A DNA stretch of 64,000 nucleotides, from assembly GCA_001643675.2 (NCBI GenBank), contig LSRY02000050.1, positions 124,001-188,000 on the forward strand, written 5' to 3'. Each line of letters opens with the position of its first letter. Positions within the stretch are counted from its first letter, which is position 1. The notes under the pieces are model-generated. The model worked only from the letters and a program-made list of their open reading frames with translations. It did no database searches and was not told where the DNA came from. The position numbers and the translations under genes are program-made. Positions 1 to 64,000 of this stretch are shown here, one piece after another. Source of the DNA: Monocercomonoides exilis PA203. Lineage: Eukaryota; Protista; Preaxostyla.

Positions 1-1560
1 TGGCTCAGAAACTAAATGAGTGCGAAAGGGAATCAAGTCGACTTTGGAAATGTTTGAGGCATTCTCCACAAAAAGATGGTTGCGGACAAAGGGATGGGGA
101 GAAGAAGAAGAAGTTGAAGGAAGAAGAAGAGGAAGAGGAGAAGGAGAAAGAGGCGGAAGAGATAAAGAAAGAGAACTTAAAGATGATGTTAAAGAAGAAG
201 AAGAAGAAGATGATGATGATGAGGGAGATGAGTACTGAGAAGATAAAAGAGGAGGATTCGTCGTTGGAGAAGAAGACGAGGGAGAAGGATAAGAAGAAGA
301 ATAAGAATAAGAAGAAGGAGAAGGATAAGAAGGATAAGAAGAAGAAAGAGTATGAATCGAATTTTCGACTGCTAATTCCACATGATTTCCATCTTTTTTA
401 TCTGACTTCTCTTACTCTTCAATCAACATCACTAGAGCTGCATTCAGCCTTTTCACATCATCTCGTGTCACATCCGCAATATCACCCACATAATCCAATT
501 CTTTTTCTTCTTCCTCTTCCTCCTCCTCCTCTTTTCTCACTTCTTTCTTTTCCTCCTTCTCTTTCTTCTTTTCTTTCTCATCTTCCAATGAAGAATTTGA
601 TAAGCTGTCTTTTTTATTCAATCCATTTGCTTTGCCCGATGAAACCTGCTTAAAAGAAGAGCCAGAATGACACGATGAATGCGAATTGCAGGACGACAAA
701 GAAGAACGAGAAGAGATGCGTGTATGTTCAGATGAAGAAGAAGAGGAGGAGGAGAAAGAAGAGGGAAAAGAATAAGAAGAAGAGAATGAGGAAGAGGAAG
801 AAGAAGAGGAAGAAGAAGGGAATGAGGAAGAGGAAGAAAAAGAAGAGGATGAAGAGGAAGAAGAGGAAGAAGAGGAAGAAGAGGAAGAAGAGGAAGAAGA
901 GGAAGAAGAGGAAGAAGAGGTAGAAGAGGAAGAAGAGGAAGAGGAAGAAGGAGGAGGAGAAGAAGAAGAAAAAGATGATGATGAATAAGGGAGAAGCTGA
1001 GAAAAAATTAAAATCTTCATCTTTTGTTAATATTTCCCCTTCAGAAACTGATACGGATGATTCAGACACTCTATTCATGGCACAAAAAAAGTTGATCAAA
1101 ATTTTCAGACTGCGTTTCATTAGTGTCTTCTTTCTTTTAATAGTTTTTATTCTTCTGAAAAAGGAAAACATTCAAATCCTCTTCTTCCAATTGCAACAAT
1201 GCTTGCTCTCCCTTCATCAGTCATATCCATTTCATCTTCTGCTTTCATATCTCTATCTATTTTCATTTCTTTTCCCTCTTCTTCTAAACCTTATTCTTCT
1301 TCTTCTTTCTCTGTATCTGCAAAACTTCCAGCTCCAATCACTTCTATCTCTTCTTCTTTTTCCTCTTTTTCTGCTTCTTCTCCAACGTCTTTGTCGTATC
1401 CCTCTCTTCCTCAAGTTTCAAGTACTTCTTCTGCTTCTCCATCACATTTGAATGTGCAATCGACTTATCCTTCTCCTTCTTCTCCTTCTTATTCATCATC
1501 TTCTCCTTCTTCCTTCCCTTCATCCTCCTCTTCCTCTTCATAATCTTCTTTCTCATTTTC
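1..1560. repeat. Low-complexity purine/pyrimidine-skewed region, including (GAGGAAGAA)n at about 845-960; probably decayed Glu/Lys/Ser-rich coding sequence
   Basis: GAA/GAG and TCT/TCC runs give overlapping compositionally biased ORFs in several frames, with no recognisable domain. Confidence 0.6.
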
Positions 1561-2543
1561 TCTTTCTTTCTTTCTTTTTTCTAATTCGTCTTTTTCATCA
1601 TAATAAACTACCACACCATATTATTTTCTATCTTTTCACATTCATCATTTAACAGATTAACTTTCCAGTGGTTTCGAAAAAGCAAGATTTTCCAAAATGA
1701 AATATTCTGAAAAATGAAAGACAACTCATTTGAATTGGTTTGCTGTTTCATGAACCTTTATGAGTAAAAGTTTTTCTAATAGAAGTGAAGCTTGTTCTTT
1801 TTTGAATGATTTGGAAAAAAAGAACTGTTCTCAACAAAAAAAGAAGCAACAGAAAAAATATGATGTGAAAACGAAAGCTGAGAATAAAAACAAGGATTGG
1901 ACTGAGTGAGAAAAGAAGATTAGTTGAAATATTGGGGAATAGGAAGTTAATTAAAGAAAGAGAATTGGAAATCGTTGTTCATTTGTTTCAATTGGCTTTA
2001 TAAAAGAAAATATATAATGTTGTTATAAAGCTCAAAAAGAAAGATGCTGATCAAATGAAATATGATTATTAAAAAGAAAACCTTGGAAATTAAACTTGAA
2101 AAACGATCAATTTTCTGAATATTTAACTTCGATCCATGAAGATGAAATCCACAAGGAAGCAAAGAACGCAGCAATTTTATGATTTCTAAAGATAAAAATG
2201 AAAAATAACAAATGTTTGATTCTTGTGAGTTAATATGTTGCAAACTATTTCAACTCTTGTTGCATTTTCTTTTTATATGCATTGGCTGAGAATAAGAAAT
2301 GAGTATCTCACAGAGTTTTCCTAAGAATTGATATTGAACCTCATTGAAAAAAGCCATGGATGAGAAACTTATTCATTCTCGGCAAGAAAACAGCTTCAGG
2401 GTTTCATTTCAGTATCGAGGCATTGATAGTGAACAATCCTTTTGTAATTTTCTTTGAAACGACATTTCATTATTGAAAAAACAAAAGGATGAAATAAAGA
2501 TATTTAAATGATGTTTAATTGAAAATTAATGTGACAGACGCAT

Positions 2544-5197
2544 TTATCTTTGGTTAATTAATAAAAGTGAATTCAGTGTCTCCAACTGAAGGGAATGTCT
2601 TCTGTCACCTGTAATTCTTCGAATTCGGGAAATAACACGTTCGCACGATGCTTCGCTGCATGGACATGAAATAAGGGACATGCTTATGTTGGCAAATATT
2701 GTAAAGAATAACCCTTTTGAACCTATTATAGAAAAAAACGAATGAGGATTTCGATCCATGTTGCAACATTCAATCGGAAAAAGGAACTCTCCGTACAGTC
2801 TTTACAATTAACCTTTATATCTTCCTTGAAGTCCTCCAATGATTGATCAACGTATTTATCGAAAGCTTGAATCAATCTTAAATCCCAAGATGTTAAATTG
2901 GAATTTTTGGTTTTCAAAATTTCGTTGTTTTTTGAAGCGTTGTCAGTTGCTTTTTGAGTAATTTTTCCGTTTGATCCCACTATTATCACATCAGCTTCAT
3001 CCTCATCTTCAATATTGCTGTTTTCATTTGTTTCTTCTTCATCCATTTGCGTCAATGTATTTGAAGCATCATTTCTCCCTGACAAATGCGAACGCAAAGA
3101 AAACGCGTCAGTGCTTTTGTCTTCCCTCTTGCTTTCATGAGATGAATTATACGAAAATTCATCATCTTCAGCCTCTAATTCTGCCTCAGTTAATCCAAAG
3201 ATATCCTCAAAAATTGTTTCCTATTTTGATTGCTTTTCTTCATTATACTTTTCTGTATTTTCAATCTCTACTGATTCCAGAACATCCAATAATGAAAGAA
3301 ACGATGAAATGTCACTGTATTTCGGAAAATTCGAAATACTACTATCTGTTCTTGCTATTGCGTCACTCGGGCATTCTGTTGAAACATCGTGACAGACAAA
3401 ACTTGATTGTGCAGGCTTCGTTGCTGCAAAGATCGCTTTTTCAAAAGACATTAATGAAAGCGGTGAATGAATGCTTTTGAATGAACATGAACTTTCATCT
3501 AAATTATCAGAAATAAAACAGGATGCTTTTTCCTCAACACTTATTTCGTCAATTGTTTGACCTAACAATTTCATTGCACTGTTTGCTGTTGTCGAGGAAG
3601 ATGAGGAAGCATTGCATGAGAAATCATCTTCATTGATTGGAAAAGATGTTCTTTTTGAATTTCTTGCACAAAATGATGAACATGAATTTGATTCACAGAA
3701 TGAATTTGTCAAATCTGATTCTTCGTTAACAGAAAAGGAATAATCTGTGCGTGAACGTGCTTTGTTTAATGAGCGATGAAGTAAATTTCCAATTTCCGTA
3801 TTGAAGAAGCTTGTGAATTGTTCGTTCCAAAATTGATTCAAACCAAATGGAGTTAACGAAAAAGCAAGAGCAATTATATCTCCTCTTTGACAAGTCAAAA
3901 AAGTGTTGTAAAAATCTATGTACAAATCTGTAGTGCATTTAGACCAAGATGGGATAATAAAATAACGGTTTTGAGAAATTGTGCAATATCTTCCACAAGT
4001 TTTCAATAATTCTGGAAAAACGTATCTCAATTTTGATGAATCTTTTTCTAAAAACAAATGCAACACATATAGGGGAAAAAGCAATATCTCAAATTTCAAC
4101 ACTTCCAAAATAAAACATTCTGTCAGAAGTTCTTCTTTTATTGCTATTTCTTTTTTCATCCTGAAATATTTGCACATCTGATAAATGCATGACCATCTTG
4201 TAGAAACAAATGTGGGACACTTACTCAAAAAAACATTTTTGTATTTTGAAAAATGAGTTTTTTTGGAAAACTCAATTATTTGCTGTAAAATATTCGATAA
4301 AAAATCGTTTCCGTTGATGATTCTTGAAAGAATTCGATTTCACAAATGGTTCATGCAATAGACAAAAATTGGACAGAATGAATTATGTTTTTTTTCTCAA
4401 ATGTCTGTAGACTCCACCGTATTTATTTGTTCAAGTGCAAGTTTCTGAGGCTTAAGACCATCACTGCAAAAGCAACGAACTTCAGAATTCAGATTTCTCA
4501 TTTCACACATCACAGACAATGATAGTTTTTCAAAATCGCTTTTTGTGTAACATGATGGATACAATTTCCAGAATAATGGTTTTGCATTCATTAACAAAGG
4601 GACAATATTTACTACAGTAAATTTTTGCCCAGCAACAACACCTCCATCCATCACAACAGCAACTGCTGTGTTTGAAACATATTTTGACACTAAGATTTCA
4701 TTCATTTTCTTTTCTTGAGACAATAAAGTTGAAACCTTTCTTGGTGTTATTTAAGGGAATATTAGTATTGAAGGAATTGTTGGATTTTGCTGAGAAACTT
4801 TGACAAGACCAGAAATGAACTCATTGAACTCTGTTGATGAAGCTGAAAGAAATGAAACATTACACTGGCTGATAAATCGAATGAACAAAGGTTGCATTTG
4901 CTTAAAAGGATTTAATTGACTTTTCATATTCTCCTTTTTTTGATTTGATTTTTCGACTTCATTTGATTTTGGTTTCATATAAAATTCCACACTTTGATTC
5001 GACAATAAATAACACTTGTGATTCTCAATTGAGTAATTGCCTCTTCTTCCTGAAAAACCGCACGCAATTCCTTTTTTTGAATTGGGGCACAAGAAATAAC
5101 GATGTCCATCCTTTTTTTGATTCCCGTCCGGCAAAACAGGTATGAAAGATATCCATAACACATTTTTGTAAATTTCTAATGATATTTTCGTCATCAT
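2544..5197 (-). pseudogene. hAT-superfamily transposase, disrupted
   Basis: ORFs 5197-4751, 4723-4397, 4228-3221 and 3097-2726 share one frame, separated by in-frame stops (TAA 4751, TGA 4397, TGA ~4340, TAG 3221), with a frameshift near 2760-2790. Motifs in hAT order: Cys/His zinc-finger-like N-terminus (FLCPNSKKGIAC...HKC), VVMDG, CSDG, CMNHL (CxxH, read through the stop), STRW, and C-terminal SCPCSEASCERVIS...RHSL..ETLNSLL. Confidence 0.85.
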
Positions 5198-5816
5198 TTT
5201 TGTTAAATCTCTTGGATGCCTATAAACTTATAAAAATTGGAATATTGAAAAATTCATTCTTTTCTACGAAGATAACGCACTGTTTCCTTTGTCTGTTGCC
5301 TTGATCAATTCCAATGAAACAAATTCACAGTTTTTGCTCGACAAATCATCCAACTTTTTGATGAATGATGCTTGCTTAATCCAGTCAAAAAAGCAAAAAA
5401 TGATAAAACGTAAAAACAAAAGCGATAAACAACATACGATTGTTGGATTAGAAAGAGATAGCTTTAGCTCCTGAGGGAGATTCGTTATGCTATTTGGATC
5501 CATAATCTTTAAACCAAGTGACAGACTTTTCCAGAAAGTGACTTCCAGTGGATTTTGAAATTCCAAGTTTCGCTGATCTTGTCAGTAAACCATAATTCAC
5601 TCAATTCACAACATTTTTAAAATTATATTATTAATATTCAATTATCATTCAAAAAAGTGTTGTCATTCTTATGAAAATTATTCCAATATAATGAACATTA
5701 AAAGTGAATATTTTTTCTGAAAAAAAAAACCAAAAAATGAGATTTCAAAAAAAGGTTTTGATCATGAAATAATTGTCCTGTCGGTCACCTGTGTCAGTTA
5801 CTGGAGAAATTTGCCA

Positions 5817-5833
5817 CTTGTCGCACAGGTCTA
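5817..5833 (-). mobile_element. hAT terminal inverted repeat upstream of the decayed transposase
   Basis: Reverse complement reads TAGACCTGTGCGACAAG, two mismatches from TAGGCCTTTGCGACAAG (the right end of the element at 19992). No partner end was found in the window. Confidence 0.7.
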
Positions 5834-8224
5834 AAAACATTAATACATTTTTTGTCTCAATATTATCAATCAAAATTAAAAAAAAATATTTGTTTAACGA
5901 TGTCTTTGAAAAGAAAATTTAAACTGATTTAGAAGATGCAAACGTATTTGTTGAAAACAATTAATTTTCACAATTTTGGCAACTCATTTTTCAGCTATCC
6001 TTTCAAATAGTCTAATGTCCCTCAATGCATTGATTTCTGGTGTGTTGAAAAAAGAATCAGACATTTGTTTTCTTTTCAAATCCAATCAGCTTTTGAAGAA
6101 ATAACAATCTCCAATTACCGTTCCAACTTCTTCACTCCCACACCTTCCATATGGATTCACTGTTCAAACACTATTTATAAACTGGATTTGGAGATATCCT
6201 GCTTTCATTCATTCTCATTCATTTCCACCAACTACCCTGAAAACAAAATAAAAAACAGTCAACAGATAAATATTCATATAAAGAAAAATAAATATACACC
6301 AAACGGACCTTCGAATGTTTTTTTCCAAACACACTCATCTTCACAGCCATCATTATTCAAAAAAACACTCTTTTGCTTCAACCTCAATGTGGTAGAAAAC
6401 AACATTTCATCCCTCTCCACAAAATAATTAATACATCTCACTGGCGGGTCTTTTCAGCCCGTACACATTGTTGTGGATGTTCAGAGGTGTTTTTTCTGTT
6501 TTTGTCATGATCATCTCCTTTTATAATATTCTCAACCACCAAAAGAAGTATTTGATGTCTATCTCACCAACACTATGCATAGGAGGGATATGGGGCAGAG
6601 AAGAGATGGAAGAGGATTATTTGTAGCAAGGGGTGAAAGTTGAGAGTTTTATGAAATGTTAATATTTCAAGAATGATTTTTGAATGAAAGAAATTTTGAG
6701 ACAAAGGGACGGGGAAGAGCAGGTGGAGATTTGGAGAAGATAATGTTGTAAATATGTGGAGAAGTTGCTTGGGATGATGAAGGAAGGCTTATTGTTGATG
6801 GGAGAAATGGATTTTGAAAAGAAAGAAAAGAGGGTAAAAGCTTGAAAGAAGAAGGAAAATGAGAAATGTTAGATCAGAAGATGGGAAACTTTTATGAAAG
6901 GAGAAGATTATTTGGAAGAGACTGCGAAAGATGAAGAAAAGGAGGGAATTGAAATTTTCTGATAATTTTGGGGGTTGAATGGAAGAGGTAAAATCAAAAG
7001 GAATGGAATTTGAGAGATATTCTCATTTTCTATTTTTGAGGGGAAATGAGAGGAAATCGCAAAATTAAATTCAATTGACTTTGGAAAAATACATCAAGAG
7101 TGATTTCCACAATCTGTTCTTCACAAATATTGTGATTGAGTTTTTGTTAACCAATCTGAAATTTATACAGCGAGCGAGCCATTTTGGCCAATCAACAACT
7201 TCATTCAAATTATTCTCAACTTCTCGAATTTCGTACGTCTGATTCCGCATTTCTCAACTGCATCTTCTTCTTTGCCTTCTTTCACATTCATCTTTGTTGA
7301 TCCTCTTACTTCCTGCTGGGTCATAGAATCGAACCAATTGTAGATTATCTTGTCTTTCTTCTGCGGATTATGCAAGTTATTGGAATATGAGAGTCTGTTT
7401 CTATGACACTCACGAATCATTTTTTGGAGAGCTATTCGGGTCACAACATTCGTTTTCTGAGCCATCAATTGGCGCTATTGCGTTCGTGAAAAGATAAATT
7501 TTATTGTTGAATAGGTTAAAGGACATCCATTTTGAATGTTATTTTGTGTTTGCGTGTGCGCTTGCTGTTTGTACTGTTGTGTCCAGGTAAATTTGAAAGC
7601 CTGTGCTCCTTCGTTATGTTCTGAATTGGAAGGACACTCCAAACTATTTCTTGGGTCTTTCGACAATTACCTCATGGATAGAGAAAATTTGGAGTGGTTT
7701 GTGCTTTTGCCTTTTTGTTTAAAATGATATCTTTGTTGACTCGTTTGTTATTTCTGTTTCTATTTTCTGTATTTCTGCGGTGCTTGGAAAACAACATGCT
7801 TTTCACTTCATCAACACAGGCTTCAGTCATTTGTTGTGCGTGTCCTATCTGGCTTCTTCAGCCTTGCAGGTGCTCGGCGTGCTGTGTCATCAGCCTCTTT
7901 GCAACCGATCGGATCAGAGGAGCCAGCGATCCCCATTGCAGCGCGAGAGAGGAGGTTTATTGAGTCGCTGGGGAAGCAGCAGGAAACACACACAGCCAAC
8001 GATCCCCGCTTTCCAGCACAAATTCCTGCTGAGTTAACACTCCCTTATGCAGCATGCTCTCCTCCCTTGCCATCCGCACAGCCTCGCTCTGATTGCATGG
8101 GTAGCTCTTTGGCTGGGCAAGACAAGACAGACATTTCTCTTTCAGCGGCCAGAGATTGAATATCTGGCTCTATTCAGATCCCGCAGATTCCTCTGTCTTC
8201 AAACAGATCGTCCTGTTCCTCTTC

Positions 8225-8460
8225 CTCACCTTCTTCTTCTTCTTCTTCCTCTTCCTCTTCTTTTTCTTTTTCTTTTTCTTTTTCTTTTTCTTTTTCTTCA
8301 TCTTCCTCTTCTTCTTCTTCCTCTTCCGCTTCTTCTTCTTCTTCTTCTTCTTCTTCTTCTTCTTCTTCTTCTTCTTCTTCTTCTTCAATTTCTTCTTCCT
8401 CTTCTTCTTTTTCTTCTTCTTCACCTTCTTTTCCTCTTCCTCCTCCTCCTCCTTCTCCTC
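8225..8460. repeat. (TTC)n microsatellite / pyrimidine tract
   Basis: Pure TTC run at about 8325-8387 inside a longer TTC/CTT-rich tract. Confidence 0.9.
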
Positions 8461-9099
8461 CCCAACCCTTCCATTCATCAAGCACAGCTTAGGGCGTTCG
8501 TTCAAAGTGAAGCTGCAGAATGTGATTGATCTATATACCAGTGTTGTTTGAAGCGCTTTACTGTCGATGGATGTTCCACCTTCGCTGCGCTGTGCGTTTT
8601 CTGTTGAACAGTTAATGGTCTGCGTCTTCGACGACATCCGCAGGCCGAGGGGACTAAACGCAATGACCCACATAGCGAACCAGAATTGAATGGAAATTTT
8701 GAAATTTTCTGTAAAAATAAAATATATTTCATTAATTGTTTCATTTATTTTTGTTAATCTTTATTTTGCTTTTCAAATATTTTTCTTTATTTAAATTTTT
8801 TTGTTCACTCTCAAATGATGAATAGTTACGATGGTGGAATAATATCTATGATTTAACAATTGTCTTGCAAAGCAATAAAGATTATTTGCTGAATGGTGCT
8901 GTTGCAAAGCAATTGATCAGATTCATGAGGTTTGTCAGAAAATATTTATTGAGATTTTGTTCACAAGTTTTTCTTTCTTTCTTCTTTTTGATCAAATTCT
9001 TTTTCTTTCTTCCTTTTTACACCCACTTTTTCGCTCGTTCGTTTCATTATTCACAAATACACAAATATATTCACATCCAGTTTCCACTGGTACCCCCTT

Positions 9100-10700
9100 G
9101 TCTCTTCTTCTCTTCGTGTAACCAACAAGTTCATCACCAACGGTGCTGTGTTCCACTCTGTGTTCCTGCGCAAAGGCATTCTCCAGCCCATCCACCTCCT
9201 GCTGCACTAGCGTTTCGCTGAAAACAACGACAAGGCCTCTTCTATTCTTCTCTCGCTGATCAGCAAGTCGTTCAAGCTGTTTGCCAGCTCGCTTGACAAG
9301 GCGCTGTTTAATGAGCTGGTCGAGCTGATGTACTCACCACAGGCAATTGTGCGGAACAACGCGTCGGAAATCGTCGAGGAGCTTGCTGAAGGATGAGGGC
9401 TGGATGAAAAAGGAGAAGGAGAAGAAAAACGAGAAAGATAATGAAGCGAACAACGAACCAACAGTTACGAAGGAGGAGCTGCTGCACCGTTTCCTGAGTC
9501 AGATCTTTGTGCCGAATCTTGTTGGAGAACTGGCTTCACCAACGGAGACTGACATGGCGAAAATAATAACTGCTGGTACTTTGCTTAATCTGTATGCACC
9601 TGTTGGGAAAAAGAGGAACAGGAGAAGATACGGAGGAAAATGATGATGATGAGGATGAAGAAAAGGAGAGTGTAACGAAAGAGATGAAAAAGAAAAAGAA
9701 GAAGATTGGTGTTCATGTCCGTCCTATCCTCGCACACAAGGTCATTCGCCCACTTTGGCTCGACTGCGTTCTTTCCTGTACTCACCTTTGCTGTTAATTT
9801 CATTGATTGCCTCATTACTAATTCCATGCTACGCCGATCCCACCATTACATGCTCCACCCACAGCCTGAAAAATATATGCATCTCCACGCTCCTACAAAA
9901 GGCAGAGCAAAACAACCACAGTGTAACATGGTCCAATGAGAAGAGAAGAACTGCCATATCTGAGTCACTGAGCGCGCTCCTCAACAACAAGAATGATTTT
10001 CTTCTTTCAGAATCGAATTTGAAAGAGGGTTATATCAATCCCTCAACCGCTTGCTCCTTCTCCTTCATTCACTTCCTCTTCTTCTTCTCCCAAGCTGCAA
10101 CTTATTCCACAACCTTAACTCATGTTCATATACAGCGCTCACAGAACAGCAAATTGAACAGAACTTGTCAAAAAAAAGGAGGAGTCGATGAAGCTCAACC
10201 CAATCAATTCTGTAAGCGAACATGGGTGAGAGCAGTAGAAAGGGAAGGGAAAAGATAAAGTGTTCAGAACGTGTCAAACTTCATAAGAGAGGGAAGAACT
10301 TTGCATGCCATTGTTTAATTGCTGCTGATGCTGAGAGCAGAAGAGAGAAAAGGGGACAGATTTAAAGAAGAGCTGAAGAAAAACAGTTTTGTCCCTCTAA
10401 ATGTGTAACTCGTGGAGAAAAGATATTGCTGCAATTGGGAGAGATGAGAGCGATGATGAAGAGAGAGTCAAATGAAGGGGAAGCTGGAACGAAAGAAAAG
10501 GATGATCAAGAGAAAGAGGAAGAAGATGATGAAAAGGGGGAATAAATTGCATTTACGAAAAAAGAATGAGGGTTGTGTCATATTCAATGTTGATTTCGAC
10601 ACATGAGCAACAAGAGCAGGAACTTTGGAAAAGAATGCAGTTAATGAAATGAGATTTTTAAAAATGTCGAGCATAAATGACAGAAAACGATGTAGTGAAT
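9100..10700 (+). pseudogene. Decayed coding region of unknown, possibly helical-repeat, product
   Basis: Higher GC and protein-like translation (e.g. ALFNELVELMYSPQAIVRNNASEIVEELAE) broken by stops and frameshifts. No family recognised and boundaries approximate. Confidence 0.35.
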
Positions 10701-11124
10701 CGAGAAAAAAATAAAAATTGTATTTTTAATGAAGAATAAAAAGATAAGTGAAGGAGTTGAGTCAATGATTTTTTTTTTAATTGCAGTTTCCTGAATCACA
10801 CAATTTTCGTTTGCCGAATCTGTTGAGTTGTTCAGCGGATACTGGAATATTTTGATGAGGTTTCAGCTGGATTAGTGAAAAGTGCATTTTTTTTTCCGCG
10901 GAAAAATAAAAATTCACTAATTTGTTGCATTTTTTTAAGTTCTTTGAATATTTTTACCCTTTTATTGGCTTTGTTTAACATGTTAAGTATCTTTTTTTTC
11001 AATGTGTTTTGTTGGTTAAACTTTATTAATTTTTAGGTTCATTTTTACAAAACTTGACCTGAAAAATTCTTTTCCACAAAAACATCAAAAAGCTTTTTTT
11101 TTATGTATATATAAATAAAACAAA

Positions 11125-14100
11125 TAGGCCTTTGCGACAGACCGACTTTTTTTTAACTGCTCGACAAGTCGACCGACAAGAGAGTCACAAAACTTTTTAT
11201 TAAAATAATTTAAAAATATTTATTTTTATATAACTCATTCTTTTACATGAATTTTTCTTGTTTTTGTTCAAAAAAATATTTTTTATTGCATTTGATGACA
11301 TACAACATTATTTTGAATTTTTTCTAATGAATAATCACAAAAAATGCATTTTTTAATGGGTTATCGACAGATCTTTGTTGAGGTCAGTCTGTAGAAAGAT
11401 CAGTCAGTCGAAAGATCAGCCGGTCGAGATCAACCTGTGGAATGTATAAACGATTTGTTTTATTTTATTGTATTTAATCAATAAATGAAATTGTTTTTTG
11501 TTTCGATTATTCAAAGAATAATATTCTGATTAAAAAAATGAAATAAAACAATAGAAGTTGATTGATTAATTTTTGTTGAATTTTCAAATCATTTGTGCAC
11601 AAATCCGTAGCTCGTTAGAAATTTATTTTGCATTCATCTCACAAAGTTCATTTCTTTACTGTTCAGTGAAACAAGAAAGAAGCATTCCAGATTTTGTTTT
11701 TATATTTGTGAGCAAACACTATTCTTGAGCAAATAACAGGAGAATGAATGCGAAACGTTTGAAAAAGATTTTTGTTCTGACTTTTTAATAAGATGAATAG
11801 ATAAAGAAGCAAAGTCGAATTTTCTATCCTAAAGACGAAGAATGGCTATTATCTGTGGAAATTTGAGCATTAAAATATTTGTTGAAAGAGGAAAAATTAC
11901 TCACAATATGAAAAATAAAGGGATGAGCGACACTCATGAACAACAAAGCTTTTAATGCAATTTTCGGAAATTTCAAATCGAGAATGAAGCTGTTAAGGAT
12001 TTTGAAAAAGAAATAGGAGCAAACGTTGTCAAATGAAGAAGAAGAAAAATGAACAATCTTCATGGTATTTGTTTTATTTTTTCACTTTTTCTCCTCCAAT
12101 TTTTCTTCTTCAAGAAGCACAACATTTCTTCATACTTCAACAAGCAAACAAAATCAACTGCAATCGTTGATCACTCTAAAATATCCTCTTCTCTTCCAGC
12201 TGACAATTATTGCACTTCTTCTTCTTCATCTTTTATTTAATCTGCACATGAGTTTGAAGGGAAGAAAAGAGAGAAAAGACTGAAGTGAAAGTGAGGGAAA
12301 ATAAGGTGATGAAGGAAATGCATTATCAGCCAAAAAGCAATGATAGTGAAAGTGGAAAGAAACCATATAAACATCAAACACAAAGCAAATACAAGGAAAT
12401 ATCTATGTTGGTACGAAAAATATTTATTTTTCTTTTTTGGTTGTTCTATTCTATTTTTCATAATATTCTATCTATGTATCTTCTATTTATTCTATTTGAC
12501 GTATTTTTCGAAATATGCTACTGTTAATTTCTTAGTATTTCCCACAGATTCATATTAGATTCTGCCCATGGCGCCTATAAAAGTTGAGTACAATCTCCTC
12601 CTCCGAAGATTCTCAATCCGAAAAATAAAAGTTTGAATATTTCTGCTTCTTCTTCCACAAAGTTGCTTTTTGTCAGTGAATTCATTCCATAACTGTCGCT
12701 CAAAGAATATGAACCAAACGCAAAGAAAATAACAAGTTTTTCAAATTCTGTTTGTCGGTTTCCATCCCGTTTACACAATATAAATCGAATTTCTCATTTT
12801 CAGTTCTAATTCCATCCACTACACTCTTCATCAAGAAAGACAAACCACCTCCTCCTGATCCTCTACCATTAGAAAAACACTTCTCCATTCCCATGTTATT
12901 ACATGATCCACAATATTCATCACACCTCTTCATAAAGTTCAATGCGGAAGCACTCGTATCAACGAGCCAAAAGACGGACTTTGCAACGAGTTCACATTCA
13001 CTTTTATATCTTTCTCTAGGAAATTTTCGAGCGTTCTGACATTGAGAATCATTCAGGAAGTAAAGAGCAGACTCAACAGCCTGTTCAGCCATCCCAAGCA
13101 ACAAAAATGATACAGTCGTTGAATGAAATCAGTTATTCTCCATTGGTATAAGATGAATTGCTGTCTTTTCATCCGGCTGAGAGGCGAAGAAGGGTTTTCT
13201 TCTCCTTAAAAATGTTATCACTGCATCTCTGTTATTCACCGCCTGGCTATGTGGATTCAGAAGTGGAGGGGAAGAAGAGGAAGAAGAGGGAGATCCAGAG
13301 AGAGAAGAGAGAGAGAGATACAGAGAGGAAAAAAAGGAAGGAGATGGGGATTGCTGGGTGAGTACAGAATGAAGAGGGATAAGAAAAGGAAATGGAGGAT
13401 AAATTATTTTTGTTTGAGAAAGCTTTCCTGCTGACTTTTCGCATGAGAATGCATTAGAGCAATCCGTTTTCTATCTCTGTTTCTATGTCGCTTCCGTTCC
13501 TGTTTTCGTTTCATTAACTGGTTTTATTCTTTTACGAATCTTCATCAACATCACAATCACTGTAATTTTATCATTCGAGTATTCATCTGTATTCTTCGCG
13601 ATCAACAAATTATCCATCGTCCAAAGGTTCCCTTTAGCTGACGCAGAGTTTAATGCAACACGGCCAAGAAGCAGCAGCTTGAAATTTACATGAGATGGCA
13701 TAGGGAACGAATGATATTGTTTGTGAGATATTTATTCAATCTGCTATTTCTTTATGTTTCTCCACTCGAATAAAAGGAGGATATAATCAGCCCAGCACTT
13801 TTAAAAATTTTCTTGAATGTTTCATATTGATGACCTTTCAAACTAACAAATGAAGGAGATAAATTAATGGAATTGGGCTGACTTTGCAGAAATGAGAAAC
13901 ACAAATAATGAAATAACCTGCATTGCTTTGTAACTTGCATTCGTTTCTTTAATAAACACTTCATTTATTATCATTCAACATTTTTTCATCAAACTTACTC
14001 TGAATATCTTTCACCGAAAAATACGAGGTCTGACCATCTCGTAAAACTGAAAATTGTGACAATCCCACTTCACGACACATCTCATCATCAAACTTTGGTG

Positions 14101-15682
14101 ATGTTCGATCTGCTCTTCATTGAATAAAACATATGAAACGCCTTATCATCCAAAACATGCACATTTGTCAGCTGCTTCTTCTCCTTCTTCTTCATCGGTA
14201 TCTGCTCCTCCTGTGTTAATACGAGAGCTTCAACCAGAATTAAAAACACTTGCCATTCCTAATGATGTGTATTCTTTCAACATCACAGACGCTATCTTCT
14301 GAGAAGCAAGTCTATTTTGGCACCCATAATCAGACGAGGAGAATGAAACAAATGATTTCGCACCTTCAGGCATGAAGTTAATCTTTTCCGTTGGTGTGAA
14401 GGGCAAATCACGCTGATATGAAGATTTCAAGCATTTACTCGAATCAGGCATTGAGTTGACCATCGGCGCTTTAATCTTTTCAACGATTGAGTTTGTGTGA
14501 TACACCTGTATCATTTTGGATTCGGTATTTGCATAGAAGAGCTCGAACAATGAAGCGGAGAAGGATAAAAGGTGATTGACAAAGTTTCTGATAGAAAATA
14601 AAAATCAAAACCAAAAGAGCTCCCTCACCTATTAAGGAGAGCAGGACTCAACAGCGCATTTATCGCTGACAACTCCTTCTGCAAAGCTGTTTGATGAATC
14701 GTGAAATATTCACTTTTGAATAAAGAGTCAGAAGGCATTCTTTACTGACACAATAATTATTGATAGCCAAAAAGGAATGTGGCAAATATCTCATTAATTG
14801 CTCCATTACTACTGACAACTTTTTGGACAGCTTGCTGAAGTGAGGCAGGATCATCGCTGTGCTCAATATGTTTGTTTTTGAATAAGATAGAGAAAGGTTC
14901 TTGTCCGAACGAAGGAATTTTTTCTGGATGCCCTCACATGAAGCTTCATTGGTGAATCTGCTGCCACTCGAAAGATCACTCAGCGAAGAACTGCTTTTTG
15001 AATTCTGAAGAAAGTTCACCTTCTTCTCGTTAGAGTGTTCGTTCGTCGTTTTCGTCTGCCGCTGTCTTGTTGAATCAGACTCTCCTTTTTGTGTTTAATT
15101 TGTTCAATCATCCTCTATCTCTCCTGACTGTCTGTGCGGCAAATTATAACTTGATGCTGCTTGAAGCAGATGAGCTACTATGCAACAAAACTTTTTTGCA
15201 CTATTCGCTTTTGCAGTTCAGTGCTATCTTTATTTTAACTTTTTAAATTCATTTCGGACGTTCTCTTTTATCCACATCTTTTGTTGATGGCTTGTGTGAA
15301 TTATTGAATCAATCTCTTCAATATATCACTTTCACATCCTCTCGTACCGCAAATGTCAATCCAGTTGTTTTTATTATGATATTTCCTTTTTGTTGATGTT
15401 TCAGAAATAATTAATTCTTGAAAGATAAAAACTTAATTTCTCATTTTCACAAGGATGTATTTTTCAAAATTGCAAAAAATCAGAATGAAGCTCAGATGCA
15501 ATTGAAAAGTTAAAGTTGAATGAAAGGTCACTGCGTATCGCCATATTTTTTAATTTACCAAAAATAAAAAAATAAAAATAAAAATAAAAATAAAAATAAA
15601 AATAAAAATAAAAATAAAAATAAAAATAAAAATAAAAATAAAAATAAAAATAAAAATAAAAATAAATAAATTAATAAATTAA

Positions 15683-15781
<99 letters not shown>

Positions 15782-15853
15782 AAAACTCCTCGACATTGAC
15801 CTTGTTTTTCGACCGACATGCACCGCTTTATTTTTCCTTGTCGCAAAAGCCTA
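11125..15853. mobile_element. Non-autonomous hAT-type element 1 with internal gene-like cargo (4.7 kb)
   Basis: Left end TAGGCCTTTGCGACA (11125) and right end TGTCGCAAAAGCCTA (15853). 8-bp direct duplication AAAACAAA at 11117-11124 and 15854-15861. Subterminal CGAC/GTCG motif clusters. Confidence 0.9.
15560..15785. repeat. Compound (AAAAAT)n/(AAAT)n microsatellite
   Basis: Directly visible, immediately inside the right subterminal segment of hAT element 1. Confidence 0.95.
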
Positions 15854-16899
15854 AAAACAAATATATATTGCAGAAATAAAAGCCAAACACTAATGAATAA
15901 CCAATTTAATTCTTTGATCAATAAATACCACAATAGATATTGTTGTTTGATTTTTGATCTTTTTAATGATTTCAAAAAAAAAACCACCCATCTGCTGTTG
16001 TATTTCACGATTAATAATGCAACATGCCATGTTAAAAAGATTAAAATACATTGCATATTTCATTTGTTAGATATATTAAATTGAAACAAAAATGAAATGA
16101 ACTAATAAGTAATAATAAAAAATTGATTGATACAACTATTGCAACTAGGCCTCTGCGACAGACCGACATTTTTTCATCAGCTCGACAAGTCGACCGGCAA
16201 GACATGAATCATAATTTTTCTTTTTTGATTAACGAAAAAACATTCAAATTAAAAAATGCACTTTTGTTTCCATTGAATTATTTTTTTTATAAATTATAAA
16301 ATATAATTTCACTGGATTCTAACAAATAAATATTTTATTTATTGATTTTTTAGAAATTTCAATGTGTTATCGACAGATTTTTGTCGAGATCAGTCGAACG
16401 ACAAAGATCAGTCGGTCGAAAGATCAGTCTGTTGAAAAGATCAATCTGTCGAACAGATTCACTTTTTTGAAAACATTTCTTCATTTCAGTGAATGGACAT
16501 TTATAACTTTTTTCATCAAAAATATCATATTTAATTTTGATAATTTTGAGAATAAAAAGAAATTGAGTCCTTGTCTGTTTGATTAATTTATTATTTGTCC
16601 AAAACCACATTTTGAAAACACTTCATCTTCTTGCAGATAATCACGTTATTCACGTTATTATTTGAAAATAGTTTTTTATTAAATTCCTTAATAATTACTC
16701 ATTTGAAGTTTTTTTAAAAAAACTCAGATTTGTGGAAATGTCAGGTCAACACACACGAAAAAGATTTGCAAAAGCCATTGCTTTGAATAATAAATACGAT
16801 GAATAAAGATTGAAGTTTGATAGAATTGTTTGCGGCTTATATTATTAGTAAATAAAAAGTGATAATTTGCACAAAATCATTGAACCTTCGTGCGTTAAA

Positions 16900-19334
16900 T
16901 TTATTCATTCATCCAGAAAAAAAATGATGAAATGAAAAAGGAAGAAGAAGAAAAAGAGGGAGAGGAGGAGGAGAAAGATTAAAAGGAAGAATAAAATAAA
17001 AGGAAAAAGGAAAAGAGATAAGGATGATGAAGAACAGAAAGAAACAATCAAAAAACAACAAAAAGAGAAAGGATTTGAAACTTCTCCTCCTCCTCCTTCT
17101 CATTCTCCTCTTTCCTCCATCACATCCATCTCATTTCAGAACATCTCCTTGTTCTGCCCCAATTTATGGTCTTTATCGCAGGCACAGCAACAAATTGTGC
17201 TCCTTCTGATTAAGAACTTCCTCCAAAACGTGCATTTGCTTAATCATCATCAACAATTCCATCAACAATTCCAGCAGCAATCCCAACCTTGTCATGAAGT
17301 TTCCTCTTCAAACAATACTTCTCCTATAATAAACCTTCCATCACATCCTTCTGCAATTTCTTCCATGCAAACGCTTTCTCTATCAATGTCATCAATGTCG
17401 CATTCGCAATATGCACAACAAATTGTGAACCAACCTATTTTCATTCCATTAACGGCTCATTGAAAGACTTTTCCATAAGACAAAGCAAACACACAAATGA
17501 CAGAATTAAATTCTTTTATTTCTGATTCTCAGCTGCATCCACAGTAAAATAACAGACAGCAGCAACAACAACTAATTGCAAATACTTACGCAACACTTCA
17601 AAATAATCAAACTCCTCCTAAGATGACTTCACCTCAAAACAACAGTGTATCTCCATCACCTGATTCATCTGCTTCTTCCTTTTCGCCTTTTCCTTCTTCA
17701 TCTTCCGACACAACTTTTTCAAATGTTGCTGCATCTTTTTCATCACACGGCAAACCCATCTCTTTGCAATCACCTTCAATTTCACCTTCAGCTGAGTCAG
17801 TTAACGTCGATTCGACGCATCTTTGGATGCTGGACACGATTGCCATAGGGCAGAAAGTTGTGCGGAAGCGGCTGTGGGACCTGTGGAAGTGGGCAATCCA
17901 GAATGTGCTGAAAGGCGAGAGGAGGAAGCGAGAGAGCTGGAACTGGCAGCACATCAACCAAAAGCAGAGGTGCGACGGGTTGCAATAGATGATGGAGAGG
18001 GTGCGGTATCCGCGAGCGATGGATTAAGAGACGCTGGGCGAGGACATGAGAGACAGAGTGAAGGAGTCTTTTGCGGAGGTCTGGGGAATCATGATGAACT
18101 AGCACTTTTGAAGGAACAAGAGGAATTTGGAGAGAATGAGGAATAATTTTCCGGAGGGAAATGCAAGAGATGACACGTTGTTTACAAGATTGATTGAAGA
18201 ATACGAAACAAAGAAGAAAAAAAGGCAAAACAGAAGTGAAAGAAGAAGGAGCAGATGACTCGAAAGACGAATAAGATACAAAAAACGACAGACCGTGGAA
18301 GAGTGCAGCAGGGGGAGCGAACGAAGGAGTTCGGATGGGAGAGGAAGGAAGGGAGATCCAGATGCGACAAGAGAAACAGAAGAAAAAGCAGAGGGAAGCA
18401 ACAATTGCAGCAAATCAGAAGCATCAGGAGATTGAAGAGCGATATGTGCAAAGAAGATTGGACCTGAAATGAGAAGAGAAAGAAAAAAATGTTTGAAAAA
18501 ATTTTGAAAGGTGAGCGAAAGAAAATGGCAGATCAAGAAAAGCAGCTGCGGAAGGAGGAGGAGGCTGAACAGAGCCGAATCCAATCGGAACTGAAAGAAT
18601 AAGAAGCGTAAAGGTTTCAAGATGAGAAGAAGTTTGCAGAGATTCGCAAAAATTTTAAGAAAGAGGAAGCAAAAGAGAAGATGAGGTGGCTGTGCATGCT
18701 GAATGAAAAGAAAATAGGGTGTTGTGGATTAAAGCTGCGTTGATGACGACGATAGCAAAGATAGATGTGGGATACAAGTTTGTGTGCATGCAGAACTTTC
18801 ATGTGTTGGGAGATGTGCAGTAGAGAACAGAGGACGATATGCAAAAGGAGAAGAAGCGAGAAGGAAGAAAAAGAGAGAAAGTGGGAGAGAAAGAGAAAAA
18901 GAACTGGTATGAAATGAGGAGAAAAATTAAGAAAGCTCAGAAAGTTCGAAAAGGCTTCTTCAAATAGCGAATTTTCTGAAACTCCAGCTTTGCTTCAGTC
19001 TCTTTTTGATTTTCAGTCAACTCTTCATCAGCTAACAGCTCCTTCCACAACACACGATGTTCCAATTCAAGATTCCATTACTGACTGCACACGACAAACA
19101 GTAAAATCACAAAATAACCAGCCAATGAGATCAATTTCCACATATCCAGCATCTGCACCTCATTTCTCAACATCAAATACAACTTCGTATCCTTCTCCTC
19201 AATGTCCTGTGTTCATATTACCATCTTCTCAGGCTTCGCTTTTATCAAATTCTGCTATTTCAACACAAAACAAGAGCCTTTCTCACTCACTCCATCTTCT
19301 TCTTGTTCCTTATGTTAAAGAAATGCTTTTTTAA
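16900..19334 (+). pseudogene. Decayed low-complexity (Ser/Pro/Gln- and Glu/Lys-rich) gene carried inside hAT element 2
   Basis: Successive plus-strand ORF fragments (17149-17463, 17623-17988, 18255-18467, 18990-19334) with protein-like content, interrupted by stops. Confidence 0.45.
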
Positions 19335-19863
19335 TCAATTTTTGCTTTTGCTCATCAACTTTCATTTGTATTTGTAATGAGCTTTTTCAATTATATGAAA
19401 AGAAACTGGATGCAGTCCATTGACAGTGATATATTAAGATCACGAAAATATTAACAAATAATGGAACAGGCATATGAAAACAAATTCAAACAGAATAGCT
19501 TCAAAATTTGCAATTTCATATTATTTCGATTGTCTGAACTTGAACTGAATATTTTCTTGGATTTATGAAATAAATTTATGTTTCAATTTTTTTGTTTGTT
19601 TTAAGTTTGATTGAAACATTTTCGTGTTTTCATTTCATCTTCTGAAGTTAAAAAAATTAGTTTTGTTTTCAATAATTCTTGTTTTGGCTTTCTTCTTTCA
19701 TAATTGAAGTTAAAAAAAAAGAATTTTCTAAACTAGTTAAATACAATTATTCCTTCATGTGAAAATAAATTTTTATCTAATTTTCAGTTTAGAAAAAATT
19801 CAGAAACAAGCAGAAAATATCAGAAATTATAAATTCTTTATGAATTATATTTATTTTTTTTCG

Positions 19864-19922
<59 letters not shown>
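19864..19922 (+). repeat. Poly(A) tract, about 59 nt
   Basis: Directly visible, immediately before the right subterminal segment of element 2. Confidence 0.95.
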
Positions 19923-19923
<1 letters not shown>

Positions 19924-20519
19924 ACTTCTCGATATTGATTTTGTCTTTCGACCGACATGCCTCGCTTTATTTTTCCTTGTCGCAAAGGCCTAATTGCAAC
20001 AATACTTCACAATGTTATAACCAAATAAAGACTTCCTTAAAGTATTTTCCTTTTCATGCACATCAAAAAAATCATCATATAAATGTCGTATCATTCAAAA
20101 TTTTCAGTTTTTCATGATTTTTGTCAAAAACGATGAAATGCGAAACACTCATGAAAAAATAGGATAAAACATAAAACAATCGGAATAATAAAACTTCATT
20201 GTGTGTGTTTTATGGCCTTGTGTTTAAAAATAAACAAAAAAAGAAAGATAGTCCAAAATGGACAAAACAAATGCTCAAAAATTAATTAAAAAATCCCAAG
20301 ATCTTCATCAAAAATAAAAATTGACAAAAAATTTTTTTTGGATGAACGTTAAATACATATTCAAACATGGTTCAATATGCTTTTTCAATTTTCAGTTTTT
20401 ATTTATTGAGAAACGCCAATTAAAAAAAATGTCCGGATAAAAAATCACCCAATCTCATTCAGGTTCAATGCCGGATCGATGAACGATGATGAAACAAATG
20501 CAAATATAAACATATTTAT

Positions 20520-21073
20520 ATGCCACGTTATTAAAATGCTCATTCTACAAATTCAGGAATGCAACTCAAAGCCAAAAAGATAATTTCAACTTCTTTTTGT
20601 GTTTCTTCACTTTCCTCTTTTTGTAATGAAACTTTCTGCAAACAAGGAACAATAAAAAGCATCAGTTCCTTCGAAACATCGAAATTAAAATCACTTAATT
20701 ATAGATAGCATTTGCAAAGATCAGTAAGCTGCTTTTCATTGTTCACTTCCTTTTTTTGTGCTTCATCAGTTAGCAGATATTCAATTTTTCCACATAATGA
20801 ACAATCATCAAAGTTGTTATTCCATATTCCTTTCAATACTTTGCAACGTCCCATACATATCAATAGCAATGAAACATTTTTCAAAGAAATTTCATCTTTT
20901 TCAAACATATTTCCAATCTTTTCGTAAACAGTTTTCGCAAAGAAAGAATATAATTCTTCCTCATTCATTTTGTCAATCAAACAACAAATTTTATCGCTAA
21001 TCTGGCTCGGCTCTCCAAAAGAAAATTTATCAAACAGGTGGATTAATTCTTTTTGAAACAATAAAGAACGCAA
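20520..21073 (-). pseudogene. Decayed copy of the dispersed helical protein family (N-terminal part)
   Basis: LIDKMNEEEL...KIGNMFEKDEISLKNVSLLL...NEKQLTDLCKCY aligns by eye with paralogs at 25736, 32531 and 39621. It stops prematurely. Confidence 0.7.
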
Positions 21074-21722
21074 AATATCAAGAAAAAATCAGATAAACTC
21101 GAAAATTTCTCTGAAAGAGGAATCTCTCGCAATTCAGCTGTTGATTTTCCCTTTACAGCTTTCATATTATCTATTTTTTGTGTTTAAATAACAATAATTG
21201 TGCTTTAAACATATGAATATACATAATAATCAACCAAAACAAACATCTCTCTCCATCTATGAAAGTTAAAATGGAAAAAATTCATAATCCAATTTATATT
21301 TTTCCAATAAATAAAACATTAAATTAATTCCCTTTCATTCATTCAATATCCCTTTCAAACTTCAGATTCAAATATCTTTTCTTTTGATCATCTAACCATA
21401 TAATTTTTAAAAAATTGTAGTATTTTAATTTTATCATTGAGATATTTCAAGTTCAAATTGATGAAATATTGTTTTTCTTCAATTATGATTTGAAATAAAA
21501 AAAACAAGAAAATTTGTTTATGTCGAGTATTTTGGAAATTCAATTCAAAGTGTTTTCAGAATGAGATATTTTCAAATCACAAAGTTCTATAAACAGCAAA
21601 TAATTTAAATTTCTTAAATTTTTAATTTAAATTTTCATTTTCGAAAAAATTATATTTCAAAAATTGAAATAAATATATGGTTATGATCATAAAGGATAAT
21701 TTTAATTTCGGAATATTGCGAT

Positions 21723-24695
21723 ATGTTTTTGTTTGTGAGCATTTTTTGCTGTGTCTACGACGTCAATTGCATTAAAAAGAAAGGAGATGAAGACATGCAA
21801 ACAAAAAGAGAAAAGGGGGATGCGTTTTTCTCAAGAAATGTTAATTATTCTTCTGAAGGAATTGATTGTCCGAGTCTTAATTCTACCGCACGCTTACACG
21901 AACGTAAAGAAATAATAGAAGACGATGAAGGAAACATGGACCAAATGCACGAAAGATGCCTCGAACACCTGAGCAGAAAAGCCTCTTTTTTGAATTTGGA
22001 CGATATCAGCTTGCGAAAAGAGAACGAGAAAAGAATTACCGAATGCCATTCTGAAATTACATATAAAGAAATGGAACTCAATGAAGAGAATGAAGTTGAA
22101 GTTGATGGAGAAAACGGGGTTGACAGTGAAGAATGTGGACTATCAGGGAATACACCATGCAAAACTATTAAAAAGGCAGTGGAGCATTGTGAGCCTGAAG
22201 GAAAATTATTGATCCACACGGCAGAAACCAGCAATAAATTCGATACTGAGCCAATAATAATTGATGGGAGACACATCGAACTGAAGAACAGAGACCAAAA
22301 TGTCATTGGTATTACAACAGCTTTAGACGAAAAGAAAGTCAAAAATGGTGATGCCTTGTTTTGCGTTAAAGGCATAGGATATTTATACATTTGCTATGCC
22401 GATATTTGCGTGAATACAAAACGAGAAAGTGGAAGAAATCAAGGATTACTTGTTGTGGAAGGAGAAGGTTCACAAACAAAATTGGAAAAAACGAATATCA
22501 GCAATATAGAGACTGGGAATGAGCTGAGCTGCGTGCTTATTGAATGCAAATCTGGAGAATTGATGTTTCAGAGCATAGAGATTTCACATTTTGTATCTTC
22601 CTGTGCACTGATACTTGCTGAAGCCTCTCAAAAAATTGAAATTTTCGCCATGACATTGGACTCGATCACCACGAAAAGCAAAACGCAATCGGTCTTGACT
22701 ATGATGGGAGGATGCCAATCTGCAAAGTTTGATGATTGCACTTTTACAAATTGCTGGTCAACAGAGCACAAGTTGGGAGGTGCAATATATTTGGAAATAA
22801 CGAATAGCGAGCATCCTTGCTTGTTTTTTCGAATGCATTTCACGAATTGTTCGTGCGAAAGCGCAAACGCGAATGCAGATAGGCTGAGTGCTCATCTGAA
22901 TGACGAGTCAAAAGGAGGAGCGATGTTTATTCAATCCACGGACGAAGTCACAAAAACGCTGAAACTTGAATTGAAAGATATGGAGTTCATGAAATGTGCA
23001 GCAGAGAAAGGGGAATATATTTACTTGTCTTTCCCAGCAGGAAGAAAGCAGATCGATGAAGATCAATTTTATTTAGAGATGGAAGGGATTTACGGGAAGA
23101 AGAATTACATATTGCTCGAAGATAGGAAAGATGGAAGAATTATTGACCTAATAGCAGACAAAGAGAACATATTGCCATACCATTCAGAGAACATCTTTGT
23201 TGGAAGCGAAGAAGCAAGCAACGAGAAAACATGCGGGCGAAAAGAAGAACCTTGCTCTCAATTAAGTGATGTTGCCAAACACAAATCTTGGAAAAATCGC
23301 ATGTCATTGTATATCATCGAGAAAATCTTTGTCAATGAGCCGTTTTCTGGATGCCAAGTTACAAAGTTTTCTTCTGTTAATGATTCCATATCAATGCCTT
23401 CATCGAAAGGTGAACAGAGCAGAGGAACCGTTCGAATTGGAGCAAATATAAAAACCGACTTTGCACTTGCAGTGTTCGGAGACGAAATCAGCATGTTTTC
23501 ATTTTTTCATTTGGATTTTGAATATCCAGACGCGATCGAAGGAGATGCGCTAACTTTGATATACGGGGAATGTGTTTTCCAGATTACAGATGTTGTATTT
23601 CGGCCTTGGTTCACTGGCTTGAAAGGTGAAAACGTGCTTGGAGATGAAGGAAAATTACTTCTATATAAGCTGATTGAATTTGGGCGAGTTACTACAGAAT
23701 TTTCACAACTTGTTATTTACGGAAGAAACAAAAATATCACCCAAAAAAGTCAGCGTGGGAGCGATGAGGCAGCTTGCAGCCTCAGAGCTTTTCGGAATGC
23801 AACAAACGAGGAACATTTGAATCAGGGGAATGAAGAGAACAATCTGTTGTGTTCGTGGGATTCAGGACTTTAATTTCTGAATGAATCGTCTTTAGCATAT
23901 GTTAATGACAGCTCATTTATTGACATTGGCGATGGAGCAATACTTTCTCATTCAACTACGTTGCATTTGTACAACTGCAGCTTCATAAACAACCATCCAA
24001 TCGATGCTAGCTGGGAGAAATTTCCATCTTTGCGGCACAATGTAAGAAGCAATGGAGATTGGATTCGAGTGGAATCGTTGTCTCCAGGAAGTGATGGGCT
24101 TGATGGGAAGCCATTTGGAATGCTGTCTAATGAAGAAGCATCTGGAACAGCTGCTGAGAACATGGATTCATATTTCTTTTCACCCATTTTGAAGAATGTG
24201 ACGCTGAAAAGAGATGACACCAGCAAAAAGAATGAACTGCAAAGAGAAAATGAAATTGAGAAAGAAATCGAAGCAGTTGCGCACGGGTCATATTTGTTTC
24301 CGTGTGGACTTACGTTTGAAGTGTCCAAAAAAAGGAAAGGAGAAGAAATGAAATGGACAAATTGCCCAGTTTCTGAATACACAAATGAGACAGAAATGAA
24401 AGTGAGGATTCCTCCGTCTTTGTTTGAAGTTGATGATTACACATCAGTTGTTTGTCGCTTGACTTATTCGAGTGGAATTATAAATGGAGAGAATAAGCAT
24501 TCTGCAAATGTAATTTTGGTGAAACAGAAGAAAGACGATCCAAAGGCAATGCCCACCACGCATCTTGTTGTAATCATTGTTTCCACAAGCGTTTTTTCTG
24601 TTGTTGTGGTGGTGATTGTGATTGTGAGTATCGTGTGCGTGAAAAGAAGCAAAAAGCGAAGGCAGTACAGCGCTTTCAAATATGTAAAACAATGA
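21723..24695 (+). CDS. Large putative surface/membrane protein (signal-like N-terminus, beta-helix-like FxNC...GGAI repeats, C-terminal TM helix) with one in-frame TAA at 23871-23873
   Basis: ORFs 21723-23873 and 23961-24695 are in the same frame and the sequence between them is open. Features include two CG...PC motifs, GGAIY/GGAMF repeats, and a hydrophobic segment LVVIIVSTSVFSVVVVVIVIVSIVCV followed by basic KRSKKRR. Confidence 0.75.
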
Positions 24696-25735
24696 GCCAG
24701 AACGTGACAATTCTTAAAAAATCATTTGTGATAATCACTTCTTCTATCTTGTTTTTGCCTTGTTTTAATTTCATGAAATCTTGTTAAAGTGCGAGTTTCA
24801 TTCTGTATTTTTAATTTCTTCAAGATTAAAAATAGTTTCTTGAATTTTTTTCTTCTTTTTTTATTTGATAGAAATTAATTTTTAGCAAATGTTTTTGTAT
24901 CTATTCAGATATTTCTTTTCTTCATAGTGCTTTTGATCTTGTTTTTTGATGCATTTCTTCCTTTTTATGAAAAATGCAAGGAATGCTGTCGTTATTTATT
25001 GTATTTATCAATTTGCGATTAAAAAACCTATTTCAGCATTTTTGTTTTTTGTTCCAATTATGAATGGTTGAGTTCATTTTATCAATTTTTAATAGTTTTC
25101 TTGAGTTTTATTTTTTGTGTATTTTATCATAATTATATTTAACAATATTTCACCTTTGCGAATTTAGATAAAACGCTTTGAGAAACACAGATAATCGAAG
25201 TGATGAGTAATTTTTAAGGTGTTTCTTATTTATCTGAAAAAATGCTAAAAAAAGAAAGAAAGAAATCAGTGAATAAAAAAGAAAACAAACATTTTTTGAT
25301 TTTGCACTTTGTAAATGATGGAGGGGGGCAATTGTTAATTTTCCTCTCTCATTCATTTATGAGATGCTGTGAAAATTCAAAAAATAAATGAATTCTTTCA
25401 TTTTCAATATTCTTCTCATTTCTTTTTTCTTTAAGAAATAAACATTTTTTCTGGAGAAAAAAAATGCAAGAGAGAAACAAAATTGCTTCAAGGAAAATTT
25501 TCATTTGTTTGTTATTCTCTTTGAAAAACATAAATTCATTTTTCATTCAGACACTTCTTCACCCCAAGAAACAGCAAAAAAAATAGGATATTCAAAAATT
25601 CAGTCTGTTCATCTAATGAAGCGAAACAAAAATAAAATATAAAAATATATACTCAAATGATTATTTTCAATTTCAAGAAATGATAAAAAGTAAAATAAAT
25701 ATTTTGAGCCATAAAATTCGAGGAATTTCATTTTT

Positions 25736-27158
25736 TCAAACATTCACAAGATAATCAGAAAATTTCAACGAAAGTCCATGATAATATCGTCTGTTGAAAA
25801 TCTTTAAAGTTTCATGAAAACTTGTGAGGACATCTTCGTACCCTTCTTCTTCCATCTTTTCAAAAACCTTCCTGTTCAACGCTTTTCTTTCCTCTTCTTC
25901 CCTTTCATCTTTATTCTTTTCTTTCAATTTCCTTGAAACATTCACAAGGAATTGGAAGCAATCATTAACAATTGCTTCATTCAATGTTTGTCTCTGTATC
26001 TCCTCCAAAATAGCATCAATAGCCCCACCTTTCAACAAATCTTCAACTTTCACATCTCTATTTTCTGCTGCATATCTCAAGGAGGAAATGCAGAGATTGC
26101 CAATTTCTCTGTGATTATCCCCAGCTGCATGAATTATCTGAACAATTCTGCTTAAAAGCTCAACATATTCTTCATTCCACAATCGACAACTGAGAAAATA
26201 ATATGTACATGTTTCGACCCACCTGATCAATGTAATCTCTTCTTTCGTTGCTTTTCTTCTTTTTTCATTTTCTTCTTTATTCTTCCAATCAATACATCTT
26301 GTGAGCTCTTCCAGTTCTCTTGCTGCTTCTCCGACAAAATGCAGCTCAGCCGTAATTGTATCTTCCAAGCTGTAATCATGGAAGAATCTGTTTATAAAAA
26401 ATAGCCAAGCACACTGATAGGCAAGTTTTGTGAGATTTCTTTGTTCCTGCTGATGTTTGATGATTTCTGTAATTTCCTTCAAATACAGTTCTTGTTTCAC
26501 TTCCTAATCAGAAATAAGAGGGGGAAAAAGCAAACATGATAAAAATGAAAAAGAAATGTTCAAACAATATATTCGTTAATGTTGCTCAGCGTTAGCAAAG
26601 CCATTTCCACTTCCTTTTGTGCCTCCTCGTTTTCCTCTTTTACCGATGCAGCTTTCAGAAGGCAAGGCACATATATTAATGTCAATTCCGAATTGAACTG
26701 GTTACCAAGCAAAAGATAGCATCCGCACAGATCAACAAGCAGCTTTTCGTTCTTTTCTTTTTTCTTCTCTTCTTCAAAAATCATCTTTTCAAATCTTTTG
26801 TTCAGCGAAGACGAATCAAAGCATGGATTCCACACGTTTTTCAGGGTCTTCAAATATCCAGCATGCTTCAGCAGCAAAATTACATTTTCCATTGTCATTT
26901 TCTTTTCTTCAATCATTTTGTATATTTTGTTGAATGTTTCTTCGTTGAAAATTGATTCGAGTTCATCAAAATCCATTCCCTCAACTATTTCATTCATTTC
27001 TCCAATTTTCTTTCTCTGCTCATCTTCATTGCTATGCTCCAGTTCACAAAACAATTCTGCAAATAAATAAAGGATAAATTAAATCGCAATAATCATGAAT
27101 TTTAATGCAATAATGAGCACAAACCATTGAACCTTTCAGTTCCACTCGTTGACTGCAT
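25736..27158 (-). CDS. Uncharacterised helical (possibly ARM-like) multigene-family protein, 3 exons
   Basis: Exons 27158-27125, 27056-26566 and 26503-25736. GT-AG introns 27057-27124 and 26504-26565 keep the frame (MQSTSGTERFNELFCE...). Strongly similar to the copies at 32531 and 39621. Confidence 0.8.
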
Positions 27159-30100
27159 TTTTGAAAATGTGTTGCAGACAGAAAAAAACGAAAATTCGTC
27201 ATTTGATTTGAATTCAGATACCATTGGAAAGAAGAAATCGGCGCAAAACAAAAGCTAACAATAATCATGAAAGCACAAGTTGTTATACCATTCTGCGTTG
27301 TTAGTGTTATTTGGCAAGGCGTTACAAACAAACAAACAAAGAAAAAACGATAAATCTTTTTTTGTGTTTGCAGTAATGGATATTCAGATCATCAGATTTG
27401 AAAGAACAAAAATATTCCTTGCTAAAAAATGAGAGATGGAGAACAAATATTTTCTGCGGAATGGGCGATATTATTTTGAGAGGTTGCACGAGACAGCGAA
27501 AGAGGGGAATTGATGATGGAATTGAGGGAGACGATTTTTATAAAAAGCATCATTGAAGGAAATTCAACATTTTTTTAAAAATCGAAATATTTGCATGTGT
27601 GCGTTTTTTATTGTTCCTGTTCGTTGAGAAGATGCTTTTATAAACCATCTTTTCAGAGTCCAAGAATCTGATTAATTTTAAAAATCGCGAATTTTATGTT
27701 TTTCTGAAGAGAACATCAGAAGAGTGCTGAATGTCGAGATACAGTCAACAGATGGGAATTGCATATTTTTTTGTATTCAATCGGAACAGGGGAAGAAAAC
27801 AAATTCGATTTCAAAGTATTTTGATGAGAGCGAAAAGAAGAATGACAACAATTGGACATCACTTGAAAAGTTGAAATACCGAATTATTTTTTCCTGTGGA
27901 AAAAAAGTGGATGATAGCATCAAAAGCAGAATGTTTGTGTGGGAATAAAGGATGATGGAGAAAGGAGCACTGAGAAACAATGGAAAAGGAGATTGACAGC
28001 ATCAGTGATTGGACAATCCTCTGCATTTACGATAGAAAGGAAAGGTGTGTTCTTTTGAGGAATTTTAATAATCAATGCAAAACTAATTATTTTTATTTTA
28101 TATCTTTTTTTCTCATTCCAATGAACAGCATTTTTTTTTCATGTTGTGCATCATTTTCAGGAACAATCCATTTAAAGTTGCATTTTTGAAGAAAACACAT
28201 TTTCTTCTCCTTTTCCTTCTCCTTCTCCTTCGATCTCTTCATTGATGATATTTTTTAAACTTGGTTGATGAAAAGAAGACCTTCTTCGTTTTTGAGAATT
28301 TTGTTGTTTGAATAGCCATCAAATTCTCATGTTGCAACACACAATGAAACTGCTGTCTGTTGCTGCTGTTGGCTGTTATGAAATTCGTATCTGTTCATCA
28401 TTTCTTCATTTTCTTCAAATGAGTCTTGTCCACATTTGTCGTTCAACTTCTTCCAGAAGAGCTCCATCCAACTCATTTCATTCCATTTCTCTTTCAGCTT
28501 CTCTGCAGAATTGAGCAAATAATTTCTTTGTTTGCTTTTCTTCGTCTGGGCTTATCAGGCACAGAATTATCCTTCTTTTCATTTGCGATTCTTGTGATGA
28601 AAAAAAGGCAATTTGAACGAATTGATTTCATTTCATTAAAATCGTCTTCTTCTTCAGCACCTTCTTCGATTAGAAACAACAAATGTTTTCACATTCGTTT
28701 TATTCGGCTCCTGTCAAATTCAGCTCCAGGCCTTGTCTTTCATTCTTCCACAGAAAGACAAAAGAAATATTTGTTCTTTCATTGAATATCAGCAGAAATT
28801 ATACATCAACGGAAACGATTCTATATTTAACCAAGAAAAGTCTCTCAGATGGCGCTCAGTAAAAAAGGAGGACCGTTTTACCATCTTCATTTGGAAGATG
28901 AAAGAGGTTCAGATGAAAAGAGCATATTATTGAAACAATTCTTGAACGGAATGGATGATTGAAATGATGTTCTTCTTCAGATCACACAACGCCAAATGCT
29001 TTCAACAAGCAATCAAAGATGAGACGATGAAGGAAATCGATTTAGAGAAAATTCATTTTTGAAAGGAAAATTCTATGAAGCAGCCGAATTTACAGAAGAT
29101 ATATGGTGATTAATCAATCAAATGCAAAAATGAGATGTTTTCTTCAATTTTGTGTGCCATCTCCACAACTTTCTTCGATTTTACCGTCACTTGCACATAA
29201 ATTCACCGACAAGTCAGCTGATGAAATGATTTCTGACTTATGATCTGCATCTTTTTCAGAAGACCCATCGCGTTGCGTGTGCTCTTGCAGGGCATCTTTG
29301 ATAGCCAGCAATGCATTGCTTTGATACCAAAATGACCATCCACATGTTCATTGTCAGCTGAATGCCCATCGAGAAATATAAACAAATCGACATCCCAATC
29401 GCCAAATGCCTCTGTTCTGTCATATCCAACAATCGAATTATCTTTTAGAGTGATGCTTCTCATAAAGGCGAACAAGGGCTTTTTCACAGAATCGAAAAGT
29501 TATCAACACACAAAATATACAACTCCTCCTCCTCCTCTTCCTTTATTGCTCGCACAGAATCAGCTGAACTTGGTGTTTAGGGAAAAAATGTTTCAAGAGG
29601 ATGTTTGTTGGAGTTGTTAGAGTTACAGAGGGTGAATGAAAGATTAATTACTTTGAAAGTGCTGGAGATGGAAGCGAACAACATCAAATACATTTTCAAA
29701 AGGAAGATTTTGATGTTACGGAGATGAAACAAAAGGAAAAGAAGCAGCGGATGGAGAAGGAACTCAAAGAATTATTCATTGGAAGAATAAAGAGAGAAAA
29801 GGCGAGGTTGAATCATTTATGATCATCAGCTTTTATCGCCTCGACACCATATTCTCTGTTTACTGTAGCTCCTGAGAATCGCATATAGAACAAGGATTTT
29901 GTGAAACTGTATCAGCTGAAGAAATTATTGAAGACTTGTTTTCATTCTATTTAAGCCATAAATTTTATTTATTTGTTGCAATGACAGCCAATTTCTTTTT
30001 ATGCTTTTTGTTTATTTGTATTGAATAGCATGTCAAGAAACTGCAATTTTCCTTTAATTGTTTGATTTTTTATTTTTTTTTATTTTTGAATACTTTTTAG

Positions 30101-30949
30101 AAAATTGATTGATAAATTCGATTTTCCATTAAAAAAATAAATAAAATAAAAATAAAATAAAATTTAAAAAAACAAAAAGAAGGAAAAGGAAGAAAAGGAA
30201 GAAAAGAGAATAAATAAAAAGAAAAGAAAGAAACATGCAAACATAGATACACAAAGAAGCAATAAAAAAAAAAAAAGAAGAAGAAGAAGAAGAAGAAGAA
30301 AAATGAGATATTTGATAATGATCATCTCCAAAAGGCACCATAACATTAATGCTCTATGGGGAAACGTTTCAAATTTCTCTGAATTTCTCCGAAAGCAAAG
30401 CAGGAATATCAGAGAGGCAGACTAAAAATGAAATTTCTTTGAGTTTCTTTGTGCGTTTTCCATTGTTTCCATTTTAATTTTTGTTAAAAATTGAGTTTTC
30501 TGCAATTGCAGGAAAGAAGTCGTTGTCTTTATCGAAATTGTCTTCTTCGAAGAATGTTTCGTCTCTTTTGGGGGAAGAATGAGTTGTTTCAAGTGTGATG
30601 AATATGTTGGCTCTTTCTTCTCTTTCTCTTTCTTTTCTTTCTTCATTTCCACAACATATACAATTTTTTCTTCTTCTTTATCTTTCTCTTCCACCTCCTC
30701 TTCTATTTCTTCTTCCTCTTCTCCTTCGACTTCTTCTTCGTTTTCTTCTTCGTTTTCTTCTTCCTCTCATTTCTGTCCTTTCTTTCCTTCTTCTTTTGTT
30801 CTCGTTCGTTTCCTTCCTCTGCAGTTCTGCTTCTGCAATAAATGTCTCCCTTGTCCTGCATCTGATCGAAGCATTCTTTGCTTTTCTTGTGCAACCGCTG
30901 CTGTCTCCAGCCAACAAACAATTGAATTACCCGTCTCATTGCATTAGCT

Positions 30950-31830
30950 ACCACTCTCTGTAGAAGCATCCTCACATTAAAAAAATGTCACTGCTTCAAT
31001 AATTGCTGCGACTCGTCAAGAAGATGAAAGAACGCAATGACACATCAGACGACTTGCAGGTACACGAGCAGCAGAGTGAACTCAATCAGCGCTAGAAAAT
31101 ATGCTCGATTGAAAGCAGAATCTGAAGAATTCCCCATTTTTTTTAAAAAAAACCATTTCTTATTGAAGCCGCAACACAAGATAAACACATACCAACAGCA
31201 TAACAATCAGAAATTTATATATTAAACAGTCTTCAGATAAACTGTCCACTCTCGATGTTCGTCTGAGAAAACATGGCCGTCTTGTCTAACGTTTGCAAAC
31301 ACCTCAGCGCACCCAATACGTAGCAACAAAGTCCCCACAAACCAACTCCGCATCGATGCTACGCAAATGGAGCATAACAAAAGAATCTCTGACTGTCTGC
31401 GCTTGAAGAGGTTGACACAAATATTCTGTATTTTTTCTGTAGTTGCCTGTGGCGTCGAAGAAAGCAAACTTCGAATGACAATCGCCTTGCTTGATCAAAA
31501 TGGCTGTCCTTTCGAAGAATGAAATCCAAAAGCGTTTGGCCTGAATGTTGTTCGACTGCCAACAAATATTCGACAATTGGATGTCTCGTAGTTGGCGTTT
31601 CTCCGCTCTTTTGAAGCAAAAGCGGAATCAGAAATAGAATTTCGCTGCCTTCCATGTCTGCCTGGCGCAGTCCGAGAAACAGGAAAACTTTATAAATAAA
31701 ACTGATATTTTGGGGCTTTCATTTTTAAAGTTGAATTCTTTCACTTTTTTATGTGATAAATATCCTTCCCTCGATATTGCCAGCCACTTTCCTTGTCCAA
31801 AAAATACCACAAACTGCTCCCCCTGCATGA
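30950..31830 (-). pseudogene. Decayed coding region, unknown product
   Basis: Protein-like ORF fragments (31655-31359, 30975-30703) broken by stops. No motif recognised and boundaries approximate. Confidence 0.3.
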
Positions 31831-32530
31831 TGCTCCAAAATGCTATATAATTTTGTGCAGATTTTGTCCTTCACAGAATTCCTTCTTTTCATCTTCATTC
31901 AACAAAACTTCAGTCGAATTTGTTTTCATCTCTTGTTCCAAATAAAAAATCATGAAAATCATATATCTTCCGTAACTTCATTTATTTCCTAATTGCTATA
32001 TAACAATCAGCTCTATTCTCATCGTATTGCTCTCCAAAGCGGGGATTGGCCATTTCAACAATAACTCGGATTCCTGCACTCTGGAGGAGATACAGATGGA
32101 AATATCTTTGCAATCAATAGGACAATATAAAATGCATTCATTCATGTATTTCCATTCAAAATGAAAATCGTTATATTTCCTTGGAAAACGAATCTCAATA
32201 ATTCAAAAGATTGAATAACAAAATTATTGCATTTCCACGATTTCTAGTTGCCATCATTGGAAATAATTCTTCTAATTATTTGGGAAATGTTCATTAATTG
32301 AACTCTCGTTTTGTTAATCTGTATTCCTTTTGAAATAAAACTTTGATCAAAACATCCATAACAACAAACAGAAAAAACAAAGCGTTTTTTTTCTTTGAAA
32401 TTACAAATCGAAAATGTTATCGAAAGATGGAATGGTTTGGATGCACATATTTCTTTCATCTTTTGTGAGGTTTAATTTTTCATCTGTTTTCTTCAATCCA
32501 ATCAAATGAACTTTCATTGTGAATATCAAA

Positions 32531-33991
32531 ATGGTGTTGTTTTCTGAATGAAAATTTCTACAAAAAATCTAGGAGAAGGACAACACAAAAAAGTTCAATG
32601 GTTCGCATTCATTGTTGGATGAAAACTCTTTTTGATTGCATTTCTTTTTTTTTTTATTTTTTAGAATTGTTTTCTGAGCTGGAGCATTACGATGAAGATA
32701 AACAGAGAAAGAAAATTGGAGAAACGAATGAAATAATTGATGGAATGAATGAAGAAGAATTCAGATCCATTTTCAAATCAGAGCTGTTTGATAAAATAGA
32801 CAAAATGATTGAAGAAAAGAAAATGTCGATAGAGAATACAATATTGCTGTTGAAGCATGCTGGATGTTGCGTCAAGCTTAAAAATGTTTTCATTCCAAGC
32901 TTTGGGAAATCTTCGTTGGCCAATAGATTTGAGAAAATGATTATTAAAGAAGAAAAGAAAAAAGAAGAGAAAAACGAGAAGCTTTTTGTTGATCTTTGTG
33001 AATGTTATCTTTTGTTTCATTTCGATTTTTCTTCAGAGTTGATTTCAATTTGTGTCCCTTGCCTTCTAAAAGCTGCGTCAAAGAAAGAGGAAAGCGAGGA
33101 GAATCAAAAAGAGGTGGAAATGGCTTTGCTGGCTTTGAGCGAAATGGGATATTGTGTATGAGCACTTCTTTTTCATTTTTATTATGTTTGCTTTTTCCTC
33201 CTCTTATTTTTGATTAGGAAATGAAACAAGAACAATTTTTGAAGGAAATTACAGAAATCATCAAACATCAGCAGAAACACAGAAATCTAACTCATCTGGC
33301 CTATCAATCTGCTTGGCTGTTTTTTATGTATAGATTCTTCAAAGATAGAAATTTGGAAGATACGATTGCGAATGAACTGCATTTTGGAAGAGAAGCAGCA
33401 AGAGAATTGGAAGAGCTAGCAAGATGCATTGGCTGGAAGAAAAAAGGAGGAGAGGAAACGAACAAAGAAGAAGCAAAAGAAAAGTTGACATTGATGAGAT
33501 GGCTCGAAACATGTGCAATGTATTTTCTCGATTGTCGATTGTGGAATGAAGAATTTATTGGGCTTTTTTGCAGAATTGTTCAGATATATCGAGCGGCGAA
33601 GGATAATTGCAGAGGAATTTGCATTTTGTGCACTTATCCCTTGAGAAATGCGGTGGAAAATAGAGTTGTGAGAGTTGAAGATTTATTGAAAGGAGGAGCT
33701 GTGGAAGCTGTTTTGGAGGAGATGCAGCGGCCAACGTTGAAAAAAGTCATGACAAATGAATGCTTGCAATTCCTTACAAATGTTTCGGAAAGATTGAACG
33801 AAAAGATGGATAATAAAATGGAAGAAGCGAAAAGAAAGGCAACGAAAAGGAAGGTTTTTGAAAAGCTTGAAGAAGGAGGATACGAAGATACCATCACCAC
33901 CTTTCATGAATTATTTCATCTTCTAAAAATGATAATTTTTGATTCCTATGAATTATCGGAGGATGTTTCAGATTATTTGGTGAATGTTTGA
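32531..33991 (+). CDS. Uncharacterised helical multigene-family protein, paralog of 25736-27158
   Basis: GT-AG introns 32601-32664 and 33156-33217 keep the frame (...KKFNELFSELEH... and ...GYC/EMKQEQ). A possible ATG-only first exon 32531-32533 with intron 32534-32572 is less certain. Confidence 0.8.
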
Positions 33992-34210
33992 GGAAATGAG
34001 ATGATTTGAATTTTTTTCATCTTTTCATTAAATAGAAAACAAATATGCATTTGAAGATCTTTTCAAAAATAATATTTTTTATCCCATTTCATTTTGATGA
34101 AATGAAAGAAACAAAAAATAAAATAAGAAAAAAACTTCTTTGATATTCAATAGTGTTCCACTTTAACTCTGACCTACACCATTTATTATTCAAATTTGGT
34201 AAACTTATTA

Positions 34211-36250
34211 GGGTCATCTTTTTATTGGAACTTTTTTCTTTATTGGCACCAAAATTTTTTGAAATGAAAAAAAGTTAAAAACACATCAAAAAAATACAAA
34301 ACTCGAATCAATTACTCTTCTCACTTTTCTTTTTCCATTTTCACGTTCAAACGGGTCAAATTCATCACTTGTTTCATTGTCATCATTTTTAATTTTTCTG
34401 AATTTTCTTTTCACTTTTTTCTCCAAAGGCAATTCTTCTTCTTCAATTTCATTTTCTTTTTCAACATTTTCTTCAATTTCCTTTTCTTTTTCTTCAATTT
34501 CTTCAATTTTCATCTTGTGTTTTTCATTATATTCATCCCATTCATCAAGAAGTTTTTCTTTTGTTATTTCTTTTCCGAAGAAGTCGAAACAATGTGAATG
34601 AGAAGGAATGAAGTATTGAGAAGACTGAGGAAGCTTCATTAGAACCGATCCAGATCCATTGCTGAGGACTCCGCTGTTAATGAAGGCTTTTTTGATCACC
34701 GATGGGGTGAATGCTGTGTGAAGGGCTTGTGGCAACACATCTGCAACAGCTGTTCTTTTCGAAGATGAGGAGGTGGATGATGGAGAGCTGTAATTGTTTG
34801 ATAGCTCTGACTTCAATACTGCAAATACACCTCTGTCCAGCGGCTGCGATATGTGCGTTGTGTGTGGAACGAAGGTGATGACATCAATTTCCGCTTCCTT
34901 GAACTGTCTCCATATCGTTGGATCTGCGCGCGATGAGTGCGAGTCCAGGAGAAGAAGGCAACGATGAGATTCTTTTAGAATTCGCTTTCTTCTGTCAATG
35001 ATAGCTGGCAGCAGAACTGTTAAGGCGTATTTTTTGAATGCTGTTTTGTCCATCCAGCCGTTTGTGTTTGGCCAAATGTCAAGCGACGGAGTCAACAGTG
35101 TTGTCAGTTCTTTCGGAAGATTTGCACTCGGCCACAGCACGACAGACGGAAGCGAGAAACCATCAGCAGCGATTCCAGCAACGAGAGTAGCATTCGGCAT
35201 CCGTTCGTCAGTCTTTTTGAACCCAGCTTGTTCATCTGCAGGATGAACAACAACGCCACGTGTTGAAGTCGGAATTCGAAGCGAAGATTCGTCAACATTG
35301 AAGATTAATTCTTCTGGATATTTGTTTTCATCGTGTAATGATTGTAATTCTGTATACCACGGCTTTAGGATTTTCTGACAAGATGCTGCAAGTCTGTAAA
35401 TATCAACTTGCTTTGGCAGCGAGGACTTCAGTTCCGGATGTCTCTGTATGAAGGCGTAAACTGTCTTTAAAGTTACAGTCTTTTTCTTATTTTCTTCTTT
35501 TTCTCCTTCTTCTTCACTATCGTTAATTATATTTTCCATCTAAATTCCAATTAATATACAATTCAAATAACAATTGCAAACCAGATCACGCGCTTTTCGT
35601 AACGAGAGGCTTGTCCCTGATCGAGATTCTATTGTTACTTCTTCTAAGAATTGCTTTTCTTTTTCGCCGCTAATAATTGGTGGGTGACCAACTTTTGCAA
35701 TAGGCCTTCCGTTTTTTATGGCTTTAACAGCGTGCTCCAATGACTTCTTACTGATTCCGCCGTATTTAACCCCGTCGACCAGCCTGACAACATTGTCATG
35801 AACAATGTGCGCAATCCTTTCTAATCTCGAACTATATTTTCTGTAATGCAATGTAGACATTGCTTCCTTCAGCCGCTTCTGCACCGCTTCTGCTTTCTTT
35901 TTTACTAGCAATTTCATATATATATTATGGGTAATGATCGTTAATAAATTTTTTTATTTATTAATTCTCATTAAAGAATTTTTAATTAATATTTAAATTT
36001 TTGAATGAATTAGAAATTTTTACAAACCTTTGTGCAGTCCAATTTCTCACGAAAGCTCAATGGAAGGACTTGAACCCCCCCATTTCCCCCCCATGAGAAA
36101 TTGGATTTCTTTCAAAATTCAAATATTAGAATACTTGACATTTGTATATATACCAAAAATATAATTTAAAATATCATTTGTGGGTCAGATTAATTTTTAT
36201 TGAAAAAAAAAGTGCCAATAAAGAAAAAAGTGCCAATAAAAAGATGACCC
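34211..36250 (-). mobile_element. Apparently intact pogo/Fot1-like (Tc1-mariner superfamily) DNA transposon
   Basis: 39-bp TIRs starting GGGTCATCTTTTTATTGG with one mismatch between ends, TA duplication at 34209-34210 and 36251-36252, and an internal transposase gene. Confidence 0.93.
34286..35917 (-). CDS. pogo/Fot1-like DD35D transposase, 2 exons (~529 aa)
   Basis: Motifs FNVDES, GWMD, LLLDSH and SQPLDRGVF, with 35 residues between the 2nd and 3rd Asp. A 42-nt GT-AG intron (35540-35581) joins the upstream basic, putative DNA-binding exon (35917-35582) in frame. Confidence 0.9.
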
Positions 36251-36967
36251 TATTCAAAATTAGTCAACTAATTTTTCAAAATTAATAAAATTCAGTATTT
36301 TTTATTATAAAATTTTTTGATATAATATGATCACTGGCTGATTGTCAGAAAGTGATTAAAATGTTTTGTTTTTTCATTATTCTTAAAAAGGATGAAAATT
36401 GAACCCCAATTTTTATTATTTGTGAATAAATTTGAAAAATTTTGATATTTCAGATAAAAAATCATCATCCTTGAAATCGAATAATTTTTAAATGAATTCA
36501 CCTCACATTGTTTTATTATGTGTTATTCAATCAAAATATCTAATTATTATTTTTTTAATATTCAGATGAACAACAAAAACAATCAAAGATTTTCTAGAGT
36601 GTATTAACAGATTTATTCAGTTCCGAAAAATATTTGTATTTTGTTCGAAAAACTGATGTTAATAACTTTTCTTGATTGAATTTAACATTATTTATCGATG
36701 TGAGGTGAATTCATTTGAAAATTATTCGATTTCAAGGATGATGATTTTTTATCTGAAATATCAAAATTTTTCAAATTTATTCACAAATAATAAAAATTGG
36801 GGTTCAATTTTCATCCTTTTTAAGAATAATGAAAAAACAAAACATTTTAATCACTTTCTGTCACTCAACAAGTGATCATATTATATCAAAAAATATTTTT
36901 ATAAAAAATACTGAATTTTATTAATTTTGAATAATTAGTTGACCAATTTTGAATAATAAATGGTGCA

Positions 36968-37386
36968 TTTTTTCCCCCACCCTTTTTTTTGTGGAGCTGG
37001 CTACGGCTTAATACAAGCTCGTGGCCATCGAAAAATGAGGAGAAACGTTTATTTTAATAAATTTTTCGAATGCAGGGAAAAATATTTTTTTACGAATTTT
37101 TTTATGACTTAGAGATCTCGGTATTTTTTAATTTCATTTTTTGATCATTAAATTGATGGTCTTTCCATGAATATAACATTCTGGAAGTTTTAAGCTACAT
37201 CATCATTACACATCATATCCTTTTTATTGTTTTTATAACTTTTCACATTTCACAAGTTTCTTTTTCACTTGTTTTCTCGTTTCGTCCACTTTTCGAAAAA
37301 ATGAAATTTTTGATTGAATAAAAAACAATTTTTAAGTTTAATAAATTGTAACTCATTTGATACTCAATATATTGTTGCACACTCAC

Positions 37387-37425
<39 letters not shown>

Positions 37426-38530
37426 AATAAGTGTGTTTGGTTTAAAAAATAAAAATTACCAAAATTGATGTTTTACAATTTTCTATTTAATATCATTCTA
37501 GCATAGCTTTGTTGTAAAACTGCATAATTAACATTTTAACATATATTAAGTATCACCTGTGTGATTATTTTTGAAAATATAACTTTTTTCGGGGTGTTTA
37601 TTTTTTTAAAAATATACACCAAAAATAATTCAAAGTCGAAAAAAAATAATTCATTTTCGCAAAAGAATAATTCAAAATCGGAATTAATATTTCAATTTCG
37701 AAAATGAATTCTTCAATTTCGAAATTCATTTAAAACCAAAAATTTTAATTTATCTCGAGAATGGATTTTAGAAATTTTCAAGTTGTTATTTTATCAATCA
37801 AATACTATAACTCAAATAACTGTTTTTTTTAATAGAAATATGAATCCAACCAATTTTTTGTATTTTTTTTTCCGTTTTCGAAAATCATCACTGAAATGAT
37901 AGTAATTTCAAAAATATTCATTCTATTGAATATCAAAATAAAAATATTTAATTTTCAATCACGTTTATTGTAAAATAAAAAAAACTAGAATTTTTTTTAC
38001 AAATAGAAAAAAAATTTTTTCTTTTGTAAAAATATTAAAATCTTCAATTTTTAATACGAAAATGAATACATTTTCTTTTCAAATAAACATCAAAATAAAA
38101 TATTTTCAATCAAAATGAATGAAAATTATTTAAAGAAAATACATAATTTTTCAAATATTCATTAACAAAGTGAACTGATGAAATACAAATAAATAGAATT
38201 AAAAACCCAAAACACAAGTTATTCATTCCACAAATCAAAAAAAAATATTCATTTTCGAAATTGAAATATTAATTCCGATTTTGAATTATTCTTTTGCGAA
38301 AATGAATTATTTTTTTTCGACTTTGAATTATTTTTGGTGTATATTTTTAAAAAAATAAACACCCCGAAAAAAGTTATATTTTCAAAAATAATCACACAGG
38401 TGATACTTAATATATGTTAAAATGTTAATTATGCAGTTTTACAACAAAGCTATGCTAGAATGATATTAAATAGAAAATTGTAAAACATCAATTTTGGTAA
38501 TTTTTATTTTTTAAACCAAACACACTTATT

Positions 38531-38570
<40 letters not shown>

Positions 38571-38989
38571 GTGAGTGTGCAACAATATATTGAGTATCAA
38601 ATGAGTTACAATTTATTAAACTTAAAAATTGTTTTTTATTCAATCAAAAATTTCATTTTTTCGAAAAGTGGACGAAACGAGAAAACAAGTGAAAAAGAAA
38701 CTTGTGAAATGTGAAAAGTTATAAAAACAATAAAAAGGATATGATGTGTAATGATGATGTAGCTTAAAACTTCCAGAATGTTATATTCATGGAAAGACCA
38801 TCAATTTAATGATCAAAAAATGAAATTAAAAAATACCGAGATCTCTAAGTCATAAAAAAATTCGTAAAAAAATATTTTTCCCTGCATTCGAAAAATTTAT
38901 TAAAATAAACGTTTCTCCTCATTTTTCGATGGCCACGAGCTTGTATTAAGCCGTAGCCAGCTCCACAAAAAAAAGGGTGGGGAAAAAAA
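36968..38989. mobile_element. 2.0-kb non-coding foldback element with ~740-bp near-perfect inverted arms
   Basis: Arms 36968-37709 and 38247-38989 are reverse complements, including poly-T ~37388-37421 and poly-A ~38535-38569. The spacer is ~540 bp and AT-rich, and CA flanks both sides. Confidence 0.9.
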
Positions 38990-39286
38990 CAGGTCAGAGT
39001 TAAAGTGTAACCCTATATTTCCTTCATTCGTCAAACCCTTTTTTCAATTAACTTGAACGCTCAGCTGTTTCATGAAGAAATAAAAATTTATTTGCTCGTT
39101 CATCAAATCTAAATGTTTCTCTTTCAGTCTAATGATTATTTTTTCGTTTTTCCGCTCATTTCTTGCTTTTCCAAATTATGCATAATTTCTGTGAACAAAG
39201 TTGAAAGCGAAATGAAGTCTAGACAATTCAGACTTACACTCAAACTCAGTTGGGACATTCCAAACAAAGAGATATTTTTCACAATA

Positions 39287-39448
39287 CCATTGGCGTTTCC
39301 CCAGCACCCTGGCTCCAAATCCTCTCCCTTTCATTGAAGCATTCTCTTGTTTTTCTTTTTTTTTTTTGAATAATGGAAATAAAAACAAGAGAATACTTCA
39401 ATGAAAGGGAGAGGATTTGGCACTAGGTGGCGGGTTAATAACCAATTG
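39287..39448. mobile_element. 162-bp hairpin MITE
   Basis: 40-bp stem 39315-39354 / 39381-39420 with one mismatch. Degenerate outer arms end TA|CCATTGG ... CCAATTG|TA. Confidence 0.7.
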
Positions 39449-39620
39449 TATTATAATTGTAATTTCAAAAATATGTCAATTTTATTGTTGTTATTTCTTC
39501 GCTTCATTTTGATGAATCTGGATAATAAATCACTTTTAAAACAAACTTATGAGAATTAATTTTTGTACAGTTAATTGAAATGAAAAAATAAAAAAATGAT
39601 AAAAATTACAATGAATTTCT

Positions 39621-41040
39621 TCAAATGTTAACAGAAAAATCAGAAATATTCAATGATAAAAAATAATTATAATTTCCTTTCAAAAACTCTAAAGTTTCAT
39701 GAAAGCTGGTGATGACATCTTCGTACCCTTCTTCTTCCATCACTTCAAAAAACTTCCTTTTCGTTGCCTTTCTTTCCTCTTCTTCCTTTTCGTCTTCATT
39801 CTTTTTTTCCAATCGATTTGAAACGCTCATAAAGAATTGTAAGCATTCATTTACATTACGATCGTTCAATGTTTGTTGCTGCATCTCCTCCAAAACAGCA
39901 TAAACTGCTTCTCCATTTAATAAATCTTCGACTTTCACAACTCTCCTTTCTGCTGCAATTTTCAAGGAATAAAGGCATTGATTGCTAATTACACCATTAT
40001 TCTCTTTTGCTGCCCGATATATCTGTACAATTCTGTTGAAAATACCAATATATTCTTCATGATGCAATGAACAGTGGTTTAAATAAGCATCGAACATTTG
40101 AAGCCATCTCATCAAAATAACCTCTTCTTTCGTTTCTTTTCCTCGTTTCACTTCTTTTCTCTTCCAATCCACATATTTCATCAGCTCTTTCAGTTCTATT
40201 TCTGCTTCTCTCACAAAATGCAGATCATTCACAATCACCTCTTCCACATTCTCAGCACTCCAAAGAGTGTAAATCAGAATTATCCAAGCAGACTGATACG
40301 CAAGTTGAGTCAGATTGAGATGCTCCTGATGGTGTTGAATGATCTTTTTGATTTCCTTTAAGTACAGTTTTTGTTGATTTTTCTTAAAAAAAATAAAAAA
40401 GAAAAATATCAATAATTGAAGCAAAAACAACTCAACAAATTAATCAATTAACAAATCATACTCTCCACTTCGTAATGTTACTCAGTGTCAACAAAGCCAT
40501 TTCCACCTCTTTTTGAACTTCTTCGCTTTCCTCTTTTACCGATGCAGCTTTCAGAAGGAAGGGCAAGCAAATTGAAAGCGTTTTAGAATTAATTTTATCA
40601 TACAGCAAAACATAAAATTCACAAAGATCAACAAGAAGCTTTTCGTTCTTTCCTTCTTCTTTCTTCTCTTCTTCAAAAATCATCTGTTTGAATCTTCTGC
40701 TCAGTGAAGATTCATCAAAGTGTAGGTCGAACAAACTTTTCAACTTTCTGCAATATCCAACATGTTTCAGCAGCAAAATTGCATTCTCCATTGACATTTT
40801 CTTTTCTTCAATCATTTTTTCTATTTTGTCGAATGTTTCATCGTTGATAATGGATTCGAGTTCACTAAAAGCCATTCCATCAACTATTTCATTCATTTCT
40901 TCAATTTTTTGCTTCTGCTCTGCTTCAGTGAAATGTTCCATCTGTGAAAGTTTCTCTAAAAAAGGTGAAAAATCAAAAGAGAAAAAAGAAGCATTTTTTT
41001 TTAAACCAACTATTTCTTTTAACACTTTGCAAACTGAGAA
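39621..41040 (-). CDS. Uncharacterised helical multigene-family protein (third copy); start codon uncertain
   Basis: The exon ending EVEMALLTLSNITKWR and the exon starting KNQQKLYLKEI are joined by GT-AG intron 40383-40461, at the same position as in the paralogs. Upstream acceptor at 40956-40957. Confidence 0.75.
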
Positions 41041-42750
41041 ATATTTGCTTTTTTGAAGGTGACTGTGAAATCGCAAAATGAATTCAAAACAGTTTATAAA
41101 TTCGTTTTCGAAATATTCGTTGAATATTCGAATTAAAAGAATTAAAAGCACCAAATCAAAATTTTATAAACAACACAGGATTCGAAACCTCTTTTGCCAT
41201 CAAAGATTTTTGCATCAAAACAAGCAAATCTTTGTATTAAAAAATCTATTTTTCGCGCAAATAAGTAAGGGTTCACAACATATAATTTATAAAGTTATTT
41301 TTTTTAAATTGGTGATTTGCTACAGTCAGAGCATGTTTGAGCTGCTTGTGCATACAACTACAGATGCAACCATGCGAGTTATATCCCCACAGAAGAATAG
41401 GAATTTTGCTTACAGATGGAGAAGCGAGTGGCTGTTTGCATCGATTGCTTGCGAAAAGTGAATAAGTGGAAGAAATTGCATGAAATTTGAACTTGGTTAA
41501 AAATCGCAAAATATATGAGGCAACATCATCTGCGATATTTTGAATGAAAAATAACTCAAGCAAGATGCAAAAAAAGCGATAAGAATGTTTCTGAAGGATT
41601 GAATTGAACCACTTGTTCATTTCGAGGGAAATGCAGTACACTTGACATATCTATTGGGTAGGACTTGTTTTGTGTGGTTCTTTGGGGGGAAGGTTGGTTT
41701 TGTGGAAAAGGAAATAGAATTGGGGGATTGGACAATGGAGGAAACGAGTTGAACGATGCACTCAGCAGGCCTCAACAACAATCGCATTTGCATTTCGCAC
41801 TAATCCTGCAGGAAATCTATCAACAAAGACATGGCGTTGAATAAGTCATTGAAAAGGAGTTCATTACTTTATCATTTGGAGAATATTAATTTTCACTTGC
41901 ATCATTATCGGTTTCATAAAGGATTTTTTGCTTTCGAGGATGTTCTAGATCAGCCATTTGTTGTCCAGTAGTCTGTTTTTTTTATGTGGCAAGAGGCAAT
42001 TTTGGAGAACAAGAAAGCCAGCTGGGCTGATAATTACCAATCAATTGGAAATGGGAAAAACATTGAAAGAAAAAAAGATGGTTTGATTATTTTTATTTCA
42101 TTCATGTTTCTTTAAAGTTACTCTTTGAATGAATAGAGATTGGCCACGAACAGGAATGACAGGAAAGAAATCTTTTTTTATTTAGCAAAAGAACCAGAAG
42201 TTTTGAGATTATTCTTGTTTGGATTGCATTCAACAATAACATTCGTTACTTCCACCATCTGCCTTGCATGCATAGCATAACAATGCTTGATATGAGCTTG
42301 AAAGCGAAAAGCAGTTTGTTTGGCTCGTTTGTTGAGAGTGCTTGGCAGAAGCGACTTATTTGTCGGAGCAGATGGGCTGGCTGAGCATTCACATTCAAAA
42401 AAGCAACAAAATTTTCATGTTATTTATATTTCTTCATTTCAGAAAACTGCTTGATAGAAACATGCAACTGGAAGATTTTATGGCAAGACTCACACTTTTG
42501 ATGCAATTGGCAGAAATGGATGTATAAAATGTGAAAAGGATTTTCGAAACTTTGAATTGGGATCAAAAATTGGAGGATTTCCAAAAGGAGAAGAGAAAAA
42601 GGAGATAAGATGGAGCAATGGACTGGAAAATAAGGAAAAATGATTGTGGAAAAGAAAAGTTGCACTGAGGGGAAATGGAGGAAAGAATAACAAAAAGAGG
42701 AGAAAGAGCGAGAACCTAACAATTCTGAAGAAAGAGAATCATACCATTGG

Positions 42751-42781
<31 letters not shown>

Positions 42782-43260
42782 GAAAAAAATTAATAGTTCA
42801 AGAATGAGTTGAAAAATATCTGAATAAAATAAAATTAGTTAATAAAAATAATTTTCACAGTTGAAAAATGAGTTTTCAAGACTTATTAGATGAATTAAAA
42901 AATATAGAAAAATATCAAAATTATTGGGTTATTTTGAAATTATCCAATAATTTTGAAATTGTCCATGGAACTTTTGAAAAATTTAGGGAAATTTTGCAAT
43001 TAGTTAGGAAGCTAATTTTATTCTGTGAAAATATATATTTTGCAAAAAACATAAAGTAATTCAAAGCAAATATTCATGTTATTCTCTTGTGTTTTTAGTG
43101 TTAATATCTAATAATATAACTTATTTGCTGTTTTTTTAGGAAATTAAAAAATAATTTTTTTAAATAAGCTTTTAAATCCAATTATGTTCTTTTCTAAGAC
43201 TTTTTTTTTGTTCGAGTTTTTCAAATGAAAAATACTTCTCATTAAGCTTGAAGATTAAAA

Positions 43261-44600
43261 ATGTTCATTATTAAACAGAATGAATGGATGCAACAAAAAG
43301 CCAATCATTTTTTTTGTTTGAATGGGTTGACTGTTCATCACCACAAGGAGGCGTCCCTCATGTGCAAGATTATTCAAATGCTATTCTGTCAGTTGAGAAT
43401 TCTTCATTCACAAGCAGCAATGCTTCTTCCACAAAAGGTGGGTGAATATTTGTCTTCAAAATTGCTAAACACACTGTGCTTCATTCAACATTCACCCAAA
43501 GTTCGGTTGCAGCAACAACACACTTTAGTGATGCAGGAATCATGGCAGAAGATATTCACACTTAACCAGTTGTTGATGATTGCTCCTTTCAAAATTACTC
43601 TTCTGGAGACAATAGAGGAGGAATTTGTTTTAATCAAGAAGTTGTTCAAAAACAAAAGCAATGCGTTGTGAGTTCCTTTTTTTGAAAACAACAGGCGTAA
43701 TAGTTCATCTGATGGCACGGGTGGTGCAATTGAGCATTGGCTTTCAATGAACAAAGTCTTTATGATTAACTGCCTATTTTGTTACTGCTTTTCGATGACA
43801 GCATGAGTTGCTTTTGGCTCACAAATAGATGTTGTTTATTGAGGAATTTTTATTTTTCTGTTGTTTTTTCCACAAAAGTTCATGTGTGAAATGCAGACAT
43901 GACATTCTTCTTCAAAACTTTTCATCAAACAACATTCACATAAGATGTTATACAAACAGACAAACACCAAACAGAGTTAGCTCAAAATACAACTCTGTTG
44001 TTGATAAAAGTGAATAGCTTGATAATGTTGGTGGACGAACCACATTTGATTTTTTCAACTGCAGCACAATCAAATTCCAAAGGCATTTTTTCATGTGGAA
44101 TCAATGAAAGCTATCCGTATAACACTATCAGCCATTGTTTAACTCAACTTTTTCCACGTTATACAAATGAAGTTCAGATATATACAGGAACAATAACAAA
44201 AATAAGAAGTGAAGACTTCGATACCAACGCTATTGTGATATGTGGACAAAGTGGTGTGAGCGCAACTGCCCAAACAGAATTTGAAGCAGCCAATGTTTTT
44301 CTCATTACAGTTTCAACAGGAACTTGCTCTTGTGCATAACTCAGAAGAAGTGAGTGTAAGTTCCATTCTTCTCAAATACACTTGAGTGATAAATAATGTT
44401 GGAACAACAGGCTGCACAACTCTTTTCTCACTAAGTCTCCTGTTTTCACGAACCCTCCATGAGAGTTCTATTAGCTACAGCTCCATTATCATCTGCTCAT
44501 GTTCTCCAGTAAAAGGTCAACAATGTGTGAGTATCACTGATTGAATTTCCTCGGATAACTGTCATTTTTATAATTTCACATCATCTGGGTCTGTTTTCTC
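43261..44600 (+). pseudogene. Decayed Cys-containing surface-protein-like gene
   Basis: Fragments with GGAI-like segments and CGINESYPYNTISHCL, resembling the CG...PC motifs of 21723-24695. Many stops and frameshifts. Confidence 0.5.
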
Positions 44601-46699
44601 CAGCTATTGTCTTTTCTTCGCTTTCAGTTCCATGACTGATGATACCATCTCTTCTCCTGATCTCTTTTGGGGAAAATTGAATGTTTTTATTAAATTCCAT
44701 TCAATCTGACAGAAAAACAATTCTCAAACTATTTTCGTCGTCATCATCAACCTTTTTTTCTTCTTATTCCTCATTTTTTTTATTCTTTTTCTTCATCGTT
44801 TCCTGCCTTTTTTGTTTCGAATGTTTTTTAAGAAAATTATGCTTTCTCAAGATTTGAGATATATATATTTCATTCGAACATTTCTTTGAATGAAAATGAC
44901 TGCGATAAGAAACAGGAGATTAAAGAGAAAGAATAAGGAAAAGAAGAATGCAACGATGAAGATGACAACACTGATGAAAATGTTTGATGAGAAGTTAAAT
45001 GATCAATCCCATCAAATCATGGATCAAAGAACTGCAACATGCTGTTGATCACCAATTCCATGTTCTTTAGGAGATCTAAACGATGTTCTGAAGAAGCAGA
45101 TACTGATGAATCTTGGCAAGATATAATTCCTTCTCCATCTTCAATATCATCGTCTCGTGAAACTTTACACTCACTACCCGTCCCACAGCAGCGTCCCAAA
45201 GCATATCGACACGTATTCCTCATTTCTCTTCAGCTGCAACCCCACCAATGCCACTAGCAGCCGCACCATTTGAAACAGCGCCCTCTGCCCTTCTTTCTTC
45301 ACCACAGCTAACTGCACAGCATCCACTCACCACCTCAGCCCAACCAACGCTCTCATCCATTTTCACGCAGATGCTATAGAAAGCATACTCACCGTGCGTT
45401 GCAGTTCCTGTTCACATTCTTCGTAATCACTCTGTATTCTTTCAACGTTAGAGGAACTCTCCAGTGAGTTGCATTGCATATATCCGGAAGTCGAAGATGC
45501 AATAAGAAGAAGTCGTTGAACTGGCACGTCTCCAGCACCGAAGCAAACGGTGGCAGACAGCACGGCGATAGATAAAATGAATCCAAAAAGATACAAGGCA
45601 ACAGACACCTGTGGAGTCTGCAAATTACAAATACACAGAAGAGATTCCATTTGATCAGACGTGATATTTCTACAACGTGCCCTTGATGACAAAGACAAAG
45701 AAGTCGATATGTGTCATTCTTTTTGAAAAGTTCCTCAACTTTAATTTTGTCCCACAAAAGATCATATATGATGAAAAAATGTTGATCATTCCGTTCCCAT
45801 TATTGTTAAAATGGTTATAAATATTGTTATTTTCTGAGCTTATTATTGAAAAGCATTTCAAAAATCTGATGATAACATACAGAACGTTAATAGTATAACA
45901 AAAAACGCTTTTGTTTGCTGCTTCATTCGAGCTATTTGAATCAAATGAATTGCATGTTCTTATTTCTGCTTTTTCATTTCATCTGTTTGAATATTCATTT
46001 TTATTTCATTGATTATAACTAAGTTTTTTTAATTATCTTTTGATTCCAGACAAATAAAATTGACTTTCTTGTTTTGGAGTATTTTTAAATAATAATTGGG
46101 TGATAATTTTAGAAATCATAACTTTTTTCGGTGTGTCAGTTTTCAAAGATTGTCGGTTTTATAAAAGAAAATTTCAATTCAAAAGTGAAAAAACATGAAA
46201 ATTGTTTTTAAAAGCAAATACTTAAACCGAATTGTGGATAAAAATGTCTTTAATAAGCATTTTCACTTTTCAATGTTCATTTTATAATATTCAAGTGAAA
46301 TTTTTGAACTGAAAATTTTCAAACAGGAAAGATTTATCAAAACAATACCCGTTGCATTAGAATAATAGACTTAAAGGAGTTGACATGGAGCAATTATTAA
46401 TGCTATTACAAAAACTGGAAGTTAGATATATTAATTTTCAAAATAAATATCCATTTATTTCAAACTCAAAAATGCCATCTTTTCCAGTATTTAGATTCAA
46501 CAAGTTTGTATCAAACAAGTTTCTTTCAACTCAGAATGTGCCTTTTCCTTCTCCCTTTCAGTTTAAACAGATGCATTATATAAAGACGTTCTGCTTCAAT
46601 CTTTTCAAATAGCATGAAAAAAGTTTGCTTTTTCGGCTGGTCGTCCATTCTGATACAAATATGGATGCTGTTAGCTCTTCGGGTGGCACTTCTTGCTGA

Positions 46700-49600
46700 C
46701 TTGATAAGAAATGTCTCATCAAATTTCATGTGTCATTTGCAGAGAAGCAGTCATCTCTTCGTTCAACGCCTTTGTCTTCTTCGTCTTCAACAGGAGCAGC
46801 ACGCCGATCAACTGCTCCATTCCGGAAGCGAAGAAGCAAAGATAAGAAGGCGGTGGGAAATTTTTTGTTATCGTCGGAACATGCAATCAATTTCTTCGGA
46901 TGTCATTGTGGTGGTGGCGTTTATAACTTCAACAGCATCGATGGAAAAAACGATATGCGGCTTCGAATTGTGATGTCTGAGGCGGCTGATGTGAATGCGC
47001 AGCACATGCAGCTTGCGCCGCATACGATTATATTAATATGATGTAGCGCAGCGTGCGGTGCTGCACGGGGGCGTTGAGTGTGCGTGCGATGTGGCGCTTT
47101 CGGCTATGCTTTCGGTTCCGCTGGTGGCACCGCTTCCTTCACTTGCAGCGTCGGTGGACACAAAGTCAGGGAGAAAGAGAATCTTTGTAGTGGAGGAAGT
47201 GAATGCTTTACCGTCGATCTACGATCTGTTTGACCAGTCGCTGCAAATATTGCGATCGCAGCAGTCGAGGCGTATGGAGGTGAAGTTGGATTACGAAGTG
47301 ACGGGGGCGAGGGGATGCAGTGTGTGATGTGGAGGAGATTGTGGAGAAGTGGCTGTATGTGGTGGGGCTGAGGATGGAGGATGTGATTCTGTCACCAGCA
47401 GCGATAGTTCTGGCAGAGCTGGAGGAGCGAAAACATGGAGAGGAAGGAGAACGATTCAGCAGGAGACGCAGATGAATGTTTGAGTATTTCAACAATGAAA
47501 AGTTTTATTGAAATGATGAGATTTGTGAAGCTGTTGAAAAAATGAGCGAATGATTTGTCAACAATTGAGGAAAAAGGCAAATCCGATGAAGAAGCAAGTG
47601 GAAGAAAGTTATTTGATTTTTGAAGAGTGATAAAAAGAAGAGGAGAAAGAGGAGGAAGAGGGAGGAAAAATTGAGTGCACTAAGAAGAAGGAGTGATGAG
47701 ATTGTTCTATCTGGTAGATGGCCGATGAACAGCGTCTCGAACCAAAAAGGTAATCAGCGAATGATGCGTGTGCGCATTGCAGACGAGCAAATTTTGGATG
47801 TGCTAGGCGAGCTGAACATACTGCTGCCTTAAAGCTGTGCAAAGATACAGATGAAATGGTGGAGATCCAGTTGAGAAACAAAGTCGAAGAGGAATCAAAC
47901 TTTTGAGCCGTGTGAGGTCCTCATGCAGCATGGGACTAAGAGTGAAGCAGGGATGAAGCAGGCGATTTCAGAAGACTTTGCGGTTATGTTTTTCTCCCTT
48001 GTTGAATAGTTCGAGCAAAAGCAGAGGAGTACGAGTTTGTGTGTGGTATCTTTATCAGCCAGGATGAGCTGATCCGCCTTGTGAATGTGCACATTGTGAT
48101 AAAGCCGCAGCGACTTTGCTGAGGAGTGACAGAGCCTGTTGTGATGGAGTGCAGATGATTCGGTGAAGGTGAAGTTAACAACGGAGAAGGGAATTGAAGC
48201 TTCACGGCAGAGCAGAGAAGGAGCAGCAGGTAATGCGAAAAAGATTCTGAGCAATTGTTCAGCGATGCTTTCAGTGCATGCGTTTGAGGATGTGTCTGAT
48301 GGGGCGTCTCAAGAGGATACGCAGCTGATATGGCTAGGTGAGTGAATTGAGGCGGAGGTGCAGAAGGCGGGGGGGCGTGTTCATTCAACACGTCAGACAA
48401 GAGGCTAGGTACAGAAGAGGAGTTTATTCAGAGAAGACAGTCGAATGCTGTACAAACAATAGGGTAATGCGGCTATGATGCTTCGTACCCAATTTCAAAC
48501 CAACCTCGCTTTCTCAGCGGTTGTTCCTATGGATGCTCCCAAGGAATTGAAGATGGCTGCAGATGATTTGCATTACAATTTTGTTTCTTCTTCCACTTCT
48601 TTTCTTCGTCAATTTCTATTTTTTTTTTGAGTGTCTATTCCTTCTTCTCATCATCCTCTTCATCTCAAATTTCTCATCTGTCACATTCCTCTTCTTCTTC
48701 CTCTTCATCAGCCTCAACGCATACATCTCTGGAAGCACCTGCTTTGAACAGTATATCAAATGCGTGTGTTCTGACAAGTTTCCCGTAGATGTGCTTGTTT
48801 CATTGGCTTTACGGTTTTTGCGCAGCTCCATCGACCTCCTCATCTCCTGATGCGACGAAGAAGAGCGCTTGTGCAACGAATGGGAAGAGTGTGACGAAGG
48901 CATCAGAGGTGGCACATCGTCAAGAGGAGTGGTGGATTTGAACAGACGAGGAGGCGAATAGAAGAAGCGCTTATGCGAAGAAATGTGTGAAGATGGAGAG
49001 TATGTGCCAAGGAGAAGCGGTGGTGCATCAGCAGCGGAGAAGGATAGAGGGACAGACAGAGCTGATGAAAGAGAAGAGGAGGAAGTGGTGGAGATGACAG
49101 CAGACGAAGTGAATGGAGCTGGCAAGTTTGATGAGGTAGTTGGGGTTGCAAGAGCAGCAGATTGTTGGAGGCTTTCTGGCTGAGCCAAATGAGAAGGGCG
49201 CGAGGGAGAGCTCGCCTGTGTGAGTGACTACTGCGATGTGGCTGAGGATGTGCGGGTGTGGAGAGAGTTCGTGTTCAAAGAGGAAGACAATGATTGAGAT
49301 TGAGACTGAGACTGAGATGAAGGCTGAGGCTGTCGGGTGAGTGCAGAACCAGGAGAGGTGGATGGAGACATCTGCTGGATGGGCTGAGAGAAGGAAAGAA
49401 GAGCAGAGAAAGAGGAGGAAGCGAGAGATGTTGGAGAAGTTAGAGAGGCCAAGGAAGAAGAAGCAGAGGAAGATAAAGGTGGAAGGGAAGAAGACGACGA
49501 CGACGAAGAAGATGATGATACAATGGATGCAGTTGAAGATACCCCAAGCACAATCGTCGGAGCCAACAGTGATGCAAAAACAGAAGACGATGTGTCATCA

Positions 49601-50300
49601 AAGAAAGAGCGAAGCATGGCCAACACAAAAGTGGAAGAAAATGGAGCGTATGAGGTGCTTATCTTAGAGCGGTGAGCTGTTGATGAGTGTGTGAGTGCTA
49701 TTGACGTGGTTGTTTGAGTGACGGGGGGTGCAGGGAAGATGAGGATAGTTGTTGAGACAGAGGCAAAGGCAGGCACTGTTAATGTGGTAGAAGTGGAAGC
49801 AGAAGAAGAAGAAGAAGAAAAAGAAAAAGAAGGAGAGGAAGAGGAAGAGGAAGAGGAAGAGGAGAAGAAGGAGAAGGCGAAGGCGAAGGAGAATGAAAGA
49901 GAGGAAACAAGGGCTGGAGTTGAATGGCTTGGGGAAACGAATGAAGATGAAGCATATGGTTGTGTAGGAGTTTTTGAATGTTGTGAGCGAAGAGTGGGAG
50001 GCGAATTTGGAAGAATGGAAGGTGAGGAAGTTTGTGGAGTGGGAGAAGATGCATGCGGTGCGGATGAATGCGTGTGATGTGGTGATGATGAGCACGACAG
50101 CTTCGTAGATGTCGACTGAGGTACTGATGCAAGCGACAGGATCGATCGCGCTGCAAAGTGGCAGTGCGAAAAAAACATAAAGCAATTCACTGAAGTGTGA
50201 TGGAGCTCTTACGTAGTTTTGTGCGTTACGCTTCTTGTTGAGAAAAGTGTCTGTTCAATTATATGAACATTTGATGACTTGGTAGTCGAATGAGTGTCAC
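46700..50300. other. GC-richer, probably coding or decayed region with Ser/Pro- versus Glu-rich low complexity; product and strand unresolved
   Basis: Long biased ORFs on both strands (49228-50190 minus, 48616-49188 minus, 47058-47327 plus). No motif recognised. Confidence 0.3.
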
Positions 50301-50604
50301 ATCAGAGAGTGAGGGCTCATGGTGGGGTGAAAGCAGAAGGGAGGACGCCTGAGGCAGAGTGGAGGGACAGGAGGAATGTGTCGCAGGATGCGGAGAAAGA
50401 AGTGCTGCTTGAGTTTCTGGAGTGGAAGAATCTGCAAAGAGTAGAAGTGGATTTGTTGATGATTATATGGTAGTTAAAGGAGAAGAGCGTATCTGAAATT
50501 GTGGTTTGGATCCTGTTGGATGTATAAAGGATAGTGCTGTGGCGTAAATGCATGAGACAATTATGGCGAAAGGGAGGCAAGTGTGTTAGAGTTTCGCCAT
50601 CTGA

Positions 50605-51400
50605 TCAATGTGCATATTTTTTTGATTGGAATAGAAGAAGAAAAGTTGTAGGATGAGGAAGAAGAAGAGATGTTGAAGAGATATTGAAAATGGAGTGAAG
50701 AGGAAGGGAAGATGAAAGAGAGAAAATAAGTTTTGATGATTCCGTTTCAACGCTTGTTGTTATCATTGCTGAATTGATTGTTGAACTTGAATCAGAGACT
50801 GTCCAGCCACTTTGATCATTATTTCCTCGAATTTCATTATAGCGATTGGGAAAGTTAAGTTCATCATCTGTCATAATCATGAGATTCACAATGACTTTCT
50901 TTGTTCCTGTTTGACGTGTGAGTGAGTGTTTCATTGTCAAGCAAGGGAATTGGACAATTCCGCAATGAGAATGATTGGATGCATCTGTACCACTCACACG
51001 TATTTTTTCTGGTATGGGGAGGAGATAGATGCAGAGAAGGATGGCGGCGCTGGAGTTTCCATTGTCGTATCCTCTCACTCTGTCGACTGAGTCCAAAGAG
51101 GCTGTTTCATATGAGATCATTTGAGGATTGGCGACTGCCTGCAGATTGGATGAAATGACAAAGATATCATTCCCCCATTTGGCTGTGTTTGTTCCAAAGG
51201 AGGAAGAAATCATGAAAGTGGGACTTTCATTCAGCAATTAAAGAAGGATTTCTCCTATAAGTCCATTCAATGTGGAGCAAAAGCATCCATCACACATCCC
51301 GCCTTTCACTTTCACTTCGTTCGCTTCTCCTGTACATAGCATTGTTGATCCCCCATCAGCCAATGTGGTGCTTCCACGTCTGAAAATACTCTCGAAATCA
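50605..51400 (-). pseudogene. Fragment of a beta-helix-type surface protein family member
   Basis: SFGTNTAKWGNDIFV and HSHCGIVQFPCLTMKHSL, plus an upstream AKGGMC segment, resemble the surface-protein family. Truncated and frameshifted. Confidence 0.55.
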
Positions 51401-52287
51401 TATCTTTATCTATTATGAAATTGAAAAAACAAATGTTGGCTATCAACTGCGAACTATTCAATTAAAAAAGCATTATTGAATAATAAATTAATAAAAAAAT
51501 ATATTTGTGAAAATAAAATGAAAACCACTAAATTTATCATAATTTCAGATGCATCGAATATGTGTGTTCTATCTTCGCTTTTGTGTTAAGTTCATGTTCA
51601 TAATGCAAATGAAAAAATACTATTCATTTGAAATTTTGAATAAACATAAAAAATCGAGTTAATCTGAAAAAAAAAATCGATACACGCCTTGCTCATTTCA
51701 TTGATAAACAATTGCAAAGGTGTTCAATCAAGAAAAAAACATTTTCATTGAAAAACTGACATTTAAATTTTGATCAAAAACTTGGATGAATAATTTTTTT
51801 CTTTAAAATATTTCTTCTCATTAATAAGTATGCAATCAACAAACGAACATTTTCATGCTTGTTTCAAATTATCAAAAAAATAATGGAAATGGGGCAATAA
51901 TTTTTCTTTTAAGAAAAAAACAACTATTTGTTCCAAACTTTTTCTCCAACTTTACATTAAAAGTCTTTCATTTCTACGTCAAAAAAATACAGAAAAATTC
52001 TAAAACTGAGAAAAATATTTGTTAGAGAAGAATGAAACAAAATTCTTAAAACAAAAAATTTTGTCCCAAATGGAATGATAATTTTTAATCTTCCACGGGT
52101 CAGATATTTGATCTTTTGTCACTTTATAAAAAGAATGACCCATATCAACAAAATTATAATTTGTTTGCTTGTGTCTTGCGTAATTTAATTTTATAAATTA
52201 GCCCTACGTGACGTGAGGAAAAAAAATTTGTCACGTCCTTCACTAATTTTCCACTTCTTAAAAAAATTAACAAAAAAATTTTTTATA

Positions 52288-54188
52288 CCATTGGTCGAAA
52301 ACTCGGTAAGTGGTGGAAAACCCGGTAGTTGATCACTCGAAATAGTCGGTTTTTTCAAAGTTGAAGCCATCTCAATTCATTTAAAACATATTATTTTTGT
52401 TTTGGAAGATGTTTGTGAAAATAAAATTTTATTTTTGTAAAAAAAAATTTTCGAAATTCGTTGAGAATATTTTTTTCTATAATTTGATCTAAAGCATTAA
52501 AATATAAAAATCATACAAAAATCTCAGCTGCAGTGTGCTGTTCATATCTACCGAAAATATTTTATTAAGCTATTAATAATAAATTGTATTTCTATATTAA
52601 ACAACTATCATATTTTGTGAACGGGGACGCCAGATACATGTTTTGATTGGAACTTGCATTTTTGGAAGTCAAACATTTCATATGCAAGCTAACAGTTTGT
52701 TATTTTTTAAATGTTGTGCACTTTATTATTTTTTGCTATTCTCATAGTTAAAAATCCAAATTCCTGCATTTTAGCTGCTTTGACGATTGCATATTTTCAT
52801 TTGAGTTTATCAGTGTTAAATATATCATGACGTTTACAATTGAACAATATTGTGTAGAAAATACTAAATTCTTGAGATTATCCAATTTTTAAAACATCAA
52901 AAAAAGTTGATTCTGATATTTTTGACTTTTATCATTTTTTATAATTTGACGATAAGTTTGTAAAATGTTTGTTTCATGTTCCAATTTTGTCTGTATTTGT
53001 TATTTTATGTTAAGAAGTTGTTTTATAATTTAATTTAAAATTTTATATTTCGTTTATGATAATGATTTGACAAAAGATATTGAACTGTTGTTTTTCACAG
53101 AATCGTTTAATAAACAAAGTTTTCATTCAAGTTCTAAAGAATATCGAACAAAATTGTGCAATATTTATTAACTATTTCAAATTTTAATTTATTATGGTCA
53201 TTGCAAAATCTGATTCATCTACAAATAACTTAAAATTATCAATCTTGTATTTTTAAATGCAACATTGAATTTTTGGTTATCACAAACCGGTTTAAAAAGA
53301 TAATAGGTTGATTCAACATATTGCCATTGTTATTTGAAAATTCATTGAAAAGTTTCAAAATTTGTGATCTTATAATTAACAACAAACTTTATCGAATAAA
53401 TAAAAAATTTCATTTGAATAAACTAAACAAAACAAAAATCATTAACAAAATGTTAATAATGTTGAATATGCTATTCAAACACAGTTAAAATCAAAACTTG
53501 AAACAAACATTTTTACAAACTTATCGTCAAATTATAAAAAATGATAAAAGTCAAAAATATCAGAATCAACTTTTTTTGATGTTTTAAAAATTGGATAATC
53601 TCAAGAATTTAGTATTTTCTACACAATATTGTTCAATTGTAAACGTCATGATATATTTAACACTGATAAACTCAAATGAAAATATGCAATCGTCAAAGCA
53701 GCTAAAATGCAGGAATTTGGATTTTTAACTATGAGAATAGCAAAAAATAATAAAGTGCACAACATTTAAAAAATAACAAACTGTTAGCTTGCATATGAAA
53801 TGTTTGACTTCCAAAAATGCAAGTTCCAATCAAAACATGTATCTGGCGTCCCCGTTCACAAAATATGATAGTTGTTTAATATAGAAATACAATTTATTAT
53901 TAATAGCTTAATAAAATATTTTCGGTAGATATGAACAGCACACTGCAGCTGAGATTTTTGTATGATTTTTATATTTTAATGCTTTAGATCAAATTATAGA
54001 AAAAAATATTCTCAACGAATTTCGAAAATTTTTTTTTACAAACATAAAATTTTATTTTCACAAATATCTTCCAAAACAAAAATAATATGTTTTAAATGAA
54101 TTGAGATGGCTTCAACTTTGAAAAAACCGACTATTTCGAGTGATCAACTACCGGGTTTTCCACCACTTACCGAGTTTTCGACCAATGG
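52288..54188. mobile_element. 1.9-kb non-coding foldback element, TA-flanked (Tc1/mariner-type MITE-like)
   Basis: Arms ~52288-52976 and ~53499-54188 are near-perfect reverse complements starting CCATTGGTCGAAAACTCGGTAAGTGG. TA at 52286-52287 and 54189-54190. Confidence 0.9.
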
Positions 54189-54329
54189 TATTAAAAATAA
54201 TAATATAATTATTATTGTTATTGTTATTAATTTGAAACAAAAACAAGTATTTTCAAAACATTAAATAAATTATTCGTTTTTATTTTCTTTCTTCGATAAG
54301 TTTAAGATTAAGTTTTCCCATTGCAACAT

Positions 54330-55520
54330 GATAATTTAAATGAAATGAAAATTATAAAAGAGATGAAGAGTTACTGGAACCAATTCGGAAATGTTTGGTA
54401 TAGGCACTGACATATTCACATGAATTTTGATTTATGGTTAAAATTCTTTCCCCTTTTAAACAAAGTTAAATTTTTTGAAAAGATCAAAGTGTTGATTTTT
54501 CCGAATACCATATTTTTTCAGTAATCATTTCCCTAAGACATTATTTTCTATTTGTGTGCTTTATCTTCTGAAAGCTGCATGGAACAAGGAGATTAACGAA
54601 AAAGCTCAAAAAGAAGTGGAAATGGCATTGTTGGCTTTGAGCAACATTCACGAAAAATTTGTGTGAGAATCGCTTTTTTATTTTTTATGATGTGATCGAA
54701 TTTTCTTTCAACCTTTTAATTTCTTTAAACATTTTTTTAAGGAAATTCCAGAAGAATTGTTCTTCGACGAGATCAAAGAAATTGTGGAATACCATCATGA
54801 GTACCACAACCTTTTTCATCTTGCATATGTTTCAGCTTGGAAATTTGCGATAAATTGATTGTGTTTCAATGAAAATTTGCACGATGCTGATGCGAATGAT
54901 CCGCATTATAAAAGAGAAGCAGCAAGAGAAGAAAAAGAGCTGACCAAATATGTGGAATGGAAGAGGAAAGAAGAAGAGAATGAAGCGAGAAGAAAAGAGA
55001 AGAAAGATGATGTTGTTTTTATTTGATTACTTGATACAATTGATAATTATTTTTTTTCAAGCACATAATGGAATGAAGAATTTGCTAAGATGATTGGCAG
55101 CATTGCTCAGTTGGTTCGTGCATCAAAGGCTAATCACAGAGGAATTCATAAACAATTCATATGTGCTTTTGCAAATACGGCTGGTTGCGACTATGTGAAT
55201 ATTGGTGTTTTTTTGAAGGAAGGAGCTGCTGATCTCATTTTGTAGCAATTTCAATTGCCAACATTTAAAGATGAAGTAATATATATTTGTTTGCTTGAGA
55301 TTCTTAATGAATCTATTGTAAGTCTGAAAAAAGAAGAGCACAGCGAAGCTAACGAAATGAAAAGAAACAACTTTCAAAGTTGTTTATTTGAAAAGATAGA
55401 ACGAAAAGAATGTGGTGATGTAATCACAAGCTTTCAAGAAATATTACATTTTCTTAATCAAAAATATATATATAATTACAAATCACGTTTTATATTTTGG
55501 ATTGTTTTGTGAATGTTTGA
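54330..55520 (+). pseudogene. Decayed copy of the helical multigene family
   Basis: Contains CVLYLLKAAWNKEINEKAQKEVEMALLALSNI, KREAARE, WNEEF and an end resembling the family YLVNV terminus. Many stops and frameshifts. Confidence 0.75.
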
Positions 55521-56929
55521 TAAAATGAAATATTTTGAATTCATCACTCATTTGACATTTTTCTTATAAATCATTTCATAAAATATTTGAAAATCATCAA
55601 CAAAAAATCACATAAGTGATTTTTTTTAATAGAACTTTGAAATGAAACAAAACAAAAATAACAGCAGTTCATTTATCATTTTTTTAGTCATCTTTTCCCA
55701 TCTTTCACATCATCAACATTCAATATGCTCTAAGATTCCTTTAGAAAAATCCAAATGCACATGTAACACTTTATTTTCATTAGATGATTCAGTGCCTATT
55801 TCAAAGTTTTATGAAAATTTCTCGGTTCAATATCCGTTTCCAACATAATTTTTATAGTTTCATGGAAGATGAATAGAAATGAGATTGAAAATGTGATATG
55901 AACTTTTGTGGAGTAATCATACTAAAAAGAAATTAAAGAGCAAATGAATCAAATTGAAAGAACAACGAAATCGTTAATTCTGAACGATTGGAACATAATT
56001 ATTCCCGTTTTTGTGTAGATTTCTTTTTCCAAAATGATGATCTATCCAAGTACATTTTATTAAAGCGGAATGATATTTCAGAATTTTTTCGATTCCAACT
56101 CTTGTCCAGATCATAGAAAATTCGATGCATTGAAAATAGTGACAATTCTGAGTTCATTTTTTTCATTTTTATCGTTCTCATCCGTTCTGGCAAGAACTGA
56201 AATTTTCAAGCTTAATATAAGATACAAATTCATCTTTTTCATCATAAAAAAAAAAGGTTGCTAAAAAACCATTCTAATAGTTTTTTTTTCGCAACTCTTT
56301 GGAACTTCCTCATTGTTTTCAAAAACTTCGAATGGAATCCTTGAAATATGTTCATTTAATTATCGGGGGGTGCTTGATGTTTTTCACAAAGGCTTTGTTT
56401 GCACATTTTGATGCAAAATTGAATCACTTTAAAAACAAAACAAACATCACATTTTTTCTCTTTATGTTTATGCAACTTAATAAAAACGATAATTAATGCT
56501 CTCTTTATTCTTCAAATTGCTTTAATATGTATTTTTCATGAAAAAACGCAAACGCATCAATTGAAAAATGAAATGTTATAGTTGTCAATCTTTTTCGAAA
56601 AGAACAAACAAAACTACAACACCTCTTGTATTGGGAGTGATAACAGTTGGGAATTGTTATATATCTGCCTGAATATGACTAATCTCACTTATCTGAACTG
56701 TTCTTATTGTTGTATATTCAATTCTGCTTCATTCTCTTGTAGGCTCCACCGTCTGCGAGCTTGGAACTAACGAGTTGAGTTTGTTGTCCAGTTCCGCAAT
56801 GTGTAGTCGTGGGAACGCAGTTGTTCTTGAGAAGAGGTTTGTTGTTTCCTGTAGTACTGAGGCTGGGAGAAATGGTGCTTGGGCAATGGATGAGCAGTTG
56901 CAAGCAACAAGTGCGGTTTGATCTTCCTG

Positions 56930-57830
56930 TCGAGGAGCAACTAGCGCGTGGGCAATGTCGGATGCAAGGTTGGCTCAAAGATAGGAGCGCGTTGGAGTGT
57001 GAGCTGTCGGTGATAAGCGAGCATGTCTCGCTATTAGCACTTCCGGTACTCCCTTCAAGATCAAGGCGGAAATGGCTGCATGCTTGATTGCGTATTGTCT
57101 GAACTCCTATGGGATCCTCACCTGCGTCATTCCGAGTTTTACCATTTTTCTGATTCCTGAAGTCTTCAGCGGTGTGTAATGCGTTGTATTCAGAAGAAAT
57201 GTGTCTCTCGATTCGTAGGTCCTTCAAACTCTTTCCCAAAGGCAGTTGACGGTTCTTGCTGGGCAGATCTTCTCATCTCCTTCTCCTAAGAAAGGAATTG
57301 CAAGACAACTCGGGGGAATGGATGATTTCAGGTGGGTGTGAAGATGGATGGCATCGTTGTCAAAAAGAGATTTGTTCATCGATAATAGTTCGAGTTCGTG
57401 GAAGCGGCATGCTGCGAATAGCACGCAAAGCATTATGCACTTAACAGTAAGTTCATTGAAGGATAGATCAATATTGATTGGCCGTGAGTTGTTGAAATCG
57501 AAGACCAAGGTGGGCGACCACATATATGTGAATGGTTTTCTGGGAACGTGTGAACGGTGGAACGAGCGGAAGATTGTCTTCATAATTGGGACTTGCTAAA
57601 TTTCCTCTCCACAACCAATTCTTGAGATTTGAGAAATTGCGGATCTCGTGGGACACATGCACGTGTTGGGGAATCCCTTTTCCTTTTGTTTGACAAAAAG
57701 CATGGTCCACCTTCAACACCATTCCAAAAAGTCTAGTGGAAATTCTCCACAGTTTTTCCTCAGCCCAGGACTGGGAGACATGATCGAATCCGAATGTGTG
57801 GGCTGTCCAAATTTAAGTCGATATACGATT
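56930..57830 (-). pseudogene. Tyrosine recombinase of the DIRS-like element, disrupted
   Basis: LFAACRFHEL (first catalytic Arg box) and ICPART. A downstream frame reads FRQYAIKHAAISALILKGVPEVLIARHARLSPTAHTPTRSY, ending in the putative catalytic Tyr. Confidence 0.75.
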
Positions 57831-57928
57831 TTAAGCTTCGGTGATTATTGTTTCGGGAATATTGCATCTTCGAATGCCGCTGTTCCACTGCTGTTCTCCT
57901 CTATGTGCTTCCAGTTGAGTCTTGCTGC

Positions 57929-59833
57929 TTAGAAAGGTCCCGGAAGATGTGATGCTCCCAACCTCTTCATTCCTGGGCATGCCCTCAATATTTTCCTCGA
58001 ATCGCTCCATCTCATGTGAGATGTCGTCATCTCTCTCAGAAGAGGTGTCCAGACCTGTAACTTCCAGGCTGGAAGCAGAATCACTGCTCTCGCCTGTTCC
58101 TCCCGAATCTTCATAAAGCAAGGAAGAATCAGTGGTATCGTTAGATGTACCAGCGTCACCGCTCCTTTCCAGCCTGCTTGCAGTCCGTCCTCCAGCTCCG
58201 GACTTCCTGGTCCAAACCAAGTCATTGTTTTCCTGTTTGTTGCGCTTGCGAAGGCGTCCTGTTCGATTGTCAGATCTAACCGATGTTCCAACTCTCTTAA
58301 TACTTCGTCTGTAATCTCGTAGTCTCCTGCGCGTTGAAGTCTTGAGAGAGCATCCACTGTCAAGTTCTTTGCTCCTGGGAGGTTAATTGCTCTCAGCTGA
58401 ATGTTCCATTCTATTGTCCATTATCTGATTTTCCTCGTAAGAGCCAGGAGATTCTAATTTGCTGTTCAGCGATTGATGTCGTACACAACGGAGGTGTTGT
58501 CCGATCTCAGAAGAATCCTTCTGACATTGTGCTTGGCTATGAGATAGCGAAAATGTTAAATGGTCAAATGGACAGCTTATATCTCCTTGAAATTGGATTA
58601 CTGGTTGAGGAATACTCGATTGAAAGTTTGTTGGAAGTGGTATGGAGATCTGCCTGTTCGAAGGGTTGCACCACAGGCCCAGGGTGCAGCATCGGTTGTT
58701 AATGTTGCGTCTGGAATTGCAAACGACACACAAGGTCTTTCCTTCTTCTTTCTCAGTCTCGTTTTCCAATATTGCAGCTGTTCCCTGATTGAATGGTTCA
58801 GATTCATCGCACCAGTCCAACCGGTTTACATGACTGCGTTGTTGAGTTCCTTGTACAATTTGTTCATGTGCAGAGAAGCGTCTGCGGAGACGAATCGAGT
58901 TGCGCTGATTTCTCCAACGAGTGATGCGAAGTCTATTGTCATTATCAATGTTTCCTTCGATGCCAAATTCATCCACCGTTTTATTTTCTTTTGCAACGAG
59001 GACCTGCGCTTCGTCTCCACTGAGACCTTCATCACACGAGTCTTCCATGTCCAACCAAGGAAGGAGAAGGTTTTTCTTGGAGTTAACCTGCTCTTCTCTT
59101 CGTTGACAACATGTCCGAGATTGTTGAACCAGTGAACGATTCCTGTTGCAGCTTTCAGCAAGGCGTCTTTGTCCTCGTGCAAAATGATAATGTCGTCGAT
59201 ATAATTCAAACATCTTCCACTCCACCTTTTCCGAACCTGCTGCATAACCTTCCTCATCAGCTTTGTAAATATTCGTGGAGCATCTTTGTAACCGAAGGGG
59301 AGACCTTTGAATGCGAATGTCCTCTCTCCGAAGCCGAAAGCAAGGAAGGTAGTGAAATCTTTGTGTACGGGGACAAGGAAGTAGGCTTGTGAGAGGTCTA
59401 TTGAAACCGCATAATCGTCCTTGCGGAGGAGCCTCTCCAGTGTCTTGTGTTCATCGGATTTGAAGTGAATGTCCTTTATAGCTTTGTTCAAGGGGCGACA
59501 ATCGATGATCTGTCGATATTTCCAGTTCTTTTTTTTTATATAGAACAACGTGTTCTAACATTTTGCCTCTCCTTCTTTGATTTCACATAAGATGTTGTTG
59601 GACAAACTCTCCTGTATCCATTTGGGGCACTCTTCTTCTTCCTTTCTTGTGCCAATGAAGCCTCTTCGCAAATAAACCTCCATCATTAACTTTTCTTTCG
59701 CAGATCTTCCTTTCCAAACTGGGCGAACTCCAAACGATGTTATGTTCTTCACTCCAATACTCCTCCATTCCTGTGCAAACATCTGAGTCATGCCTCCTAT
59801 TAAATTTTGAGTGTCCCCCGGCTTCTGAACCAT
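57929..59833 (-). pseudogene. pol: reverse transcriptase, RNase H and DIRS-type adenine-methyltransferase-like domain, with internal stops
   Basis: RT motifs RQIIDCRPLN, SIDLSQAY, GLPFGYKDAPRIF, NYIDDII and FLGW. RNase H motifs TTDAAPWACGA, RSDNTSVV and VDALSR. MT-like segment QDAFASATN...LPAWKLQVW. In-frame stops at 59555, 58826, 58598 and others. Confidence 0.9.
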
Positions 59834-59895
59834 TTCCCTGTTTGTCTCTGTTGTCTGGCTGATGTTCTCGTTCGGAACTGGGCAGGGCCGATGCT

Positions 59896-60516
59896 TCAGG
59901 CCGGAAGCCGAAAAAATCTTCTTCTATTGTGGAGTTGGTGTTGCGATGGTTGCGATCGAGCTCTCCTTGCCTCGAGAAATGGTTTGATCTTGGACAATTT
60001 TTCACCTGAGACAATTGCGTCCTCTGTTTCCACTCGAAGCGCTTTTTCTGACGCAAATCCGTATTCTTCTTGGACGCTCGAGTGCCTTGCTTCTTGGAGA
60101 CCCGAAATCATAAGCATCTTCGAATTGGATAGTCTTTCCTGTTTCTCAGGCGCATCTGCGTGTGTTAGAATAAGTGCCTTCACTGCTTGAATTAAGTAGC
60201 GTTCAACTCTCCAGCCACTAGAGTTTAGAGCGTCCTTCATCCAGTTTGATAATCTGGCAAATTCGTGAACCTTGGATGGGATAAAAGGAGTGTATGAAAT
60301 TGATTCATTAAAGGAAACTGTATCGGCTGCATCAGGTGAGTAGATTTTTAGATCAAAAATGGATTCTGAGGTTTCTGACCCAAATAATTCTCTGCATAAC
60401 GTTGCAAAAATATCCTTTCCATTTGGGGATGAAGCAGAAGAGTTATCACCTAATGGAGATTGCGCTTGTTGCAGAGGTTGTACACTGTTTGAGGAGGTAG
60501 GTTTAGATAAGCCCAC
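59896..60516 (-). CDS. Putative gag-like ORF of the DIRS-like element
   Basis: 206-aa ORF directly upstream of RT inside the terminal repeats. Assignment is positional only. Confidence 0.5.
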   Translation of the reverse strand: MGLSKPTSSNSVQPLQQAQSPLGDNSSASSPNGKDIFATLCRELFGSETSESIFDLKIYSPDAADTVSFNESISYTPFIPSKVHEFARLSNWMKDALNSSGWRVERYLIQAVKALILTHADAPEKQERLSNSKMLMISGLQEARHSSVQEEYGFASEKALRVETEDAIVSGEKLSKIKPFLEARRARSQPSQHQLHNRRRFFRLPA

Positions 60517-61080
60517 GCCGCCCGTTGATCCGCTGAGTGTTTAAATACTACCCAGTGCCGATGCAGGTCCTGTTGCAGTGTTTTCAATATCCATGATCTG
60601 ATAAGCGACTGAGCCCTTAATACAGGCTCTACTCCCATTACAAGAGGTGTTGTTGTTATCGTTTGTTCTGGAGAATTATGGAACTCTGTTCTTTAATTTG
60701 AAAATGAAATGAAACTATCTTGAGATGTCACTTGCATATTCTGTTCTTCTGCTTCTTCTTATGTATTTTAAGATAAATTGACTGGAAATGAAGAAAGAAA
60801 TCACTGACTTCTGTAACGCATCAATATTCCGATAATCGCTTTCACGTCAGTGAAAATTGAATCATGGAAAATCTGATTTTAGGTTTTTTTTATTTATTTT
60901 ATTTTTTTTTTTTTGACGTGGAAATTTTTGTCACGTCCGTCAAAAATCGAAAATGTTATATCATAAGTTACCACGTCACACAGCACTATTATAAATATTA
61001 AAAAAAATAAAATTCAATGCAAACAAGAAATCAGTATTACAATTTAAATGTTTTTTCTTTTATCAAAAAACAAAATACAA

Positions 61081-61145
61081 GCCGACTGTCTTATCAGTCG
61101 ATTTGTCGAGCAGATGTCAAAATATCGGCATGTCGCAAAGGACTT
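61081..61145 (-). mobile_element. Degenerate orphan left end of the TAGGCCTTTGCGACA hAT family
   Basis: GTCGATTTGTCGAGCAGATGTCAAAATATCGGCATGTCGCAAAGGACTT resembles the reverse complement of 16146-16195. Confidence 0.65.
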
Positions 61146-61619
61146 TAAAAACATCATTGGACTGATGAGGTTCAATTATCACCTGTTACTCCAAGCCAAG
61201 ACCTTTGAATAACAATTCACAACAAGAAAAATAGAGAATGTTGCAGGAACAATTCCAGAGATAGAAAAGAAGATAGAACTGCAAAGAAAGAAATTGAGTC
61301 AACATAGAACAGACATAATTGAAGAAATCAACAAACCAAGCCAACGACGAAGTCGCATCAGATTTATACCAAATACAGATACAGTTAGCCAATACAGAGA
61401 ATCGATGCCTATGGCTTAGTCCGATAACCGATGCCAAACGCGAGCGCCATTAACCAGATGCCAAAACCTCGTGTCGAACCAAGCCCAAGACAACCGCCAA
61501 GTGCAACTTCACCTCTGCACTTAATTAGGCACAGAACAAAATTACTGTTTTGTTATTTTCACACTTCATCCATTTGTTCACATCACTTTTGCAGCCGGCT
61601 GAGCCCAAAATGCAGAACT

Positions 61620-61686
61620 CACTCAAAAAAATAAAGAGGTGTTGTGGATAACGGTTTATCTTTTGAATAATGGAACTCTGTTCTTT
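61620..61686 (+). repeat. Second diverged copy of the DIRS terminal sequence
   Basis: AAGAGGTGTTGT...ATGGAACTCTGTTCTTTA matches 60642-60695. Possibly the end of another DIRS remnant. Confidence 0.6.
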
Positions 61687-62334
61687 ATAATCAAACTAAT
61701 AGTAGATATATATATATATATATAAGGATTTTTTAAGAGTTTTGTTTGTTCAAAAATACATTATTTCTCTTTTTGAAAACTGCGTTGATTTTTCTCCACG
61801 AAATATTATTCTTTAATTATTAAAATTTCTGTATTTTCATGCTTTGAAATGGAAGACTTAAAATGATTTAAATGCAGAAATAGTTTGGAACTTATCTTTG
61901 TTTTTTTCATTATTGAAAATATTTTACCCCATATTTTTTGTTAATTATAACATCTTTAAACTTGCAATGCGACTTTCACCAAACAAAAACGATTTTTTAT
62001 AGATTAGAAAGTTCATTAATGCATAAGCATGTTGTCATTTTTGTAAAATTCGACTGTTATTGACACAAGTTTTCTCCCTTAATTTTCCATTATGCAAATA
62101 ATTTGTCAAAATTTTGAGGAAAGTTGGAAAATTGAGTTTATCTTCAAAAAAATGTATTCTTGTAAAAACAAATATAAAATACAAAAATCGTAGAACTCAG
62201 CAATCCTTGGTCAAGGTTTTGTTGATTTTGAAATAAAAATCCAACATCTTCTCTCGAAGGGGAATAAAAAAAAAATCGGAAAAATATTATTTAATAATTT
62301 CTCATATTATAATTTTCATTATCGTAAGGTTTTG

Positions 62335-64000
62335 CTACTTATGCTTATTTCTTTTTTTACAAACGCAAACAAAAACAACAACGATTACAACAAATGTAAT
62401 AGAACCGATGACAATTCCTGTGATTGCACCACCAGACAACTTCTTTTTTGTCGGTTGACTTTCTTCCTTTGTCAGTGGAGGCAACACAGGACTTTTCACA
62501 CATTTTGCTTCTTTATTTCTATAATAGCCACTTGTGCAGCGAGCAAACACACAACTGTCTGCAAACTTTCCTTCCTTGCAAGGATTTCCATATACTGCAT
62601 TTGAATCTGTATCTGGTACAGCGCATGATTCATTTACCTTCACCTGCCAGCTATAGCACACATCAAAATACTTCTTCACATTTGCCAACAGTGTGAGATA
62701 TCCGTTCGCATTTCTTGCTTCTTCTGCACTTGGATAATACGGATACACAACATCAGGTTCAATCACCTTAAACTCGAGCTGCTCGTCTGGTGTCTTCCAG
62801 TCAGAGGAATATCCTGCAAGCACTGCAAGTGTCACATCAGTGTTCTGACGTGGAAACTGTGAAGGCCAATCTTCAGATGTTTCAGTTTCACCTTTCAGCT
62901 CCTTTAAAATCAAAGGAGATAAAACACCATTGGCTCCTGAAGATGCAATGTCAAAACCAACATCTTTTCTTGTTAACGCGCCACCCACGCCTACAACTTT
63001 AGCCAGCTGCTTCTCTTTAATCTGCTTCAAGAACAAGGAGCACGACGCAGCACATGTCCCATCTGTCACAAACAACAAGTCATTCGGATCAAACAAGTTC
63101 TTTCCATAAAGTGAGGAAGGAATCAGTCCATCAATAAAAGAATTCAAAAGTCTGTCATAGTTGATGGCAAATGAACCACTCCATGTTTGAAAGCGTTCTT
63201 TGCCATCAACAATTGTTCTCTTTTCTGTTGTTGGCAATTCTGTAACATTATCAATGATGTCCAACGTTTCGTAATTTGTAAATAGTGACGTTTCACCATT
63301 CGCCAAAGTTGCGACGAAGGCATCTGTAGCTTTTGTTCTGACGTATTTATAATGTGAGTTCAAAGGAAAAGTCTCAGAAAAAAGCAAATGGTATACAATC
63401 GAACTGAGAATGCTCGATCCTCCTCCATTTCCCCGAACATCAAAGATCATCTTATAGTTGCTGTTTTTCGCTTCTTGAACAGCATTCACAACTATTTGCA
63501 CAAATCTATTAAAATGCTCTTCAGTACTGTTGGTAAAGCTCTTGATGCGACAGTATCCGATCTTCCACTCAGGAATCGCTACACAATGAATAACATTGGG
63601 TATTTCTCCAATCTCTTTGACTTCCACCGCATCGTTAGATCGTGACTGTTTCCTCTTTGATTCAGCTGCTATTTTCTGGTTTTCTTTCTCCATTAATTTA
63701 TGCAATTTCTGAACTGCTGGTGGATAGAGATGCTCCAATGGCTGATGAAAAATACGATCCATGGCAAGCATCTTTCGAAGAGGCTTGTTTGCAATAAACT
63801 TCTCAAATACATTAATAAATTGAGTATCATTTGCATATTTCTCTCGGATTTTCCGGATCTCCAAATCATCTTGCTTTTTAACCTGCTCTTCACTCATGTT
63901 AGCAAACAATTTGTATTCGTCAATCAACTTTTCCTGTGGCATCTTTGTTGACTGTAACAACTTCTGCAGAACTTCAGACCTATCTTCTTTGGCTAATTTC
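62335..64000 (-). CDS. S41-family (tail-specific protease-like) peptidase homolog with C-terminal Cys-rich region and TM anchor; 5' end outside the window
   Basis: Motifs IGYCRIKSF, IFDVRGNGGG, VTDGTCAASC and KVVGVGG. TM segment AITGIVIGSITFVVIVVVFVCVC followed by KKR. The frame is open to the window edge. Confidence 0.8.
   Translation of the reverse strand, partial: KLAKEDRSEVLQKLLQSTKMPQEKLIDEYKLFANMSEEQVKKQDDLEIRKIREKYANDTQFINVFEKFIANKPLRKMLAMDRIFHQPLEHLYPPAVQKLHKLMEKENQKIAAESKRKQSRSNDAVEVKEIGEIPNVIHCVAIPEWKIGYCRIKSFTNSTEEHFNRFVQIVVNAVQEAKNSNYKMIFDVRGNGGGSSILSSIVYHLLFSETFPLNSHYKYVRTKATDAFVATLANGETSLFTNYETLDIIDNVTELPTTEKRTIVDGKERFQTWSGSFAINYDRLLNSFIDGLIPSSLYGKNLFDPNDLLFVTDGTCAASCSLFLKQIKEKQLAKVVGVGGALTRKDVGFDIASSGANGVLSPLILKELKGETETSEDWPSQFPRQNTDVTLAVLAGYSSDWKTPDEQLEFKVIEPDVVYPYYPSAEEARNANGYLTLLANVKKYFDVCYSWQVKVNESCAVPDTDSNAVYGNPCKEGKFADSCVFARCTSGYYRNKEAKCVKSPVLPPLTKEESQPTKKKLSGGAITGIVIGSITFVVIVVVFVCVCKKRNKHK

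Follow-up and report, generated by a model that had tools for sequence, protein, structure and literature searches.

Two neighbouring transposable elements of Monocercomonoides exilis PA203, called E1 and E2, are likely to be decayed members of two non-autonomous, Pack-type (transduplicating) subfamilies that belong to one M. exilis hAT family. This reading is built on the anatomy of the elements, their copy numbers, their homology to donor loci, the pseudogene state of what they carry and the empty sites observed. Both elements lie in the window, which is the 64,000-nucleotide stretch of contig LSRY02000050.1 that was analysed.

M. exilis is the reference amitochondriate eukaryote. The paper describing its genome places 35% of the assembly in unclassified repeats, reports that repeats overlap expanded gene families and leaves hAT elements unmentioned (PMC8767320). 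A limited literature search found no earlier description of Pack-type hAT capture in M. exilis, the phenomenon being known from plants and fungi.

Two bounded elements on a common chassis

Direct reading of the sequence confirms that E1 and E2 are bounded units, each with 15-bp terminal inverted repeats (TIRs) and its own perfect 8-bp target-site duplication (TSD), just as an earlier note on this DNA had described them. The termini are TAGGCCTTTGCGACA on the left and TAGGCTTTTGCGACA on the right (reverse complement) for E1, and TAGGCCTCTGCGACA on the left and TAGGCCTTTGCGACA on the right for E2. Their starts, TAGGC or TAAGC, agree at four of five positions with what we take to be the YARNG-like consensus of hAT elements. 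The 15-mer terminus, allowing up to two mismatches, is present six times in the window versus 0.24 times expected. The features are as follows.

11117-11124 and 15854-15861, no strand: E1 TSD AAAACAAA, left and right, perfect 8-bp duplication
11125-15853, + strand: E1, 4,729-bp non-autonomous hAT element of the E1-type subfamily, with TIRs and perfect TSD
11125-11442, + strand: E1 left chassis, a 15-bp TIR (11125-11139) and subterminal TCGAC, GACCGAC and GATCAGTC motifs
12069-13636, + strand: E1 cargo, a decayed fragment with homology to the large open reading frame (ORF) cluster C25:2513858-2522697
15569-15785, + strand: E1 A-rich microsatellite, in the position taken by poly(A) in E2 and in the autonomous element
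15786-15853, + strand: E1 right chassis, including the right TIR (15839-15853)
15854-16145, no strand: E1-E2 spacer, a 292-bp mosaic composed of two further repeat families that served as targets for E1 and E2
16138-16145 and 19993-20000: E2 TSD ATTGCAAC, perfect 8-bp duplication
16146-19992, + strand: E2, 3,847-bp non-autonomous hAT element of the E2-type subfamily (29 copies), with TIRs and perfect TSD
16146-16488, + strand: E2 left chassis, TIR (16146-16160) and subterminal repeats
17260-19303, + strand: E2 cargo, pseudogenised copy of codons ~95-806 of a 9,387-codon VPS13_C-containing ORF, 76% nucleotide identity
19864-19922, + strand: E2 poly(A) tract of 59 nt just inside the right end, a family feature
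19923-19992, + strand: E2 right chassis, including the right TIR (19978-19992)

Alignment of E1 with E2 is confined to positions 1-318 of E1 and 1-308 of E2 (68% identity) and to the last 129 bp (82%), and neither blastn nor tblastx finds significant similarity between the two interiors. The earlier note's estimate of shared ends, roughly 310 bp at the left and 70 bp at the right, is borne out, with a right span of about 70-130 bp, as is its view that the interiors are mutually unrelated. Assignment to the MITE class was rejected, as E1 (4.7 kb) and E2 (3.8 kb) hold gene-derived cargo, whereas MITEs are usually shorter than about 800 bp and have no coding-derived interior.

The same chassis recurs beyond this pair. 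The left motifs of E1 occupy identical positions in an autonomous element (C12, described below), and its right chassis is 82-83% identical to the right end of E2 and 76% identical to that of the autonomous element. Positions 1-55 and 254-312 of E2 also align to the C12 element. Furthermore, E2 positions 1-343 are found with 81-83% identity at loci that lack the E2 interior, and the E2 left chassis is common to subfamilies with other interiors as well. Genome-wide, a 22-nt pattern of the left end has 118 occurrences, against none for a reversed control. TSDs were checked in 14 non-autonomous copies and one autonomous element; half of the former (E1, E2, L002, L003, L009, L020 and L021) match at all eight positions, as does the autonomous element, two further copies match at six of eight and two are near-matches offset by one base. 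Matching duplications at paired ends are therefore common in this family.

Transposase is encoded by related elements

A 6.0-kb autonomous hAT element (C12:135581-141580) possesses both matching ends, with the left blocks and right end as in E1 and E2, together with a poly(A) tract, a perfect TSD (GAGTTCAT) and a 1016-aa transposase ORF. The hAT dimerisation domain (PF05699) is located at the C-terminus of ORFs of 900-1016 aa that lie behind matching left ends. In whole-ORF scans this domain scores 24.1 bits in L014, 21.7 bits in L016 and 19.7 bits in the C12 ORF against a cut-off of 21.4, and in a six-frame scan of the genome the C12 site and 40 others exceed the cut-off. Searches for the RNase-H-like DDE core of the transposase returned no Pfam match and no hit among PDB sequences, and language-model leads point to BED/ZBED1-RNase-like and BED/hAT clusters.

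When the interiors of E1 and E2 were compared with seven autonomous copies by blastn and tblastx, only the ends matched. Likewise, a Pfam search of 30 interior ORFs from E1, E2 and other copies yielded nothing beyond two weak VPS13_N matches. E1 and E2 are non-autonomous: TIRs and TSDs are present and transposase sequence is absent, in line with what had been noticed at first reading.

E2 carries part of a giant VPS13_C-containing frame

A complete genome scan with E2 positions 1115-3158 recovered 29 hAT-ended copies and a single locus without such ends. This end-less locus corresponds to codons ~86-940 of an uninterrupted ORF of 9,387 codons (C2:637155-665315), which has no stops and contains a VPS13_C domain (28.9 bits against a cut-off of 21); the E2 cargo itself gives a weak VPS13_N match. 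No hAT ends were found in C2:630001-700000, an interval that extends 7 kb to one side of the ORF and 35 kb to the other. This ORF provides the kind of donor locus, lacking transposon ends, that the earlier note had proposed to look for.

The cargo of E2 has decayed, with 14 in-frame stops and six frameshifts, and copies at C67 and C36 share seven of these stops and one frameshift. All 13 E2-type cargo copies examined are pseudogenes, with 6-19 stops plus 3-10 frameshifts apiece, and disablements are shared within clades. Because sub-lineages have stops in common, the E2 cargo spread when it was already dead. Full-length E2 copies show 94%, 90% and 89% identity. A majority consensus of the 13 copies restores a 415-aa ORF in the host frame and is 85% identical to the host sequence; differences between host and consensus at the three codon positions are 9.7, 8.1 and 18.2%, and the host frames on both C2 and C25 are under purifying selection. 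In an unrooted tree of the E2 cargo, the host sequence is central, and the host segment pairs with copy L009 on a very short branch.

The traced donor accounts for about 2.0 of the 3.8 kb of E2. For the flanking segments (E2 344-1114 and 3159-3718), genome matches consist of family copies and simple sequence only, and about 45% of the interior is without a traced donor.

E1 carries sequence related to a large single-copy gene

The cargo of E1 (E1 positions ~945-2512, as delimited by tblastx) is carried by about 10 hAT-ended copies, the closest of which (C32:215655-220024) is 83% identical to E1 and has its own perfect TSD, GGAAAATG. Nucleotide identity of the cargo is 70-74% to C25 and C21, and about 72% to the C25 cluster (C25:2513858-2522697). 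Compared with an intact 595-aa ORF, the cargo shows 51-60% amino acid identity and many stops. The remainder of the C25 gene is single-copy in the genome. This gene matches no Pfam family, and a homologue search with its 1163-aa ORF found nothing. The C25 branch is the shortest and most central in the unrooted tree of E1 cargo.

C21 holds a 4-kb copy of the C25 segment with 91% identity, situated between hAT-like ends with mismatched TSDs, and differences between C25 and this copy are in excess at third positions. One boundary of the C21 cargo nearly coincides with that of E1, so the history of E1 may have involved one capture, two captures or gene conversion. C25, which also lacks transposon ends, is the candidate donor for E1, a weaker assignment than the one for E2 given the ~72% identity. 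About 1.6 of the 4.7 kb of E1 is traced, and about 65% of its interior is without a traced donor. Hence, the earlier description of the interiors as decayed host-like sequence is upheld for about a third to a half of each interior, and the remainder has no traced donor.

Insertion sites and empty sites

The junction of E2 with a single copy of ATTGCAAC is found at seven other loci, and at the E2 empty site L042 the overlap between left and right flanks is exactly 8 bp. For E1, three loci have a junction with a single 8-mer, each with three mismatches, the 8-mer being TAAACAAA and not AAAACAAA. Positions 1-138 of the spacer match at least 30 loci, among them E1 empty sites, and positions 137-292 match about 10, among them E2 empty sites. 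The E2-type (29) and E1-type (about 10) loci carry distinct TSDs.

Read contigs with loose ends at position 19993 had the appearance of an empty E2 allele, a candidate that was rejected when their source proved to be seven paralogous copies of the target repeat. These contig ends are good evidence for the insertion boundaries of E2, not for polymorphism or excision. Empty sites with one TSD copy, which the earlier note had suggested seeking, thus exist as paralogous sites for both elements, whereas the allelic candidate does not stand.

A model for capture, and its alternatives

We infer that the sequence moved from gene to transposon and that the elements were mobilised in trans. In this model, the common chassis comprises the 15-bp TIR, left subterminal repeats spanning about 310 bp, a poly(A) or A-rich tract and then about 70 bp on the right, and autonomous copies of the C12 type would supply a putative transposase. 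In the ancestor of each subfamily, the transposase region would have given way to foreign DNA containing a piece from within a host ORF: about 2.6 kb (codons ~86-940) of the C2 gene with the VPS13 C-terminal domain for the E2 type, and at least ~1.6 kb of the large single-copy C25 gene for the E1 type. Capture may have occurred by template switching in gap repair or by re-mobilisation of neighbouring insertions as one composite. The chimeric elements would then have spread by cut-and-paste transposition with 8-bp TSDs, to 29 copies for the E2 type and about 10 for the E1 type, while the captured cargo decayed as a passenger. E1 and E2 probably inserted into two different older repeats, in the same orientation and 292 bp from each other.

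The earlier proposal of a hAT-based capture of gene fragments is supported by the donors found, by the interiors free of transposase and by the common TSDs. Its picture of capture and duplication holds as to Pack-hAT elements, but E1 and E2 are not fresh local captures, both being members of old amplified subfamilies.

The reverse direction, in which the C2 and C25 genes took segments from hAT elements (exonisation or domestication) and the cargo is native to the transposon, is improbable. In its favour, the trees are unrooted with host sequences among the transposon copies, and the homologous part of the C2 frame is close to its 5′ end. However, TIRs and subterminal blocks are missing from both host loci, each homologous segment lies inside a far longer continuous frame that is otherwise single-copy, the autonomous element has no cargo, every transposon copy examined is a pseudogene and the host frame is under purifying selection.

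We give little credence to the idea that the cargo is an ancestral accessory ORF of the hAT family rather than host DNA. A family consensus that restores a 415-aa ORF, and the binding of each cargo to one chassis across many copies, would suit such an origin, but the cargo has no gene start or end and equals the middle of a 9,387-codon host frame. It also differs without relation between subfamilies and is absent from the intact autonomous copy. The disabling mutations shared by clades argue that the cargo ORF is dispensable for transposition.

Insertion of retroposed host cDNAs into a short hAT MITE is highly unlikely. The poly(A) of E2 and the A-rich microsatellite of E1 inside the right ends might suggest a processed pseudogene, which we reject because the autonomous C12 element has poly(A) at the same place, making the tract part of the chassis; moreover, between the E2 cargo and the poly(A) lie some 560 bp of family-specific sequence, and the cargo is an internal ORF fragment and not a 3′ end. 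Although internal deletion is the commonest origin of non-autonomous hAT elements, interiors of decayed transposase can be dismissed on the end-only matches to the seven autonomous copies and the lack of transposase-like Pfam matches in interior ORFs.

Relation to known systems

The maize Ac/Ds system pairs an autonomous with a non-autonomous hAT element; its TSDs are 8 bp, its TIRs are short and it has subterminal repeats. Ac/Ds elements that are closely linked in direct orientation can be mobilised together as a macrotransposon; no movement of E1 and E2 as a composite was seen here. The majority of Ds elements arose by deletion or are short, and do not carry amplified host ORF fragments. The M. 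exilis family resembles Ac/Ds in its pairing and 8-bp TSDs, and E1 and E2 differ by their amplified host-ORF cargo. Plant Pack-MULEs capture gene fragments between conserved termini and then amplify, which is alike, but they belong to the Mutator superfamily, in which TSDs are 9 bp and TIRs are long.

Plant Pack-hAT elements are likewise non-autonomous TIR elements with 8-bp TSDs, no transposase, internal host-gene fragments and conserved ends around interiors that vary between groups (PMC8903248). Unlike them, the M. exilis elements reside in an oxymonad protist and are known here from genomic DNA alone; one cargo type reaches 29 copies, and cargoes of 1.6-2.6 kb derive from single uninterrupted ORFs, as against 58-280 bp in the worked examples for plants. 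Among Pack-hAT and other Pack-TYPE elements of maize and rice, neighbouring insertions in the same orientation are frequent and have been proposed as a route to new cargo (Gisby & Catoni 2022, PMC8903248). A study of Dothideomycete fungi describes a hAT that transduplicated histone H3, with all copies inactivated and the original intact under purifying selection (Dhillon et al. 2019, PMC6710886). As described there, that hAT too captured coding sequence from its host and multiplied it into many copies, but its copies were killed by RIP and its carrier is a complete hAT, whereas the M. exilis copies have ordinary stops and frameshifts and their carriers are non-autonomous, with an internal gene fragment only.

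If our reading is correct, Pack-type capture by hAT elements extends from plants and fungi to Metamonada, and hAT amplification of multi-kilobase host-ORF fragments would explain some of the pseudogene fragments scattered in M. exilis. Some gene models annotated as 'hypothetical protein' may be dead transposon cargo. The donor and its set of 29 copies offer a clean system for dating a capture and studying its mechanism.

We tentatively entertain a broader idea, doubtful at present, that one hAT chassis is a serial collector of gene fragments, with several cargo classes (the VPS13_C gene, E1-type C25 and C21-type C25) on closely related ends. Pack-hAT elements would then be a substantial source of pseudogene fragments and of the 35% 'unclassified repeats', and tandem same-orientation pairs such as E1-E2 would be a live substrate for new composites. 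The younger cargo class would be the C21-type 4-kb fragment of C25, which a (GAA)n run links to a left arm of 1,078 bp found in at least 24 copies.

Two neighbouring elements with common ends and unrelated interiors

The two elements under study, E1 and E2, lie next to each other in the window and are delimited as follows.

11125-15853: E1, with 15-bp inverted ends TAGGCCTTTGCGACA and TAGGCTTTTGCGACA, and AAAACAAA flanking both sides
16146-19992: E2, with 15-bp inverted ends TAGGCCTCTGCGACA and TAGGCCTTTGCGACA, and ATTGCAAC flanking both sides

The sequence here reads exactly as described in an earlier note, which recognized two units with inverted ends, each with its own perfect 8-bp duplication. 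The 15-mer end occurs six times in the window when up to two mismatches are allowed, compared with 0.24 occurrences expected. E1 and E2 can be aligned only at positions 1-318 and 1-308, respectively (68% identity), and over their final 129 bp (82%), and significant similarity between the interiors is absent from both DNA and translated comparisons. This alignment bears out the further proposal that the two units share their ends while their interiors are unrelated.

An autonomous partner in the genome

The genome searched comprises 82.3 Mb in 101 contigs, and the window corresponds to C48:124001-188000. A 22-nt left-end pattern has 118 matches (0 for a reversed control), and a 28-nt right-end pattern has 25. 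The hAT dimerisation domain PF05699 has 41 six-frame matches, many of them inside open frames of 900-1016 aa that lie roughly 3.2 kb behind a matching left end. A transposase ORF of the genome matches MONOS_15623 of M. exilis.

The single element read whole, C12:135581-141580, is 6,000 bp long, is flanked by a perfect TSD (GAGTTCAT) and contains a 1016-aa ORF whose C-terminus is the hAT domain. On the left it shares its blocks with E1 and E2 (positions 1-82 and approximately 254-312), and on the right it has their end as well, with a poly(A) tract and then about 100 bp. Moreover, the motifs TCGAC, GACCGAC and GATCAGTC cluster at the same subterminal positions in all three elements and are almost missing from the interiors of E1 and E2. 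Judged by these shared ends and common motifs, E1 and E2 belong to a bona fide hAT family as its non-autonomous partners. A reading of the poly(A) tract as a trace of retroposition is rejected, because the tract is part of the shared ends and is also present in the autonomous element.

Target-site evidence for transposition

TSDs were checked for 14 non-autonomous copies. Perfect 8/8 TSDs, all different, flank seven of these (E1, E2 and loci L002, L003, L009, L020 and L021), two copies match at 6/8 positions, two have near-matches shifted by one base, and three have no TSD (scores of 2-3 of 8). Together with the perfect TSD of the autonomous C12 element, the seven perfect cases support the claim that paired ends commonly come with matching TSDs. 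Copies such as E1 and E2 arose by transposition, not by segmental duplication.

E1 and E2 are separated by a 292-bp spacer composed of pieces from two other repeat families, intact copies of which constitute paralogous empty sites elsewhere. An E2 junction with a single ATTGCAAC occurs at seven loci, and in locus L042 the left and right E2 flanks overlap by exactly 8 bp. For E1, a junction with one copy of the 8-mer occurs at three loci, with 3 mismatches. Paralogous sites with a single TSD thus exist for both elements. An apparent empty allele in reads (contig ends) was rejected because paralogous copies of the target repeat account for it.

The two target repeats are as follows.

Window 15854-15991: E1 target repeat, at least 30 copies at 82-90% identity
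Window 15990-16145 plus 19993-20444 (L042 1152-2099): E2 target repeat, about 10 copies, with inverted arms of about 347 bp

The E2 target repeat is a palindromic element of roughly 950 bp, and may be related to a palindromic element at window 36968-38989.

E2 carries an internal piece of a host gene

Copies of the whole E2 element exist at 94%, 90% and 89% identity, and many more copies with hAT ends match it at about 70%. Transposase identity was rejected for the E2 interior, as seven autonomous copies match only the ends. A search with the E2 cargo, its host-gene-like interior (query window 17260-19303; all 33 candidates scored), identified 29 loci carried by TEs and a single one that lacks ends, C2:662898-665033. 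The latter sits in an uninterrupted 9,387-codon frame on the minus strand (C2:637155-665315), the C-terminus of which matches Pfam VPS13_C at 28.9 bits, compared with a cut-off of 21; two cargo ORFs give weak matches to VPS13_N. No hAT ends were found in C2:630001-700000, an interval that includes 7 kb of sequence flanking the ORF on one side and 35 kb on the other.

Cargo homology corresponds to nucleotides 257-2825 of the C2 ORF in the longest copies and to 283-2418 in E2. This places the cargo inside the C2 frame, both the start and the end of which it lacks. The majority consensus built from 13 copies regains a 415-aa ORF in the host frame and has 85% identity to the host sequence. Host and consensus differ at 9.7, 8.1 and 18.2% of codon positions 1, 2 and 3, respectively, a distribution that is indicative of purifying selection on the C2 host frame.

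The TE copies examined are all disabled, each by 6-19 in-frame stops and 3-10 frameshifts. Seven stops and one frameshift are common to E2 and the copies on contigs C67 and C36, and other clades likewise share theirs; E2-type cargo therefore went on spreading once dead. An unrooted tree of the cargo places the host sequence at a star-like centre and E2 in a young clade (tip lengths of 0.02-0.04 and a stem of 0.16). E2 positions 344-1114 and 3159-3718 match only family copies and simple sequence. Given the many decayed TE-borne copies and the locus without ends, the earlier reading of this interior as decayed host-like coding sequence holds, with the C2 ORF as a well-supported donor. This situation resembles the hAT-mediated amplification of histone H3 in fungi, in which every amplified copy is dead whereas the original gene has been retained (PMC6710886).

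Further E2-type copies have distinctive settings.

C53:492158-496120 (minus) and 499224-503187 (plus): inverted copies 3.1 kb apart with equal match scores; the pair looks like a palindromic segmental duplication, not two separate insertions
C2:538839-543620 (plus): copy without a left end, on the contig that holds the donor gene and about 95 kb away from it
L010 3823-4548 (minus): pogo-like DDE_1 ORF nested inside a copy

A plausible donor for E1

E1 has one close copy, on contig C32 (83% identity, with its own perfect TSD), and about 10 distant relatives, mostly behind the same kind of left end. Its positions from about 945 to 2512 are 70-74% identical to C25:2518779-2520592, a region that belongs to a series of large frames on the minus strand (440, 380, 306, 363, 324 and 1163 codons). 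No hAT ends lie between these frames or in the roughly 5 kb to each side, where the closest TIR-like match is 5.4 kb away, and the 1163-codon frame is single-copy past codon 255. In an unrooted tree of the E1 cargo, the C25 branch is the shortest and most central. Between the C25 gene and a TE-borne copy on contig C21, differences are about 1.7-fold more numerous at third positions. The single-copy frame, the central branch and this third-position excess argue that C25 is a real host gene, and it is a plausible E1 donor. It belongs to no Pfam family, and no database homologue was found within the length range searched.

The C21 copy (C21:467866-473551) contains 4 kb at 91% identity to C25 between hAT-like ends with non-matching TSDs. 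One of its cargo boundaries almost coincides with that of E1, and its end region has a short block in common with E1-type leader sequences. The opposite side consists of a 1,078-bp left arm with at least 24 copies, only three of which run on into the C25 fragment through a junction within a (GAA)n run. The E1 cargo could possibly reflect a single capture followed by gene conversion, or two separate captures.

Three additional loci touch on these sequences.

C36:2131642-2132911 (minus): E1-cargo-like, 68% aa identity, overlapping a 1,857-codon open frame; possibly a second paralogue of the C25 gene in the host
L023 4904-5944 (minus): Harbinger-like DDE_Tnp_4 ORF nested inside an E1-type copy
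C21:474146-477445 (minus; L032): intact 1,100-codon ORF adjoining the C21 hAT structure, classed by its predicted domains as a DIRS-like retroelement because it combines reverse transcriptase and tyrosine recombinase

Capture and mobilization

The elements have a common set of ends and an autonomous partner, amplify with the formation of TSDs, carry dead host-derived cargo and are nested in older repeats. A transposase of the C12 type would act in trans to mobilize elements such as E1 and E2, and transfer probably ran from gene to transposon, although the trees are unrooted. Capture might have occurred by template switching while an excision gap was repaired, a route weakly suggested by the (GAA)n junction between the C21 left arm and the C25 fragment. 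Alternatively, two neighbouring insertions may be re-mobilized together as a composite, following the model put forward by Catoni and by Gisby & Catoni (PMC8903248). E1 and E2 point the same way, are separated by 292 bp and retain their outer TIRs intact, which is exactly the configuration that the composite model requires; no mobilized E1-E2 composite was seen.

Pack-hAT elements are known from maize and rice (PMC8903248). In the M. exilis genome paper, DNA transposons are put at 4.5% and unclassified repeats at 35%, and hAT is unmentioned throughout (PMC8767320).

Other elements near the pair and in the genome

The window region is a cluster of hAT insertions, and elements with the same ends occur on other contigs.

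Window 2556-5833 (minus): decayed autonomous-type hAT
Window 21723-23873 (plus): ATG-started 716-aa ORF without a Pfam family, a short way downstream of E1 and E2
Window 60989-61145 (minus): fragment of the shared left end, 75% identity over 156 bp, TIR-like 15-mer at 61131-61145
C48:119298-119319: further left end, just upstream of the window
C42:6529-11670 and C80:1901275-1906414: two 5.14-kb elements with the same ends as E1 and E2 and a different interior

In tblastn with the C12 transposase, residues 36-555 align to 5332-3782 and residues 890-1016 to 2942-2556 of the decayed element at 2556-5833 (about 40% identity). The same element has a TIR-like 15-mer at 5819-5833, and PF05699 matches at 2550-2756. 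The C42 and C80 elements are 97.7% identical over their right 1.5 kb and are followed by the same eight bases, GAAACACA, and this pair may therefore represent a segmental duplication.
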